A stretch of 64,000 nt of DNA, taken from assembly GCF_009914755.1 (NCBI RefSeq), contig NC_060936.1. One strand, written 5' to 3'. The position numbers and the translations under genes are program-made. Source of the stretch: the human T2T-CHM13v2.0 reference genome, Homo sapiens. How positions within the stretch are numbered: the first letter of the stretch is position 1; each line of letters begins with the position of its first letter. Positions 1-64,000 of this stretch are shown piece after piece. Under the pieces are notes generated by a model, which made no database searches, was not told where the DNA came from, and saw nothing but the letters and a program-made list of their open reading frames with translations.

Positions 1-252
1 TTCTTGTGATAGTGAGTGAGTTCTCACGAGATCTGATGGTTTCATAAGTACTTGGTAGTCCCTACTGCATTCATTCTCCTTCCTGCTATCTTGTGAATAA
101 GGCACCTTGTTTCCCCTTTGCCTTCCACCATGATTGTGAGTTTCCTGAGGCCTCCCCAGCGATGCTAAACCGTGAGTCAATTGAACCTCTTTCCTTTATA
201 AATTACCCAGTCTTGGGCAGTTCTTTATAGCAGTGTGAAAATGAACTAATAC
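1..252 (+). mobile_element. MaLR LTR 3' part (THE1D/MSTA-like), cut by window edge
   Basis: ccatgattgtgagtttcctgaggcctcccc...cctttataaattacccagtc...gaactaatac matches the THE1/MST LTR 3' end. Confidence 0.85.
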
Positions 253-289
253 GGTGGGTTTGTTTTGGTCATGGTTGTAATCGTCAGCA

Positions 290-485
290 CTTTGCACAGT
301 GCCTGGCACATAGCAGGATGTCAGTTAATGTTGTTATATGAGTGAATTAATGAATGCATCAATGGAGATGGTTGGATGCATGAATAAATGGATGGAAGGA
401 AGTAATGATGGCCAGATGGATGAATAAATGGAAGGATGGATGGATAGGTGGATGAATAAATGAATGATTAATAAATGAATGATTA
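290..485 (+). mobile_element. L2 3' end running into degenerate (TGGA/TGAA)n repeat
   Basis: gcacagtgcctggcacatag...tgaatgaat tail typical of L2. Confidence 0.65.
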
Positions 486-1334
486 AGAGTGGTAATCAGG
501 GCCCCTCCTACAAATGGGTCTTTTCTCTCCTGTTCCTTGTGATCAGAGGAAGGCAGTTATCTTAAATTTGGTTTCTGCCTTACAACTGTTTTGTGGCATT
601 GAGCCAGCCAACTAACCTCTAAGTTTTCTTGCTCATAAAAGGACGATAATGACACCTTCTTTGGGAGCTGATGGTGTAGTGGATGTTGAGAAAATTAATT
701 GGGTGGTGGTAAATGACTCTGAGATCCCTAGATGAAAGGGGCCACAGAGATGAGCTGTTATTATGCTTGTTACTTCCCTCTCACCGCTTCTGCCTCCCTC
801 AAGGTGGCTCTTCTCAGCCTCCTGGGGCTTGATGGTGCCCTAGAAGCAAGTTTTACTTAGAGACGAAACCTATCTTTCATTGGACTGACTCTTCCCTGGG
901 GTCATTTGGCAGAAGGCTTCCAGGTGAGAGAGATATAATCCTAGGAACTTGGCTGCCCTGCCTCATTTCCTTCCAGAAGGATTCATTTTCCCAAATGCCA
1001 ACCAGGCCCTGCACTGCATAACAGCCTGAAAACAGACTCCCTTTTCCTCCCTCCTGGTATGATAAAATAAGAGATTCCTCTAGGTCCTCTATTTTGGGAG
1101 TCTCACCTGTTGGCAAGACCTGGGCTTAGAACTGGAGACCAGGTGCCTACCATCTGGTGTCCAAAGAGACCTGGGATTCATTTACATCCACTACCAGATT
1201 ATAGCCATCTTCCTTTCCCTTTTCCCACATGTGGCACCACAGGTTGAAGGCATAGAATACACATGTCTTTCAGTTTGTGTGTCTCTGATAGAGATAAAAA
1301 GGTCAACAGACGCTGGAGCTGGAAAGATGGTTTG

Positions 1335-1475
1335 GATCCACAGCTGTGTGCCCTTGGACAAATTACTTAACTTTCCTGAAGTTTACTTTTTACATCTGTA
1401 AAAAAAAGGGATATAATGCCAACCACATGGGCTCATTGGGAGAATTCAATGAGATGGTGCTTGTTAACGTGCTCA
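1335..1475 (+). mobile_element. MIR
   Basis: agctgtgtgcccttggacaaattacttaac...catctgtaaaa MIR core. Confidence 0.75.
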
Positions 1476-1939
1476 GGAGTTAGGCTTCTTTCTTCTTCTC
1501 CTCTTCCCTTTCTCTTTTAACAATGTTCTTGGGATTTCTTGTACTCATAATGAATCTTGCCTTGTTTTTTTGTGCTTCCTATCCCAGTAAACATGAAGTT
1601 TCTGGATCCAGAGACATGGATGAAAGTCTTACTTCATTATTGACCCTACAGCCCATCACTGTCCAAGGACAGATTTTTCTCATGCTAGCTCAATTCTGTG
1701 CCTTCTTCCATCTTTTTCTCCAGACAATGGCAACAGCTTCCTTGCTTGTCTCATTTTATCTCCGTCAGCCTATCCTCCTGTGGAAGGCACAGAGTTTGAC
1801 TTACAGTATAAATCTGATTAACTATTCCCCCACTTGAAGCCTCCCAATGCCTTCCCAAAGGAAGCAGAGGCCTCTGATGCCACATATGGCATCCCCTCTG
1901 TGCCCTTTGTAGTTGGAATTGAATGCAATTGCCAGGATA

Positions 1940-2175
1940 CCCTTTCTCCTCTCTTCTCTTTTCTTCTTATCCTTCTCCTCCTCTCATTTCTCCCTTTCTT
2001 TGTTATCCTCTTCCTTCTCTCTCCTTCTCCTTCCCTCTCCCATCTTCTTCTCTTTCTCCTTCTTCTTTCTCTGCCTCTTCCTCTTTGACCATTCTGTTTT
2101 TTCTCCTCAAACTCTTCCTCTGCCGGTCTATCTCTCTCTTTACTCCATGCTTATCTCTCTCTTGGATGCCTCTTC
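1940..2175. repeat. CT-rich low-complexity polypyrimidine tract
   Basis: Almost exclusively C/T; explains the L/S/F/P-rich overlapping ORFs. Confidence 0.9.
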
Positions 2176-2508
2176 CCTGAATTGACATGGGAGAGAATCC
2201 CATAGTGTGGCCACCGCCTCTTTGTATGGGGCAAAAGGGCATTGGAAGAAGAAACTTCATAATACACCCTTCCCTGTTGACATGACTGTGCATTGGGGAA
2301 TCCAGTGAGGTTACTGAAGTCTGTTTGACCACGTAGTTTTGAATGGAGAGTGATGTGGGCCTTCCCTGTACTTTCCTCTGTCCGTTGCTATTCTTTTTTT
2401 TTTTTTCCATGAATGTAGCAACTCAAAGCTGTTTTATTCCTTGAGAAAGTTTAATAACTAATTTTCCTCTATCACTGTAGCACCTTATTCCCTGAGAATG
2501 AAAAATAA

Positions 2509-2946
<438 letters not shown>

Positions 2947-3454
2947 TAAATTGAATGGAGTGGAGAAATAATGTCCTCTTGATTGGAGTCTTTTAGACTT
3001 AATCCCCTTTGGTGCCCACACCTCTCTAAATAGGTCAGATTATTCTATAATAATAAGAACGCTTGAGACCTCCTTTGCCCAGGGCAGAAAAATTTCAGCC
3101 AGATCCATTTCAGCAGGTGATTTTCCTGCTGAGGATGTCTAAAGATGGACTCTTCACAGATGTTCTGTTGTCTTTTCAAGCATTTTATCCTTGAACCTAA
3201 GTATGTTCTTTTAAATATCCATGCAGACTCCCCACCTTTGCTTCACTTTGAACCTACTATTTCTTATCTGAATGCGAAGAGTGACTCCCAAGAAACTTTG
3301 CCTTAAAATGATTCCCAGGATTGAAGATAGAAGCTGAGATTTCCTCTCTCCTCTTTCTTTTTATTTCTTTAGATTGGCAGCTTCTGATTTTGGCTCTGCT
3401 ACTAATCACCTTGAGTGAGTCAGTTTCCTTCTTGGTGTCAATTTCCTCAAGTGT

Positions 3455-3660
3455 TAGTGAAAGGCTGGACAAAACATGACCCACTGCCTGTTTTTGTAAA
3501 TAAAGTTTTATGGGAACACAGTCATGCCCATTTGTTTAGATATCCTCTTGAGTTGTGTTTGTCCTACAACAGTAAAGTAGTTATGACAGAGACTATATGG
3601 TTTAAAAAGTCTAAAACATTTACTATCTAGTCTATTACAAAAAGGGTTTGCCAACCCCTG
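3455..3660 (+). mobile_element. MER58A hAT-Charlie DNA transposon
   Basis: cctgtttttgtaaataaagttttatgggaacacag...gtttgccaacccctg. Confidence 0.8.
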
Positions 3661-4139
3661 AAATAGATGGAAACTTAAGACTCCTTTAATCTGAACATCT
3701 ATGCCATGGTTTAGCTAGTTCTACTGAACGCCTCATTCCTTATAGATAGGCATCTCCTCATGCAGGGGACACACGCCACTGGGGTTCCTGGACATGATGT
3801 TGGGGATCCACTGCCTGAAATCAAGCAGCATTGAAGTCCATTCTGAGCAGTTATTGTTTTTTCATTTCTCATCCAATCCTTCCCATTTTATCTAAGAGAG
3901 AGGCTCAAGTTGATACCAGAATGTGAAAGCATGATTCTCTCTGGCTCATTTCTTCAGGCACATTATCATATTCAGCTGGAATTTAATCACACTTATTTTA
4001 CCCCCACTGTATGGGCTCATAACCCCTTTTGTGAAATTTCAAAGTCCTAAAGGCTCTGAAAATGGAATTTTTTTCATAAACCATTTAATATTTATACTTA
4101 ACACAGAGAGCAGATTACATATAGCCTTTTAAAAAATTT

Positions 4140-5520
4140 GTCTTCAATGGGATGACATCAAACTAAAAAGCTTTTGCACAGCAAAGGAAACAATTAACAG
4201 AGTGAAGAGACAACTTACAGAATGGGAGAAAGCATTTGCAAACTATATATCTGACAAGGGATTAACATCCAGAATATATAAGGAACTTAAGGAACTTAAA
4301 CAACTCAACAGCAAAAACAACAAAAACAACAAAAAAACAAAAGCAAAAAAAATCCCTGAAGTCCTCACGAGTAACCCAATTAAAAAATGAGAACACTTGG
4401 ACATAGGAAGGGGAACATCACACACGGGGGCCTGTAGTGGGGTGGGGGTAGAGGGGAGGGATAGCCTTAGGAGATATACCTAATGTAAATGCTGAGTTAA
4501 TTGGTGCAGCACACCAACATGGCACATGTATACATATATAACAAACCTGCACGTTGTGCACATGTACCCTAGAACTTAAAGTATAATTTAAAAAAAATGA
4601 GCAAAAGAGTTTAAAGACATTTCTCAAAAGAAGACATGCAAATGACCAACAGGTATATGAAGAAATGCTCAACATCTCTAATCATTAGGGAATTGCAAAT
4701 CAAAACCACAGTGAGATATCACCTCACTCTAGTCAGAATGGCTATTATCAAAAAGACAAAATAAAAGTTGGCAAGGATGTAGAGAAAAGGGAACACTTAC
4801 ATGCTGTTGGTGAGACTGTAAATTAGTATAGCCGTTATGGAAAACAGCATAGAGGTTCCTCAAAAAACTAAAAATAGAACTACCATATGATCTAGCAATC
4901 CTACTACTGGATATACAAAGGAAATGGCATTCACGTGTCAAAGAGATATCTGTACTCTTATGCTTAATGCAGCATTATTTACAATAGCCAAGATATGGAA
5001 TCAATCTAAACATCCAACAATGGATGAATAAATTAAAAATGGCATATATACATAATGGAATATTATTCAGCCATAAAAAATGAAATCTGGTCATTTGTGT
5101 CAACATGGAACATCACATTATTAAGTGAAATAAGCCAGACACAGAAAGACAAATACCATATGATCTCACATATATGTGCAATCTAAAAAATTTATGTCAT
5201 AGAAGTAGAGAGTAGAACAGTGGATACCAGAGACTAGGAAGGGGCAGCAGGAATAGGGGAAGATGGGAGATATTGGTCAATGGGTACAAAATTGCAATAA
5301 GAGAGGAGAAACAAGTCCTGTCACTCTGTTGCACAGTGGGGTGACTATGGTTAGGAGTCAGGCATTGTATATTGTGAACTAGCCAGAAGAGAAGTTTTTG
5401 AGTATTCTCGCCACAAAGGAATGATAAATGCATGAGGTGATTTGATAATTATGCAACCTATAGGTATGTTAAAACATCAAATTGTAATGTATAAATATGT
5501 ACAATTACAATGTAAAAAAA
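4140..5520 (+). mobile_element. L1MA-family 3' fragment (ORF2 C-terminus + 3'UTR)
   Basis: ORF2-like peptide [28 protein letters not shown]; L1MA-type 3'UTR; A-rich end. Confidence 0.9.
4386..4597 (+). mobile_element. 5'-truncated L1PA 3' end nested in the L1MA
   Basis: gggagggatagccttaggagatatacctaatgtaaatg...gtaccctagaacttaaagtataat; TSD aaaaaatgag at 4382-4391 and 4592-4601. Confidence 0.9.
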
Positions 5521-7169
5521 TTTTAAAAACGTCTTTCATTTTCCTATAAAGATGATCTTCATCATGAATAAAAAAACGATCTTAATGTGAATGTGTATAG
5601 GTGATGCTGCAAAACTATGAATGTATCTAATAAGGGGTGCAGTCCTGGGGGTATATGACCATGTTGCCTTTCTAAAGTCTATGAAGTTCTGAATTCTGAA
5701 ACCCATCTGGCCCTGGGGGTTCTGGATTAGAGATGTGGACCCACATCTCTTTTTATGGTTACTTCCTATTTATGGCAAACATTTAAATGTATATAGAGTA
5801 AGTCCATTTAAACCCCCCAAAATACATATATAATAATAAGAGGGTGCTCAGAGTTGGCTCACATTGTAGAGTGGTATAGAAATGACTGACGTTTGGGAAA
5901 GCTTGTCCTGAAGGATATTTTCCATCCTTTTAATGACCCCTCAACATTTTTTCTTCTTGTTTCTCACACTATTTTGTCATCACCAAGCCACCCCCTTACT
6001 ACCTTCAAACCTGGAGCATCTTTGTATGTAATGGTGAATTAATGAACAATCCTGTCTCACCCATACAATGATATGTGACTTCAAGAGCTGATTCGACATT
6101 CCTGACAATTTTAGAGACAACCTTTGAGGTCACTGAGGACTTGCATAGGAAGGGTTTTCCCTGGGGAACCTGGATGGGGGCCAGAGTCCGGGATCTCAGA
6201 GTTCTGGGTCCCAGGAACACTATCCATGGCTTCTAGGCCAGACTCATCAGAGTGCTGTGTTCTGAAAGGAGCTGGTTCAATCCTTTCAAAGGGCAATATC
6301 CCCAGCCCTAAGTAGTTCTTAAAACACCAAACAACATTAGCTCCCACAAATGAGGGAGGCTTAAACCTAAATCTGATTACAGCCGAGAGTGGCAAGGCGG
6401 CCAAGGTGCTATAAAGAAATTACGTTATTATGTCCAAGGGATGCCATTAAAACTCTGTTTACAAACCAAATGTGCCAGAGAGTGGGTCAGGGAAAGAATT
6501 ATTAGCAACAAAGCTATTTGATCTCTTTTATGATCCAGTGAGTCATATCGCTCCATGATCTAGAAGGTGAATAATGAAAACCTCAAGCCTGTTGATTTAT
6601 AAACAGGCCCAGAATTCTGTGTTCTTTAACCTCAGATGCCCTCTTAAGTGTGACTTACCCTAAATCAAATGGGACATCAGATACCACTGGGCTTCTCCCT
6701 CCTCCTGAGAGGTAATTGAAGAGGTGATTGGCGTACAGGGTGCATAAAATCCCTGTTCAAGATGATGGATAGCTTCGGGGGATGGGTCACCAGCCAGGAC
6801 TTAGAGACACGGCTTTGTTTCTACATGCCTTGTATCTGCAGGGCTTGAGGCTCCGAAGCTGCTTTTGTTCAAGCTCCCGGATTCTCAGCTAACCAAGGAA
6901 AGGGAGGCTCGGGGGTCGATGTTAACACTTTGTCCTAATAGCCACGATTTTGCTCCCCTTTTCTCCCTCTGAGGAGGTTGTAAGGAGCAGGATCAATCTA
7001 GGTTTACATCGGAACTCCACCACTATGGAAAGCAACCTCAGGACAGTTGCTTCAGGCCTCTGAACCTCAGTTTCCACATCTGCAAAATGACACAGTCATG
7101 GTTGGAGCCCTTACTCTGTGCCCAGCACTAGGCTAAGGTGCTTTATATGTGGCACATGCCAGATTATTA

Positions 7170-7313
7170 TTATTTTTTATTTTTAAAAATTTATTTATAA
7201 GACGAGGTCTTGCTACGTTGCCCAGGCAGGTCACGAACCCCTGTGTTCAAACAATCCTCTTGCCTAGGCCTCCCAAGGTGTTGGGATTACAAGTATGAGC
7301 CACCGAGCCTGGC
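7170..7313 (-). mobile_element. Alu monomer (FLAM_C-like) inserted in a MIR
   Basis: Single left arm; TSD ccagattatt on both sides. Confidence 0.85.
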
Positions 7314-7449
7314 TCCCAGATTATTTAAATCCTCACAATGATCAGACTAATCATTTATCTCCATCCTGCCATCTAACAGACACTCCTCTAAGAATTTTCT
7401 ATCTATTTGTTTATTTCATCCTAACGGTAACTCTGTGAGGCAGTGCTGA

Positions 7450-7895
7450 GATCAGGGTCCTCCAGGAGCCGACCCTGAGACAGGATTTGAGTCTAAGTGG
7501 AGAATTTGAGAGGAGATCTCAAGAAGCATGTGCAAGGAAGTGGAGAGGTAAGATGGGAAAGGAAAGAAGTTCATCAAGTCTCAGCCCTCACCCCATGTCA
7601 CCAGCATCCCTACTGTGGGCAACTCGGATGTGGTCCCTGTGGGAATCCGTAGGAAGGATGCACCCCAGGGCTGTCTCACCAAATGGCAAGGAAGTTGGGG
7701 TGATCAGGCCCCAACTCCAGTCAATCACAGTGCAGGGCTCCTCCAGGAGTCAATTTCTAGCAGGTCCCACATGCAGGCCAAATAAATCCCTCAGGCAAAG
7801 AATCGTAGGTACTCACGGTTACAGTCAGAAGCCATTGAATCGGCCTGCATGGGCATGGTGTAGGGAGAGTATGGGCCTAGCCCCATAACATCCAC
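7450..7895. mobile_element. Ancient ERVL-type LTR fragment
   Basis: gaccctgagacaggatttgag...ggaagtggagaggtaagatgggaaagg; similar to 49205-49340. Confidence 0.5.
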
Positions 7896-9226
7896 TACAG
7901 ATCCACACTGAGGGGGACAAAACTGAGCCACGGAGATTTGAAGTGTCTTCCCTCAAATTTCCCAGCTGGCAAGTAGGAGGAGGGGGCCAGGTTCCATATC
8001 TACTGGTCATCTCACTTCAGGGTCCATAATGGAAGCTTGTGGGTGATGCTTCATAACCCTCCACAGAAGGTATTAATATTTTATTTTACACATGAAGAAT
8101 CTGAAGTTCAGGGGTGCAAATTGACTTTGTCCTGTAGCAAATGAACAACTGAGCCAGGGCTGAAACTTCTGTGGATTTCAAAGTCAGGGACAGCCTCAGG
8201 ACGCTGTAATCCGCTTGCCTGCAGAGAAATCCCCTAGTTTCTCCTGAATCAGACAAGTTCTCCAGTGTCTCAAACCAGATGTTCTGGCTACAAGGACAGG
8301 CAGAAGGTTGATGCTGTCTCACTTCCTGAAGGCCAACATCATGGCTGAAGGCGAGGAAAGGTCATCTGTAAGTGCTTGGCTTGTGTGTCCATCCTGCAGT
8401 GAGGCTATCTCCAAGGGGGCTGACTCATGGCTCTAGTGCCATCCAACAGTTTCCAGTTTCTAGATGCTGCCTGACTCAGCTCTTTATTTGTTCCATCTTT
8501 TGTTGTTACCCGGGTCCCATCCTCTATGTTATTTGGGCATGCCAAAAATTATGCACCTTTGAATCAGAGTTGGCATAAAAGGCTGTAATTATGTGTACTA
8601 AAATGAATTCTTTGAGGCCTTCAAGCAGAAACCCTTCCTCCTTCTTCTTCCCCTCGTACTCCTCTTCAAGGAGTGATACAAAGACTTAGAAAGTCCCACT
8701 GGGCTCACAAGCACCCTGGCAGGGAGGGCAGAGAGCGGCGTTAAGAAACCACATGGTGCCATTAGATGCTCTTGACGTGCTGTGGTTTTCTGGTTCACTC
8801 TGCTAGACGGTGCCCAGGGCTGTTCCCGGAGCCGTCTGTCATTGTACTTACAACTCACATCACACCCCGAGTCAGCCTGTTACCCCGCAGAGCCAACAGC
8901 CTGGCTGTTTTCATGCAAAGCCAGCAAAAACAGACTGCCTGGCGGAGCTGGAAAACACAGACTCCGCAGCCTCCTTCTTTCTTGCAGCAAAAATAAATGA
9001 TAACAGCATTGAGGATGACCGGAGCCTGATGATGACAAGAAACAAACAAACAAAAAAGGTATCTTCTAAGCCCTAGACTGGGGGATTGGGCCTAGTTTGG
9101 GCACACATTTGCTTGGTAACCTTGGGCAACTACTTTCCTCTAACAGGGTCTCATCTCTTTGCTCATCCGTACAATGGAAATGCTGAGCTGGAAATGAACC
9201 TAAAGTTTCGTTTCAACATTTGAGTA

Positions 9227-9720
9227 TTGTATTAGTTTCCTGGGCTGCTGACACAAAATACCACACAAACTAGGTGGCTTAAAACAACCGAAATTTATTA
9301 TCTCAGAATTCTGGGGGCTGAAGTCTGGAATGAAGGTGTCAGGAGGGCCATGCTTCCTTCAATACTCTGAATAAGCTCCTTTCTTGCTTTTTTCAGCTTC
9401 TGTGGGCGCTGTCAATCCTTGAAGTTCCTTGGCTTGCAGCTGCATTTGTCCATCTCACATGATGCTCTCCCCTGCGTCTGTGTCCTCATATGTGTGCCTA
9501 AATTTGCGTCTGGGTCTAAATTTCTCTCCTTTGATAAAGACACCAGTCATATTGCAGGAGTGCCTACCATACCATAGTACGAGCTCATCTTAACTTGATT
9601 ACTCAATCTGCAATGGACTTTTTTTTTTTTTTTTTTTCCAAATAAGGTCACATTTACAGGTACTAGGGGTTTAAGACTTCAACATACCTTTTTAGAGTTG
9701 ACACAATTCAACCCATAACA
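9227..9720 (-). mobile_element. MLT1B/C-like MaLR LTR
   Basis: tgtattagtttcctgggctgc...ggtggcttaaaacaac...acacaattcaacccataaca. Confidence 0.85.
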
Positions 9721-10091
9721 GGCATTACTGAGTGCTTTTCTAGTGACCAGGTTTACGAGGTTTTATTTTGCGATTTGAGATAGGAGATATTGATGGCTTC
9801 CCCTCAATGGAGGAGAAATTGGGGATACAAGGGCAAGAACCATGTTAACTGCAGCCAGGGCTGACATTAAGTTGGGATGCATTGGTACAGCTTTATGGGT
9901 AGTTAAAACATAAGAAGACTTACCACTGTCCCACTATTCCACACTCTAAGAGAAGCATATAATTAGTCTCCCAGCCCCCAATCCCATGTATTCCTTTATG
10001 TGATTACATAAGTAATGCCTGTCATCCCCATTAGATCAGGAGCTCTGTATTGTTCAGATGCCTACATTTGGTTGTGGTTCAGAGTAGTTGC

Positions 10092-10632
10092 TTGTTGTAG
10101 GCATCCTCTAAGATGGCTCTCAATGACCTTGCCTTCTGGTGTCCAGGCCCTTGTATAAATCCTACCCCCCAACCCCCAATGCCACTGAAGAAGTCTGGCC
10201 TGTATAACCAATAAGACATTGCAAAAATAATGTTGTGCAACTTCTGAGGCTGGATCACAAAAGACATTGCAATGCCCACCTTGCTCTCTCTTGGGTCACT
10301 TGCTCAGGGGAAACCAGCTGCCATGTGGTGAGGATTCTCTAGCAGCCCCATGGAGAAGTCCATGAAGTGAACAACTGAGGTCTCCAGCCAACAGCCATGG
10401 GAGTGAGCTGTCTTGGCAGTAGATCCTCCAGCCCCAGTCAAACTTTCAGATGAGACCATAGACCTAGGTGACATTTGTAACTGCAGCCTTATGAGCAGCC
10501 CTGAAACACAACCACCCAGCTAAGCCACTCCTGAATTGGTGACCCACAAAAATGAGTTTATAAATGCTTGGTTTTGTTTTAAGCCACTAAGTTTTGAGGT
10601 AACTTGTCATGGGGCCACAGATCATGAATACT
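10092..10632 (+). mobile_element. MLT1E/F-like MaLR LTR inserted in an L2 3' end
   Basis: ctctaagatggctctcaatga...ccagctgccatgtggtgagg...aagccactaagttttgaggtaac. Confidence 0.8.
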
Positions 10633-10749
10633 ATGCTCAGTGTAAATTTCTTGAATGAATAAGGAAACTGATGCATAAATCAATGAATGAATAAAAGAAC
10701 TGTTTTTCAGGCTAATTATAGTTAGCTAGAAATTAGCTCCATCCACCAT

Positions 10750-10910
10750 GGACTAAGTGGGTGACTTCAGGCAAATATAATCTTGCTGCCCTGGGTCTCA
10801 GTTTCTTCATCTGTAAAATGGGATGATAACAGCAGTAGCCACCTCAGAGAGCTGCTGTAAAGATTCAGGAAGAAAAGACAGGCAAAGACACTTAGCATAG
10901 TGCTTGGCAG
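10750..10910 (+). mobile_element. MIR
   Basis: gtctcagtttcttcatctgtaaaatgggatgataac core. Confidence 0.8.
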
Positions 10911-11344
10911 GGATCATACTGGATTATTTAACACTCAGCACAACCCATGCATAAGCAGTCAGAATGGTCACCACCTGGCTTGATATCAGCCCTGGGGTGG
11001 GGCACATGATAAACTCTCCAGAATTGGTAGCTGTCATCATAATCATTGCCACCAGGCTAAAGGCTAATAACCTTAGTGCCTGCAGCAAGGAGCTCTCAAC
11101 TTAGTGTGGGAAAGAGACAAGCAAGCAAACATTTACACTAGTGTGATGAAGGGCATAGGAATGTGCAAAATGATGATCCATTCTGCTACGGGAGGAAAAT
11201 GCCCATATAATCACAGAGGGCAGAGGTCCAGAGGTCTCTGGCCTGAGCCTCAATTCCAGCTCTCAGACGCTTTTGAGAGTTAACATTTGTTTCCACTGTT
11301 TCACCCAGTTTGGGAACAAATAAATTAGTTCTGAGCGGAACTAA

Positions 11345-11520
11345 AACCTAGCTCCACCACTCGTCTCCTATTGTGACCTTGGGCAAGTCACTTAGCCTCT
11401 CTGAATCTGCTTCCCCATTTATAAAAGGGGAACCATTAAAGTTGTTAACTCCTAGCAAGCACTTAAGACAGTACGTGGTGCTATTTTTGACACTGGTAAG
11501 TGCTTTATAAATGTCATGTG
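11345..11520 (+). mobile_element. MIR
   Basis: tgtgaccttgggcaagtcacttagcctctctgaatc. Confidence 0.75.
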
Positions 11521-13949
11521 GGTTACTATTGTTACCACTTTTTTATTATTTAAGGTGCTGAATTAGACCCCTTCTTCCTGAAAGACACTAAAAGACACTC
11601 TGTTCTCATGGAAAAGATGGCTCCATGAGAGATGAATCTTAGTTTTCCTTCCCACACATACCATACACAGGGCCCTCTTGAACTTCAAAGAGAAGCCCCG
11701 CCAGGAAGCTCAATTCGCTGTAAGTGTAGCAGGAGAAATATGGGAGCCGGCTTCCAGGGCCGCTGAGCAGCTGTTTGATATCACACCAGGGTGGCCAAGA
11801 CTTTGGGGACGGGCCTGTTTACTCCTCACAGATAACATCTCAAGTGGACTGTGGGGAAGGATGGGAAGGACGCTCAGGGTCAGCCTTCACCTTTGTAGTT
11901 GTTTAAATATCGATTATAACTCATCTGAGACTGACTTATGCTAGGGTGAGGAGCGAGTGATGTGTTTGAAGATATCCCATAGATTTGCTTGAAGACTTCA
12001 TTTAGAGGATCTTAAATCTCTTAACAAAAATGGGTGGATCTCAGCCATCGTTTTTCTGGTTAAGAAAGTGCTCAGCAGCACTTTTGTTAATAAGCTTCAT
12101 GGTTGAAAACTCTAAGATACCAGAGGCCTTCTCCATCTTAATTAAATATGGCAATGCATACTAATAAGAAATTGAGCTATCTAACTAATTGAAATGAAAT
12201 GCGAATTGGGTTTTAGAAAACAAGAAGTGCACAGACAAAGATGTTTTGGAAGCAGTTTTTAAAAAAATGCAATGGCTTTCCTACTGTAGGATTTCCTAGG
12301 GTCTCTTGTATGTCCATGTGCGTTTTGATTTTGTCTCCCTGAGAAGGACCTAGGAAGGCACAAGTTTTGCAAAAGTTTTTGGATCACAGAATCTTTAATT
12401 TGTGGAGCATAGTGTGAGATTAATATTCTTAGGAACACACTTTGGTCCAGGCTACTATGTGAATAAAATAGGTAAAGTACTTAGACCAGTACACACCACC
12501 CATAGCAAGTGCTTGGGGAATGGTACACATTATTATTGTTACCGTGGAGGGGGGTTGAACTTCAAAGTTGCCTCCAACTCTAAAAATCATTCTCATTATA
12601 ATGTCATCACAGAAAAGTAATTGAGCTTGTTGGCTTGGATGAAATGGAAAAAAATAATTGAAATTATGCACTCAAAATAGTTCAGTAATTTAAATGTAGT
12701 TCTTAACAAATAGCAAAGTTGATCTTCATTTGTCTTTTCTTTGTGGGGGAGGGGGGTTGTTTTTTCATAAGATCTTAGCAAACAATGAAATCCTCAGAGG
12801 CAAATCAAGTAATGCCCCAGGAAATCCCAGGACGCACATTTCAGCATGTGTAGGAAATGTGTTGTCTTCACAAGGGGCATACTCCAGCAGACCCTGAGTT
12901 GTACCAGTGTCCTACCCTGGACGTGAATGTGCTGTGAGCAGATGGAAACCACCTCACTGCTTTGGATACTGGGCTTTTAAAGTATGAAACATAAACAGGA
13001 GATTAATGCATCAGCTTGCCACTCAAAGTGTGGTCCACAGATCGGCAGCAGTGACATCACCTGGGGTTATTATTTTTCTTGGAGAGAGGTCCTTTCCCCT
13101 GTACTCGCAATTTCCAGGTTTTGTTTGGCAACTTGGTAAAGTGACCATTTGCTTAGCCAGATGTGCCTGAACATTTTGGAACTCTGAGTCAAGAGGGCGG
13201 TTCCTGCTTCAAGGAGAGAGCTGGTGCCAATTCTAATTTTCATTTCTAGATCTGGATATTTATGACAAAGACCTCATCAACCTGGAAGTGTAACTTTCCT
13301 GCTTTCAACTCTGAGTTCTCCATCACCTCCCCTGGCCCCTTGCACATACAGTCTATCTTCTTTTCCATATAATAAAACAGCAATGTAATCAGCCCCTGGA
13401 ACATGTCTTGGCATTAGGAGTAAACTCAGGCAGCTCGGTTTATTAGCTGTTTCCATGGGAGAGAACTCTTGGGGCCAAAAAGATATTTACAAATATTGTA
13501 AGCACTCAGCTGCTCCCCAGGAGTGACATTGCTGTCTGGAGATAAATAGCTTCTCAGAGAAGTTAGGCTTTCTTCTACACCCTCTACTCCTCCACCCTCC
13601 TCATCTGTCTTGCTTTCAGCCAGATCATCCTATAACCACAAGGTCCCCAGAAGAGATTTTTCACCACCTTTGGGCATTGAGGGCCCGAGGGCTTGAGGTT
13701 TACTACTCTGGGGGACCAGACCAGAAATGTGGTTTTGAAAGATGAATATTTTGATATATTTTGTGAGCCTTTGTGAGCAGAAATGAGCATCTCATAAGGG
13801 GTGTTTTTAGTCTCACAGTGCTTAGAGTGGTTGGAGGACCAGGTTCAGGGTGATTATATCAACTTCTCCAAGTATTCATTTATTCAACAAATAGACATTG
13901 ACTCCCCAGCACATACAAGGCAGTGCATTCAACACTGAGGTTACCATCT

Positions 13950-14410
13950 TGTATCTGTTAGGGTCCAGCAAAAAAACTGGCATCATTAAAGGTCCTTCAA
14001 GCAGAGAGAATTTAATACAGGAAATTGAATCCATATGGGACAGAGGAACTGAGAAAGCAGAAAGTGAAGCAACCTAGAGTTTACCAATAGCAGGAAGTCA
14101 CTACTGTCCCTAAAGAAAAGGGACAAAAAGAGGATCTTTTACTTTCAGAGGCTAAGTGCCAGGACCTTCAAGTGTAGCCAAGATTATCAAGCAGCTGAGG
14201 CTTCTGCCAGAGCCGGATGGGTGTGTGAAGTGATAACTACTCAACTGTGTCCTCTTCCCTCACTCTAGTCTTCCACCAGAGCCTCCTATTGGCTGAGAGT
14301 ACAAGGAAGCAAGAAGGCAAAGGAGTTTGGAAAATGTAGCTCCTTAAGATTTGGAAGAGAACAGAGCAGATAAAGAATCTGAGAGTGAGCAGGTGTATGG
14401 TTGGCACATG
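13950..14410. mobile_element. Possible ancient LTR fragment
   Basis: gttagggtccagc...agagaatttaatacaggaaattg...cctcctattggctga resembles old LTR consensus; family not identified. Confidence 0.4.
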
Positions 14411-14734
14411 TGGCAAGAGGGACAGTTACAGTCTTGGAAAAAACTGGGTGTCAACTATTGCCTTGGCTCTACTATATCCTTGACACTCTCTCCTAAACCC
14501 AAACTGAATCTGAAGGGTGAGAGATGATGGTGTTCCTCCTTTTTTTTCCAACCCAAAATTTGAGAACTTGCCAAGAGAAAAAAAAAGCCACATTGCAAAA
14601 GGAAATCTACTTCATAGATGAGCCAAAGTTTGTATGAACAAGTCCCCATTTTAACTTTAGAGCCCCCAAATGAACTTAGCATTGGGGTGTTTTCCAGCCT
14701 TGAAAACACCTTTCCCTGCAACAACCATGATTAA

Positions 14735-14970
14735 AATTTATTGAATGCTTGGTATGTGCTGGCCATTATGCTAAATTCTTCCCATACATTATCTCTTTAA
14801 ACTTTATATTGATCCCATGAGGTAGCAGTAGCTACTCTTCTTATAACCAATCTGTAGATTAGCAATCCAAGGTTTAGATAGGTTAAGTTTAACATATTGC
14901 CAGGGAGTGGTGGAGCTGGATTTGGAGACAGGCAATCTGACTTCAGAGCCCATATTTTTAGCCACTCCTC
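14735..14970 (-). mobile_element. MIR
   Basis: atttattgaatgcttggtatgtgctggcc...ggagctggatttggagacaggcaatctgacttcagagccc. Confidence 0.8.
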
Positions 14971-15084
14971 AATATTGCCTTCCAATGAAAGTGTATTTAA
15001 TGTTGTGGCAGGAAAGAGGAAAATCTCCGTAGAATATAGTTCAGATAATATAGTTCAGAAGATAGTTCAGAGGACCCCCCCAAA

Positions 15085-15495
15085 GTCATAGATTAAACAG
15101 GGTAGACACTTATTTCTCTTGCACATAAGAGACTGGGCTAATCTGGCAGCTCTGCATCTTGGAGTGTTCAGTGGCTGGGGTCTCTCTTTTTTTCTTTGTC
15201 ATCCTTAGGGTATTTTTCATCATTGACACTTTTCTAGTTATTTCACCATCAAATTTGTAATATAAACAGTGGAAATAGTAAGATAAATGTGAGGGAAAAT
15301 AGGCTCCTTCACTCTAAGAGCATGACACAGAAATCACACACATTTTTCTCAGTCTCATTAGCCAGAACTTAGTTATATGTTCCCACCTAGCTGCAAGGGA
15401 GGTGGGAACTGGGCAGCCCAGCTAAAATTCAATTGTTCTGTCAATACAGTGGAAAAGAAAAACTGACATTGAGGGACAACTCTCTGGTTCTGCTT
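15085..15495 (-). mobile_element. MLT1J/K-like MaLR LTR
   Basis: ctcattagccagaacttagttatatgttcccacctagctgcaagggagg. Confidence 0.6.
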
Positions 15496-15950
15496 GCACA
15501 TACCCTTCTTTTTACTTCAATGTACTGATTGAAAATCTTTTCCATGTTTCATCTCAGCTAATGGGCAAATCTCCAATTTGGGATAATTTTGTGTTCAGTT
15601 TACAATACAGGAGGCAACTGAGGACATGAGAGTTGAAATTGTTTGTTCCAGGTCACCAACTGAGTCAATTATGTGGGGAATGAGATTGGAATGGGTATTC
15701 ATTTTATAAGTGGCCTTTCAATTCTTTTTTATATTAAAAATGGCTTTTTGCCTCTTGAGGTAACCTCATTACTGTGTTAGAGTTGGATAATAAATTCTTA
15801 TGTAATGAAGACTCTGCATATAAACACCCTTTGTTTAATGCTCAGTGCTATTAGAAATTATTATTTGGACTGTTACTCAATTTTTGACATTAACACAATT
15901 CCAGCAAGTCTGAACTAACTGATTCATGTGAAACAATAAAAAATGTGTGA

Positions 15951-16285
<335 letters not shown>

Positions 16286-16599
16286 AAGAAATGTTCATTT
16301 TTATGGACAGAAACTTAGCCTAGTTCAAGTCAGGAGAATTAACTGTAACAGACACCGGATGATATCCCATGCATTCAAGGGTTAGAAACAAAGTTGAGGG
16401 GACCCCACAAGTTAGGAATTTGTCATTTGAGCCCTATACAACACATTGTATAGGAAAGCCCACATTGTTATGATATAAAAATAATCACCAGAAACTCATG
16501 CACGTATTCCCCAGCAAATCTCTCAGCCCGTTTTACAGGAGTGTAACTACTCACTAGTGCATCAATACCTTTGTTGGACACTCCCTCACAGGTTGCCAG

Positions 16600-17095
16600 A
16601 TGCTATAGGTATCCGACTATACCATGCAAATGAAATGCAAATGGATTGCAAAGTGAAATTGCAAATCTTGCAAAAGATGCAGGATTTCAGAAAGTGGATG
16701 GAAATTTTGCTGGAGAAAGGCTCTAATTACAAGCAAAGCATCTGATGGATGGGAATGTGGTAGCATCAGGCCAGTTGACAGGACAGGTGCTTCAGAAGAG
16801 AATGATTTGTGTATCAAAGGATTAAGAGAGGCCCTTAGGAAAACTGATGAAGCCCTCCAGTATTTCTGAAAAATTACCCTCTTTATGATCCTGCTGCAAA
16901 AAGTCCAATGTGAAGGGAACATGTCATCTTATGGTATCATATAATTTATGTAAATATATAGTTTCAGAGAACTTGCCAAAACTTGATTTGAACTTTGTTC
17001 ATTCTAAGAATCAGAACATTGTTGACTTTACAACTGGACGGTTGTTAGATATGATAAAATAACTTGTTTTTATAATTTTCAGTTTGAAGAGTTTT
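16600..17095 (+). mobile_element. Ancient TcMar-Tigger relic with degenerate transposase C-terminal coding sequence
   Basis: Manual translation LQSEIANLAKDAGFQKVDGN...IKGLREALRKTDEALQYF*, with stops and frameshifts, resembles Tigger/pogo C-terminus. Confidence 0.65.
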
Positions 17096-17329
17096 CAATC
17101 CCCTAGGGTTCCCTGGAATGTTTTATTAGATTGTGAAGTGTATTGAATATTCCTTGTTCTGAGATGGGGTTGGAGGTTTTGACTTGCCATTCAGCCTTGT
17201 TGCTTTAGCTGGCTGGAAACAATTGCTGCGCGAAGTAATATGTGATGGGAGAGCATCAATTCTTGGCACCTGTTTGGGTGCTGGAGTAATAAGGCTACGG
17301 CTGCTGCTGCTAACAAAAAACAGTAACAG

Positions 17330-17485
17330 CAAACATTCACTAGACCTTTATCATGTGCAAAGCCAAATATCTACATGGGCTATGTCATCGAATCCTCAGA
17401 TCACCCTATAAGGTAACTGCTGTTTTAGACCCATTTAACAGTTGAAGACAGTAAGGTTGAGCAAAGTCAGGCATTTTGTCACTAA
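17330..17485 (-). mobile_element. MIR
   Basis: aatcctcagatcaccctataaggta...cccatttaacagttgaagacagtaagg. Confidence 0.6.
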
Positions 17486-17537
17486 GTTTCAACACTTGGT
17501 CATTTGGGAAACTAAATCCCTCCTTCACAACCCCCAC

Positions 17538-17749
17538 TTTTTTTTATTGTAGTAATGGCATTTAACATAAGACTTCCCCTTTTATACAAATTTTAAGGGC
17601 ACGGTACAGTATTGTTGACTCTAGGCACCATGTTGTACAGCAGATTTCTGGAACTTATTCATGTTGCATAACTGAAATTTTACACCCGTTGAATAGCAAT
17701 TCTCCCTTTTCCCCTGCTCCCTGTCACTGGCATCCAGCATTCTACTCTC
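17538..17749 (-). mobile_element. L1MA 3' end fragment
   Basis: cagtattgttgactctaggcaccatgttgtacagcagatttctggaacttattcat. Confidence 0.8.
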
Positions 17750-17887
17750 ATGAGGCACCAAGCCAGTCATGAGGGATCCACCCCCAAGGACCAAACTCCC
17801 CACCATGCCCTACCAGGCCCCAACTCCAACACTGGAGATCAAACATTTACATAAGATTTGGAGGAGACAAGTATCCACACTGTATCA
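17750..17887 (-). mobile_element. MSTB-like LTR 5' fragment
   Basis: caccaagccagtcatgagggatccacc...agatttggaggagacaagtatccacactgtatca. Confidence 0.8.
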
Positions 17888-18310
17888 GCTGGGGACTCGG
17901 GAGAAAACGGCAATAAGCTGGCATTAGTAAGAGCTTGAGCCTGACTTTCTACAGATCTAGTTTCGAATTCTGGCTCTGTCAATTCTTAACCCTGGGACCT
18001 TATGCAAGGGAATTCGCCATTCAATGTGGAAAGAATGGCCAGAGACTTTGTAATATTCACAGAGCTAGAAATTGAGCTGGGTTCTGGTCTTGCTTCTTTC
18101 ACTCTTGAGTGTCAGACCTCATTATCCCCCTACCCCTCAGTGCAGAACCATCATGTACCATCACCATGTGGAATCACTCTTTTCTTTGTGCCCTCTCTTT
18201 ATCCCCTGCAAATGCCTATGTTTACATTTATTACTTTCCATCTTAGTCTCCCCCATTAGAATATAAGTTTCTTGAATGCAGCTGTGACTTATTCCATGTT
18301 TGTACCCCTA

Positions 18311-18862
18311 TGTGGCAGGCAGCCTCTAACGTGACCCTCAATGGATCCCCACTTCCTGGTATTGAATATAATTGTGCAATTCCCTCCCCTTGAGTGAAGA
18401 ATGGACTTATTGACTCACTCTAATGCATAAAATACAAAAAAAATATGGAATATCACTTTCAAGGTTAGGTTACAAAAAGATAGTGACTTCTGTCTTGTGT
18501 GCCTTCTCTGGTTCTCTTGCTCACTGTCTCTGGGGGAAGCCAGCTGCCACTTGGTGAGCTGCCCTAAGGAGAGGCTCACATGGCAACGAACGACGCAAGC
18601 TAACAAAGACCCAAGGCCCTTTGTTCTACAACCTGTAAGGAATACTTATTTCCGGTTGAGCCTTCAGATAAGGCTGCAGTCCCAGCCAATACTTTGATTA
18701 CAGTCTTATGAAAGACCTTGAAGCAGGGAACCCAGTTAAGCCCGGACCAGGTTCCAGCTAAGTTTTGACGCATAGAAACTATGAGATAATAAATATTTGC
18801 TTGTATTTTAAGCTACTAAGTTTTCAAGTAATTCGTTATACAGCAATAGATAAGTAACATAC
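18311..18862 (+). mobile_element. MLT1E/F-like MaLR LTR inserted in an L2 3' end
   Basis: tgtggcaggcagcctctaac...ggaagccagctgccac...gttatacagcaatagataagtaac. Confidence 0.85.
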
Positions 18863-18959
18863 TTTAAAAATTAGTGCAGTACCTAAGATATAAAGGGTAT
18901 TTAAATAACCTTGTCGAATAAATAAATGACCTCAGAATCTTAATACTAATGGCCATGCT

Positions 18960-19320
18960 AATAATGAATACTTACTGAGTGACTACTATGTGCCAGGCCT
19001 GTAATAGACATTATCTTAAGTTATCATAGAAGAGTAGGAACAATTGTGATTCCTATTGTGTAGATGATAAAACTGAGACCTAGGGTGGTTACATAAGTAG
19101 AGTCAGGATTTAAACTCACTTCTATTTAACTCAATTCTTGATATATCTACCACTGTTCTGCCCTCTTTGTCTATCTTGGCATTTTAATCTAATTTTTTAT
19201 TTTATAGAAAGGAAAATGGACCTGGCAAAGGGAAAGGATTTAAGTCAAGGTTACACAATGAATCAAAGACAGAGCCAGGACTAGCACTCCAGCCTCCTGA
19301 TAGTCTATCAGTGCATTTTC
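18960..19320 (-). mobile_element. Two MIR fragments
   Basis: cttactgagtgactactatgtgccagg; gatgataaaactgagacc; caaggttacacaatgaatcaaagacagagccagga. Confidence 0.65.
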
Positions 19321-20846
19321 TATCTCCTATCCTAGCCTGCCTTGAAGATACCAGACTGTCAGGAAAGGCTGGCTATATCTTTGTGAGTTCCACAATCATG
19401 CCGTTGATGGCTACCTTATGTATCACCCAAGCATGGCAAATGCAGTTACCCAATGACATCCATGCCCAAAGTCGAACTTATTTACAGTAACTACACCTGC
19501 TTCTCCAGTAAGAAGCTCCTGTGTAATTGAGTGGACCAGGCAGGAATTAGATCTGGGCCCATGATCTATACAACCTGCCTGTAGCTTAATCTATGTCAAT
19601 TATTTCTGCTGATCTCTGTTCTGTAGCAAAAGTTAACCATGTGGCTTTGGGAAGGCCAACAGAGGGGCAGCAGCAGATACATTTGGAAAGGGTCGTGCAG
19701 ATGGTATGACTTGTCAATTTTAAAATTAGAAGAGCTTTGGGGTGGGCTTGCTTACTTTTTACATAAATTCAAAATGCCGTCTACCCCTTTCCTGATACCC
19801 TGGGCATCTTCTTTGCCAGGAAGCTTTCTTTTCTCCTTTTAAGGGGGTCCACCATGTATTGAGGTATCATTACTTTTCTTTCTCTGTGACTAGAATTTTC
19901 TGGACACAAGAATTTTGTCTTGTTTATCTCTGTGTCACTAACACATCATTCAGTGCCTGGGACATGGCAGATCACTTGACTGTTAGGCTGGAAGTAAATG
20001 AAAAGAAAAGGGGAGAAGTATATCTACCTCCACCCTAATGTCCTACGCTCTCCCTCTCCCATTAGCGTGTCTCTTCTTTTTCATGCATGTCAGCATAGGG
20101 TACAACGTAGTTTGTCCTAAACAGAATATGAAAGGTAATTAAACTAGCTCAGAAATAAGCCCTTGATCAACATCTCCAAAGCTTTTTTTTAATTGGCTCC
20201 TTGAATATTTGAATATTATTTTTTTCCTTGAGAGAGTCCTATTATATAATTAAGAATCCAAAGGCTCTAAAAGTCTGATAATAATAAACTAGAATTATTT
20301 TCTTTCATTTTTGAACCCACTTATTATGGGATGATTGACATATAAAAGACTGTACATATTTAATGTATACATCTCAGTGAGTTTGGGAAAAAACTATACA
20401 TTATGATGCCATCACCTATCATGGCCGTAGACATACACGTAACCTTCCAAAGTTTTCTCTTGCCCCCATTATGATGATAATCATGATGATTATTTTGGTA
20501 CCAAGAACACTTAACATAATATCTACCCTCTTAGCAAATTGTAAGTATACAATACAGTATTGTTAGCTGTCAGCACTATGCTCTATAGTAGATCTCTAGA
20601 ACTTACTTATTTTGCACAACTAAAATTTTCACCTTCCCATTTTCAACCTCCTTCCAGCCCCTGACAACTGCCGTTCTATAATCTACTTCTATGAATTTGA
20701 CTACTTTAAATTTTACATATAAGTGAGATCACGCAGTATTTGTCCTTCTGTTTCTGGCTTATTTCACTTAGCATAATGACCTTCAGTTTAATCAATGTTG
20801 CTGCAAATGGCGGGATTTCCTTCTTTTTAAAGGCTGACATTCCATT

Positions 20847-20863
20847 GTGTGTGTGCATGTGTG

Positions 20864-20895
<32 letters not shown>

Positions 20896-20910
20896 CACAC
20901 ATATATATAA
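20847..20910. repeat. (TG)n/(TA)n microsatellite
   Basis: Direct reading. Confidence 0.85.
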
Positions 20911-20935
20911 TTATCTTTACTTTTTAAAAAAAACT

Positions 20936-21224
20936 GGCTGGGTGCAGTGGCTTATGCCTGTAATCCCAGCACTTTGGCAGGCTGAGGTGGGCCGATCACA
21001 TGAGGCCAGGAGTTCGAGACAAGCCTGAGAGATAGGGTGAAACCCCATCTTTACTAAAAATACAAAAATTAGCCAGGTGTGGTTGTGCATGTCTGTAATC
21101 CCAGCTACTCGGGAAGCTGAGGCATAGGAATCGATTGAACCCGGGAAGCAGAGATTGCAGTGAGCCGAGATCACCGCTTTCCAGCCTGGGTGACAGAACA
21201 AGACTCTGTGTCAAAAAAAAAAAA
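20936..21224 (+). mobile_element. Alu (Sz/J-like)
   Basis: Full dimer with A tail. Confidence 0.95.
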
Positions 21225-21254
21225 TTACTTTTAAATTGATAAAAACAAGGTAAT

Positions 21255-21340
21255 TCATTGTTAGTTAGCTTGATTTAGACTTTCTACAAGGTATACATAT
21301 ATCAAAACATTGTATCATATACCATAAGTATATACTTTTT
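21255..21340 (+). mobile_element. Short L1MA 3' terminal fragment, opposite to host L1
   Basis: ttagcttgatttagactttctacaaggtatacatatatcaaaacattg...accataagtatatac. Confidence 0.65.
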
Positions 21341-21633
21341 TTAATATCACAATTTCGTTGTCCATTTATTCATTGATGGACACTGAAGTTGATTCCATAT
21401 CTTGCCTATTGTGAATAATGCTGCAATAAATGTAAAAGTGCAGATCTCTCTTCAAGACCCTGATTTCAACTCCTTTGAATATATATCCAGAAGTAGGATT
21501 GCTGGATCGTATGGTATTTCTGATTTAAATTTTTTGAGGTGTCTCCATACTATTTTCCATAGTGGTTGCACTGATTTTCATTTTCACCAACAGTGTACAA
21601 GGGTTCTCTTCTTCATATCCTTGCTTACACTTG

Positions 21634-22209
21634 TTTTCTTTTCTTTTTAATTTATAAAGAAAATAGGTTTAACTGGCTCACGATTGTCTGGGCTGTACAG
21701 GAAGCATGGCACCATCTGATTCTGGGGAGGTCTCAGGGAACTCTGACTTATGGCACAAGGCAAAGTGGTAGCAGGCACCTTCACATGGCTGGGAGGCTGT
21801 GTTTTGGGCCCTTTTGTCCATGGCTCTGATCCTTGCTCCAGAAGATAATCTCAGGTTTGGTAATGCAGTGTCCCAAGGATACCAAGCTGCTGTAGGTCTC
21901 CAGCATCATGTCCCTGTACAGGGTCTGCTAAGCATCATCCAGATCTGGTCACTCCTCCCAAGTGAAGTCCTTAGCCACATCCTCAAACAACACCAACACC
22001 AGAAATGTATTCATTTCTTTTGCTTTTGGAAACACATAGAAGGTTCTGGAATTATAGCAGAGATTTATTCATCTTTGCCACCCTTGGAAATGCACGGAGC
22101 ACTGGAGCACTATGGAAGCATAGCTTCAGGGATGCTGAACTCAACTGGAGACCTGCAGGGTGGTCAGGAGAGCATAGCTGCTGAAATACAGTAACAAAAT
22201 GGCAGAAAT
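21634..22209 (-). pseudogene. Processed KRAB-ZNF pseudogene (ZNF717-like): 5'UTR + KRAB-A + KRAB-B joined to an MST LTR, with A tail
   Basis: From ATG 22014: [56 protein letters not shown], frameshift, then EQGSEPW. No intron between KRAB-A and B; stops at 21951-21949 and 21930-21928. Confidence 0.9.
21649..21788 (-). mobile_element. MST (MSTA/B) LTR 3' part forming the terminal segment of the retrocopy
   Basis: Minus strand ccatgtgaaggtgcctgc...gtgccatgcttcctgtacagcc...gagccagttaaacctattttctttataaatt, then A-rich tail. Confidence 0.85.
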
Positions 22210-22308
22210 CCCCTCCCTCCCTCCCTCCCTCCCTCCCTCCCTTCCTCCCTCCCTCCCTCCCTTCCTTCCTCTCTCTTTCTCTCCCTCTTTCTCTCTCTCT
22301 TTCTTTCT
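22210..22308. repeat. (CCCT)n/CT-rich microsatellite
   Basis: Direct reading; lies at the 5' junction of the retrocopy. Confidence 0.9.
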
Positions 22309-22478
22309 TACACTAGCCATCCTATCAGGTGTGAGGTGGTATCTCATTGTGGCTTTGATTTGCATTTCCTTGACGGATTAGTGACGTTGAACATCTTTTC
22401 ATACACCTCTTGGCCATTTTTATATCTTCTTTGAACAAATATCTAATCAGCTCCTTTGCCCATTTAAAAAATCATGTT

Positions 22479-22841
<363 letters not shown>

Positions 22842-23753
22842 TCATCAATCCCTTACAAATATATGGTTTGCAAATATTTTCTTCCACTCATTCTTTATGT
22901 TGCCTTTTCATTTTATTGATTTTTTTCTGTGCAGAAGCATTTTAGTTTGATATAGGCTTAGTTGTCTATTTTTGGTTTTGTTGCCTGTGCTTTTGGTGTC
23001 ATATTCCAAAAAATAATTGCCAGGAGAAGGGAAACATCAAGGAGCTCTTTCCCTACGTTTTTCTCTCTAGGAGTTTTACAGTTTTAGGCTTTACATTAAG
23101 TCTTTAATCCATTTTGAGCTCATTTTTGTGTATGAGCTAAGAGTCCAATTTCTTTCTTCTGCATATGGATATCCAGTTTCCCAACACCATTTATTGAAGA
23201 TACTATTCTTTCTCCATTGCGTATTCTTGGTGTCCTTGTTGAAAATTTGCTGCAAATGCATGGGTTTATTTCTGAGCTCTATGTTCTGTTCTATTGGTCT
23301 ATGTGTCTGTTTTTATGTCAGTGGCATACTGTTTTGATTACTATAGCTTTGTATTATATTTAAAGTCAAGTAATGTGACGCTTTCAGCTTTTTTTTTTTT
23401 CTTCTCACAATTGCTTTGTTTATATTCAGAGTCTTTTGTGGTTCCATATGAATTTTAGGGTTGTTTTTCTATTTCTGTAAAAAATGTCTTTGGAATTTTG
23501 GTAGAGGTTGCATTGAGTCTGTTAATTGCTTTGGTTAATAAGGACATTTTAACAATATTAATTCTTCCAATCTATGAACATAGGGTATCTTCCCATTTTT
23601 ATGTGTCTACTTTAATTTTTGTCATCAATGTTTTATAGTTTTCAGTGTAAGAATAATTTTCTTTAACTCCATCTTTTACTAATTATTGTGATCATGGGTC
23701 CATTTTTCCACTTAACTCCCTTTAGGAAAGTTCCATTAAAAGTATCTTACACT

Positions 23754-24063
<310 letters not shown>

Positions 24064-24674
24064 TTACGGTGAATCAGAATGTGACAGGGCTGGTGGCAGA
24101 GGGATTGGTGTCATTTGGAGACCCATATTGTAATCTTAGTAAGAACATAGTTTACAATATGTCACTGGGTTCTTACATTACCTGCACTCTATTAGCCATG
24201 ACTATTGTGGTTGCAAGCGGCAGAAACCCAAATAAAGAAAAAAAAAACACAAAGTAATTTATTGGCTCATCTAATTATGATGTTGAAAGATGGACCTGTT
24301 TTCAGGACTATAGAGACTCTGAGAGAAAGTTGCTCTCTCTCCCTGTCCTGCTATCTCTCTCCCTGGCTCTTTCTTTCCATCTTTAGCACTATTTCTCATT
24401 CCATGTTGGTATCATTTTCCTCTATAACAAATATTCTTTTCCCTTTTGACTTTTGTGTAGTGGCCATTCAGGAATTTACATTATATGGAAGGACAGAAAT
24501 AGTTATTTGGTCTCTTGTGTGGACCCTGAGAAGTCAGTGAGTTTTACAGAATTTCTTTGGGGGAATGAAATGAATCAATATTCCTTGCACCTGAAGCCTA
24601 ACCATCTCACAGGACTGTGCTCCCCCTGGGGAAGAACATAAGGGTGTCACAGTCTAAAGATATCATCATCCCTT

Positions 24675-25021
<347 letters not shown>

Positions 25022-26443
25022 TTATCATGCCTCTCATATCTTATCAAATGGACTAATCTTTTTTCTTTATGAAAATGCAACTTAGCAGGTTAATCCACCA
25101 GTTTACTTACCTTAAGGATGCCCCATGTGGATCTCTCAGCCAGCTTTTATGATCACAACCTCCTTCACTAAATGTTGAGTGATTTTCATTTCCCGTGGTG
25201 CTCACATAGGTCACTACTTTAGTCAAGGCTCTTTGGGGTTTGAGGAATATATTTCTACTCACACAGGTTCAAGCTAAAGGAATTTTCATTGTAAGATTAT
25301 CCTCAATAAGACAGAATATAATGTTAATAATAATAATTATTATTAATAGGGTTATTAATAATAGGATAAATCCCAGAGGCCAAAGGCAGGAAGAGGAAGG
25401 ACACCTCGAGAAAGCTGGAATTGAGAATTAGGGAGTAAAGGGCACCATTTCTGCCCCTATCTGGGGCCCCGTGGCCTTTCTCATTTTTTCTCCCTTCTGG
25501 AGTCTGCTGTATCCTCCTTTTCTCACCTAGTCTGTCATTCCTCATAGTGGCAATGGCCATGGTCTCATTACTCCCCACATCCTGACCTGGTGCTACTGGT
25601 GACCCTCACCAACCGGCAGCTTGGTTTCCCAATTCTAAATTCTGAGAACAGAATTTATGGTCTGAGTCATGTCTCAGTGGACAGTGCCCTGTATGACACA
25701 TCCGTGACTGGCCAGTAGGCAGATGATCTCCTATAGGTCAGGTTTCCTCCCCTGGACCAGCCTGGGGCCAGGAACACAGTGGGGGCTGTGGGCAGTGATT
25801 CATCCAGGAATTCTGGAAGCTAGTTAACCCCTGTTTTACTCCACATGATTAGGGTAAGACACTGGCTAGTGTGACCCACGTTTTTTGTTAAATAGGGAGG
25901 ACACACATCTCACGTTCAACTGGCTACAGCCTGGGTGCTCATTTAATTCAATAAATGTGTACCAAGGGCTAATTCTGTGCCAAGGACCCTGTCCAGCACT
26001 AAGACTAGTCCAAGGTAAATTCTTTCTTCAGTCTAAAACCTCTGAATTCATCTGTAGAACATACCACAGAGGTTTATCATCATTTCTTACAGCAAACACA
26101 GTACTGAGGAGAACAATATCTTCTGAGACTCCTGCAATGATGAGGTCTATGCAGCAATCTGACCCTGCACTGCAGTAATGGCGGGGAGGCACACATGCTG
26201 GATGTCAGGTCTGTCCCGTATTTGTATATTGTCATTTGATGGGTCACTTAAAACTCTAAGCTATTAAAATAAATGGTATTCTTATCATGATATGAATTCT
26301 ATTCTTAGCTCATCGTAGTGTACATGTATTTAAACAGGACTTTCTGATGGAATTTTGGCTAAGGTTGGAAAGCAACCAGTCTAAATATTCCCACCTTCCA
26401 AAGGAAGGTGCTAAAGCTTCTGCTACCTGGATGGCACTTCCAA

Positions 26444-26502
26444 AACTGCACTCCAGCCTGGGTGACAGAGCTAGAACCTGTCTCAAAAAAAAAAAAAAAA
26501 AA
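26444..26502 (+). mobile_element. Alu 3' stub with A tail
   Basis: actgcactccagcctgggtgacagagc...tctcA(n). Confidence 0.85.
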
Positions 26503-27204
26503 ATAGAAGGAAATCAGCACAAAGCTGATCTTTCCAGGCCACAGGAAGATTTGCTTTCTCTATAGCTCCCTTCCTTACATACACAGGTGCACACTCACAC
26601 TCACACCCAAACCCACCAGTAGTGTGGTTCTGTGAAGGGTGGCCCAGACCTGGGGGCTGTGCAGGGAACAAGGACTCAAACTGAAGGCAGCTGCTGATTG
26701 CCTCTTGTAAGTGGAAACTGGATTTCCAACACTTTGCCCAAGACAGTACCTGAAGGCTCCAGGCTGACTCTCCCGCGTGGTCACTTGGCCCACATCTGTG
26801 CCATGGAGAGCCCATTCTAGCAGTTCCCTGACCTCTGGAAATGCAGGCCTCTATCCAAAGTGACTGTGCATTCTAGCTGCATCTCAGCTTGTCACAATCC
26901 CTCCTGATGATGAGACTTCAAGGAAACCACTTGATGAACTTACCTATTGGTTCTTAATTCCTTGAGGCATCAGCTGAAATTGAGACAGAGTCCCATCTCA
27001 GCATCCTGGTACCCTAAATCATGTTTTCCAATTGCAAAGAGCCCTTCGAGTACTAAGGAGAAATACCTGAATGTACATTAAAATCGAAGCATGTTGATGA
27101 TTATATGATCAATAGCAGATGCAATTCATTGAATGTCTCCTATTTGACTAGGGTACAGACAATGTATTGGCCATTATTCATGCAATCCTATTCATTATCA
27201 TCAC

Positions 27205-27525
27205 AGCTATAAGAAATAGAAGTTATTAAGTCAACATCATAAATATGGAGCTAAGACTCAGAGAGAATAAGAAAGTTGCCAAAGATCACACAGGACGTAA
27301 ATGTTATAGGTGGAATTTGAACATGTGCTCTCATCGTGAGGCCCTGGTCAGAGCAGGCCTGGAGCTATAAGAAATAGAAGTTATTAAGTCAACGTCATAA
27401 GTATGGAGCTAAGACTCAGAGAGAATAAGAAACTTGCCAAAGATCACACAGGACGTAAATGTTATAGGTAGAATTTGAACATGTGCTCTCATCACGAGGC
27501 CCATGCTTAGAGCAGGCCTGGAGCT
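27205..27525. repeat. Tandem duplication (2 x ~158 bp) of a MIR-derived segment
   Basis: Copies 27205-27362 and 27363-27521, about 9 differences by eye; AGCT at both ends and at the junction. Confidence 0.95.
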
Positions 27526-27764
27526 TCTGGGTCTTTATAGGGGAATGTCTAAGTCTCACTCTCCTGGTGATTTATCCCTGTGAAGATTTTGTATCAGAAG
27601 TGAAGTTGTCTTTTTTTTTTTTTTTTTTTTTAAGAAAAAGAAGTAAGATTTCATTGCAGAATGGGTTCAATATATGTCTATGTTTCCTTCTATGTCCACA
27701 TTCGTACCCACCCTATGTCCATACCCAAACTTATACCTATTTTTATATCTTAACTTGCCTTACA

Positions 27765-27982
27765 TCAGGGTTTCTCAGCTTTGCTACTATTGACACTTAG
27801 GGCTGGATAATTCTTTGTTGCTAGGGGCTATCCTAGGCGCTACGGGATATTTAGCAGCATCTCTGGCCTCTACCCACTAGATGCCAACAGCACCATCCAT
27901 CAGTTGTGGCAACTCACTAGACATTGTCAAATGCCCACTAGAGGGCAAAATTACCATCTCCTGCCCCAACTGAGCACCACTG
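27765..27982 (+). mobile_element. MER20 hAT-Charlie DNA transposon
   Basis: cagggtttctcagctttgctactattgacac...ggcctctacccactagatgcc...gagcaccactg. Confidence 0.85.
27935..27946 (+). promoter_or_regulatory. CTCF core motif within MER20
   Basis: CCACTAGAGGGC fits CCASYAGRKGGC; motif only, no occupancy data. Confidence 0.5.
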
Positions 27983-29579
27983 TCCAAGAGTAGCAACATG
28001 ACAAAGTGGACCCTTGGTTTGGCTAAAGCTCTAAGATCACAGATTTCAAAGGATCTCCAAATATCAAAGCAGAGTACTAAATCACTTAGGCAAGATTTTC
28101 AAAGGAAGTCACTGAAAACCAGATAGTTGTCCTGATGGCCTTCACTCAAGAGGCAACTCAAGGAAGGCCCCTGCAAAGTGATGTTGCAGAGCAAGCCTCC
28201 TTCACCCCCACTTAGAGCCCAAGTCATGACTTCTTTCCCGATTTCTTCTTTCCATTTATTCTTGGCCTGTTCAGGAAGGAGATGGCAGCATCCATGGTTC
28301 TCTCATTTATCTTCTTAGTCATTTTGTTTATTACTCTACAAGCCACCCTGTTCCTATCTAATCAGGGGGCTGCTTCCTGTTTTTGTTCACTGCCATTCGC
28401 CCTGCTGGGGCGATTTTTATCATCAAACAGTATGAAAATAGAATGTTAGAAATTGGCACCCTTCTCCTGTTGAGAGGCCATGAGGCTGGCCAGTGCTTGG
28501 GCAGAAGATACGGAAACAGCACAAGACCCAGGCATGCATTGTCTGCAGGACAAACACCCAAGCATGCCTCTAGTTCCCTTCACATGGACTCCTCTCAAAA
28601 AATAAAAATAATGATGCAATTTGTTTAAACCTGAAGACATGTATTTACAAGCCCTTCATGGCCATTCTTCCTGGAGAGTGGAGGGAATTTTCATAGTTTG
28701 ATGAATGGGTTCCGTCTGCCATCTGAAATGTACGCAAAGGTGGGCATTCCCATTCAAGGGTGGCTCTCCACTTCCGTTTTGGTTCAATGCCTGTAGTCCG
28801 GAAGGAGCCTTGGTTCTCAGTAATGCAGGAGAATGGAGGTGTGTGGGTGAGGACTCGTTGACTCCAGATCTCTGGAAGAGCAGGAAAACTTAATGACGTG
28901 GATGTCTTAAAAGACTTTTTCTATAGGCCCAACAGTTTTGCTATCGCATGACCTTAGATGACTCATCAGATGCCTGATGGAAGAAAGGGGAGTAGTGCTC
29001 AAAATCTGTTCCATTAGTCTCCCTCTGTGACTTCTAATTCAAAGTGTTGAGTCAGTGCTTATGTGTCAAGCACCTATTGAGTGCCTGGCATAAGAAGAGC
29101 TGCTTCAGGGGAAGAGCAAGAAACAAGTCCAAGAAGGAAAAAGCATAGTTTCTATGTAGTGAATAGTTTCTTATTTTTCAAGACTCAGCCAATTTTCCAT
29201 TTCTTGTACAGTTTCATTGATAAACACTGCTTGTCCATTTCTTCCTGTAAAATGACTCCAAGTTCAAATATCCCGGTGATATAATTTATTACATGTCATT
29301 AGGATGCTGACCTATCGCTGTACATGTATGGCTTACATGCCTTCACTTGCCATCCCAGACCGATCGTAAACATGGTTAATTAATCAACACGTTCTTTTCC
29401 CTATTTATTGCTGTGGCCTTAGAATCCTTCCAGACAGCATCCTAAAGTAAAAAAATGCTACCTCCTTGTCCCCATTAGAAGCTTCATTCCAGCAAACACT
29501 ATTATCAGCTAAGCAAAGAGCCAACTAGCTGAATTAATTCACGCTGGCCTACAAATAGCTCTTAACCTTTTCCGTTCTT

Positions 29580-29724
29580 TAGTATTGCCAGATAAAATAC
29601 AGAACTCCCAGTTACGTTTCAATGTCAGGTGAACAATAAAGAAAAGAAAATTATTAGCTGTTCCTCTGAATTTCAAATTTAACTGGGAGTCCTATGTTTT
29701 TACTTTTGAAATCTGGCATTGCTA
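29580..29724. mobile_element. MER53 palindromic hAT MITE with central deletion
   Basis: ttgccagataaaatacagaactcccagtta ... taactgggagtcctatgttttt...atctggca inverted arms. Confidence 0.8.
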
Positions 29725-30416
29725 CCTAACATCCACTTTCGAAAACAGTGTTGTGAGGCTTTAAACTATGTAAATCTGTGATGTTGCCATTTTAGGCCTG
29801 GGCGACAAAGAGGTGAGACTTTTACTAGTAGATGTTGGGAGGAGAAATAATTTAGGGCCTGCTGGAATAGGAAAAGAGAGCCTTTCTTTGTCCTGAAATT
29901 GCAACCCATCTTCCTACTCTGCCTATAGACAAGCAGCAGGTATGGAGACACATCAGGATTCAATAGCTTTTGCATGAATAACCCCTTCAACATTGCTTTG
30001 GGAATGGGAGCTGGAAAGACAACCTGTCTCTAGCCAAGTTTTTCTGTCACCAGTTCTATCTTTGAGGATGTGGATTCCGCCCCGCCTGGAGAGAGCTCAG
30101 TGGCAAGGATCAGGTGGGAAGAAGAGGTGCATGACTGGAGGGGATCTTAAAATATCTGCGCACAATTTAAGGTGCTGAAAGCCAAGATGAAAACACCCCT
30201 CTGCATTTGAATGGGCTGTGTCCACATTGCCTTCTCAGACAGAGCTGGTAAAGACCAGCTTTACCTGTTATGTGCAGGTGTAGCCTTCCTGCTTGCCCAG
30301 CAGATGAATGTTCAGATGAATGCACCATGCCCTGCAAGGTGTACCATCCCCTGATTTTAAAGTATGCGGAGGAGGGCAGGTGGGCATGGCATTTGATAGA
30401 AGTTCTCCATCTCTGC

Positions 30417-30594
30417 CAGTAGTTCCCAAACTATGCTGCACATTAGAGTCACACGGAGAGGTCTTCTCAATCTTAATACTCAAGTTGCTCCTCAGACCAA
30501 TCCAATCAGAATGCCTGGGGCTGGAGACCAGGAGTCCACATGACTTGAAGATCTCCTGGTGATTCCAATATGCAGTCAAGTTTGGGAGCTACTG
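30417..30594. mobile_element. MER5A-like DNA transposon
   Basis: TIRs cagtagttcccaaact...agtttgggagctactg; aatcagaat core. Confidence 0.8.
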
Positions 30595-31611
30595 GTCTAT
30601 GTTTAACACGTTTTTTCTGCTCCAGTGAACACATCCTCAGCTAGACATCCAGGGATATGACCGCAAGGGAGAAGTCGCCCTTCCTTGTCCGGCCAGGGGG
30701 AGGAAGATCGAGGAGGGAGGGGGTCCCCTCAGGATAGAGTCGCATTGTTTTGTATCAGTTTCTGGCTTTCTAGCTTGGCCACGCTGGCAGAACAAAGAAG
30801 GCTTCATGCAGACAAAAGCGCACTGTTTCACCTAATGAGGAACAGTTGAGAGGTCTGGAGACAGCACCCCATCAGTGCGGGACAGAGGGCGGCAGAAGAC
30901 AGGGTTGTCAGGCCGGCCTAATGAAGACCAGTTGAGAGGTGCCGGCCAGACACCAGACTCGCCTTTCTTTGTGAGCCCCCAACACCCTCCCCCTGCCACC
31001 TTTCTGTCTCAAGAGGCTTGGCCTTGCTTCCAGAAACAGAGAGAGACATGCTTAGATTCATCTGTCACAGTGATGGATCCTGACCCCGTGACCTCTTGAG
31101 CCATGCCCTCCGGCCTCTGGATTTGACCTTTCCAAAGAGGCCCCAGTCTTCGACCAGAAGGTCCCTATTGACTACCTGCTAGTGGCCACCTGCTGAAGCA
31201 GCCCCTGAGAAATTAAAGCCGGCAAATGGTTCACCAGGGACTCTTTGAGGCTTTGCAGGAGTGCTGTGTCCGGGGCCCATGAACCAATCTCTCTAATTAT
31301 CTGCTGCAGGATGCCTTTTGACTTGCAGCTTCAATGAACTGCAGGGCTTTTAAAAAGCAGCACTGTGAGATCAAGAAAGAAGAAGAGAGTTGTTAGAAGG
31401 GCCTTTGGGGTTCCCTCCTTGCTTTAAGAACTCCCTGGGAAGTAGAGAACATGTGCAACTGGGTGAGCTGGGAGGATTTTGCTCTCCAAGGACTCTAGCT
31501 TTCAGAAACACAGCCAGCTTCAACTAAAGACCCTACTTTTGGGCCTTTCCTGGAATGTAGCTCTACTAGCAGAACTGTATTTACCCAGAACCTGAGCCCC
31601 TACCTAGGTCA

Positions 31612-32030
<419 letters not shown>

Positions 32031-32077
32031 ACTGAATTTGAGTAAACTGTGTCTTCCCCAAATAAAGAAAAGTGATG

Positions 32078-32586
32078 GTATATCAGTTATCTATTGCTAT
32101 ATAACACATTCCCCCAAACTTAGAGGCTTCACACAGCAAACATTTATCATCTCAGTTTCTAAGGGTCAGAAATTCAGGAGTGGCTTAGCTGGGTGGATCT
32201 GGCTCAGTGTCTAGGTTGTAGTCAAGATGTCACCCAGGGCTGCAGTCATCTGAAGGCTCAACTGGGGCTGGAGAATCTGCTTCCAAGATGGCACCCTCAC
32301 ATGGCTGCTGGAAGGAGTCCTCAGTTCCTCACTGAATGGGCCTCTCTCAGAGTGGCTTGAGCATTTTCATAACATGGTCACTGGCTGCTTCCCTCAGAAT
32401 AAATGATGCAAGAGAGAAAGCAAGGAGGAGCTGCATTGCCTTTTACGACCTAGCCTTGGAAGTGACAATCTGACATTTCCACAATAACCTATTGGTTTTG
32501 CAGGTCATCCCTATTTAGCATAAGAGAGGAGTATAAAAGTGTGTGAGTACAAAAAGGCAAGACTCACCTTGGAGGCTGGCTACCCA
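32078..32586 (-). mobile_element. MLT1F/G-like MaLR LTR
   Basis: tatcagttatctattgct...ggcttagctgggtgg...gcttccaagatggc...ttggaggctggctacc. Confidence 0.85.
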
Positions 32587-33019
32587 GGAGGGACCTTGTT
32601 TACCACCCTCCTCTGTAACATAACAACTTACTGATCCTGTGGCTACTTCCTTTCCACACTTTGAGATACATTTTGGTATTATCTGAAGGGTGAGTCTCTT
32701 TGCCACCTCCCTCCTCCTCCCTCCACCATATTAAACAGGAATCTGGCTGGCCAGGAGGTCTGAAAACTTGCAGCTTGGGAAGTAGCAGGAACAGAGAGCA
32801 CTGGAAAGCACAAATGTCCTTTGCTGTTCAGCCTCCATGATTTTGGTGCCCACATCCTCATTTAAGGGAATTTCAAGCCTATGACAAGAGGAGCATTGGT
32901 ACAGCATTCATTTTGTAACTGATTTATTCCATATAGATCTCCCAAGAAACTCTAGCTTATACATTTTCTCATCAGTAATTATGGATAATTCACCCACCAT
33001 GCACATAACAAGACAGTGA

Positions 33020-33245
33020 ATAGCTGCTACTATTTACTCATTGTTTACTGTGTGCTGGACCCTTGACTAAGGGCTTTGCTTGTCTTACCTCATTTCATTC
33101 TCATAAGCCTTGGAATGTAGGCATTATTATTTTCTTAGTTTATAGTGAATGAGATTCAGAAAGGTTGAAACTTTTCCACTCTCACATGGCTACTAGGTTA
33201 GGATTTGAAAGCAAATGTGTAAAATTGGAGTCTGAGTTTATAACC
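33020..33245 (-). mobile_element. MIR
   Basis: tatttactcattgtttactgtgtgctgg...gagattcagaaaggttgaa...ggatttgaa. Confidence 0.7.
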
Positions 33246-33300
33246 ATGATAATGAACAAGTTTGAATATAGGAGAGGGAGAGGTAGAAATAGACATCCAA

Positions 33301-33717
33301 TGTGTTGGTTCATTTTGGGTTGCTATAAAGGAATACCTGAGACTGGGTAATTTATGAAGAAAAGAGGTTCATTTTGTTCATGGTTCCACAGGCTGTACAA
33401 ACATGGTGCTAGCAACTGCTTGGCTTCTGGTGAGGACTGGTGAGGAGCTTTTATCCATGGCAGTAGGTGAAGGGGGAGCAAGTGTGTCACATGGCAAGAG
33501 AGAGGGTGCAAGAGAGAGAGGGAGGGGTGCCACACTCTTTTAAACAACCAGTTCTCACATAAGCTAATAGAGGGAAAACTTACTCATTACTACAAGGAGG
33601 GCAACAAGCCATTCATGAGGGTTCCACCCCCGTGACCCAAACACTTCCCACTAGGCCCACGCTGGTAATCAAATTTCAACATGAGATTTGAAGGAGACAC
33701 ATATTCAAACCATATCA
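33301..33717 (-). mobile_element. Full-length MSTB-like solo LTR
   Basis: gttgctataaaggaatacctgagactgggtaatttat...aacatgagatttgaaggagacacatattcaaaccatatca. Confidence 0.9.
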
Positions 33718-33771
33718 TCCCCTAACATCCACTCCACACTCATGGCCCAGTGATTTTAGGATTGATTTCTG

Positions 33772-34150
33772 CTGTGGCATTGCAGGTTGGGTTCTTTGGA
33801 AGCTAATTCTGAGATGGAAATTATCATGTGGGATATTTTTTAGGGAGCGCTCTTGGGATTGACATTTTCAGAAGAGAGGGAAGAAACCAGGGTCAGGTGG
33901 AGATAGAGGCTGAGCTTCTGTGTAGTCCCAGGGATGCCCTCAGTCAACCCTATGGGGTGTTAGGGAGCTGAGATGGCCCTTCAAAGATGTCCCAAGTTGG
34001 AGTGAGAAGTCTGGTCTCGTACCCTTGTGTTGACCAGTCACTGACTGCCCTCCTTGGAAATCTCCAAAGAGAGGGGATATCTGTGGATCACCCATCAGCA
34101 GAACTCCTAACAATGGTGGGAATAAATTCTTTATTTGTGAAGGGGATCAC
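33772..34150. mobile_element. LTR33-like ERVL LTR
   Basis: aggttgggttctttggaagctaattctgagatgg...gctcttgggattgaca...gagatggcccttcaaagatgtccc. Confidence 0.6.
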
Positions 34151-34459
34151 AACATTCTGTATCAGCTTCTAATCTAATTGAGAAAGTCACACATACTCAT
34201 AGAACAGACTCACAGATGAATGGAGACACATACACACTCTCCCACACTCATCGTTGGCAATTCCACGCAGCAGTAGACGATAAGTTCAGCTATAGGAACT
34301 TAAATAACTGTTCAGAGGAGGGGAGAAAATGCATTTGAGAATTTCACAGAAATTTTTATTTCCTCTGAACTATCCCTGATTATCAGTGTTAAATCCTTCT
34401 ACCTCTGCCCTCAGCACAGTTACATCCAACTGATAAGCAGAATACCAATAAGCATGGTA

Positions 34460-34660
34460 CACAATGCAACAATATATACAGATTCACAACAGAACACACT
34501 CAGTATTGTACACCTGCATACAAACACAATTCACTCACACACACACCCTCAAGTGTGCACAATATCCATATACACGTATGCATATATTCACAGCACACAC
34601 TCATTTAAACACAACGCATAGCCACACACTCCCAAAGTGCTGCATACATACACAAATGTA
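34460..34660. repeat. Degenerate (CA)-rich tract
   Basis: Direct reading; a pure (CA)n also lies at ~34968-34994. Confidence 0.75.
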
Positions 34661-37600
34661 GACAGTGAAGTTTGTCTAAACTCAGCAAGATAATTTGATA
34701 AAGATAAAATTATCTTTGAAAAATCTATTAAATTGCCACACTATGAAAGACACGTGGGGAATTGGACAAGTTATGGGAACAACAGAGACGTATCTTACAC
34801 CCTCTGTGTAGCGTAAAGTGTTTATTAAACAGAGTGGTGAGCAGAGATCTGACTATATTATTTACTATTCTCACTCTCCTCTCTCTCTTTCTCTGTCAAT
34901 AGTTGAGTTTGTGTCAGATAAATAAGCACATATTTCTCTACTACATCACATTACGTGGACACAAACAACACACACACACACACACACACACACACCCCCC
35001 TCAACAATGGATGAGAATTCCAGAAAAGACGGAAGCCAAGAATTTCTTCCTTTCCTGTCGGACTTTTCCTTCATCCCAGTTCCAAGTCATCTCATCAGTA
35101 AAGACCCCCCCAAGTCATGGAGTGAAGAGGTTGATGCTGTGCTCACCACCTTCACATTGGTCGCCAAGTCTACAAACCTAGTTGTCAATAAGAAGAGAGT
35201 GTGGAAGGAGATTTCCAGGCCCAGTGAAGCCCTCTGTATTTATTGCCAGCCAGCCTCTTATCCCAGGAGCAAACACTTTGTAGTCTGAAGGGGCCATCTC
35301 AGATCAAACAGGGTTACCTCCTCAACTTCACTCATAATTGGAACAGTGCTTTCTTTTCCTGAAGCAGTTAACTCTTTTCCTCCCTTTCCCTGAACTCTCT
35401 CTTTGCCTGTTCAACTTCTGTTGTTTTGAGCAGAGAACCCCATCCCCATGACTGTGTCATTTCCCTTCTCTGGAAGGTCCATCTGTGCTGGGGGCTGCCC
35501 ATCTGCACATTCACCCTTCATCTGTCATCAAGGGCTTCCTTCCATCCCCAAGTCCCATTTCGACATTCTCCTGCTTCACTACAGCCCATAACTCTCAGGC
35601 AAGTGGATTAACATGGTAATTTATCTGCAAAATTCCTTGAGTGAGGGATGAGGAGGGAGGAAGCCCAAGAGAGACCCTTGTCCCTGAATATTGAGTGGTT
35701 ATTCTGTACACTAAGTAAATGATAAAACAAGCTCTGGGGTTTGGGGTAGGGGGAGGTGAAGGAACGGTTTGGGTTCAGTAAGGGGATGTTGTCATTCTGG
35801 AAAGTTCCAAGATTTGCTCTCCTTCCTCTGCCCAAGCTATATAAATAACCTGGCCCATTTTGGTTGGTGATCTCACTCTCAGATTACCCATTGCTACCCC
35901 AACTCACGCTTCTTATTTTGGAGATCCCCTGACTGGTATGGTGATGCCTGGTGGTTTCATTAGTAACCACTTGGCCATACTTAGGAACAGCATTGAACAG
36001 AAGACCAAAGGAACTGTCTTCCTGTTCCACCATCAAGGTGGGGGTGAGGGAGAAAATAGGAGGAAGAGATGGAAACAGAAAGTGTGACCAGTATCTCTCC
36101 TCAGCCTGAGCTGGGCTATGATAGTCCGAGATTAATATGCCTGAGGATTCCATATTAACTAATAGTGAATAGCCCTATTTATTCACAACCTGTACCTCCT
36201 TCTATTGTGGGTGACTTTTCTACTTGTCGGGAAGTGATAATCCAATGACACCCACTCTCCTTGGATGGCTTAGATTCCCACGCTATCTGTAAGCCAGCCA
36301 GTCTAGACCAAGGGCACAGTTTGCTAATGTAACACAGAAAGGGGCCAAGACATGTTTTCTCACCTCTCTCTAGCCCTCCACTTAATTTTGGCATTTCAAG
36401 GACTCCAGAACATTAGGGAGGAGGAAGGTGGCAATGCCTGTGGTACATAATAAAAGTGCAGAGGGAATGTCTAGAGCAAGATGATGGCCTTTGAGTTGTG
36501 TGGCTTCTAATCCCAATTTAGACCCAAGTTAGGAGGCCCCCTAAAAAAGTGATGTGCACTTTATTGGGGGAGGGCTGAGTCCTCCGTGAATATCCGTCCT
36601 GTGGGATGTGGGTTCTTCCTGTTGAATTATCTAGAAGTTGCAGAAGCTTGGGAAGCTGAGATGAGAGAATAAAAATAATGAATGGGAGAATAAAAATAAG
36701 CATGTGAGAGAGAGTAGAGAAACTGGTCAGGTGGTGATAGAAACAAAGCCCTTCATCTTCTCTAAGTTCCAGCTGTTGGCTCAAAAGACTTCGGGGTGAT
36801 ATTCTGAAATTAAGCTCAGAGTTCAGCAAAGAGTCCTTGCTGCAGGGTTTTTTTAATCCCCCATGGTTTACCCCTCTCCACTTAAAGTACCCCCCGCCCT
36901 GCACTGCCCTTTATTGCCTCTGTTTCAAAAGGGTGTCAACAAGCCATTGGAGATCAATACACATTAGTCCATCTGTTTTCACTTTGAGGTGCCACATTCA
37001 GCATATGTCTTGCAATTCTTCTGACTGATTACTCTAAGCACTGACAGTTTGACTTTGAGTTGGAGTTCTCTTCCCTTATCTGCAGTTATAGTTTAACTTG
37101 TAGTCAACCAAGTTTTCCATAACAGTTCTGGTTACGAAAGACCATTTTTGATTAAATCAGAGAGTTAAGTCGCACGCTCCCATCCCAAAGCATTGTACCA
37201 TAGTGATGTTCTCTAGCCCCTCAAGTTTGTTAATCGCTTTTTATTACCAGCTACCCAAAGTCTGACCCAATGCAAATCCACTTATTTATACACATTTATA
37301 TCTACACAACTGTTCTAATTCCTCGAGGTGGCCAGATGCCAGTGTAACTAGTTGAATTTGGAAGATCAACCAGTGCACAATGAAATGAGGTGAAGACTAA
37401 ATTCAGTCTGTGGCCTCTCCAAATGCATTAAGTTAGTTATCGATGAGCAGACTTTGGAGGGCACGAATAACAGTGCTCCAATAAGCAATATTATATATAT
37501 AAAATATAATTTTATAATAGGAATTGTCTCCCACTGTTCCAGCCATTAATTCCTGAATAAGAAAGACATGGGGTCAGATGACTGGGATTTGGGATATTTC

Positions 37601-38261
37601 AATGGTTGAGTTTGTGGATGCAAAAGTACAAATTACTGAAGGCTGGCCAAAACCACATCATGAAACCCCTAATTACTCATGCCGCCAAGTGGCATTTTAG
37701 CACAGATAATACAAAAATGAATATCCAAGATGTCATTTATCTTTGGTTTTGGGTTATGTGCTATGACTGTTTCTTTTTGCATCATATTTTCCACATTCAA
37801 TATTATTATTATTATCATTATTATTAACTTTACATCACCTCACAGCATTGCAGAATTGCAGAGACAGAGGAGATTTGGTGGATTAGTTGGTCTCATAATT
37901 TTCAAACTGTTTATTGAAGGTTCAGTGTTCTGGAAAGAAGTCTTGGGGAGTAAGGGAAGGACAATTGGGGATGCAGGTCCCGTGTTATACAGATTGCAAA
38001 CTGAGTCCCAGGGAGGAAGTGAGACCTCCTAAGCTGGTTAGTGCCACAGCTGGTACTAGAACCTTGATCTTCTGGTTCTTAGAAAAAACAAGTATCTATG
38101 GTTTTAAGGTTTAAGAGGATCATTCCAAAAATGCAAACCAATCTCAAAACCTGACTAATAAAACTCATAGAGCTTTGAAAGGTTTGGTCCAAGAATCACA
38201 GCAAAAACATTTCAAATACAAAATGTTTAATAGTGGTTTTAGACATTTGAGTTATCATCTA

Positions 38262-39272
<1,011 letters not shown>

Positions 39273-39358
39273 AAGAGAGAGAGATGAGAGAAAAATTCAG
39301 AGTCATACTGAGAGACATAAAAACAGAATGTCACAGACAGAATAAGAAAAAGATCTGT

Positions 39359-39653
39359 GGCCGGGCACGGTGGCTCACGCCTGTAATCCCAGCACTTTGG
39401 GAGTCCAAGGTGGGTGGATCACGAGGTCGGGAGTTCAAGGCCAGCCTGGCCAAGATGGTGAAACCCTGTCTCTACTAAAAATACAAAAATTAGCCGGGTG
39501 TGGTGGCGGGCACCTGTATTCCCAGCTACTCGGGAGGCAGAGGCAGAGAATTGCTTGAAACTGGGAGGCAGAGGTTGCAGTGAGCCGAGACTGCACCACT
39601 GCACTCCAGCCTGGGCAACAGAGCAAGACTCCATCTCAAAAGAAAAAAAAAAA
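39359..39653 (+). mobile_element. AluS (Sg-like)
   Basis: Full dimer; TSD aaaaagat(c/t)tgtg. Confidence 0.95.
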
Positions 39654-39724
39654 AGATTTGTGATAGTCCCTAAATGGTAAAAATAAAAACACCCTCCTAG
39701 CTCTGAAGAGAGAAGGATCAAGAT

Positions 39725-39935
39725 TCCCATCCTGGCTCCACCGCATACTGGTGCAAGATTTAGGGCAAGACTTGCCAGCTCTTCACGGTACTACTTCTTC
39801 TTCAGTAAAATACATAAATAATACAATATCTTTCTGGGAGACTTGTGTTGAGAATTTCATGAGATAATATACAGAAAGTGTTTCAGAGAATGCCCAATGC
39901 ATAAGTAGGTGTTTAAGAAATGGGAGCTATTATTA
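39725..39935 (+). mobile_element. MIR
   Basis: atcctggctccacc...agggcaagac...gagaatttcatgagataatat. Confidence 0.65.
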
Positions 39936-39953
39936 TTGCTATGATTATTTTAA

Positions 39954-40403
<450 letters not shown>

Positions 40404-42544
40404 TGACTTTCTATAAAAGTCTCCATATATTTCAGGAGTAATTTTCAAGTACAGTAACTCTCAAATGTAGGATGCCATTGCTGTCATTGCATTGATTATT
40501 GAGAAAATAAATAAATAGCAAAACAATGCAAGGAATAGTCATCATATCCCGAGTTTCCAGATGCACGATCTTCTCTCAGTGAAAGGAATGAAATTCTTTT
40601 TTCATCTTTCAGACTTGGCTTATTAAAGTAATTTCCACCAAGTTGTTTCTGGCAGTTAATAAGGAGAATTTTAATTCACAGAGGAAACAGAGGAAAGGGG
40701 AAGGAAGCGAATATCTGCCTTCTATAAATCAGACTCTTTAAGGCATTGATTTCATTAAATATTTAAAATAATCCAATGATGTTCAGATTAGCGTCTCCAT
40801 GTTACACAGCAGGACAGTGCGACTTCAGATGATAAAACTTCCTGCCTAATGTGACACAGCCAGAAAATGGCAGAGTGAAGCCACACTGCTTGGGCCCACC
40901 CAAGAATTTAATCTTCTCAGCCAAGAGCATTAAGAAAAATAACAAACAAAAGAGGTGGCATGATTCCATCCAGGAAAGACAGTAGCACCTGAAAATCCAG
41001 AATTTTCAGGGTGTGGTTCCATGGGCAGCTTAAAGGGAACACAATGGCCCCCACCAAGGTGGCTTGTTTCACTTTCCTTGTCTTCTCCACAGACCAGCAG
41101 AAGGCCCCACCGGAGATAAAGCTCAGAATGTACAAATCCCAAATTTACCCAGCCCAGGAATATCCAGAGACCAATAACTTCCTGGTCTCCCAATCTGGCG
41201 GTCTCCTTTTCTTTGATAACCACCCCAGTTGTTTTCATTTCTCATTTCTTTTTCTTGCATGTAACCATTGGCTTGTTTCCATGCCACCCAGCTCCTACAA
41301 TAGAAGCGATGTGAGATTTTCTGCTACAGCAACATTCTTCGGGTGTTAAAGTTGCTTTGTTTTAAAAAGCCTGATGGTGGCTTAGCCACAGAAGAATGAA
41401 CATGACGCCTTGGCTCCTTGCTGGGGAGGCACCCGTGGGATGGTGTCACCTGTCACTGGGAGACAAAGAAAGTCGTGCTCTGTCACTCTTTGGGTGGCAA
41501 TTCTGTTGAAGTCACTGACCCTGCTTCCTCAAATTTTGCCTCTGCATCTGATGGGGTGCAGGCTTTTTTAGGGTTCTTTTCCAGATGTCTTTTGTGAACG
41601 CCACCCTCTGAGACAGAGATATGGGGTTTTAGGATACCTGCTTTAGTGCCTTTTATGACTTCATCTTTCTGCTTGCTGCTCTTGAGAAAATGGACTTCAC
41701 ACAATAGGGAGATTTATGACTCTTCCTAGCAGCTTTCACAGAAAGAGTTAGCAGAGTGAATGAGGAAACGTCTTTTCTCTTTTTGCCCATACCAGCATTT
41801 CGGGGTGTGAAGACAGTGTGCTGAGTCTTCTTGTTTATAAATCTACTTTCCATGAGCCTTCAGATAAAGGAGAACTAGTTTTATTTAAAGCAAGCTAATA
41901 GTGTTAATTATGAGAAATATGATAAAGTTTTTTAAAAACCCTAGTGATTAACAAAAGACCAATACTGAAATTATAAAGAAGAAAATTCTAGAATCTTCCT
42001 TGGTGACACTCAATTCATGTGTAATCCAAATACCCAAGCATTTGGTATTGCATTCTACAATTATTTGTCAAATGTCTGCTACACATTAGGCACTGTGATA
42101 GGCAGCAGATACACAAGAACAAACCAGATAGGCGTGGTTTCTCAGGGAGTTGATTAGCTACTGAAGAGGACAGACACTAGACGCTACACAATAAATTTGG
42201 TCTATTGAAGAGAGGGTCCTAACTCACTGGAAATCAATGAGAGTGCTCAGGATGAAGTGATGCTCAGAGACTCCTGTACCTTGTCCTCTTTCTCCATTGT
42301 GTTGGGCCCAAGATTAAATGGTAACATCAAAAAGCTTAATTCTCTAACCCAGGAGATTCCATGATCATGAAGGTGATGATAAACCCTTTCAGCTCGGGAC
42401 CATCCATCATATCATGACACTCAGAGGTGATGTCAAATCTTTGATATCAAATTTTTTTTGAAGTTCATTTTCTGTCATGATATAATTGTTGGGTCTAGGT
42501 CTGCCTTTCTATTTTATATTGGAGAGTATTCGGTGATGGAGGGG

Positions 42545-42554
42545 TGTGTGTGTA

Positions 42555-42585
<31 letters not shown>
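42545..42585. repeat. (TG)n microsatellite
   Basis: Direct reading. Confidence 0.9.
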
Positions 42586-43567
42586 CTTTATTTTTTTCTT
42601 TTCTGTAGCTTAGATCTTGGTTACAAAATAACTGTAATATAGCCTATTAACCACACTTTATTGTAGGGTTTTAAGAGCTACAAGGAAGTATTCAATCCTG
42701 CCACATTTCTGCATACTTATAGGGAGAAAGGATGGATACTTTCATTATTGCTGTTATCAGAAGAAAAAGAGTAAGAAATACTTACTTTTGTTCCTCATTC
42801 TTCAACCCATTTAAGATTTTGAATACCCATGCACAGGGAAAAAAACCTATCATGAATTAGTAGATAATAGTGAAGTATATTCCACATACCATATAACCAA
42901 ACATTTGTATCAAATATCCATATGCCTTTGGGAAAGCTGCCTCCTCTTTTTGTACTTAATTTTGTAATTGTGAAACCAGGAGGATGCACTAGGTAATCTC
43001 AAAATTTATTTCTACTTCTAAAATTTCAAGTCCATGCCTCAGACCTTAACACATCTCATGACATTAAGATATTCTAAGTCCTAGCCCAGAGGCACTTCCA
43101 AATGACTTTTGATGTATAATACCAGATAAAGCAACTGGGTGAATTTTAAAATATGACCTTAAGTAAAGCTGCAAAGAAAACCCTAAACAGCTCCATCTCT
43201 GAGGTTCCATCCTCTCTTAGAAGACTGAGATGTCCTCCTATAATCCAGGTGTAAAAATATTCCAGGGGATGCTTTGAGAGACAGGCAAGAGAAGGTAGAG
43301 AGGGAGAGATGAGGACTTGTCAAAGCAGACACAAACGAATGTGCAACCATTGACTGACTGAATGGGTCAGTTGACCGACGAAGTTTTTATCTCTAATCTG
43401 GGAAGCGATTCAATCACCAAAGCGGAGTAAGAAAATCCTTCTCTACTAAGATGGAACAAGTGCTAAAAGTGGTATTCAAAGCACAAGTTTCAAATCCTGC
43501 CACCTCCTGACATATATACACTTGCTATGTAACCTTGGTGGGTTTAAGTAATTTCTTTGACCTTCAG

Positions 43568-43705
43568 ATGATGATGATAATGATGATGATGAATAGAGGT
43601 AGGGTCTTGCTATGTTGTCCAGGCTGGTCTTGAACTTCCAGCCTCAAGCAATCCTCCTGACTCAGCCTCCTGAGTAGCTGGGATTATAGGCCACTGTGTC
43701 CAGTC
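43568..43705 (-). mobile_element. FLAM with (ATG)n tail, inserted in a MIR (~43480-43800)
   Basis: Alu monomer; TSD cttcagat. Confidence 0.8.
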
Positions 43706-43825
43706 TTCAGATTATTAAATTGGTAAGAGTTTTTTGTGAGAATGCAATGAGATCATATATTTAAGAGTTATTGGCTCATAGTGCATGCTCAATGAAAATG
43801 CTGACTCTAATTAGAATAATGATTT

Positions 43826-44185
43826 TGCTATGGTCTGAAAGTTTGCGTCCCCTCCAAATTCATATGTTGAAATCCTAAGCCCCAAGGTAAAAATATTAGG
43901 ACATAGGGCCTTTGGGAAGTTATTAAGTTGGGAGAGGAGAGTACTCATGAATAGGATTAGTGCCTTTATTAAGGAGGCCCAAGGGAGCTCATTTGTCCCT
44001 TCTGCCAAGTGAAAGTATAGCAAAAAGATGGCTGTCTATAAACCAGGAAGTGGCCCTCACCAAACACTGAATCTGGGGGTACCTTGATCTTGGACTTCTG
44101 TTCTCCAGAACTGTGAGAAATAAATTGCTGTTGCTTATAAGCTGTGCAATTTATAGTGGTTTATTATAGCAGCCCGAATGCAGGG
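43826..44185 (+). mobile_element. MLT1A0-like MaLR LTR
   Basis: tgctatggtctgaaagtttgcgtcccc...accttgatcttggacttc...agaactgtgagaaataaa. Confidence 0.9.
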
Positions 44186-44319
44186 AGATTTCTTCACTCA
44201 AACCCCCCGAGAAGCAGTGGAACAACTTGGTAGTAAAAGTAGGTAAGAATGGGAGCAGCCAGTTCATGTTTACTCAAACGCACTGCACCCTCTCTCTCAC
44301 CTCACACCTGTGTTTCATT

Positions 44320-44712
44320 CTTTCAAGTCTTCCCATCTACACTCTGCCTTTCTTGAGATCAGATGCTGTCCCCTGTACTTGAGCACTCTTCCCTCACTTC
44401 TTTTACCTAGTGAGCTCTTATTTTTATTCTCCAGGCCTCAATTTAGATATCTCCAGCTTTCTCTAAGATTCCCTCCCTGCCCTCCCCCACCAAGCCCAGG
44501 TTACCACCCGCAGTGTGGTCTCCTGCACCCTCTATGTGCCCTCCTTAGAACTCTTAACCTGCCATGTTGCTACGGTCTGTCCCACACCTCTCTTTCCCAC
44601 CAGACCTTAAGGAAAAGAAGGACCAAGCCTGGATGTTTCCACTGTTCAATCTCCAGCACTCAGTCCAGTTTTAGAGGAGAACAGACCCTCAACATATACT
44701 TGTTGGTTGAGA
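44320..44712 (+). mobile_element. L2 fragment
   Basis: atctccagcactcagtcc...ctcaacatatacttgttggttga, L2 3'-like. Confidence 0.55.
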
Positions 44713-45899
44713 AAAGAGAGGCCTTCTCAGTACCACAGGAAGAGTCTAGGGAGGTGAGTACAAAATGGCGGCCACAGATTCTTCACAAGGGGGAAGAGAT
44801 TCCTTGGCCTGCTGACCTTTGCCCCCTCTCCAGCCACCCCTGAAGATTCCATTCCAAGTCCTGGCACCATCAGATAGTGAACTTTTTGATGGAGGCTTCC
44901 CACTTGCAGCAGAGAAGGCCCTCCACTCCACCCACAGAAGGCCTGCTTCTCCCAGCTCCCCAGGCCTCACTCCTTGCGTGGTGCCTCCCGTCCATTTTCC
45001 AGTCTGGGGCCGTGTCTGCTCTTGGAGTCAGGAGGGGAATGTCTGCGCCTTCTGCAGAGACACAGCGAGGGAACATGACGTCTCCCTCTGGCCCCAACCC
45101 CGAGCGTCATTGGTGTTGGCCTGAGATCAAAGCCGCTGTTCCATTTTTAACCTCGGTAGGGCCCCACCTCACCCTGAGCATGTGTTCCTGACATTTCATT
45201 GTGAGCCAGGGGAATAAACAAAACCCACCCCCTGAGTCTAGCGAAGGACGCCTTCAGGGGAGCTCTGAACTCGGCGAGGCAGATAAGTGTTTTTCCCACC
45301 GAGGGCCCCCCTTGTGCACTGCGGTTTTTCCTGAGCTTACATGACACCACCGTAAGGGAGATGGATGGCTTTATTTTTGTGCAGAACAAATGTACAGATG
45401 GTGACCCCCGACCAAAAAAAAAAAAGAAAAAAACTTAGTGTGCAGAGGCAGGGAGGAGGAGGCAGGGAGGAGGAGGCAGGGGGAGTCCATGTTGGCCTCT
45501 CCTCTCCCTATCTTTTCACTTCTCCTGGGTCTCCCGAAAATGTCACCAAAGTCTCCATCTGTGGTTATTGGGGATATTGACAGGAGCCCATTTTATTTTC
45601 AAATTATCTGTTCTTTGAGGTAAAAATAAAGACATGCTTTTAGAATTTTCAAGCAATTAAAAAAAGATATAAGGAAGAAAGATATGTCTGGTACAAATTA
45701 GAACTCAATAAATACTTGTGGAAGGAAGGAAAGAAAAAAATCCCTCCAAACTCCACCACTATCAATATTTTGCTGAGCATCCTTCTATATATTTATGTGT
45801 ATTCCAACTATGTAACAAACAGGATCATACTATATTCATGTATAATATATTCGTATTTTCTATATATGCGTAATAAATGCAGTACAATTGCTACTATAG

Positions 45900-46329
<430 letters not shown>

Positions 46330-47140
46330 AGTATATGCTACTATGCTCTAAAAAGTGCAGTAGTATGTTCCTATTGTACTTACTTACAGGATCATACTGT
46401 TTGAGGTGTTTCACTGTTGGCTTGTTTACCATGTCCTGGACATCTTTCCATGTCTATGAATTTTAAAACAAATTCATCCCATTTCAAGGCTGCCAAGTAG
46501 CTATTTGTGTGGCTGTGCTATCACTTAACCACTCCAAGAGAGCCACTTATGAAACCCCCACCTTAAAGTAAGCTCATACTTTTAATTTTTTTTTTCTCTT
46601 ATGACTCTACCTTTCTGCTGTCTTGTAAGCCATACCCATTCGAGGTTAGAGTTTTCTACTTCCTCAACTGCAAAGTTGTCAGTATCAGGACAAGCGGTGC
46701 ACATTTGCAGAAACCCTTTTGGATTTCTCTGTGGTGCTTTGGCTTGAAGAAAACAGTCCTCTCCTTTCTGCCTTCACCCACCTAATTTGTTTCCACATTT
46801 GTTTTTTTTTGTGGTGGCAATGACTGTATCAGGCTTTAAAAGGATGGTGTCTGGAGATTCATAGCTTTTCAAAAGCTCTTTGTTTTTTTCTGATGAACAG
46901 CCAGAACTAAGACACAGGAAGGCATAGAAAGAACATGGCCTCTCATGTTCAAAGGAGCCAAATTCTTGTTCGACCTTTGACCTCCCATGAAACAGTTTCC
47001 TCATCTGCAAAACTGCGGAGATTATAACTGAAGCCGCCTTGCAGTGTTATTATGAGGATTACAGTAAGCAAGTGCCTGACACACAGAACTCCTTAGCAAT
47101 GTCAGCTTCTCTTTCTGAGAGCGTGTGAGGCAGGAGATGA

Positions 47141-47690
<550 letters not shown>

Positions 47691-48428
47691 TTCAACTTCT
47701 CTCCAGATAAGTGACTTAACCCCTTTAAGTTTCTGTTTTCTTTCTGTCAATTGGAGTTAAAATACTCATGAGACAGCAGTCATAAGGCTTACAGATACTG
47801 TCTGCAAAGGGCCTGGATCAGGGCTCTTAAGTGGGAGCTGCTCTTATGATTCATTAGATTCTGACTCTTATCTCCAAACTTCAGGAAAAGCTTGAACTAT
47901 CTTTTATTTACACATCAGTGGTCATGTTTTAGATGCCTATTTACATGTAGAAAATGTTGGGACAAAATTCAGAAACTTCATTATAATCCTGCCTTTCTTA
48001 TTTACTTCCTGAAAGACCTTCAACAAGGCACCCTGGTTCCTACTTTTCTCGTTTCCCTAAACTGTTGATGCTGTTTGTAATAAAAACACCACTGAATATA
48101 TCCTTGGTACTTAACAGTTTACAAAACATCTTTCATTATCCTTATACTATATTAACTTCCTAGCTACTGGGCCAAAGTTTACCAGTACACATTTAATACA
48201 TCAATATTCTATCAACTTCAGAGCCCCTTTAAAATATGTTTTTTTTTTCTTTCTTAGAAAGCGAGTTATGGGCAAAGGGGTGAGAGTGGGTGTTAATATT
48301 TCCTGGGTTCTTCAGAGTACTTCCTTATTCATCCAACTAGCATTGTGTAATTGCTAGTAACATACTAGTTACTGTCCTACAATCTGAGGATGGAATAAGG
48401 TATTGTCATGACTTTCAAAAGTCTCCTT

Positions 48429-48710
48429 GGCTGGGCATAGTGGCTCACACCTGTAATCCTAGCACTTTGGGAGGCTGAGGCAGGAGGATCGCCTGAGCCC
48501 AAGAGTTTGAGACCAGCCTGGGCAACACAGCAAGGCCCCACCTCTGCAAAGAAAGTGGCACCCACCTGTGGTCCCATCTACTTGGGAGGCTGAGGTAGGA
48601 GGTTTGCTTGGGGCCAGGAGGTTAAGGCTACAGTGAGCCATGATCGTGCCACCACACTTCAGCCTGGGCAACCAAGCAAGACCCTGTCTAAAAAAAAAAA
48701 AAAAAAAAAA
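48429..48710 (+). mobile_element. AluJ with shortened linker
   Basis: ggatcgcctgagcccaagag, gaggttaaggctacagtgagccatgatc; A tail. Confidence 0.9.
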
Positions 48711-48729
48711 ACTCCTTTTTAAATGGGAA

Positions 48730-49200
48730 AGATATACATGTACACTGGAGCATGGAAAATATTCTAATCAAGATGTGCAGGGTAAAGTTGAAATACTAAT
48801 GAGCAGATCTCTGACCCTCGGGGTGGAGGCCAGTGTTAGAAAAGATTTTAGGACAAGAAAATTCTTGAGTTCATCTTCAATGAAAAGAGTTCATTTCATC
48901 CAAATGGGGCTGACGGGGGCAGAGGAAATGGGGGTCAGGAAGGGAGTTTTTGGAAGACAGTGCAGTGTGTTTAAAGGCTTGGAGGCAGGCTCCACTCTGG
49001 TGTTTTTCAGGGGACTCCAAGAAGTCTATAGAGCGGTTGTGGGGGTGAGCAGGAGATGAAGCCAAAACTGTTAGCAGTGGCCAGAACCTGGAGAACCTTG
49101 TATTCCCTGTTGAAGAATCTGGGCTCTTCTGAGAGCAATGGTGGGTTTTACACGGGGGAATAGGATGACCCAAATTGTGTTTCTGGATGGCTGGATTTAA
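48730..49200 (-). mobile_element. L2 fragment
   Basis: gtgtttaaaggcttggaggcagg...ctgagagcaatggtgggttttacacggggg. Confidence 0.55.
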
Positions 49201-49374
49201 GGTGGTGACACAGAGGCAGGATTTGGGTTGAAGTGGTTTATTTGGGATGTGATCCCGGGAAGCAACGGCAGGGATGGGGAAGTGAGATACGGAAGGAGAG
49301 AAAACCAATGAAGGCTGCACTGTAGTGAAGGCTGCACCACCAGGGCAAGGGAAGCCCTATTCCTCCCTGTTCAC

Positions 49375-49445
49375 ACGCACAGGCACACATACACATACAC
49401 ACGCCCTATTGGGTCTGTTTCTCTGGAGAACTCTGAAAAATACAA
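49375..49445 (+). mobile_element. MLT2 LTR 3' end
   Basis: (CA)-rich run then cctattgggtctgtttctctggagaactctga. Confidence 0.7.
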
Positions 49446-49831
49446 AAAGTAAATATTCTTTGTATGTAAGTCCTCTGAATACAGAAATGGTCACATGACA
49501 CAAGCCTAGACAATCAGAGTCCTGCACTGGCTCCTCTGCCCTTTGCATCCTTTAATCTCTCCCACTGGTGCCATCAGAGCCCGCGCTGAGTCTGGCTTTG
49601 AAGAGGATTGAAGAATTGGGTTAGAACTCCATCTGATGCTGACCTGGCCTGACCTCCAAACACTGCTTCTCCCACTGCGCCTAAGATTAAGGAACTACCT
49701 CCGTGTGTGGGGGAGAGCTGTCCCACCTACCTGAATGCTCACTGTAGAGGGTTTAACTCTTGTTTTTGTTTCTTCATAATTCATTCTCTCATTCTTTGTC
49801 TTGATTCTCCTTCCACGATGCTCCCTATGCC

Positions 49832-50784
49832 GTTTTTTTTTCTGAATATATAAGTAATATATTTTCTTTGTTGAAAATTCAGAAAATACGAAAAAGACTT
49901 TAGAAGAAAGTAAGTATCACCCATAACCCAACACTGAGCAGTAATAACCACTCTAACATTTAGGTATATTTTCTTCTTTTTTCTATGCATTTATGTTTTT
50001 TTTTAAATTAAGATTGTACTATATATATATAACTTGTTTTTAAAATATTTAATTTTTGAACAGACAATATATTTTACATGGCTAAATAATCAAAAAGTGT
50101 AAAATTGTATACAGTGAAAAGTCTTGCTCCCTTCTGATCACATAAGTAATTACCATTTATCAGTTTCCTTACAGAGATTTTGTTTTAAATGTTTTTAGAG
50201 ACAGGGTCTCACGTTGTTGCCCAGGCTGGTCTCAAGCTCCTGGCCTCAAGCAGCCTCCTACCTTGGCTCCCAAGGTGCTGAGATTACAGGCATAAGCCAC
50301 TATACCCAGCCCTTCCAGAGAATTTTTATGCTTATTAAAAGCAATTATGAATAATTTTCTTTGCTATACCTGCAAGTTTTTAATATAAATAGCACACCGT
50401 AGTAACTATTCTGCATCTTGCCTTTTTCACTTAATATATGCTATAATTCATCCCAAATCATTACATAAAGAGCTGCTTCATTCTTTTTTACAGCTGTCAT
50501 TTTATAATATTCCATTGTATGTATGTACCATCATTTATTTAGCCAGTCCCCTGGTGAATGGATATTTAGATTGTTTCCAATCATTTGCTATTAGTAACAG
50601 TGTTTGTATATAGATTATTTTGCCCTTTACTGTAAGATAAATTCCTAGAATTCTTAAAGGGTATGTGCATTTGAATTTTGATAGCTGTTGCTAAATTGTC
50701 CTCCAGGAAGTTATATATATATAAATGCCCTCACCAGAGGCCAGGTGCAGTGGCTCACACCTGTAATCCCAGCACTTTGCAGGG
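49832..50784 (-). mobile_element. Direct-repeat-bounded composite insertion (old L1ME + FLAM 50183-50311 + Alu 5' stub 50739-50779); candidate orphan transduction or retroposed RNA
   Basis: gatgctccctatgcc at 49817-49831 and 50785-50799; T-tract follows the left copy. Confidence 0.7.
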
Positions 50785-51275
50785 GATGCTCCCTATGCCA
50801 TTCTTCGCCCATTTGACTTTAGGTACAGTCTCAGTAATCGGGCAGAATCATGTGACTCAGCCTAACCAATAAGAGTTCCACTTCCCTATGGCCATGGTGA
50901 TCGGTGCAAAGCTGAGCACATAATCTAAGTTGCCACAGTCAGAGCCAATGAGGGGAGGCCCCTGGGTTTTCACTGAAACTATTGGACAACTGGAGTTCTC
51001 TTTCTGCTGGGTTTGCCAGGCTAGTGGGCTATAAGGATGAAGCTGCCATCTTGAGAATAAATTCAATCCAGTAGAAAATAAAACTAAAAGATGGGGAGAG
51101 AAACTAAAGCTTGATGATATCATTTGAGTACCTGAATTCAATCATACCTGAAAGCAGACAACTCCACCCCTAGACTTTTAAATTATGTGAATCAATAAAT
51201 TATTTTTATTTCCTTAAACCCATTGAGTTGGGTTTCTGTCTCTTGCAAACATAGAGGTCCTAGCTAAAGAACTAA
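50785..51275 (+). mobile_element. MLT1J/K/L-like MaLR LTR
   Basis: catgtgactcagcctaaccaat...gatatcatttgagtacctgaattcaatcatacctgaa...aataaatt...gggtttctgtctcttgcaaac. Confidence 0.75.
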
Positions 51276-51394
51276 TCAAACCTTTGGGGAATAGCCCTGG
51301 CTTTCAGCAGCCTCAGGTTCCCTTTTTCTAGGGGATGAGAATCTGATACGTTGGAATCTTGAACCATCCAAATAATAACTGCTACAGCCTCAGC

Positions 51395-51675
51395 AACAAC
51401 TACCATTTATTGAGTGCTTCCATATATTACATCACTAATTACACTCCTAGGCACTATTATTATTAATTATTACTATTATTATTTTGAAATAGGGTCTGGG
51501 TCTGTTGCCCAGGCTGGAGTACAGCGGCATGATCTCGTCTCACTGCAACCTCCGCCTCCCCCATTTTATAAATGAAGAAATTGAGGCTCAGAGAAGTTTA
51601 GCAACTTGGCCAAGGCCACACAGCTGGTAAATGACTTCACAACCAAATTCAGGCCTGTCTGTCTCCTGACTGCAA
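51395..51675 (-). mobile_element. MIR containing a 5'-truncated Alu (~51455-51559)
   Basis: cccattttataaatgaagaaattgaggctcagagaag resumes directly after ctgcaacctccgcctcc. Confidence 0.8.
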
Positions 51676-52816
51676 GGTTGATCTCACTTTTCCTTGCTTT
51701 CTTCCTTAGGAATTGAAAGCTCCCTGATGAATGGACAGAGATGTGAGTTGAACTTTGCTAAATACCCATTAAGCATTAAGTAATAGTGTCCCTTCATTAC
51801 CAAGGTGTTAGGTTAGGTCAACAAACAGACAAGAGAAAGGTCATGCTCTCACTCTGTGCTTTTCTCCCAGCCTATCTACTGGAATACCAGCCTTGCTTGG
51901 AGAATGGCCTGTTACCAGATACTCTCCTCATCTTGGGGTTTCTGTATACAATCTTATTTCCTGCCATAAGTGGAACCTCCATTATCAGGGCCGTAGCAAA
52001 GTCTGCCCCATAAAGCATGTGCGCATAAACTCTGTCTCCTGAGCCCCCAGAATCTAGACTATCAGGTGTATGTATCCAAATATCTCAGAAGGCTTTGAAA
52101 CATTAATCCATTTGCTCCTAAGTCCTGGGTAACCACATGCAACAAAAATGGGGAAAGGGTCCTATCTTGTGGCTTTTCAAGATTAAAGATCTTGATAGCA
52201 TTGAGTGGTGCCCAGCCATTGAGGGGCCATTTGACAGAGCTGCTGCACCAGCAGATGCAGAGTTAAATACCAGGCTTGTGTCCCCAGATCAGTTGTTGCA
52301 ATCAGAGATGTTAAAACCATTCCAGTCTTCCAAAAAAAAAAAAAAAAAAAAAAAAAAGAATAATTCCCAGTCAGGCTGGTGTCAATGTTTTGCTAATGGT
52401 TTTAATGGCTGTTTCTACAAACTTGCAGAATGCTTCTATTCCTCAGTTTGGTTTTAGCTACCTATTTTGTGAACTCTGCTTGGGCAAGGGGGAAGATAAG
52501 GGTGTGGGAGAAGGTACCCCTGGGAACAATGGGGAAATATTAAACGACTGATTCCCAACTGGTCTCCCAGAGGATGCCTCATGGTTCTCTGAGACCTAGA
52601 GATTGAAGAGAAGGGGCTGAGATTCTCCATGTGTGGTCTAATGACAACACCAACCTGAGAAAATACACTAGATTCCCCTAGAAATATTTCCAAGGGGTGT
52701 AGTGTAGCTGAATCAGAAGCCTGGATTAGAGACCCATCTCTGACACTGGCTGGCCTTAGAGACATCATTTACTTCCCTGAGCCTCGGTTTCTCCATCTGT
52801 TACAATTAAGCTGGAT

Positions 52817-53003
52817 CAGTGGTTCCCAAATTCCATCTTTAGCATTTCTACGTGAGAATCACCTGGGGAAAAGGGTGTTATAATACGGATTCCTAGACCC
52901 TAGCCTTATTCAGTCAGAATCTACAAGCCAAGGCCTATGAATCTGTATTTTTTGCAGGCTTCCCCAGGAGATTCTTAAGCAAGGCCAGGTTTGGAGATTA
53001 CCA
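52817..53003. mobile_element. MER5A-like DNA transposon after a MIR (~52700-52815)
   Basis: cagtggttcccaaa...gaatcacctgggga...tcagaatct...ccaggtttggagattac. Confidence 0.75.
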
Positions 53004-53444
53004 AACTGGATCAACCCACAGTCCCCTCCCACCTTAGCATTCTGAGAGAACAATTTGGGGACACGTGTTGGGGTTTTCTGTTCTCTGTTGGAAGAGAGTT
53101 GCCTTGTTGGCTTCTTGGCTTTCCTGATAACTTCTCCCAGTTTCACCCACCTTTAAACAGAAAACGTTATGGGTGCCCTGAAGGGAAATAAAAGCAAAGA
53201 AGTCTCACGTTTTTGGTTTCAAGAGAGAACTTTACCTTCCATTCTCACGCTGTGATTGTTTTATGGGCCCTTAGTAAGACATAACCCAAATCAACTTTCT
53301 TAAACCCAGCTACATGGAAACTATGCTGGAGAGTGTATAGGCTCAAAGAAGAACTAAATGAAGAGTCTTCGGGTTGTAGAAGAGTCTACAACACAAAGAA
53401 CTAAATGAAAACTCCATTGTCAGGCTGTTAACTGCAAATGGCAC

Positions 53445-53655
53445 CACACGTAAACATTTACTGAGCACTTCCTCTGGGCCAAGAACTTCACGTAAATTAT
53501 TCCTTTCCATCTTCCTATCCCAAGAAGTAGATGCTATTATTTCACCCCCATTTTACATTTGAGGAAGTTGAGGTACACACAGGCTAAGTTATTTGCTCAA
53601 GTTTCCCTTGCTCGTGAAGTGCGAGAGCTGTAATTACGAGCCCAAACAGATGACA
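53445..53655 (-). mobile_element. MIR
   Basis: aacatttactgagcacttcctctgggcca...cccattttacatttgaggaagttgagg. Confidence 0.75.
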
Positions 53656-55497
53656 AAACAACCCTTTGTGTAAAAAGAGATAGTTCATGCATTGTCCAGA
53701 AAAGTTTAGAGGGTGTAGACTCCAGCCTTTAATTCCCTTTTTCTAAGAATTGTTGTCCAAGCAAAATAAACGGAACTCGTAATAGCTCATTGTGCTGTTG
53801 GCCCTGCTATCTCACATGTCCGGCATTCCATTATCCCACCTGGCAGCTGCTCCCTTCACTAAAGGGAGCTGGGGACATTAGCAACGGAATATTTTTTTTA
53901 ATTATAGAAGGGGGATTGTTTAGACTGATCCAAGGGCCATAACATGGAATAATAGAGTGACAGGTTGAGAGCAATTTTGCCAGACCAAGAAAGGACTGAT
54001 TTCACGATTATTTTGGTAATTCTGCTACCCACCACGTTTAACATAATGCTGAGATTTATAGTGTCATGGGATCTAGGTGGGATTTGATCACTCTTGGCTT
54101 CAGTTTACCACTGACCAGAATGCATGCCACATTTATTTAGCATGTCATTTTTGTGCAAAGTCCCAAATGGAGGAGAGCAAAGCATGCTAAGCTAAGAATC
54201 CAGGCCTTTGTTCTCTGTGTGGATGAGGACTACCACCTTCTACGATCTTAATCTCAGTTTTTCCATCTGTACAATGGGATGATTGGATTGGAAGATTCCC
54301 AAACTCTTTTCAACTCTGACATTTGATTTACTTTGATTCAGTTCTATTCAGCCAATATTCACAGAGCAGCTGCTCAATGCCAGGCCTTTAAGTGGGAACC
54401 TGGGGACACAGTAAAAATAGCAATGGCCATCATACCTGGTTTGTAGGTAGGTGTTTGATAGGGCCAAGAGGATGGAACAGGGAGCAAGACACCCACCTCT
54501 GCATTGTGCAACTGGGTGACTTTGGGTGAGCCACCTGACGTCTTTGAGCTTGTTCTTCATGTTGTGAGGCTTACAGAAAGAAGTTTCTCAAAGTGTGGTC
54601 AGATGACTCTCTGGATTGGCAAAACCTTTGGTACTTGTCGACAACTCAAATCCCTGGATCCAAGTTCAGGCCTGCTGAATCAGAATCTCTTGGGGGAGGA
54701 GGCAGGTATCCATTTCAACAAAGACCCCAAAGTGATTCTTAAATACATTGACATGTATTTAAGATAATATGTTAAAGTTTCTCACAATTTTTGAGCAAGG
54801 GCTCCATGCACATTTGATGACTTTTACCAACAAATGCATTGGAAAACCTTTGCTTTCAATCACACTCTACTCCACTGCCCCTGTAGGTTTTCTGTTTGTT
54901 TATAAATATGTTTGTGTACATAAACACACACACACATCTATATATTTACATATATATATTAAAGCTATATTATTGAAGACTTATTATATACCAGAAATTT
55001 TACTTACATAGAAGTGTATTATTGAAATGTGGAATGTGAGCTTCAGAGAGGTTAAATAGCTTGCTTATGATCATGCATTTAGTAAGAGATAGAGCCAGGT
55101 TGTGAACCCAGGTCCATCTGACTCCAAAGCTTGTTTAGACTGCCTCTTGATCTGTCTTAACCAAGGCTACCATGATGACCATCTCCAGGTGGCTCTATTC
55201 ACATGAACTACAACAGGAACAGTGTCCCTGGAGTGGTACAACAAGGGTGTCCTGCCAACACTGCCAGTGCTTTACCCCTCTTCTTATTGTCCTTCCCCCA
55301 TCTGCAACATCCTCTTTAACTCTTAGCTCAAATCTCTTTACTTCTGGATAGTCTCACCTTATAATCCAGTCCCGGGTGATTATGCCTGTATTTTCTTCTC
55401 AGTGCTCATGTGTAGCAACTGTAGTGCTTATGGGGAATGGAGTGAGAGTTATCCCTACCTTCCTTACCCCAAACTTTTTTTGGTTCCAGCTCTTTTG

Positions 55498-56232
55498 TTC
55501 TCGTTATTTGTTGCTGTATAGCAAACTGCCCCAAACTTAGTGGCTTAAAACAACAACTGTTTCATTGTAACTTATAATTTTGCAGGTTAGGAATTTGGGC
55601 AGGGTTCAGCTAGATGATTCTTCTGTTCCATGCAATATTAGCAGAGGGCACTTGGGCTGGTCTAGAGCAGAGGTCAGCAAACTATGGTCTTCAGGCAAAA
55701 TCCAATCTGGCATCTGTTTTTGTAAATGAAATTTTATTGAAACACAGCCACACTCATTTATTCATGCATTGTGGCTACTTTCATGTTAGAACAGCAGAGT
55801 TGATTGGTCATGACAGAGACTATATGGCCTTCCAAGCTTCAAATATTTACTATCTGGCCTTTTACAGAAATAATTTTCTGAACTCTGGTGCCTTGTAGGG
55901 ACTTGGAGGACCTGGCTAAAACCCAGTTCAGTGAAGACTTAACTGGGCTGCCTACAGATGGCCTCTCCCAAGCACAGAGACCCCAGTGTACTTGAGCTTC
56001 TTCCATGGCAGCCGAAGCCTCACGGAAAAAGGAACATTTTCTCTAGAGGCCCACGTGGAACTCAAAAGTCCTTTTATGACTTAGTCTCAGAAGTTTGAGA
56101 ACGTCCCTTCTGCCACATTCCATTGGTCAACCAAGTCACTAAAGTCAGTTAAGATTCTAAGGGAAGGAATTAGGTTGCATTTCTCAATGAGAGGATTAGC
56201 AAAGAATTTGTGGTCAGCTTTAATCTACCACA
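55498..56232 (-). mobile_element. MLT1G/H-like LTR interrupted by MER58A
   Basis: ccccaaacttagtggcttaaaacaac...ttctgccacattccattggtcaa...tttaatctaccaca. Confidence 0.8.
55667..55888 (+). mobile_element. MER58A
   Basis: cagaggtcagcaaactatgg...gtttttgtaaatgaaattttattgaaacacagccac...tactatctggccttttacagaaa. Confidence 0.85.
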
Positions 56233-57454
56233 CCTCATTTTTGAAAATCTTTATAAAATTATTGCATCTTCTTTCTTGGCCGGTGATGATCACAATTGAA
56301 ATCTTCCTTTGGTGATTGAGTACCTGGGGGACACTTGGGGGTCAGCATTTATCCTGCCAATATTTATTGCACTCTTACTAAGTGTCATGCACTCTGTTAG
56401 ACTCTAGGGATGCAGCAACAAACAGAAAAATGTGGCCCCAACCTCATGAAATTGGCAGTCTAGTGAAAGTAAATAAAAGATATCCAGAAATGAAGTTGAA
56501 ATGTTCTGGTGGTAAATTTGACTATGCCCTGAGCTGTCCTTTTGACTAAATTTCTGAATCCAGTTTTATTTATTTTTTTGATCCATTCATTTTTCCTAAA
56601 AGTGAAATAGAAGAAAGGAATTCCAGTCAATTGATGGTTTCAGATAATCAGAACTTTGGTTCAATACTTTTTATGTTTTCATGGCATTTATGTGGACGTG
56701 ATGTTTTGTCATTCATATGCTTTGCAATTTACCTTTATTTCAATCTTACTTTTAATTCTACCACATGGATTTTAAATTGTCTCCACTTTTATTACAAGTT
56801 CCATGGTGGTGACAGCTATGTTCCTATTTCCCACGGCACCTAAGTCAGGACTCTGAAATAGCAGTGGCTCAATAAATGGTGTAGTACCTACAAAGCTGCA
56901 AGTGGAACTACCTTTTGAAAATTTGTAATAAGAAGAGATCAATTCCAGGGCTCAGCTCCAAGGGTCTATTGATGCTTTATAGTTTTTCATTGTCACTGGC
57001 TCTAACATGGAAGATTCTCCACATTCCTGTTAGTTGGACCCACAGGTATTTCCTGACAGTCCTGACCTGTTGGCCTACTGGAAGCTGATGTTCCCATGTA
57101 ACATCCTGATGCCTCAGTGGCTGCGGTCTTAGGGAGAATAGAGGCTTTATTCATCTTTTCCCACATTGATCACATTCTGTCAAATCTCTTCCCCCTCTGG
57201 ACCCTTCAATGTTGGATATCAATGGTTTCATTGTAATGGTAAGCTCTCATTATCTGAAAATTCCTTTCTGCTCACCTTCCTTTTTTTCCCTTAGCTCTGA
57301 GAGGTGGAAGTTTCTTTGTGCGTGTGTATTTTTTCAATCACTCTATCTATATATCCATAAATCTATTTTAATTGAGTATGTCATGCCCAGGAGGTAACAG
57401 GTATTTTTTCTGTTCTTTTTTAAATTTTAGGGCTTAAATAAGGGAATTTTAAAA

Positions 57455-58652
57455 ATCCACTTTATGGAAGTATAATTGACCTACAAAAAGCTGTGGATAT
57501 CTAATGCATACAGCTTGATGAGTTTGGAGATATGTATGTGAAACCATCACCATCTATGTGGTAAACATATTCATCACCTATTAAAGTTTCCTCCCACCTT
57601 CTTTATTATTATTATTATTATGATAAGAACACTTAACATAAGTTTTTATTCTTACCAAATTAAAAAATATACAATACAGTATTGCTAATTATAGACACTA
57701 TGCTATATAGTAGTTCTTTAAGACTTACTCATCTTGCATAGCTAAAACTTTTTACTCTTTAATAATTACTCCCCATTTTCCACCCATTCCTCCATCCCCC
57801 AGCTTGGGCAGCCAGCATTCTACTTTGTACTTCTATGAATTTGATTGCTTTAGGTTATTTGTATAAGTGGGATGGTGTAGTATTTGTCCTACTGTGCCCG
57901 GCTTATGTCACTTAGCATAATGTCCTCTAGTTTCATTCATGTTATTGAAAATGGCAGGATTTTCTTCTTTTGCAAGGCTGAATAATATTTCGTTGTGTAT
58001 CTGTACCACATTTTTTTTTATCCATTCATCTGTCTATGGGCATTTACATTGCTTCCATATCTTGGCTATTTTGAATAATGCTGCAATGAACACGAGAATG
58101 CAGATTTCTCTTTGAAGTATTGATTGCATTTCTTTTGAGTAGTACCTGAAAGTGGGGTTACTGGATCATATAATAGTTTGATTTTTAATTTTTTAAGAAA
58201 CTTTCATACTGTTCTCATAATGGCTGTATCAGTGTACATTTCCCTCAGCAGCATACATATTCACACCAACATTTGTTAGCTTCTGTCTTTTTTATCATAG
58301 CCATTGTAAAAGGTGTGAGGTGATATCTCATCATGGTTTTGATTCTGATTAGTGATATTGCACAGCTTTTCACAAACCTGTTAGCCATTTGAATGTCTTC
58401 TCTTGAGAAATGTCTGTACAGTCCTTTGCCCACTTTTTAATTAGTTTATTTGATTTTTGTTACACAGGGTAGGAATTCCTTATATATTTTGGATTGTTAA
58501 CTCTTTATCATATAAATGGCTTGCAAACATGTTCTCCCGTTCTATAGATTGCCTTTGCATTTTGTGGCTTGTTTCCTTTGCTGTGCAGAAGCTTCTTAGT
58601 TTGATGTAGGTTCACTTGTCTATTTTTGCTTTTGTTGCCTATACTTTTGGTT
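57455..58652 (-). mobile_element. L1MA9-like 3' fragment
   Basis: aagaacacttaacataag; tttcctttgctgtgcagaagcttcttagtttgatg; same family as 20320-23650. Confidence 0.9.
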
Positions 58653-59972
58653 AGGAGGCTGCATTTTATGTGAATCTTCTCAGTGAATTCTCAGAGCAAC
58701 CTTATGTGTTAACTCCGTGATTAGGCAAGCACTTATTCCCCAGAGTCAGACAGCATAGGAGTCCTTTCCTGGTATCGCATCTCTGAACCTTGATTTTCTT
58801 TGAAATGGCATAGCATTACTGAGCTGAAAGACTTGTTCTGAGAATTAAATGAGTTAAAGGCACATAATAAACATCCAACAAATATAGCCTATGATTATTA
58901 TGTACCACATTTCTTCTCAATTTGCAGAAAAGGCCACTGAGGCTCAGAAAGGTTAAGTAACTAACTCATAGTCACACAGCTGTAAAGAGCAGAGCCAGGA
59001 GTTTAACACAACATAGTCTGACTTTAGTCTGTGGTTTTTGTTTTTTTCCCCCTCAATGTTACACCAGCTCCTAACATCCAATAATGCACACATGGCCTTT
59101 GGCAGCAACATTATAAATACAGAGACACTCCTGTTATTTTCCTTATTTTATTTTTTGTCAGGTGAGCTTCTTCCCTCAATAGTACCTTTATTCTCTTTGG
59201 TGATTCTTCTAGATGGAGCAAAACAAAACAAAACAAAAAACAAACACACACAAGCAAACTAAAGAGGGTCCCTATTTGCAATCAAGAAAACACTTCACAG
59301 ATGTCCTCGACTTGGAAAGAGTGCAAAAATCAAAACAGATAAACAATTCTTGGCTAATATTGCCCAAGACTTGGAAAGCCAAGATGCTTCCTGAAGACCC
59401 AGGATGGATTGGCCTAGCCTCATTCCCAACTACAAGAGTAGCCCCATGTGAGAAGTTTCAGCCATGCCTGGAAACCCTCTTTGGAATCCCTACATATGCA
59501 TGCCTGTGGGCGGGAACTGAGAACTTCTCAGCTCACAAAATTTGGCAGTTGTGTTTTTAAGACACGTGCATGGCTAACAGAATTAATCATGACTAACTGC
59601 GACCACCAACTTCATTTGCAGAGGCTGCAATGGTATGGGAATCGTTGAGTTGAACAGTCTTGGGTTCCATTTTGAAAATCTATTTTTTTTCTTTTTTGAA
59701 TCAAAACCAAATGTACACTGAAAGAACTAGCGCCGATGAGAAAATTTAAAAGCCCACCATTTCAAATCCCACTAGCCGAGACTTTGGCTCCTACCACCAT
59801 CTCTCTGAATCCTTCTCATTCACTGCCTCATTAATCCTCACCACACACTGTTGAAGTCAGCATCCTGTTTTAAGGATGAGAAAAAGAAAGTCCAGCAATA
59901 CATTTCTTTAATGCATTCAGAAAAAATATCTTCCCAAATGCTTTCCCCATGGAGTCATAGTAAACATGGTCA

Positions 59973-60333
<361 letters not shown>

Positions 60334-60369
60334 TTAAGCAGTAATTGCAGAATAATGTATTAAGCTCAT

Positions 60370-60560
60370 GATCCTGAGAGTCTAGGAGCCTTAGGTTGGA
60401 CACCAGTCTCAGCTGTATGTCCTTGGGCAATTACTTAATTTTTCTGATCCTCACTTTCCTCTTCCATGAAATGCCATTAATAACAATTCCTACCTCCTAG
60501 GATTATTGGGAGGTTTGAGATTATTTCTGTAAAGCACTTAGCATCATGCTTATGGGAAGC
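60370..60560 (+). mobile_element. MIR
   Basis: ccttgggcaattacttaatttttctgatcctcactttcctc...taaagcacttagca. Confidence 0.8.
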
Positions 60561-61699
60561 TGCTAATGGAATTTATCTGTTCTTAGCATTAGAAACATAT
60601 AATTGTCAGGGTTATTTGAAAATCATCGCAATAACTCTTAACAATAGTAATTCTCATTTATTGATAATATCATATTCATATAAGGTTTTATAACCTCAAT
60701 TCCCACTTGGCCTGGCAGCCACAGGAGGCCAATGGATCTATTTCATTTCTTCTGAATGCTATCCTCGGTCAGCAAATCAAGGGACCCAGTTTTTGACTTG
60801 TGCTGCAGGATAAAGAAATAACTCTAGTAGCATAGAATTGCTTAAGCTCTGTGCTGGGCTACGATAATGAAAATTCATGTGAGTCTCTGGAATAATGCCT
60901 ACTTTAATTCTTTTATAAGGATACCGTAACCTAGTTGGGGATTAAAGATGCTTTCCTCTCTGTGAATAATTCCAACTTGCTTGGCTTGAGGTACCAAGTT
61001 TTGGTAGAGAGTTTAAGAAAAATGTTAATCAAAGCCATGATAAAATTTCTCTGAAGTGCAGTAAGGAGTCACATCTTGACTTTACTCCCATCTACGGTGG
61101 TTTAAAGCACACAAAGAAATGTTCTCTTACAAACATCAAACAGCTGCTCCAAAAATACAGGCTGAAAAAGGTCTCATCGTCCCATGTTTCAGCCACAACA
61201 AACAAAAGTTTATGAGAAGCCACGATACATTTGAGAGGCACTGGAACATTCTTTAGTGTCTAATGACAATTGACAATCAGCAGGAGAACCACAATAAACA
61301 TGCAGCTGCATGGCAGAAAAACTATAAACCCACGCCATATGTTGAAGCAGTCACTGCTGTTGGCCACCAAACCACCTACGGTCCCCTTGACCTCACAGAC
61401 TGATGACTGGGCCCAGCCGTGAGGCTGCGAGGTGACCATTGCCCCTGCTGAAATCTCACCATTCCTCCAACATCCCGAAAGGTCAGAAGCCTCACCCACA
61501 GTTTATAGATGGATTTCACTGAATCTCAGCCACTAACCACCTCATCATGCCTTCCAGATCACCTAAAATATATTTCTCAAACTCTGTTTCACAGAACGAT
61601 AGTCCCAAGAGGTGGTCCTTGGCAAGCTGGTTCTGTAGTGGAAGAAGACTGGAAATGACTGCCTACCGCTGCTCTCACATGAAGTTTCTCACTCATCGG

Positions 61700-61948
61700 G
61701 AACCAAGGTGCTGCATAATGTCCTGATCTGCCAATCTTAGCATGTCACCTGCATCCAGAACAGCAGGAAGGAGAAAAGCAGAAGACCCTTTCCCTCTACA
61801 ACAACATCCTAGAAATAACACACGACACTTCTATGCAAAACTTTATTGATGAAAACTCAGTCTGATGGCTGCTCTTGGCTATAAAAGGACTGAGAGAATT
61901 AGGTTTTCAGCCAGGACATAACTCTGGACTGTTAAAAGCCAGGGTTCT
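61700..61948 (-). mobile_element. MLT1J/K-like LTR fragment ending at the AluY
   Basis: gcatccagaacagcaggaagg...cacgacacttct...aaaagccagggttct. Confidence 0.55.
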
Positions 61949-62282
<334 letters not shown>

Positions 62283-62364
62283 CTATTGGAAGGCTTTTAA
62301 AGTCTTTTTGACTGTAAATTTTCTGAATTCTAAATATAAATCAAGAATTTTCAACAAACTTGAG

Positions 62365-62566
62365 CATCCACATGTGATGTGTTATTGGCATAAGATATGC
62401 ACTAGATTTTAAAAACTTAGGATGCAAAAAAATGTAAAGTGTCTCACTGATAAGTTTTATGTCTATTACGTGATGAAAGGATAATATTTTGGTTAAAATC
62501 ACTTAAATATATTATTTAAACTAATTCTGTTACTTTTCACTTTTTAAAATGTGACTACTAGAAAAT

Positions 62567-62605
<39 letters not shown>

Positions 62606-62875
62606 TTAATTATTGTTGAGACAGGGTCTTGCTCTGTCGCCCAGTATGGAGTACAGTGATGCGATCTTGGCTCACAGCAACCTCCATCTCCCATGCTCAA
62701 GTGATTCTCCCACCTCAGCCTCCTAAGTAGTTGGGACTACAGATGCACACCACCATGCCTAGCTAATTTTTGTAACTTTTTTGGTAGAGACGGGGTTCTT
62801 GCATGTTGTCCAGACTGGTAGAAAATTTAAAATTACAAACGTGGGTTTCCTTAGATTTCTACTGTACAGTGCTGG
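62365..62875. mobile_element. MER33-like DNA transposon split by a truncated AluJ (62566-62818, -)
   Basis: aatgtgactactagaaaattt[Alu]tagaaaatttaaaattaca...tttctactgtacagtgctg; TSD tagaaaattta. Confidence 0.75.
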
Positions 62876-63353
62876 GCTAGAGTGTAGTAAGTCACTGAAG
62901 AAAGACCATTTCACAAGTCTGTTCTTTCTGCTGTAAATGAGGTACCAACTGAATCATCTCTGGTTGTAGCATGAACCCAGCACATTCAATGACAATGGGA
63001 TGAACAAAGGAATATACATGCATACATGAAATGCAATATTTTTTCATTTCTAGGCTTCACTGCAGTTGCTGAAATCTGGCATCTCATGTGAGAGGCTCCC
63101 CTGGGTCTTTCACATGTTGTCAGAGATTCCATAGTTTATCACCTGAAATATTTTTCTTGTATTGTGTACCTCCTGGCAAGATCTTAAGTTGACATCAACT
63201 GAGAAATAAGGAAGTAAGAAATACTGTACTTTACTTCACTCATCTATTCAACAAGTAGTAATGGACTCTCTACTATACACCCAATACTGTTCTAGAAGAA
63301 TATTGATTCAATGGTGACCACTCCAGACACGGTTCCTACCCTCCTGGGGCTTA

Positions 63354-63752
<399 letters not shown>

Positions 63753-64000
63753 TTATCTGCTGTATTTCCTTCCCCATGATCTTTCATATATTACCTTCAC
63801 TGAGACTATTTTTTCTTTTCTATCTTCTCCTTCCTGGTAAGTTTTGGGAGAATCAAGGAAGCAATTTCTGATGAAGTCTTTGTTATGACACAGATAGGCT
63901 CCTGGGGGAACCTAAGAAAGTAAGCCACAAGATGGCCCCAGAATTAGACACTGCTGCCCAACATTCGTGCGACTTCTCCATCTCCAGTTCTTGACAGACG

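What the first reader, a model, noticed from the sequence alone, without database searches (positions are those of the whole stretch)
21634..22209. Fossil mRNA of a KRAB-only isoform: ZNF717-like KRAB exons joined to an MST LTR and polyadenylated there, then retroposed into an L1
Seen on the minus strand: a 5' leader, ATG at 22014, then contiguous KRAB-A and KRAB-B ([54 protein letters not shown]) with no intron. After ...cagcctcccag (21789) it switches to MST LTR sequence instead of a zinc-finger exon. The LTR stops at gttaaacctattttctttataaatt and an A-rich tail follows (21648-21634). The host L1MA resumes on both sides. Established: KRAB-A and KRAB-B are separate exons; MaLR LTRs carry an ATTAAA-type poly(A) signal here; the peptide resembles the ZNF717 KRAB. 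Inference: the parent gene used an intronic LTR as an alternative terminal exon, giving a finger-less KRAB protein that might still bind TRIM28/KAP1. An LTR would thus truncate a member of the family that silences LTRs. The ORF track misses it because of two stops and a frameshift.
Basis: partly seen in the sequence, partly recalled or inferred. Interest (0 to 1): 0.85.

Follow-up and report, generated by a model that had tools for sequence, protein, structure and literature searches.

The report
Fossil KRAB mRNA ending in LTR
This is a dead, reverse-transcribed copy of an ancient zinc-finger-gene messenger RNA that had been spliced into a retrotransposon LTR and cut off there, before its zinc fingers; it is a tidy example of a known process and not a new kind of element.

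Summary
On the minus strand, 22209-21649 is an intron-less copy of a ZNF717-family KRAB zinc-finger mRNA. It has a leader, two exon-2-like units (ATG at 22014), KRAB-A (21999-21873; Pfam KRAB E=1.3e-16) and KRAB-B (21872-21789). These are followed by the last 140 nt of an MST-type MaLR LTR (21788-21649).

The KRAB-B/LTR junction lies exactly where six genomic paralogues have their KRAB-B splice donor. The LTR part begins just after a pyrimidine tract plus CAG found in many LTR copies. It ends at ATAAATT, where 27 other genomic LTR pieces also give way to an A-run. An imperfect 11-nt target-site duplication in the host L1 brackets the insert.

Two corrections:
- The "A-rich tail" is mostly the L1's own duplicated target, not a demonstrable poly(A) tail.
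- The parent is unidentified. ZNF717 and a chr1 paralogue are equally close (about 83%), and no examined paralogue has an MST after KRAB-B.

Best reading (about 0.78): an L1-made retrocopy of a cis-spliced mRNA that ended in an LTR. LTR-derived terminal exons, KRAB-only isoforms and an LTR trap in a KRAB-ZFP gene are all in print. This is a new member of a known kind, of modest interest.

The parts
22299..22309 (-). Upstream copy of the target-site duplication (AAGAAAGAAAG) at the end of the 5' L1 flank
   Evidence: The alignment of both flanks with 4 uninterrupted L1 copies shows the same L1 segment present on both sides of the insert. Coordinates.
22210..22298 (-). Purine-rich (GA)n/(GGGA)n microsatellite between the upstream duplicate and the start of the cDNA. 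Origin unexplained.
   Evidence: Absent at this position from the 4 intact L1 copies. Sequence.
22124..22209 (-). First leader segment (exon-1-like), ending ...CCCTGAAG
   Evidence: Unique in the genome. Weak collinear similarity to the leader of the chr11 retrocopy L022 (score 28 against shuffles 17.9 +/- 2.8, max 32). Not significant against the ZNF717 5' region.
22058..22123 (-). Exon-2-like unit A (CTATGC...AATAAATCTCTG) with its own ATG, which opens a short upstream ORF
   Evidence: Matches ZNF717 exon 2 (leader-only score 49 against shuffles 22.4 +/- 3.3, max 41). Matches unit B (25 against 12.9 +/- 2.3, max 22).
22000..22057 (-). Exon 2 (unit B), containing the start codon at 22014-22012
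   Evidence: 75-85% identical to the exon flanked by cag| and |gtgagt in the ZNF717 locus and in the chr22 paralogue. The similarity starts and stops at those splice sites.
21873..21999 (-). KRAB-A exon, 127 nt, with TGA and TAG stops
   Evidence: Pfam PF01352 E=1.3e-16. 83-85% identical to the KRAB-A exons on chr1, chr3, chr14 and chr22. Edges match acag| and |gtgagt of the ZNF717 locus.
21789..21872 (-). KRAB-B exon, 84 nt, with a 4-nt frameshifting gap, ending ...AGCCTCCCAG
   Evidence: Six genomic loci are shown. Five end ...CAG|GT at the homologous base: chr1 AGAGCCTCCCAG|GTTAGT, chr10 AGCCTCTCAG|GTCAGT, ZNF717 GACTTTCAG|GTCAGT, and likewise chr14 and chr22b. chr22a reads ...CAA|GT.
21649..21788 (-). 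3' 140 nt of an MST-type MaLR LTR used as terminal exon. Starts CCATGTGAAGG, carries GTTAAA, ends ATAAATT.
   Evidence: 81-88% identical to many genomic LTR copies. 14 of 14 aligned copies continue past ATAAATT with non-A LTR sequence. 28 genomic places, this one included, have ATAAATT followed by an A-run, against 0 for the reversed control. 8 of 8 sampled places confirm this.
21638..21648 (-). Downstream copy of the target-site duplication (AAAAAGAAAAG). Any poly(A) remnant cannot be told apart from it.
   Evidence: alignment with intact L1 copies. Coordinates.
21440..21637 (-). Host L1 (ORF2 3' region) resuming downstream. The upstream L1 flank is about 22310-22448.
   Evidence: 5654 first-look candidates in the genome; all 40 scored match at 78-83%. 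Both flanks are collinear with intact L1 copies. Subfamily not determined.

Best explanation
A gene of the ZNF717 subfamily of KRAB zinc-finger genes was transcribed in the germ line. Its pre-mRNA was spliced exon 1 - exon 2-like unit - exon 2 - KRAB-A - KRAB-B. The KRAB-B donor was then joined not to the zinc-finger exon but to a 3' splice site inside a same-sense MST-type MaLR LTR. The transcript was cleaved and polyadenylated at that LTR's own poly(A) site, about 19 nt after the (A/G)TTAAA hexamer.

This short mRNA encodes KRAB-A and KRAB-B plus a short LTR-encoded tail and no fingers. The L1 machinery reverse-transcribed it into an A-rich site inside an older L1, creating an 11-nt target-site duplication. 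The copy has since decayed (two stops, one frameshift, end branch about 0.12 changes per site).

Shown:
- The exon-exon junctions.
- The exact donor coincidence.
- The acceptor-like site in the LTR family.
- Recurrent use of the poly(A) site.
- The target-site duplication.

Inferred:
- That the LTR lay in cis downstream of KRAB-B in the parent.
- Whether it was an alternative or the only 3' end.
- Which gene was the parent.
- Any activity of the protein.
For: 1. Intron loss at real splice sites. Exon 2/KRAB-A, KRAB-A/KRAB-B and the edges of exon 2 coincide with AG and GT sites in the ZNF717 locus and its paralogues.
2. The KRAB-B to LTR switch at 21789/21788 falls exactly at the exon end. Five of the six genomic loci shown end ...CAG|GT there (chr22a reads CAA|GT). 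The chr1 copy shares the identical last 10 bases, AGCCTCCCAG. A second retrocopy on chr11 (L022) continues from the same ...TCTCCCAG into zinc-finger-exon sequence.
3. In 5 of 14 aligned LTR copies a CAG sits immediately before the base where the window's LTR part begins. It is preceded by a pyrimidine-rich run. Genome-wide, CTGCTCCAGCCATGTGA occurs 99 times and the CTG variant 84 times, with reversed controls at 0.
4. The LTR part stops at ATAAATT, whereas 14 of 14 genomic copies read on. 27 other places have the same end followed by an A-run, control 0. 8 of those 27 were inspected and all 8 confirm it. They include MaLR 3' ends and three L1 copies with the LTR piece after their own 3' end.
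5. The insert interrupts an L1 cleanly, with an 11-nt imperfect duplication of an A-rich target.
6. The mechanism is established in kind. 639 human poly(A) sites lie in LTR-class elements, with MaLR the top family (PMC2553571, passages and Table 1). Sense intronic LTRs supply acceptor plus poly(A) (PMC1794541, passages).
Against: - No parent locus with the LTR was found. The intron after KRAB-B holds no MST-type LTR in the chr3 (ZNF717, 1.9 kb), chr1 (7.7 kb), chr10 (1.9 kb), chr14, chr22a and chr22b loci, nor in the rest of the 8-20 kb fetched downstream. The exception is two distant MaLR LTRs (68-71% to another LTR, one of them same-sense) about 14 kb past the start of the ZNF717 finger exon.
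- The best genomic KRAB matches are only 83-85%. The tree leaves the copy in a polytomy.
- The junction shares TCCCAG-like bases with both partners. A microhomology-guided join therefore cannot be excluded from sequence alone.
- No clear poly(A) tail survives.
- The 14 LTR copies were picked by similarity to the window, which biases the 5 of 14 count.
Confidence: 0.78

Rival explanations
1. This variant is nested inside the best explanation. The parent was not a full-length zinc-finger gene using an alternative end. It was a partial duplicate, or a gene whose finger exon was already lost, and the LTR was its only 3' exon. The fossil then records a KRAB-only gene, not an isoform.
For: No extant paralogue has an LTR between KRAB-B and the finger exon. 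The family has been copied repeatedly to other chromosomes: chr14, chr21 and chr22 copies. It shows internal exon duplications.
Against: All six genomic paralogue loci examined still have a finger exon 1.9-7.7 kb after KRAB-B. Nothing positive points to a finger-less parent.
Confidence: 0.25
2. RNA-level chimera without cis-splicing. L1 reverse transcriptase began on an LTR-terminated polyadenylated RNA and switched template to a KRAB zinc-finger RNA. Alternatively, the two RNAs were trans-spliced.
For: The junction has shared bases (window ...CCTCCCAG|CCATG; LTR copies ...CTCCAG|CCATG), which could guide a switch. No cis parent was found. That template-switch chimeric retrocopies exist is recalled knowledge, not checked here.
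Against: A switch would have to leave the first template exactly at an acceptor-like site. It would also have to land exactly on the last base of the KRAB-B exon. Two exact coincidences with splice sites are what splicing predicts, not template switching.
Confidence: 0.08
3. In-place history. A longer retrocopy was inserted, an LTR element later landed in it, and deletions removed the finger region, the 5' part of the LTR and its U5 end.
For: The chr11 retrocopy L022 shows that a full LTR can land in the KRAB-B tail of such a copy. There it has intact TG...CA ends and a 5-bp flanking repeat matching at 4 of 5 bases.
Against: Here the LTR lacks both ends. Its left edge is the exon end, and its right edge is the poly(A) site and abuts the target-site duplicate. 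That would need three precise deletions.
Confidence: 0.04

Closest known systems
L1-mediated processed pseudogenes (retrocopies) that preserve alternative mRNA forms
   Same: Intron-less exons joined at real splice sites, insertion at an A-rich target with a target-site duplication, decay by stops and a frameshift.
   Different: The last exon is a retrotransposon LTR instead of the gene's own 3' exon. No poly(A) tail is distinguishable, and the parent is not identifiable in the same genome.
TE-derived 'skipped/hidden terminal exon' poly(A) sites, with MaLR LTRs the leading LTR family (PMC2553571; PMC1794541)
   Same: A sense-strand LTR supplies a 3' splice site and its own poly(A) signal and site, so the host mRNA is truncated.
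   Different: Those cases are living transcripts at known loci. Here only the retroposed product survives, and the cis arrangement is inferred.
Mouse Zfp69 trapped by an intronic IAPLTR1a (PMC2696593)
   Same: An LTR element in an intron of a KRAB zinc-finger gene acts as a gene trap through a splice acceptor and polyadenylation (abstract and passages).
   Different: The Zfp69 trap lies before the KRAB exons, so its product lacks KRAB and fingers. Here both KRAB exons are kept and only the fingers are lost. The LTR family, host and age also differ.
KRAB-only (KRAB-O, DBD-minus) products of C2H2 zinc-finger genes
   Same: The predicted product has KRAB-A and KRAB-B without fingers. Such isoforms are widely annotated: 310 expressed DBD-minus isoforms of C2H2 genes in bioRxiv 10.1101/2024.11.28.625692 (passages), and KRAB-O in PMC3579818 (passage).
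   Different: Here the evidence is a decayed DNA fossil. No protein, expression or TRIM28 binding was tested.

Membership tests
Processed pseudogene / L1-mediated retrocopy | Exons joined without introns at the parent family's splice sites | tested here: met
   The exon 2 edges, exon 2/KRAB-A and KRAB-A/KRAB-B junctions match AG and GT sites in the ZNF717 locus and its paralogues.
Processed pseudogene / L1-mediated retrocopy | Target-site duplication flanking the insert | tested here: met
   AAGAAAGAAAG (22309-22299) and AAAAAGAAAAG (21648-21638) both align to one A-rich L1 segment in 4 intact L1 copies. The repeat is imperfect.
Processed pseudogene / L1-mediated retrocopy | 3' poly(A) tail | tested here: inconclusive
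   The A-rich stretch after the LTR is fully accounted for by L1 target sequence. No surplus A's remain.
KRAB domain (Pfam PF01352) | Profile match above the curated cut-off | tested here: met
   E=1.3e-16, 60.4 bits against 20.4, profile positions 1-41 of 42, with the two stops read as X.
Copy of ZNF717 itself | Closer to ZNF717 than to any other locus | tested here: not met
   KRAB-A+B identity is 83.0% to the chr3 locus and 83.2% to the chr1 paralogue. In the tree it sits in a 96/96 clade with chr10, chr1, the chr11 retrocopy and the ZNF717 group, but inside an unresolved polytomy. The chr3 locus is called ZNF717 from coordinates only (ZNF717 variants at chr3:75.786-75.788 Mb, 3p12.3, in PMC5704032).
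Copy of ZNF717 itself | Parent has a same-sense MST-type LTR after KRAB-B | tested here: not met
   There is none in the 1.9-kb intron or the next 8 kb. Two distant MaLR LTRs, one of them same-sense, lie about 14 kb beyond the start of the finger exon.
MaLR (MST-type) LTR | Sequence similarity to the dispersed LTR family | tested here: met
   40 scored genome hits at 81-88% over 124-148 nt. 14 copies aligned. A 20-mer from the piece occurs 1052 times. The names 'MST' and 'MaLR' are recalled, not assigned by a repeat library.
LTR-derived terminal exon | Upstream partner ends at a splice donor | tested here: met
   of six genomic loci shown, five end |GT at the homologous base with ...CAG before it, and chr22a reads CAA|GT.
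LTR-derived terminal exon | LTR part begins after a usable acceptor (pyrimidine tract plus AG) | tested here: met
   5 of 14 aligned copies have CAG there. 99 exact genome matches to the CAG form against 84 to the CTG form. Actual splicing at this site was not tested.
LTR-derived terminal exon | Ends at the LTR's own poly(A) site | tested here: met
LTR-derived terminal exon | Gene and LTR in cis at a source locus | tested here: not met
   Not found at the six paralogue loci examined. The parent is unknown, so this is absence of evidence.
Template-switch chimeric retrocopy | Junction unrelated to splice sites | tested here: not met
   The junction coincides with a donor on one side and an acceptor-like site on the other.

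The most novel reading that the evidence does not exclude
The fossil records a once-abundant germ-line isoform in which a sense MST-type LTR converted a ZNF717-family repressor into a finger-less KRAB protein with an LTR-encoded tail. In the present sequence, the KRAB-B frame stays open through all 140 nt of LTR to a TAA completed at the cleavage site. Made during the period when MaLR elements were spreading, such a protein could have titrated TRIM28/KAP1 away from DNA-bound KZNFs. That would be an LTR blunting the very system that silences LTRs.
Probability: 0.08. Interest if true: 0.6.

Novelty: new member of a known kind. Interest (0 to 1): 0.3.

Why it matters
Retrocopies freeze mRNA forms that no longer exist. 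This one shows that tens of millions of years ago a ZNF717-family KRAB zinc-finger gene produced, in the germ line, a transcript that kept both KRAB exons and lost all fingers, because a MaLR LTR supplied a 3' splice site and a poly(A) site. It adds a dated, base-exact example to two known themes: LTR-derived terminal exons and KRAB-only products. It also pinpoints a concrete acceptor (pyrimidine tract plus CAG before CCATGTGA) and cleavage site (after ATAAATT) in MST-type LTRs that can be looked for in present-day transcripts. The locus itself lies in a gene desert, is decayed and is very unlikely to function.

Tried and rejected
- **Leader in the genome.** The 202-nt leader gave only itself and one 51-nt hit on chr3:101.62 Mb.
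- **Exon-1-like segment.** Against the ZNF717 and chr22 5' regions it was not above shuffles (24 against 21.4 +/- 2.5; 22 against 21.6 +/- 2.6). Homology to ZNF717 exon 1 is therefore not claimed.
- **Exon-2-like unit A.** It was not significant against the ZNF717 'exon 1b' region (18 against 15.5 +/- 2.5) or against the stretch before exon 2 in L059 (18 against 14.1 +/- 2.4). My early idea that L059 shares the unit A/unit B junction is dropped to a weak lead.
- **Source LTR by best match.** The top copy (chr6:85.79 Mb, 88%) is not distinguishable from the bulk at 81-85%. Only 40 of 2682 candidates were scored.
- **20-mer scan for LTR copies near the paralogues.** It gave 1052 hits but only the first 100 were listed. 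On chr1 the nearest listed hit is about 227 kb from the paralogue and on the other strand. This says little.
- **Pfam on two L1-flank ORFs.** No family found.
- **Literature on ZNF717 isoforms.** 3 papers hold ZNF717 + KRAB + isoform, none relevant by listing. I found no paper describing this locus or a ZNF717-LTR transcript.
- **Not run.** Structure prediction, complex prediction and large protein searches would not bear on the question.

Full report
**What is in the sequence**

All of this is on the minus strand. An L1 is interrupted between about 22310 and 21637. The interrupting sequence reads, 5' to 3':
- an 89-nt purine microsatellite (22298-22210);
- an 86-nt leader segment (22209-22124);
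- two diverged exon-2-like units (22123-22058 and 22057-22000), the second carrying the ATG at 22014;
- KRAB-A (21999-21873, 127 nt);
- KRAB-B (21872-21789, 84 nt);
- 140 nt of LTR sequence (21788-21649).

The translation from the ATG reads [56 protein letters not shown]. With the stops as X it matches Pfam KRAB at E=1.3e-16. KRAB-B has a 4-nt gap relative to all 12 genomic loci in the alignment, which shifts the frame.

**It is a spliced cDNA copy**

The window's own genome could be searched. Results by part:
- The KRAB-A part matches exons on chr1:226.895 Mb, chr3:75.795 Mb, chr14:4.52 Mb and chr22:9.17 Mb at 83-85%.
- The KRAB-B part matches about 240-450 bp downstream of these at 84-85%.
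- In the chr3 locus the KRAB-A exon is bounded by acag| and |gtgagt, and KRAB-B by accag| and |gtcagt. In the window the two exons abut at exactly those bases.
- The ATG exon matches a 59-nt exon bounded by cag| and |gtgagt. That exon lies about 42-43 kb upstream of KRAB-A in the chr3 and chr22 loci, and the similarity starts and stops at those sites.
- The stretch just before it is a second, older copy of the same unit. Against ZNF717 exon 2 it scores 49, with shuffles at 22.4 +/- 3.3. Against the neighbouring unit it scores 25, with shuffles at 12.9 +/- 2.3.

I call the chr3 locus ZNF717 from position only. A paper lists ZNF717 coding variants at chr3:75.786-75.788 Mb, 3p12.3 (PMC5704032, passage). 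The finger exon I located starts at T2T chr3:75,792,609.

**The junction with the LTR**

Six genomic paralogues were lined up over the KRAB-B tail:

| Locus | KRAB-B end and what follows |
|---|---|
| chr1 | ...AGAGCCTCCCAG\|GTTAGT |
| chr10 | ...AGCCTCTCAG\|GTCAGT |
| ZNF717, chr14 and chr22b | ...GACTTTCAG\|GTCAGT |
| chr22a | ...GACTTTCAA\|GTCAGT (the donor-flanking G is changed) |
| window | ...CACAGCCTCCCAG\|CCATGTGAAGG |

The switch is therefore at the last base of the exon.

An independent retrocopy on chr11:40.59 Mb (L022) carries the same tail (...TCTCCCAG) and continues into sequence that matches the start of the finger exons of the paralogues. This shows what the normal mRNA looked like.

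On the LTR side, 14 genomic copies were aligned (82-88% to the window). They read ...ctcctgctcc(a/t)gCCATGTG. Five of the 14 have CAG directly before the base where the window's LTR part begins, behind a pyrimidine-rich run. These 14 were chosen by similarity to the window, so I also counted genome-wide. CTGCTCCAGCCATGTGA occurs 99 times and CTGCTCCTGCCATGTGA 84 times, with 0 for both reversed controls. The LTR family thus commonly carries a good-looking 3' splice site exactly there.

**The 3' end**

All 14 genomic copies continue after ATAAATT with further LTR sequence, whereas the window's copy stops there.

A pattern for 'LTR end followed by an A-run' found 28 places, the window included, and 0 in the reversed control. 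I inspected 8 of the other 27. All 8 have at least 9 A's after ATAAATT:
- two are LTRs present from their first base;
- three are L1 3' ends followed by the LTR piece, which looks like L1 read-through transcripts that ended in an LTR;
- three have other contexts;
- none starts at the CCATGTGA acceptor.

This shows that the base after ATAAATT is a recurrently used cleavage site. The hexamer about 19 nt upstream is ATTAAA in 10 of 14 copies and GTTAAA in the window and 2 copies.

**Insertion signature**

Four uninterrupted L1 copies read ...ggcta ttatc AAAAAGACAAAAGATAACAAGTG... across the site. The window's upstream flank ends ...ggcta gtgta AAGAAAGAAAG. The downstream flank starts AAAAAGAAAAG AAAACAAGTG. 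About 11 nt of A-rich L1 are therefore duplicated, as expected for L1-mediated insertion.

No extra poly(A) can be seen. The purine microsatellite next to the upstream duplicate is absent from the intact L1 copies and remains unexplained.

**Parent and age**

Over KRAB-A+B the copy is 83.2% identical to the chr1 locus, 83.0% to ZNF717 and 76.3% to the chr10 locus. ZNF717 and chr1 are 86.8% alike. A maximum-likelihood tree (15 rows, 223 columns) puts the copy in a well-supported clade (96/96) with chr10, chr1, the chr11 retrocopy and the ZNF717 group. Inside that clade it sits in an unresolved polytomy, with an end branch of 0.12. With a recalled neutral rate of about 1-2 x 10^-9 per site per year this suggests very roughly 50-120 million years.

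I looked for the source arrangement. The intron after KRAB-B is 1.9 kb in ZNF717, 7.7 kb on chr1, 1.9 kb on chr10, and about 2 kb on chr14 and at the two chr22 loci. None contains an MST-type LTR. Nor does the rest of the 8-20 kb fetched downstream, apart from two distant MaLR LTRs (one same-sense) about 14 kb past the ZNF717 finger-exon start that match only the last 32-35 nt of the window's piece. Because the true parent is not identified, this is absence of evidence.

**Mechanism and rivals**

Two exact coincidences with splice sites plus an end at a proven poly(A) site are what cis-splicing into an LTR terminal exon predicts. I give this 0.78.
- **Alternative or sole 3' end.** Whether the LTR was an alternative or the only 3' end of the parent is open. 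I give a nested variant 0.25.
- **Template switching or trans-splicing (0.08).** This would need the same two coincidences by luck. The shared TCCCAG-like bases at the junction are its only support.
- **An LTR landing in a longer retrocopy followed by three precise deletions (0.04).** This is contrived. L022 shows what a real LTR landing looks like: full LTR, TG...CA ends, short flanking repeat.

**The predicted product**

Whatever the phase at the KRAB-B end, the mRNA encodes KRAB-A and KRAB-B without fingers. The three frames into the LTR give tails of 2, 36 or 47 residues (my reading of the sequence; ORF list). In the present sequence the frame that holds EQGSEPW stays open through the whole LTR (67-aa ORF 21647-21850). 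It ends at a TAA made of the last T plus the following AA. About 10% of random 47-codon stretches would be open, and indels in the KRAB-B tail make the ancestral phase unknowable.

**Comparison with what is known**
- LTR-class elements hold 639 human poly(A) sites, with MaLR first among families (PMC2553571, passages and Table 1).
- Sense intronic LTRs are selected against because they offer acceptor plus poly(A) (PMC1794541, abstract and passages).
- A mouse KRAB-ZFP gene, Zfp69, is trapped by an intronic IAP LTR through exactly this mechanism (PMC2696593, abstract and passages).
- Finger-less KRAB isoforms are common in annotation (bioRxiv 10.1101/2024.11.28.625692, passages; PMC3579818, passage).
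- My searches found no description of this locus or of a ZNF717-LTR transcript. Supplements were not consulted.

**Verdict**

ZNF717 parentage and the 'intronic alternative exon' claim are not shown, and the functional story is speculative. It is a new member of a known kind, with interest about 0.3.

Not done, because the tools do not reach it: other species' genomes, repeat-library naming, and transcript data.

Noticed in passing
L005 1501-1765 (G000 chr3:75,794,878-75,795,142, minus strand): The ZNF717 locus holds two head-to-tail copies of the KRAB-A exon with no intron between them. The unit includes the last 4 intron bases, acag. The upstream copy carries a TAG stop, and only the downstream copy is followed by a GT donor. 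The chr22a paralogue shows the same doubling.
   Followed up: partly
L022 1000-2000 (G000 chr11:40.59 Mb, minus strand): A second, older ZNF717-family retrocopy. The leader, KRAB-A and KRAB-B are contiguous, but about 120 nt of intron upstream of KRAB-A are retained, suggesting an alternative acceptor. A full-length LTR with TG...CA ends is inserted in the KRAB-B tail between near-identical 5-bp repeats. After it the copy continues into finger-exon sequence.
   Followed up: partly
L059 5280-5650 (G000 chr3:101.62 Mb, minus strand): Three blocks lie 0.7 and 1.35 kb apart in the ZNF717 5' region (exon 1, a second 5' block, exon 2). Here they lie within about 370 nt, which looks like a fragment of another retrocopy that ends after exon 2. 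Its exon 2 is the best genomic match (83-85%) to the window's exon 2.
   Followed up: partly
L067, L068, L069 (G000 chr6:82.87 Mb, chr1:33.54 Mb, chr3:86.36 Mb): Three L1 3' ends, each with its own A-run, are followed by the same kind of MST-type LTR 3' piece, which ends at ATAAATT plus poly(A). They look like L1 copies carrying a 3' transduction that ended at an LTR poly(A) site.
   Followed up: no
window 22210-22298: An 89-nt (GA)n/(GGGA)n purine microsatellite sits between the upstream target-site duplicate and the first base of the cDNA. It is absent from intact L1 copies at this position. It may have grown out of the purine-rich duplicate or been added at insertion.
   Followed up: no
window 21647-21850, minus strand: A 67-aa open frame runs from the KRAB-B EQGSEPW frame through the entire LTR part. 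It ends at a TAA formed by the last LTR base plus the following AA. About a 10% chance event, and the ancestral phase is uncertain.
   Followed up: partly
window 22058-22123, minus strand: The extra exon-2-like unit has its own ATG followed by a stop six codons later, inside the next unit. It would act as a short upstream ORF ahead of the main start at 22014.
   Followed up: no
window about 22449-22813: An Alu-like sequence (ggccgggcgcggtgg... read on the plus strand) interrupts the same L1 just upstream of the retrocopy. It coincides with a stretch masked in NCBI's file.
   Followed up: no

What the first reader, a model, noticed from the sequence alone, without database searches (positions are those of the whole stretch)
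49817..50805. ~950-bp mosaic of dead repeats bounded by a perfect 15-bp direct repeat: candidate orphan transduction
Seen: gatgctccctatgcc occurs at 49817-49831 and 50785-50799, extending imperfectly to gttttt versus attctt. A T-tract follows the left copy. Between the copies lie highly diverged L1ME sequence, a FLAM with its own TSD, and an Alu cut off after ~41 bp close to the right repeat; MLT1 LTR sequence follows. Established: L1-mediated insertions leave ~7-20 bp TSDs, an A tail and 5' truncation. Inference: an L1ME would be unlikely to keep a perfect TSD, and the Alu stub dates the unit to primates. An RNA from another locus was probably reverse-transcribed from the old L1 A-rich end and truncated inside an antisense Alu. 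Repeat annotation would split this into unrelated pieces.
Basis: partly seen in the sequence, partly recalled or inferred. Interest (0 to 1): 0.75.

Follow-up and report, generated by a model that had tools for sequence, protein, structure and literature searches.

The report
Backwards RUBCN intron copy on chr12
A 950-base piece of an intron of the autophagy gene RUBCN on chromosome 3 has one 91%-identical copy on chromosome 12, flanked by a perfect 15-base repeat; it was likely pasted there roughly 30-40 million years ago by LINE-1 reverse transcriptase copying an antisense RNA, a known kind of accident with no sign of function.

Summary
Window 49835-50779 is a copy of chr3:200,443,447-200,444,410 (852 of 932 aligned bases identical). 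It is the only full-length relative found. At chr3 the Alu is complete, the old L1 continues upstream and the 15-mer is absent, so chr3 is the source and the 15-mer is a target-site duplication (TSD). The source lies in the 12.8-kb intron 2 of RUBCN, and the strand ending in the A-run is antisense to RUBCN. 'Orphan transduction' in the strict sense is not supported: there is no young or full-length + strand L1 within 90 kb upstream. The 'tail' (A9) is barely longer than the source's genomic A7 and is followed by the same base, with no AATAAA. Best reading (0.5): LINE-1 trans-mobilisation of a donor-less antisense RNA primed internally at the A7, about 30-40 Mya. Rivals: cryptic polyadenylation with an eroded tail (0.2), DNA-templated break repair (0.15), a donor L1 since lost (0.12). 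Empty-site orthologues could not be examined. It is a new member of a known kind: a real hidden duplication with no evidence of function.

The parts
49817..49831 (.). Left copy of the 15-bp target-site duplication
   Evidence: best match at the chr3 source has 4 mismatches
49832..49841 (-). 3' end of the copy: A9 followed by C on the minus strand; the source has a genomic A7 followed by C
49842..50181 (-). Old L1-like 3' sequence, 83% identical to chr3:200,444,058-200,444,403 (subfamily not tested)
   Evidence: chr3 hit plus 10 short 69-89% hits elsewhere
50182..50311 (-). Alu monomer (FLAM-like) with its own ~15-bp TSD, already present at the source
50312..50738 (-). Old L1 3' region, 91% identical to chr3:200,443,491-200,443,903 and about 64% to a young L1
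50739..50779 (+). First 41 bp of an Alu that is complete at chr3:200,443,187-200,443,487; 5' truncation point of the copy
50780..50784 (.). Five bases not matched to the source (untemplated bases, or a decayed continuation of the Alu)
50785..50799 (.). Right copy of the 15-bp target-site duplication
50800..50805 (+). T-rich six bases that could extend the TSD to 21 bp and be the nick/primer end (imperfect match to the L1 endonuclease site)
50787..51269 (+). Old LTR-like dispersed repeat (MLT1-like from recall) that includes the 15-mer; the target of the insertion
   Evidence: paralogue L048 aligns from 50787 to 51269

Best explanation
Window 49832-50784 is a single copy of 964 bp from intron 2 of RUBCN on chr3, bounded by a 15-bp target-site duplication, and was likely written in by LINE-1 ORF2p reverse-transcribing an unspliced RNA antisense to RUBCN, likely primed at a genomic A7 rather than at an added tail. 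Steps: (1) shown: source, direction of copying, boundaries, TSD, antisense orientation. (2) Inferred: a staggered cut in an old LTR on chr12 exposed a T-rich 3' end that paired with the A7 (and perhaps a few bases beyond it). (3) Inferred: cDNA ran about 950 nt and stopped 41 bp into the antisense Alu. (4) Inferred: second-strand synthesis gave the TSD. (5) Estimated: about 30-40 Mya, soon after the Alu arrived at the source. It is most likely neutral, lying in an intron of a predicted lncRNA.
For: One full-length relative among the 40 candidates scored of 3936; repeat searches with the two non-Alu parts gave no third copy (40 of 388 scored; 12 of 12). Homology ends within 3-5 bp of each 15-mer. 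The source has the whole Alu, and the old L1 continues collinearly upstream of it. The source lies between RUBCN coding exons 2 and 3 on the minus strand. No donor L1. A9 versus A7, and the base after the run is the source's base. An A-rich tail of 9 or less is seen in 13 of 114 Alus and 4 of 35 S-type Alus. No AATAAA or ATTAAA near the 3' end. Tailless, internally primed copies with TSDs are described and peak on the anthropoid branch (PMC5322556); internal priming need not use an endonuclease site (PMC5402677).
Against: No RNA antisense to RUBCN intron 2 was shown, and one search found no paper whose title or abstract reports one. Weak poly(A) signal variants sit 27 and 22 nt before the A7, with T-rich sequence after it, so real polyadenylation is possible. 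About 11% of true Alu tails here are as short. The extra target/template pairing (5 of 8 bases) is reached by 27 of 363 other A-runs, so it is not significant. The target end matches neither TT/AAAA nor the tailless consensus well. The shared base after the A-run is a single nucleotide and could be a CpG-type change. No empty site was seen.
Confidence: 0.5

Rival explanations
1. Same retrotransposition, but the antisense RNA was cleaved and polyadenylated at a weak cryptic signal, and the tail has since eroded to 9 A (an ancient, fixed analogue of a class 1 templated sequence insertion).
For: AAGAAA at -27 and AATATA at -22, with T-rich downstream sequence; TSD present; 13 of 114 Alu tails in the sample are 9 or shorter.
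Against: No AATAAA or ATTAAA; the run ends exactly where the genomic A7 ends and is followed by the source's base; median tails of the Alu groups are 12-26.
Confidence: 0.2
2. DNA-templated repair: a staggered break on chr12 with a T-rich 3' end invaded chr3 at the A7 microhomology, copied about 950 bp of DNA and rejoined. No RNA involved.
For: No added tail, no splicing, no donor, antisense orientation and an imperfect endonuclease site: nothing in the copy requires RNA. Five unmatched bases at the far junction.
Against: Break-repair patches (class 2) are described as lacking TSDs (PMC5110952); a 15-21 bp TSD with an A/T run at one end only is the usual L1 product.
Confidence: 0.15
3. True orphan 3' transduction: an active L1 sat upstream on the + strand about 35 Mya, its read-through RNA was copied with 5' truncation, and the donor never fixed or was later deleted.
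For: It would explain transcription antisense to RUBCN. Donors are often missing at source loci in non-human primates (PMC4862182). The source Alu has no TSD (score 0, while 7 of the 10 near-full Alus in 200.438-200.452 Mb score 9 or more), so a deletion happened there.
Against: No young + strand L1 remnant in 90 kb apart from a 129-bp, 71% scrap 47 kb away. The old L1 is collinear across the Alu with at most about 150 bp missing. No sibling copies.
Confidence: 0.12
4. The 15-mer pair is chance or an assembly artefact and the pieces are unrelated local repeats.
For: None found.
Against: One colinear 91% source covering all pieces and ending at both repeats; p about 6e-7; 9% divergence rules out an assembly duplicate.
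Confidence: 0.01

Closest known systems
Tailless retropseudogenes / internally primed L1-mediated insertions (Noll et al. 2015, PMC5322556, passages and part 3 of 5 read; PMC5402677, passages read)
   Same: TSD, no clear added tail, 3' end at an internal A-rich site of the template, anthropoid-era age.
   Different: Those come from known RNAs (tRNA, snRNA, rRNA, 7SK, mRNA, Alu, L1). Here the template is anonymous intron sequence, antisense to its gene, and the target fits their consensus poorly.
Class 1 templated sequence insertions (Onozawa and Aplan 2016, PMC5110952, parts 1-2 of 4 read)
   Same: Distant intronic or intergenic template, TSD, no L1 attached, source left intact.
   Different: No 10-40 nt untemplated A tail, no AATAAA, imperfect TTTT/A site; this copy is old (9% diverged), not a recent polymorphism.
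Orphan L1/SVA 3' transductions (PMC12350158 and PMC4862182, passages read)
   Same: Non-exonic sequence alone, 5'-truncated, with a TSD; it would be binned here by the operational rule 'aligns outside exons' if its short A-run were called a tail.
   Different: No progenitor element at the source and no clear added tail.
Trans-mobilised genomic DNA, Ejima and Yang 2003 (only the title seen, in a reference list; content recalled: an unspliced ATM segment copied in antisense orientation without an L1)
   Same: As recalled: unspliced gene segment, antisense orientation, TSD, no associated L1.
   Different: As recalled, that copy holds an exon and a poly(A) tail; this one is purely intronic repeat debris.

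Membership tests
Orphan 3' transduction | Transduced sequence maps to one non-exonic source locus | tested here: met
Orphan 3' transduction | Target-site duplication at both ends | tested here: met
Orphan 3' transduction | Full-length L1 or SVA upstream of the source on the same strand | tested here: not met
   none within 90 kb in this assembly; a lost donor cannot be tested; SVA was not searched for (too young for this divergence, from recall)
Orphan 3' transduction | Untemplated poly(A) tail | tested here: inconclusive
   A9 versus genomic A7
Class 1 templated sequence insertion | TSD of at least 5 bp | tested here: met
Class 1 templated sequence insertion | 10-40 untemplated A | tested here: not met
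   at most 2 A more than the source; erosion cannot be excluded
Class 1 templated sequence insertion | AATAAA 10-20 nt upstream of the tail | tested here: not met
   only weak variants at -22 and -27
Class 1 templated sequence insertion | TTTT/A endonuclease site | tested here: inconclusive
   T-rich end only if the TSD is read as 21 bp, and then followed by C
Class 1 templated sequence insertion | Polymorphic in people | not testable with these tools
   one assembly only; 9% divergence suggests it is fixed
Tailless (internally primed) retropseudogene | TSD | tested here: met
Tailless (internally primed) retropseudogene | 3' end at an A-rich internal site of the template | tested here: met
Tailless (internally primed) retropseudogene | No added oligo(A) tail | tested here: inconclusive
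   favoured, but 13 of 114 Alu tails are as short
Tailless (internally primed) retropseudogene | Target site complementary to the template at the 3' end | tested here: inconclusive
   5 of 8 bases beyond the run; 27 of 363 control runs do as well
Tailless (internally primed) retropseudogene | Derived from an identifiable RNA | tested here: inconclusive
   No Rfam family in L001 or L002; no transcript data available for the antisense strand
Processed pseudogene | Exonic, spliced, sense to the parent gene | tested here: not met
   intronic and antisense to RUBCN
Class 2 templated insertion (break-repair patch) | No TSD | tested here: not met
   definition from PMC5110952
Any insertion | Empty site with one 15-mer in outgroup species | not testable with these tools
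   No primate or mammal genomes held; pairwise test of LTR continuity into the left flank not significant

The most novel reading that the evidence does not exclude
This is one visible example of an uncounted class: fixed, tailless copies of anonymous antisense or nascent intron sequence, primed at short genomic A-runs, which repeat annotation splits into 'ancient' L1, Alu and LTR pieces. Such copies would record antisense transcription in the germline 30-40 Mya (or LINE-1 ORF2p copying DNA), and would make some apparently ancient L1M insertions primate-specific.
Probability: 0.3. Interest if true: 0.55.

Novelty: new member of a known kind. Interest (0 to 1): 0.35.

Why it matters
The locus itself is probably neutral. 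It matters as a clean case of a small interchromosomal duplication hidden under repeat labels. Its old-L1 content would be misdated as ancient, and its antisense, probably tailless, donor-less anatomy falls between orphan transductions, class 1 templated insertions and tailless retropseudogenes. A genome-wide count of such copies would test how often LINE-1 machinery captures non-polyadenylated nuclear RNA, or DNA, in the germline.

Tried and rejected
Chance repeat or local mosaic: rejected. chr12 as the source: rejected, since only chr12 has the TSD and the cut Alu. RNA sense to RUBCN: disfavoured, because the A/T run and the T-rich target end are both on the side that requires the opposite strand (sequence). 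Pol III read-through from the + strand Alus just upstream: rejected by inference, since T-runs lie between them and the copied part. snoRNA or other small-RNA retroposon: no Rfam match. Sibling copies: none. LTR continuity into the left flank: no genome hit for the left flank. In one search the best left-flank alignments were not beyond shuffles for L046 (151 of 200) and were marginal for L047 and L048 (1 and 9 of 200), but they fell on an Alu-like stretch or away from the junction. The anchored test was not significant (77 of 150 shuffles as good). Pfam and PDB did not name the RUBCN 5' exons; a protein search did. Three primary papers (Ejima and Yang 2003; Onozawa 2014, 2015) were not held.

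Full report
Observation. The 15-mer sits at 49817-49831 and 50785-50799 and nowhere else in the window with up to one mismatch; none of 100 shuffles gave two matches. It extends to 21 nt at 90%. After the left copy come one G and nine T. Between the copies lie old L1 sequence (161 of 252 sites identical to the 3' region of a natural young L1), an Alu monomer with its own TSD, a 41-bp Alu 5' stub and five unmatched bases. The subfamily names L1ME, FLAM, MLT1 and AluSg are from recall; no repeat library was available.

Source. A search of the window's own genome with 49832-50784 gave one full-length relative, chr3:200,443,447-200,444,410 on the opposite strand; the other listed hits are Alu-sized pieces (40 of 3936 candidates scored). 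Searches with the two non-Alu parts found the same locus at 91% and 83%, and otherwise only short 68-89% hits (40 of 388 scored; 12 of 12). The pairwise alignment has 852 matches, 80 mismatches (54 transitions) and 14 gaps, and runs from window 50779 to 49835, so it ends 5 and 3 bases from the two 15-mers. The chance of a perfect 15-mer pair so placed is about 6e-7. At chr3 the Alu is complete (200,443,187-487), the old L1 continues collinearly upstream and the best match to the 15-mer has 4 mismatches. So chr3 is the source, chr12 the copy, and the 15-mer a TSD.

Target. The right flank matches three other loci at 69-70%, and one of them aligns from 50787, inside the 15-mer, to 51269. The insertion therefore landed in an old LTR-like repeat. 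Continuation into the left flank could not be shown. By the hub's annotation the site is in the second intron of the predicted lncRNA LOC124903080.

Gene context. An exon peptide near the source matches RUBCN proteins at 94-100%. Mapping a full-length RUBCN protein places all coding exons on the minus strand, with a GT-AG intron from 200,450,347 to 200,437,568 between coding exons 2 and 3. The source is inside this intron, and the strand that ends in the A-run is antisense to RUBCN. No Rfam family is present.

Donor test. In 191 kb around the source, blastn with a young L1 and tblastn with its ORF2 found, on the + strand upstream, only a 129-bp, 71% fragment 47 kb away. The strict orphan-transduction feature is not met. 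Donors are often absent at source loci in non-human primates (PMC4862182, passages), so a lost donor stays possible. The source Alu lacks a TSD (score 0; 7 of the 10 near-full Alus nearby, itself included, and 33 of 69 overall score 9 or more), and up to about 150 bp of old L1 is missing across it. That points to a small Alu-associated deletion rather than loss of a 6-kb element.

The 3' junction. The source has a genomic A7 followed by C; the copy has A9 followed by C and then the TSD. There is no AATAAA or ATTAAA; weak variants lie at -27 and -22, with T-rich sequence downstream. Of 114 near-full Alus in the data, 13 have A-rich tails of 9 or less, and 4 of 35 S-type ones, so a true tail this short is uncommon but not rare. 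The paralogue L048 has A at the position after the 15-mer, like the right copy. This suggests that the G at 49832 came from the source rather than the target, but it rests on one base in one distant copy. Five of the next eight target bases also match the source, which 27 of 363 control A-runs equal: not significant. Together these favour internal priming without proving it.

Age. Non-CpG, gap-distant divergence is 63 of 828 sites (JC 0.080, 95% range 0.060-0.101), giving 27-40 My at assumed rates of 1.0-1.5e-9 per site per year, and 20-63 My over all rates and bounds tried (the rates are my assumption). The copy must postdate the source Alu, which has S-type motifs (recalled); AluS was most active 35-60 Mya (PMC5402677, passages). 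In the 41-bp stub the two copies share none of their departures from the majority of 117 local Alus (3 versus 2), which suggests copying soon after the Alu arrived. About 30-40 Mya is the best estimate.

Mechanism. Most likely (0.5) LINE-1 ORF2p acted in trans on an unspliced RNA antisense to RUBCN, primed at the A7 from a T-rich cut end, copied about 950 nt and stopped inside the Alu. Rivals: cryptic polyadenylation with an eroded tail (0.2), DNA-templated repair of a staggered break (0.15), and a lost upstream L1 donor (0.12). Source, direction, TSD and orientation are shown; the RNA intermediate, the enzyme and the priming mode are inferred.

Comparison with the known. It works like tailless, internally primed retropseudogenes (PMC5322556, passages and part 3 of 5) and like class 1 templated sequence insertions, whose templates include intronic and intergenic sequence (PMC5110952, parts 1-2 of 4). 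It fails the tail and AATAAA features of the latter and the donor feature of orphan transductions (PMC12350158, passages, counts 48 polymorphic orphans beside 878 other annotated transductions). PMC5059674 and PMC12016303 (passages) added only background. Ejima and Yang 2003 was seen only as a reference line. Ten literature searches listed no paper whose title or abstract start concerns this pair of loci. Subscription papers and supplementary coordinate tables (such as that of PMC5322556) were not examined and could list it.

Verdict. A real, well-bounded, primate-age interchromosomal copy that repeat annotation would split up; a new member of a known kind of LINE-1 by-product, with an unusual combination (antisense, donor-less, probably tailless) and no evidence of function. 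Interest 0.35.

Noticed in passing
window 27205-27525: A two-copy tandem duplication with period about 158 bp (several exact blocks of 17-36 bp).
   Followed up: no
L002:1241-1541 (chr3:200,443,187-200,443,487): The source Alu has no TSD and up to about 150 bp of the surrounding old L1 is missing: a probable Alu-associated deletion or Alu-Alu recombination.
   Followed up: partly
G000:C17:20561989-20562591 +: An intronless match to the whole RH_dom family in a 317-aa open frame without stops; possibly a retrocopy of a RUBCN/PLEKHM1/DEF8-type gene.
   Followed up: no
G000:C1:173,723,117-173,725,949 and C9:113,547,326-113,548,525: Intronless FYTT-family matches with stops, probably FYTTD1 processed pseudogenes.
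   Followed up: no
window 24192-24306, minus strand: A second short copy (66%) of the old LTR-like repeat found right of the insertion.
   Followed up: no
window 31630-31646 and 31966-31982: A perfect 17-bp direct repeat around a masked Alu-sized element: an ordinary TSD.
   Followed up: no
window 50781-50794: The last four unmatched bases before the right TSD are the reverse complement of four bases inside it, so a small fold-back is possible; too short to weigh.
   Followed up: no
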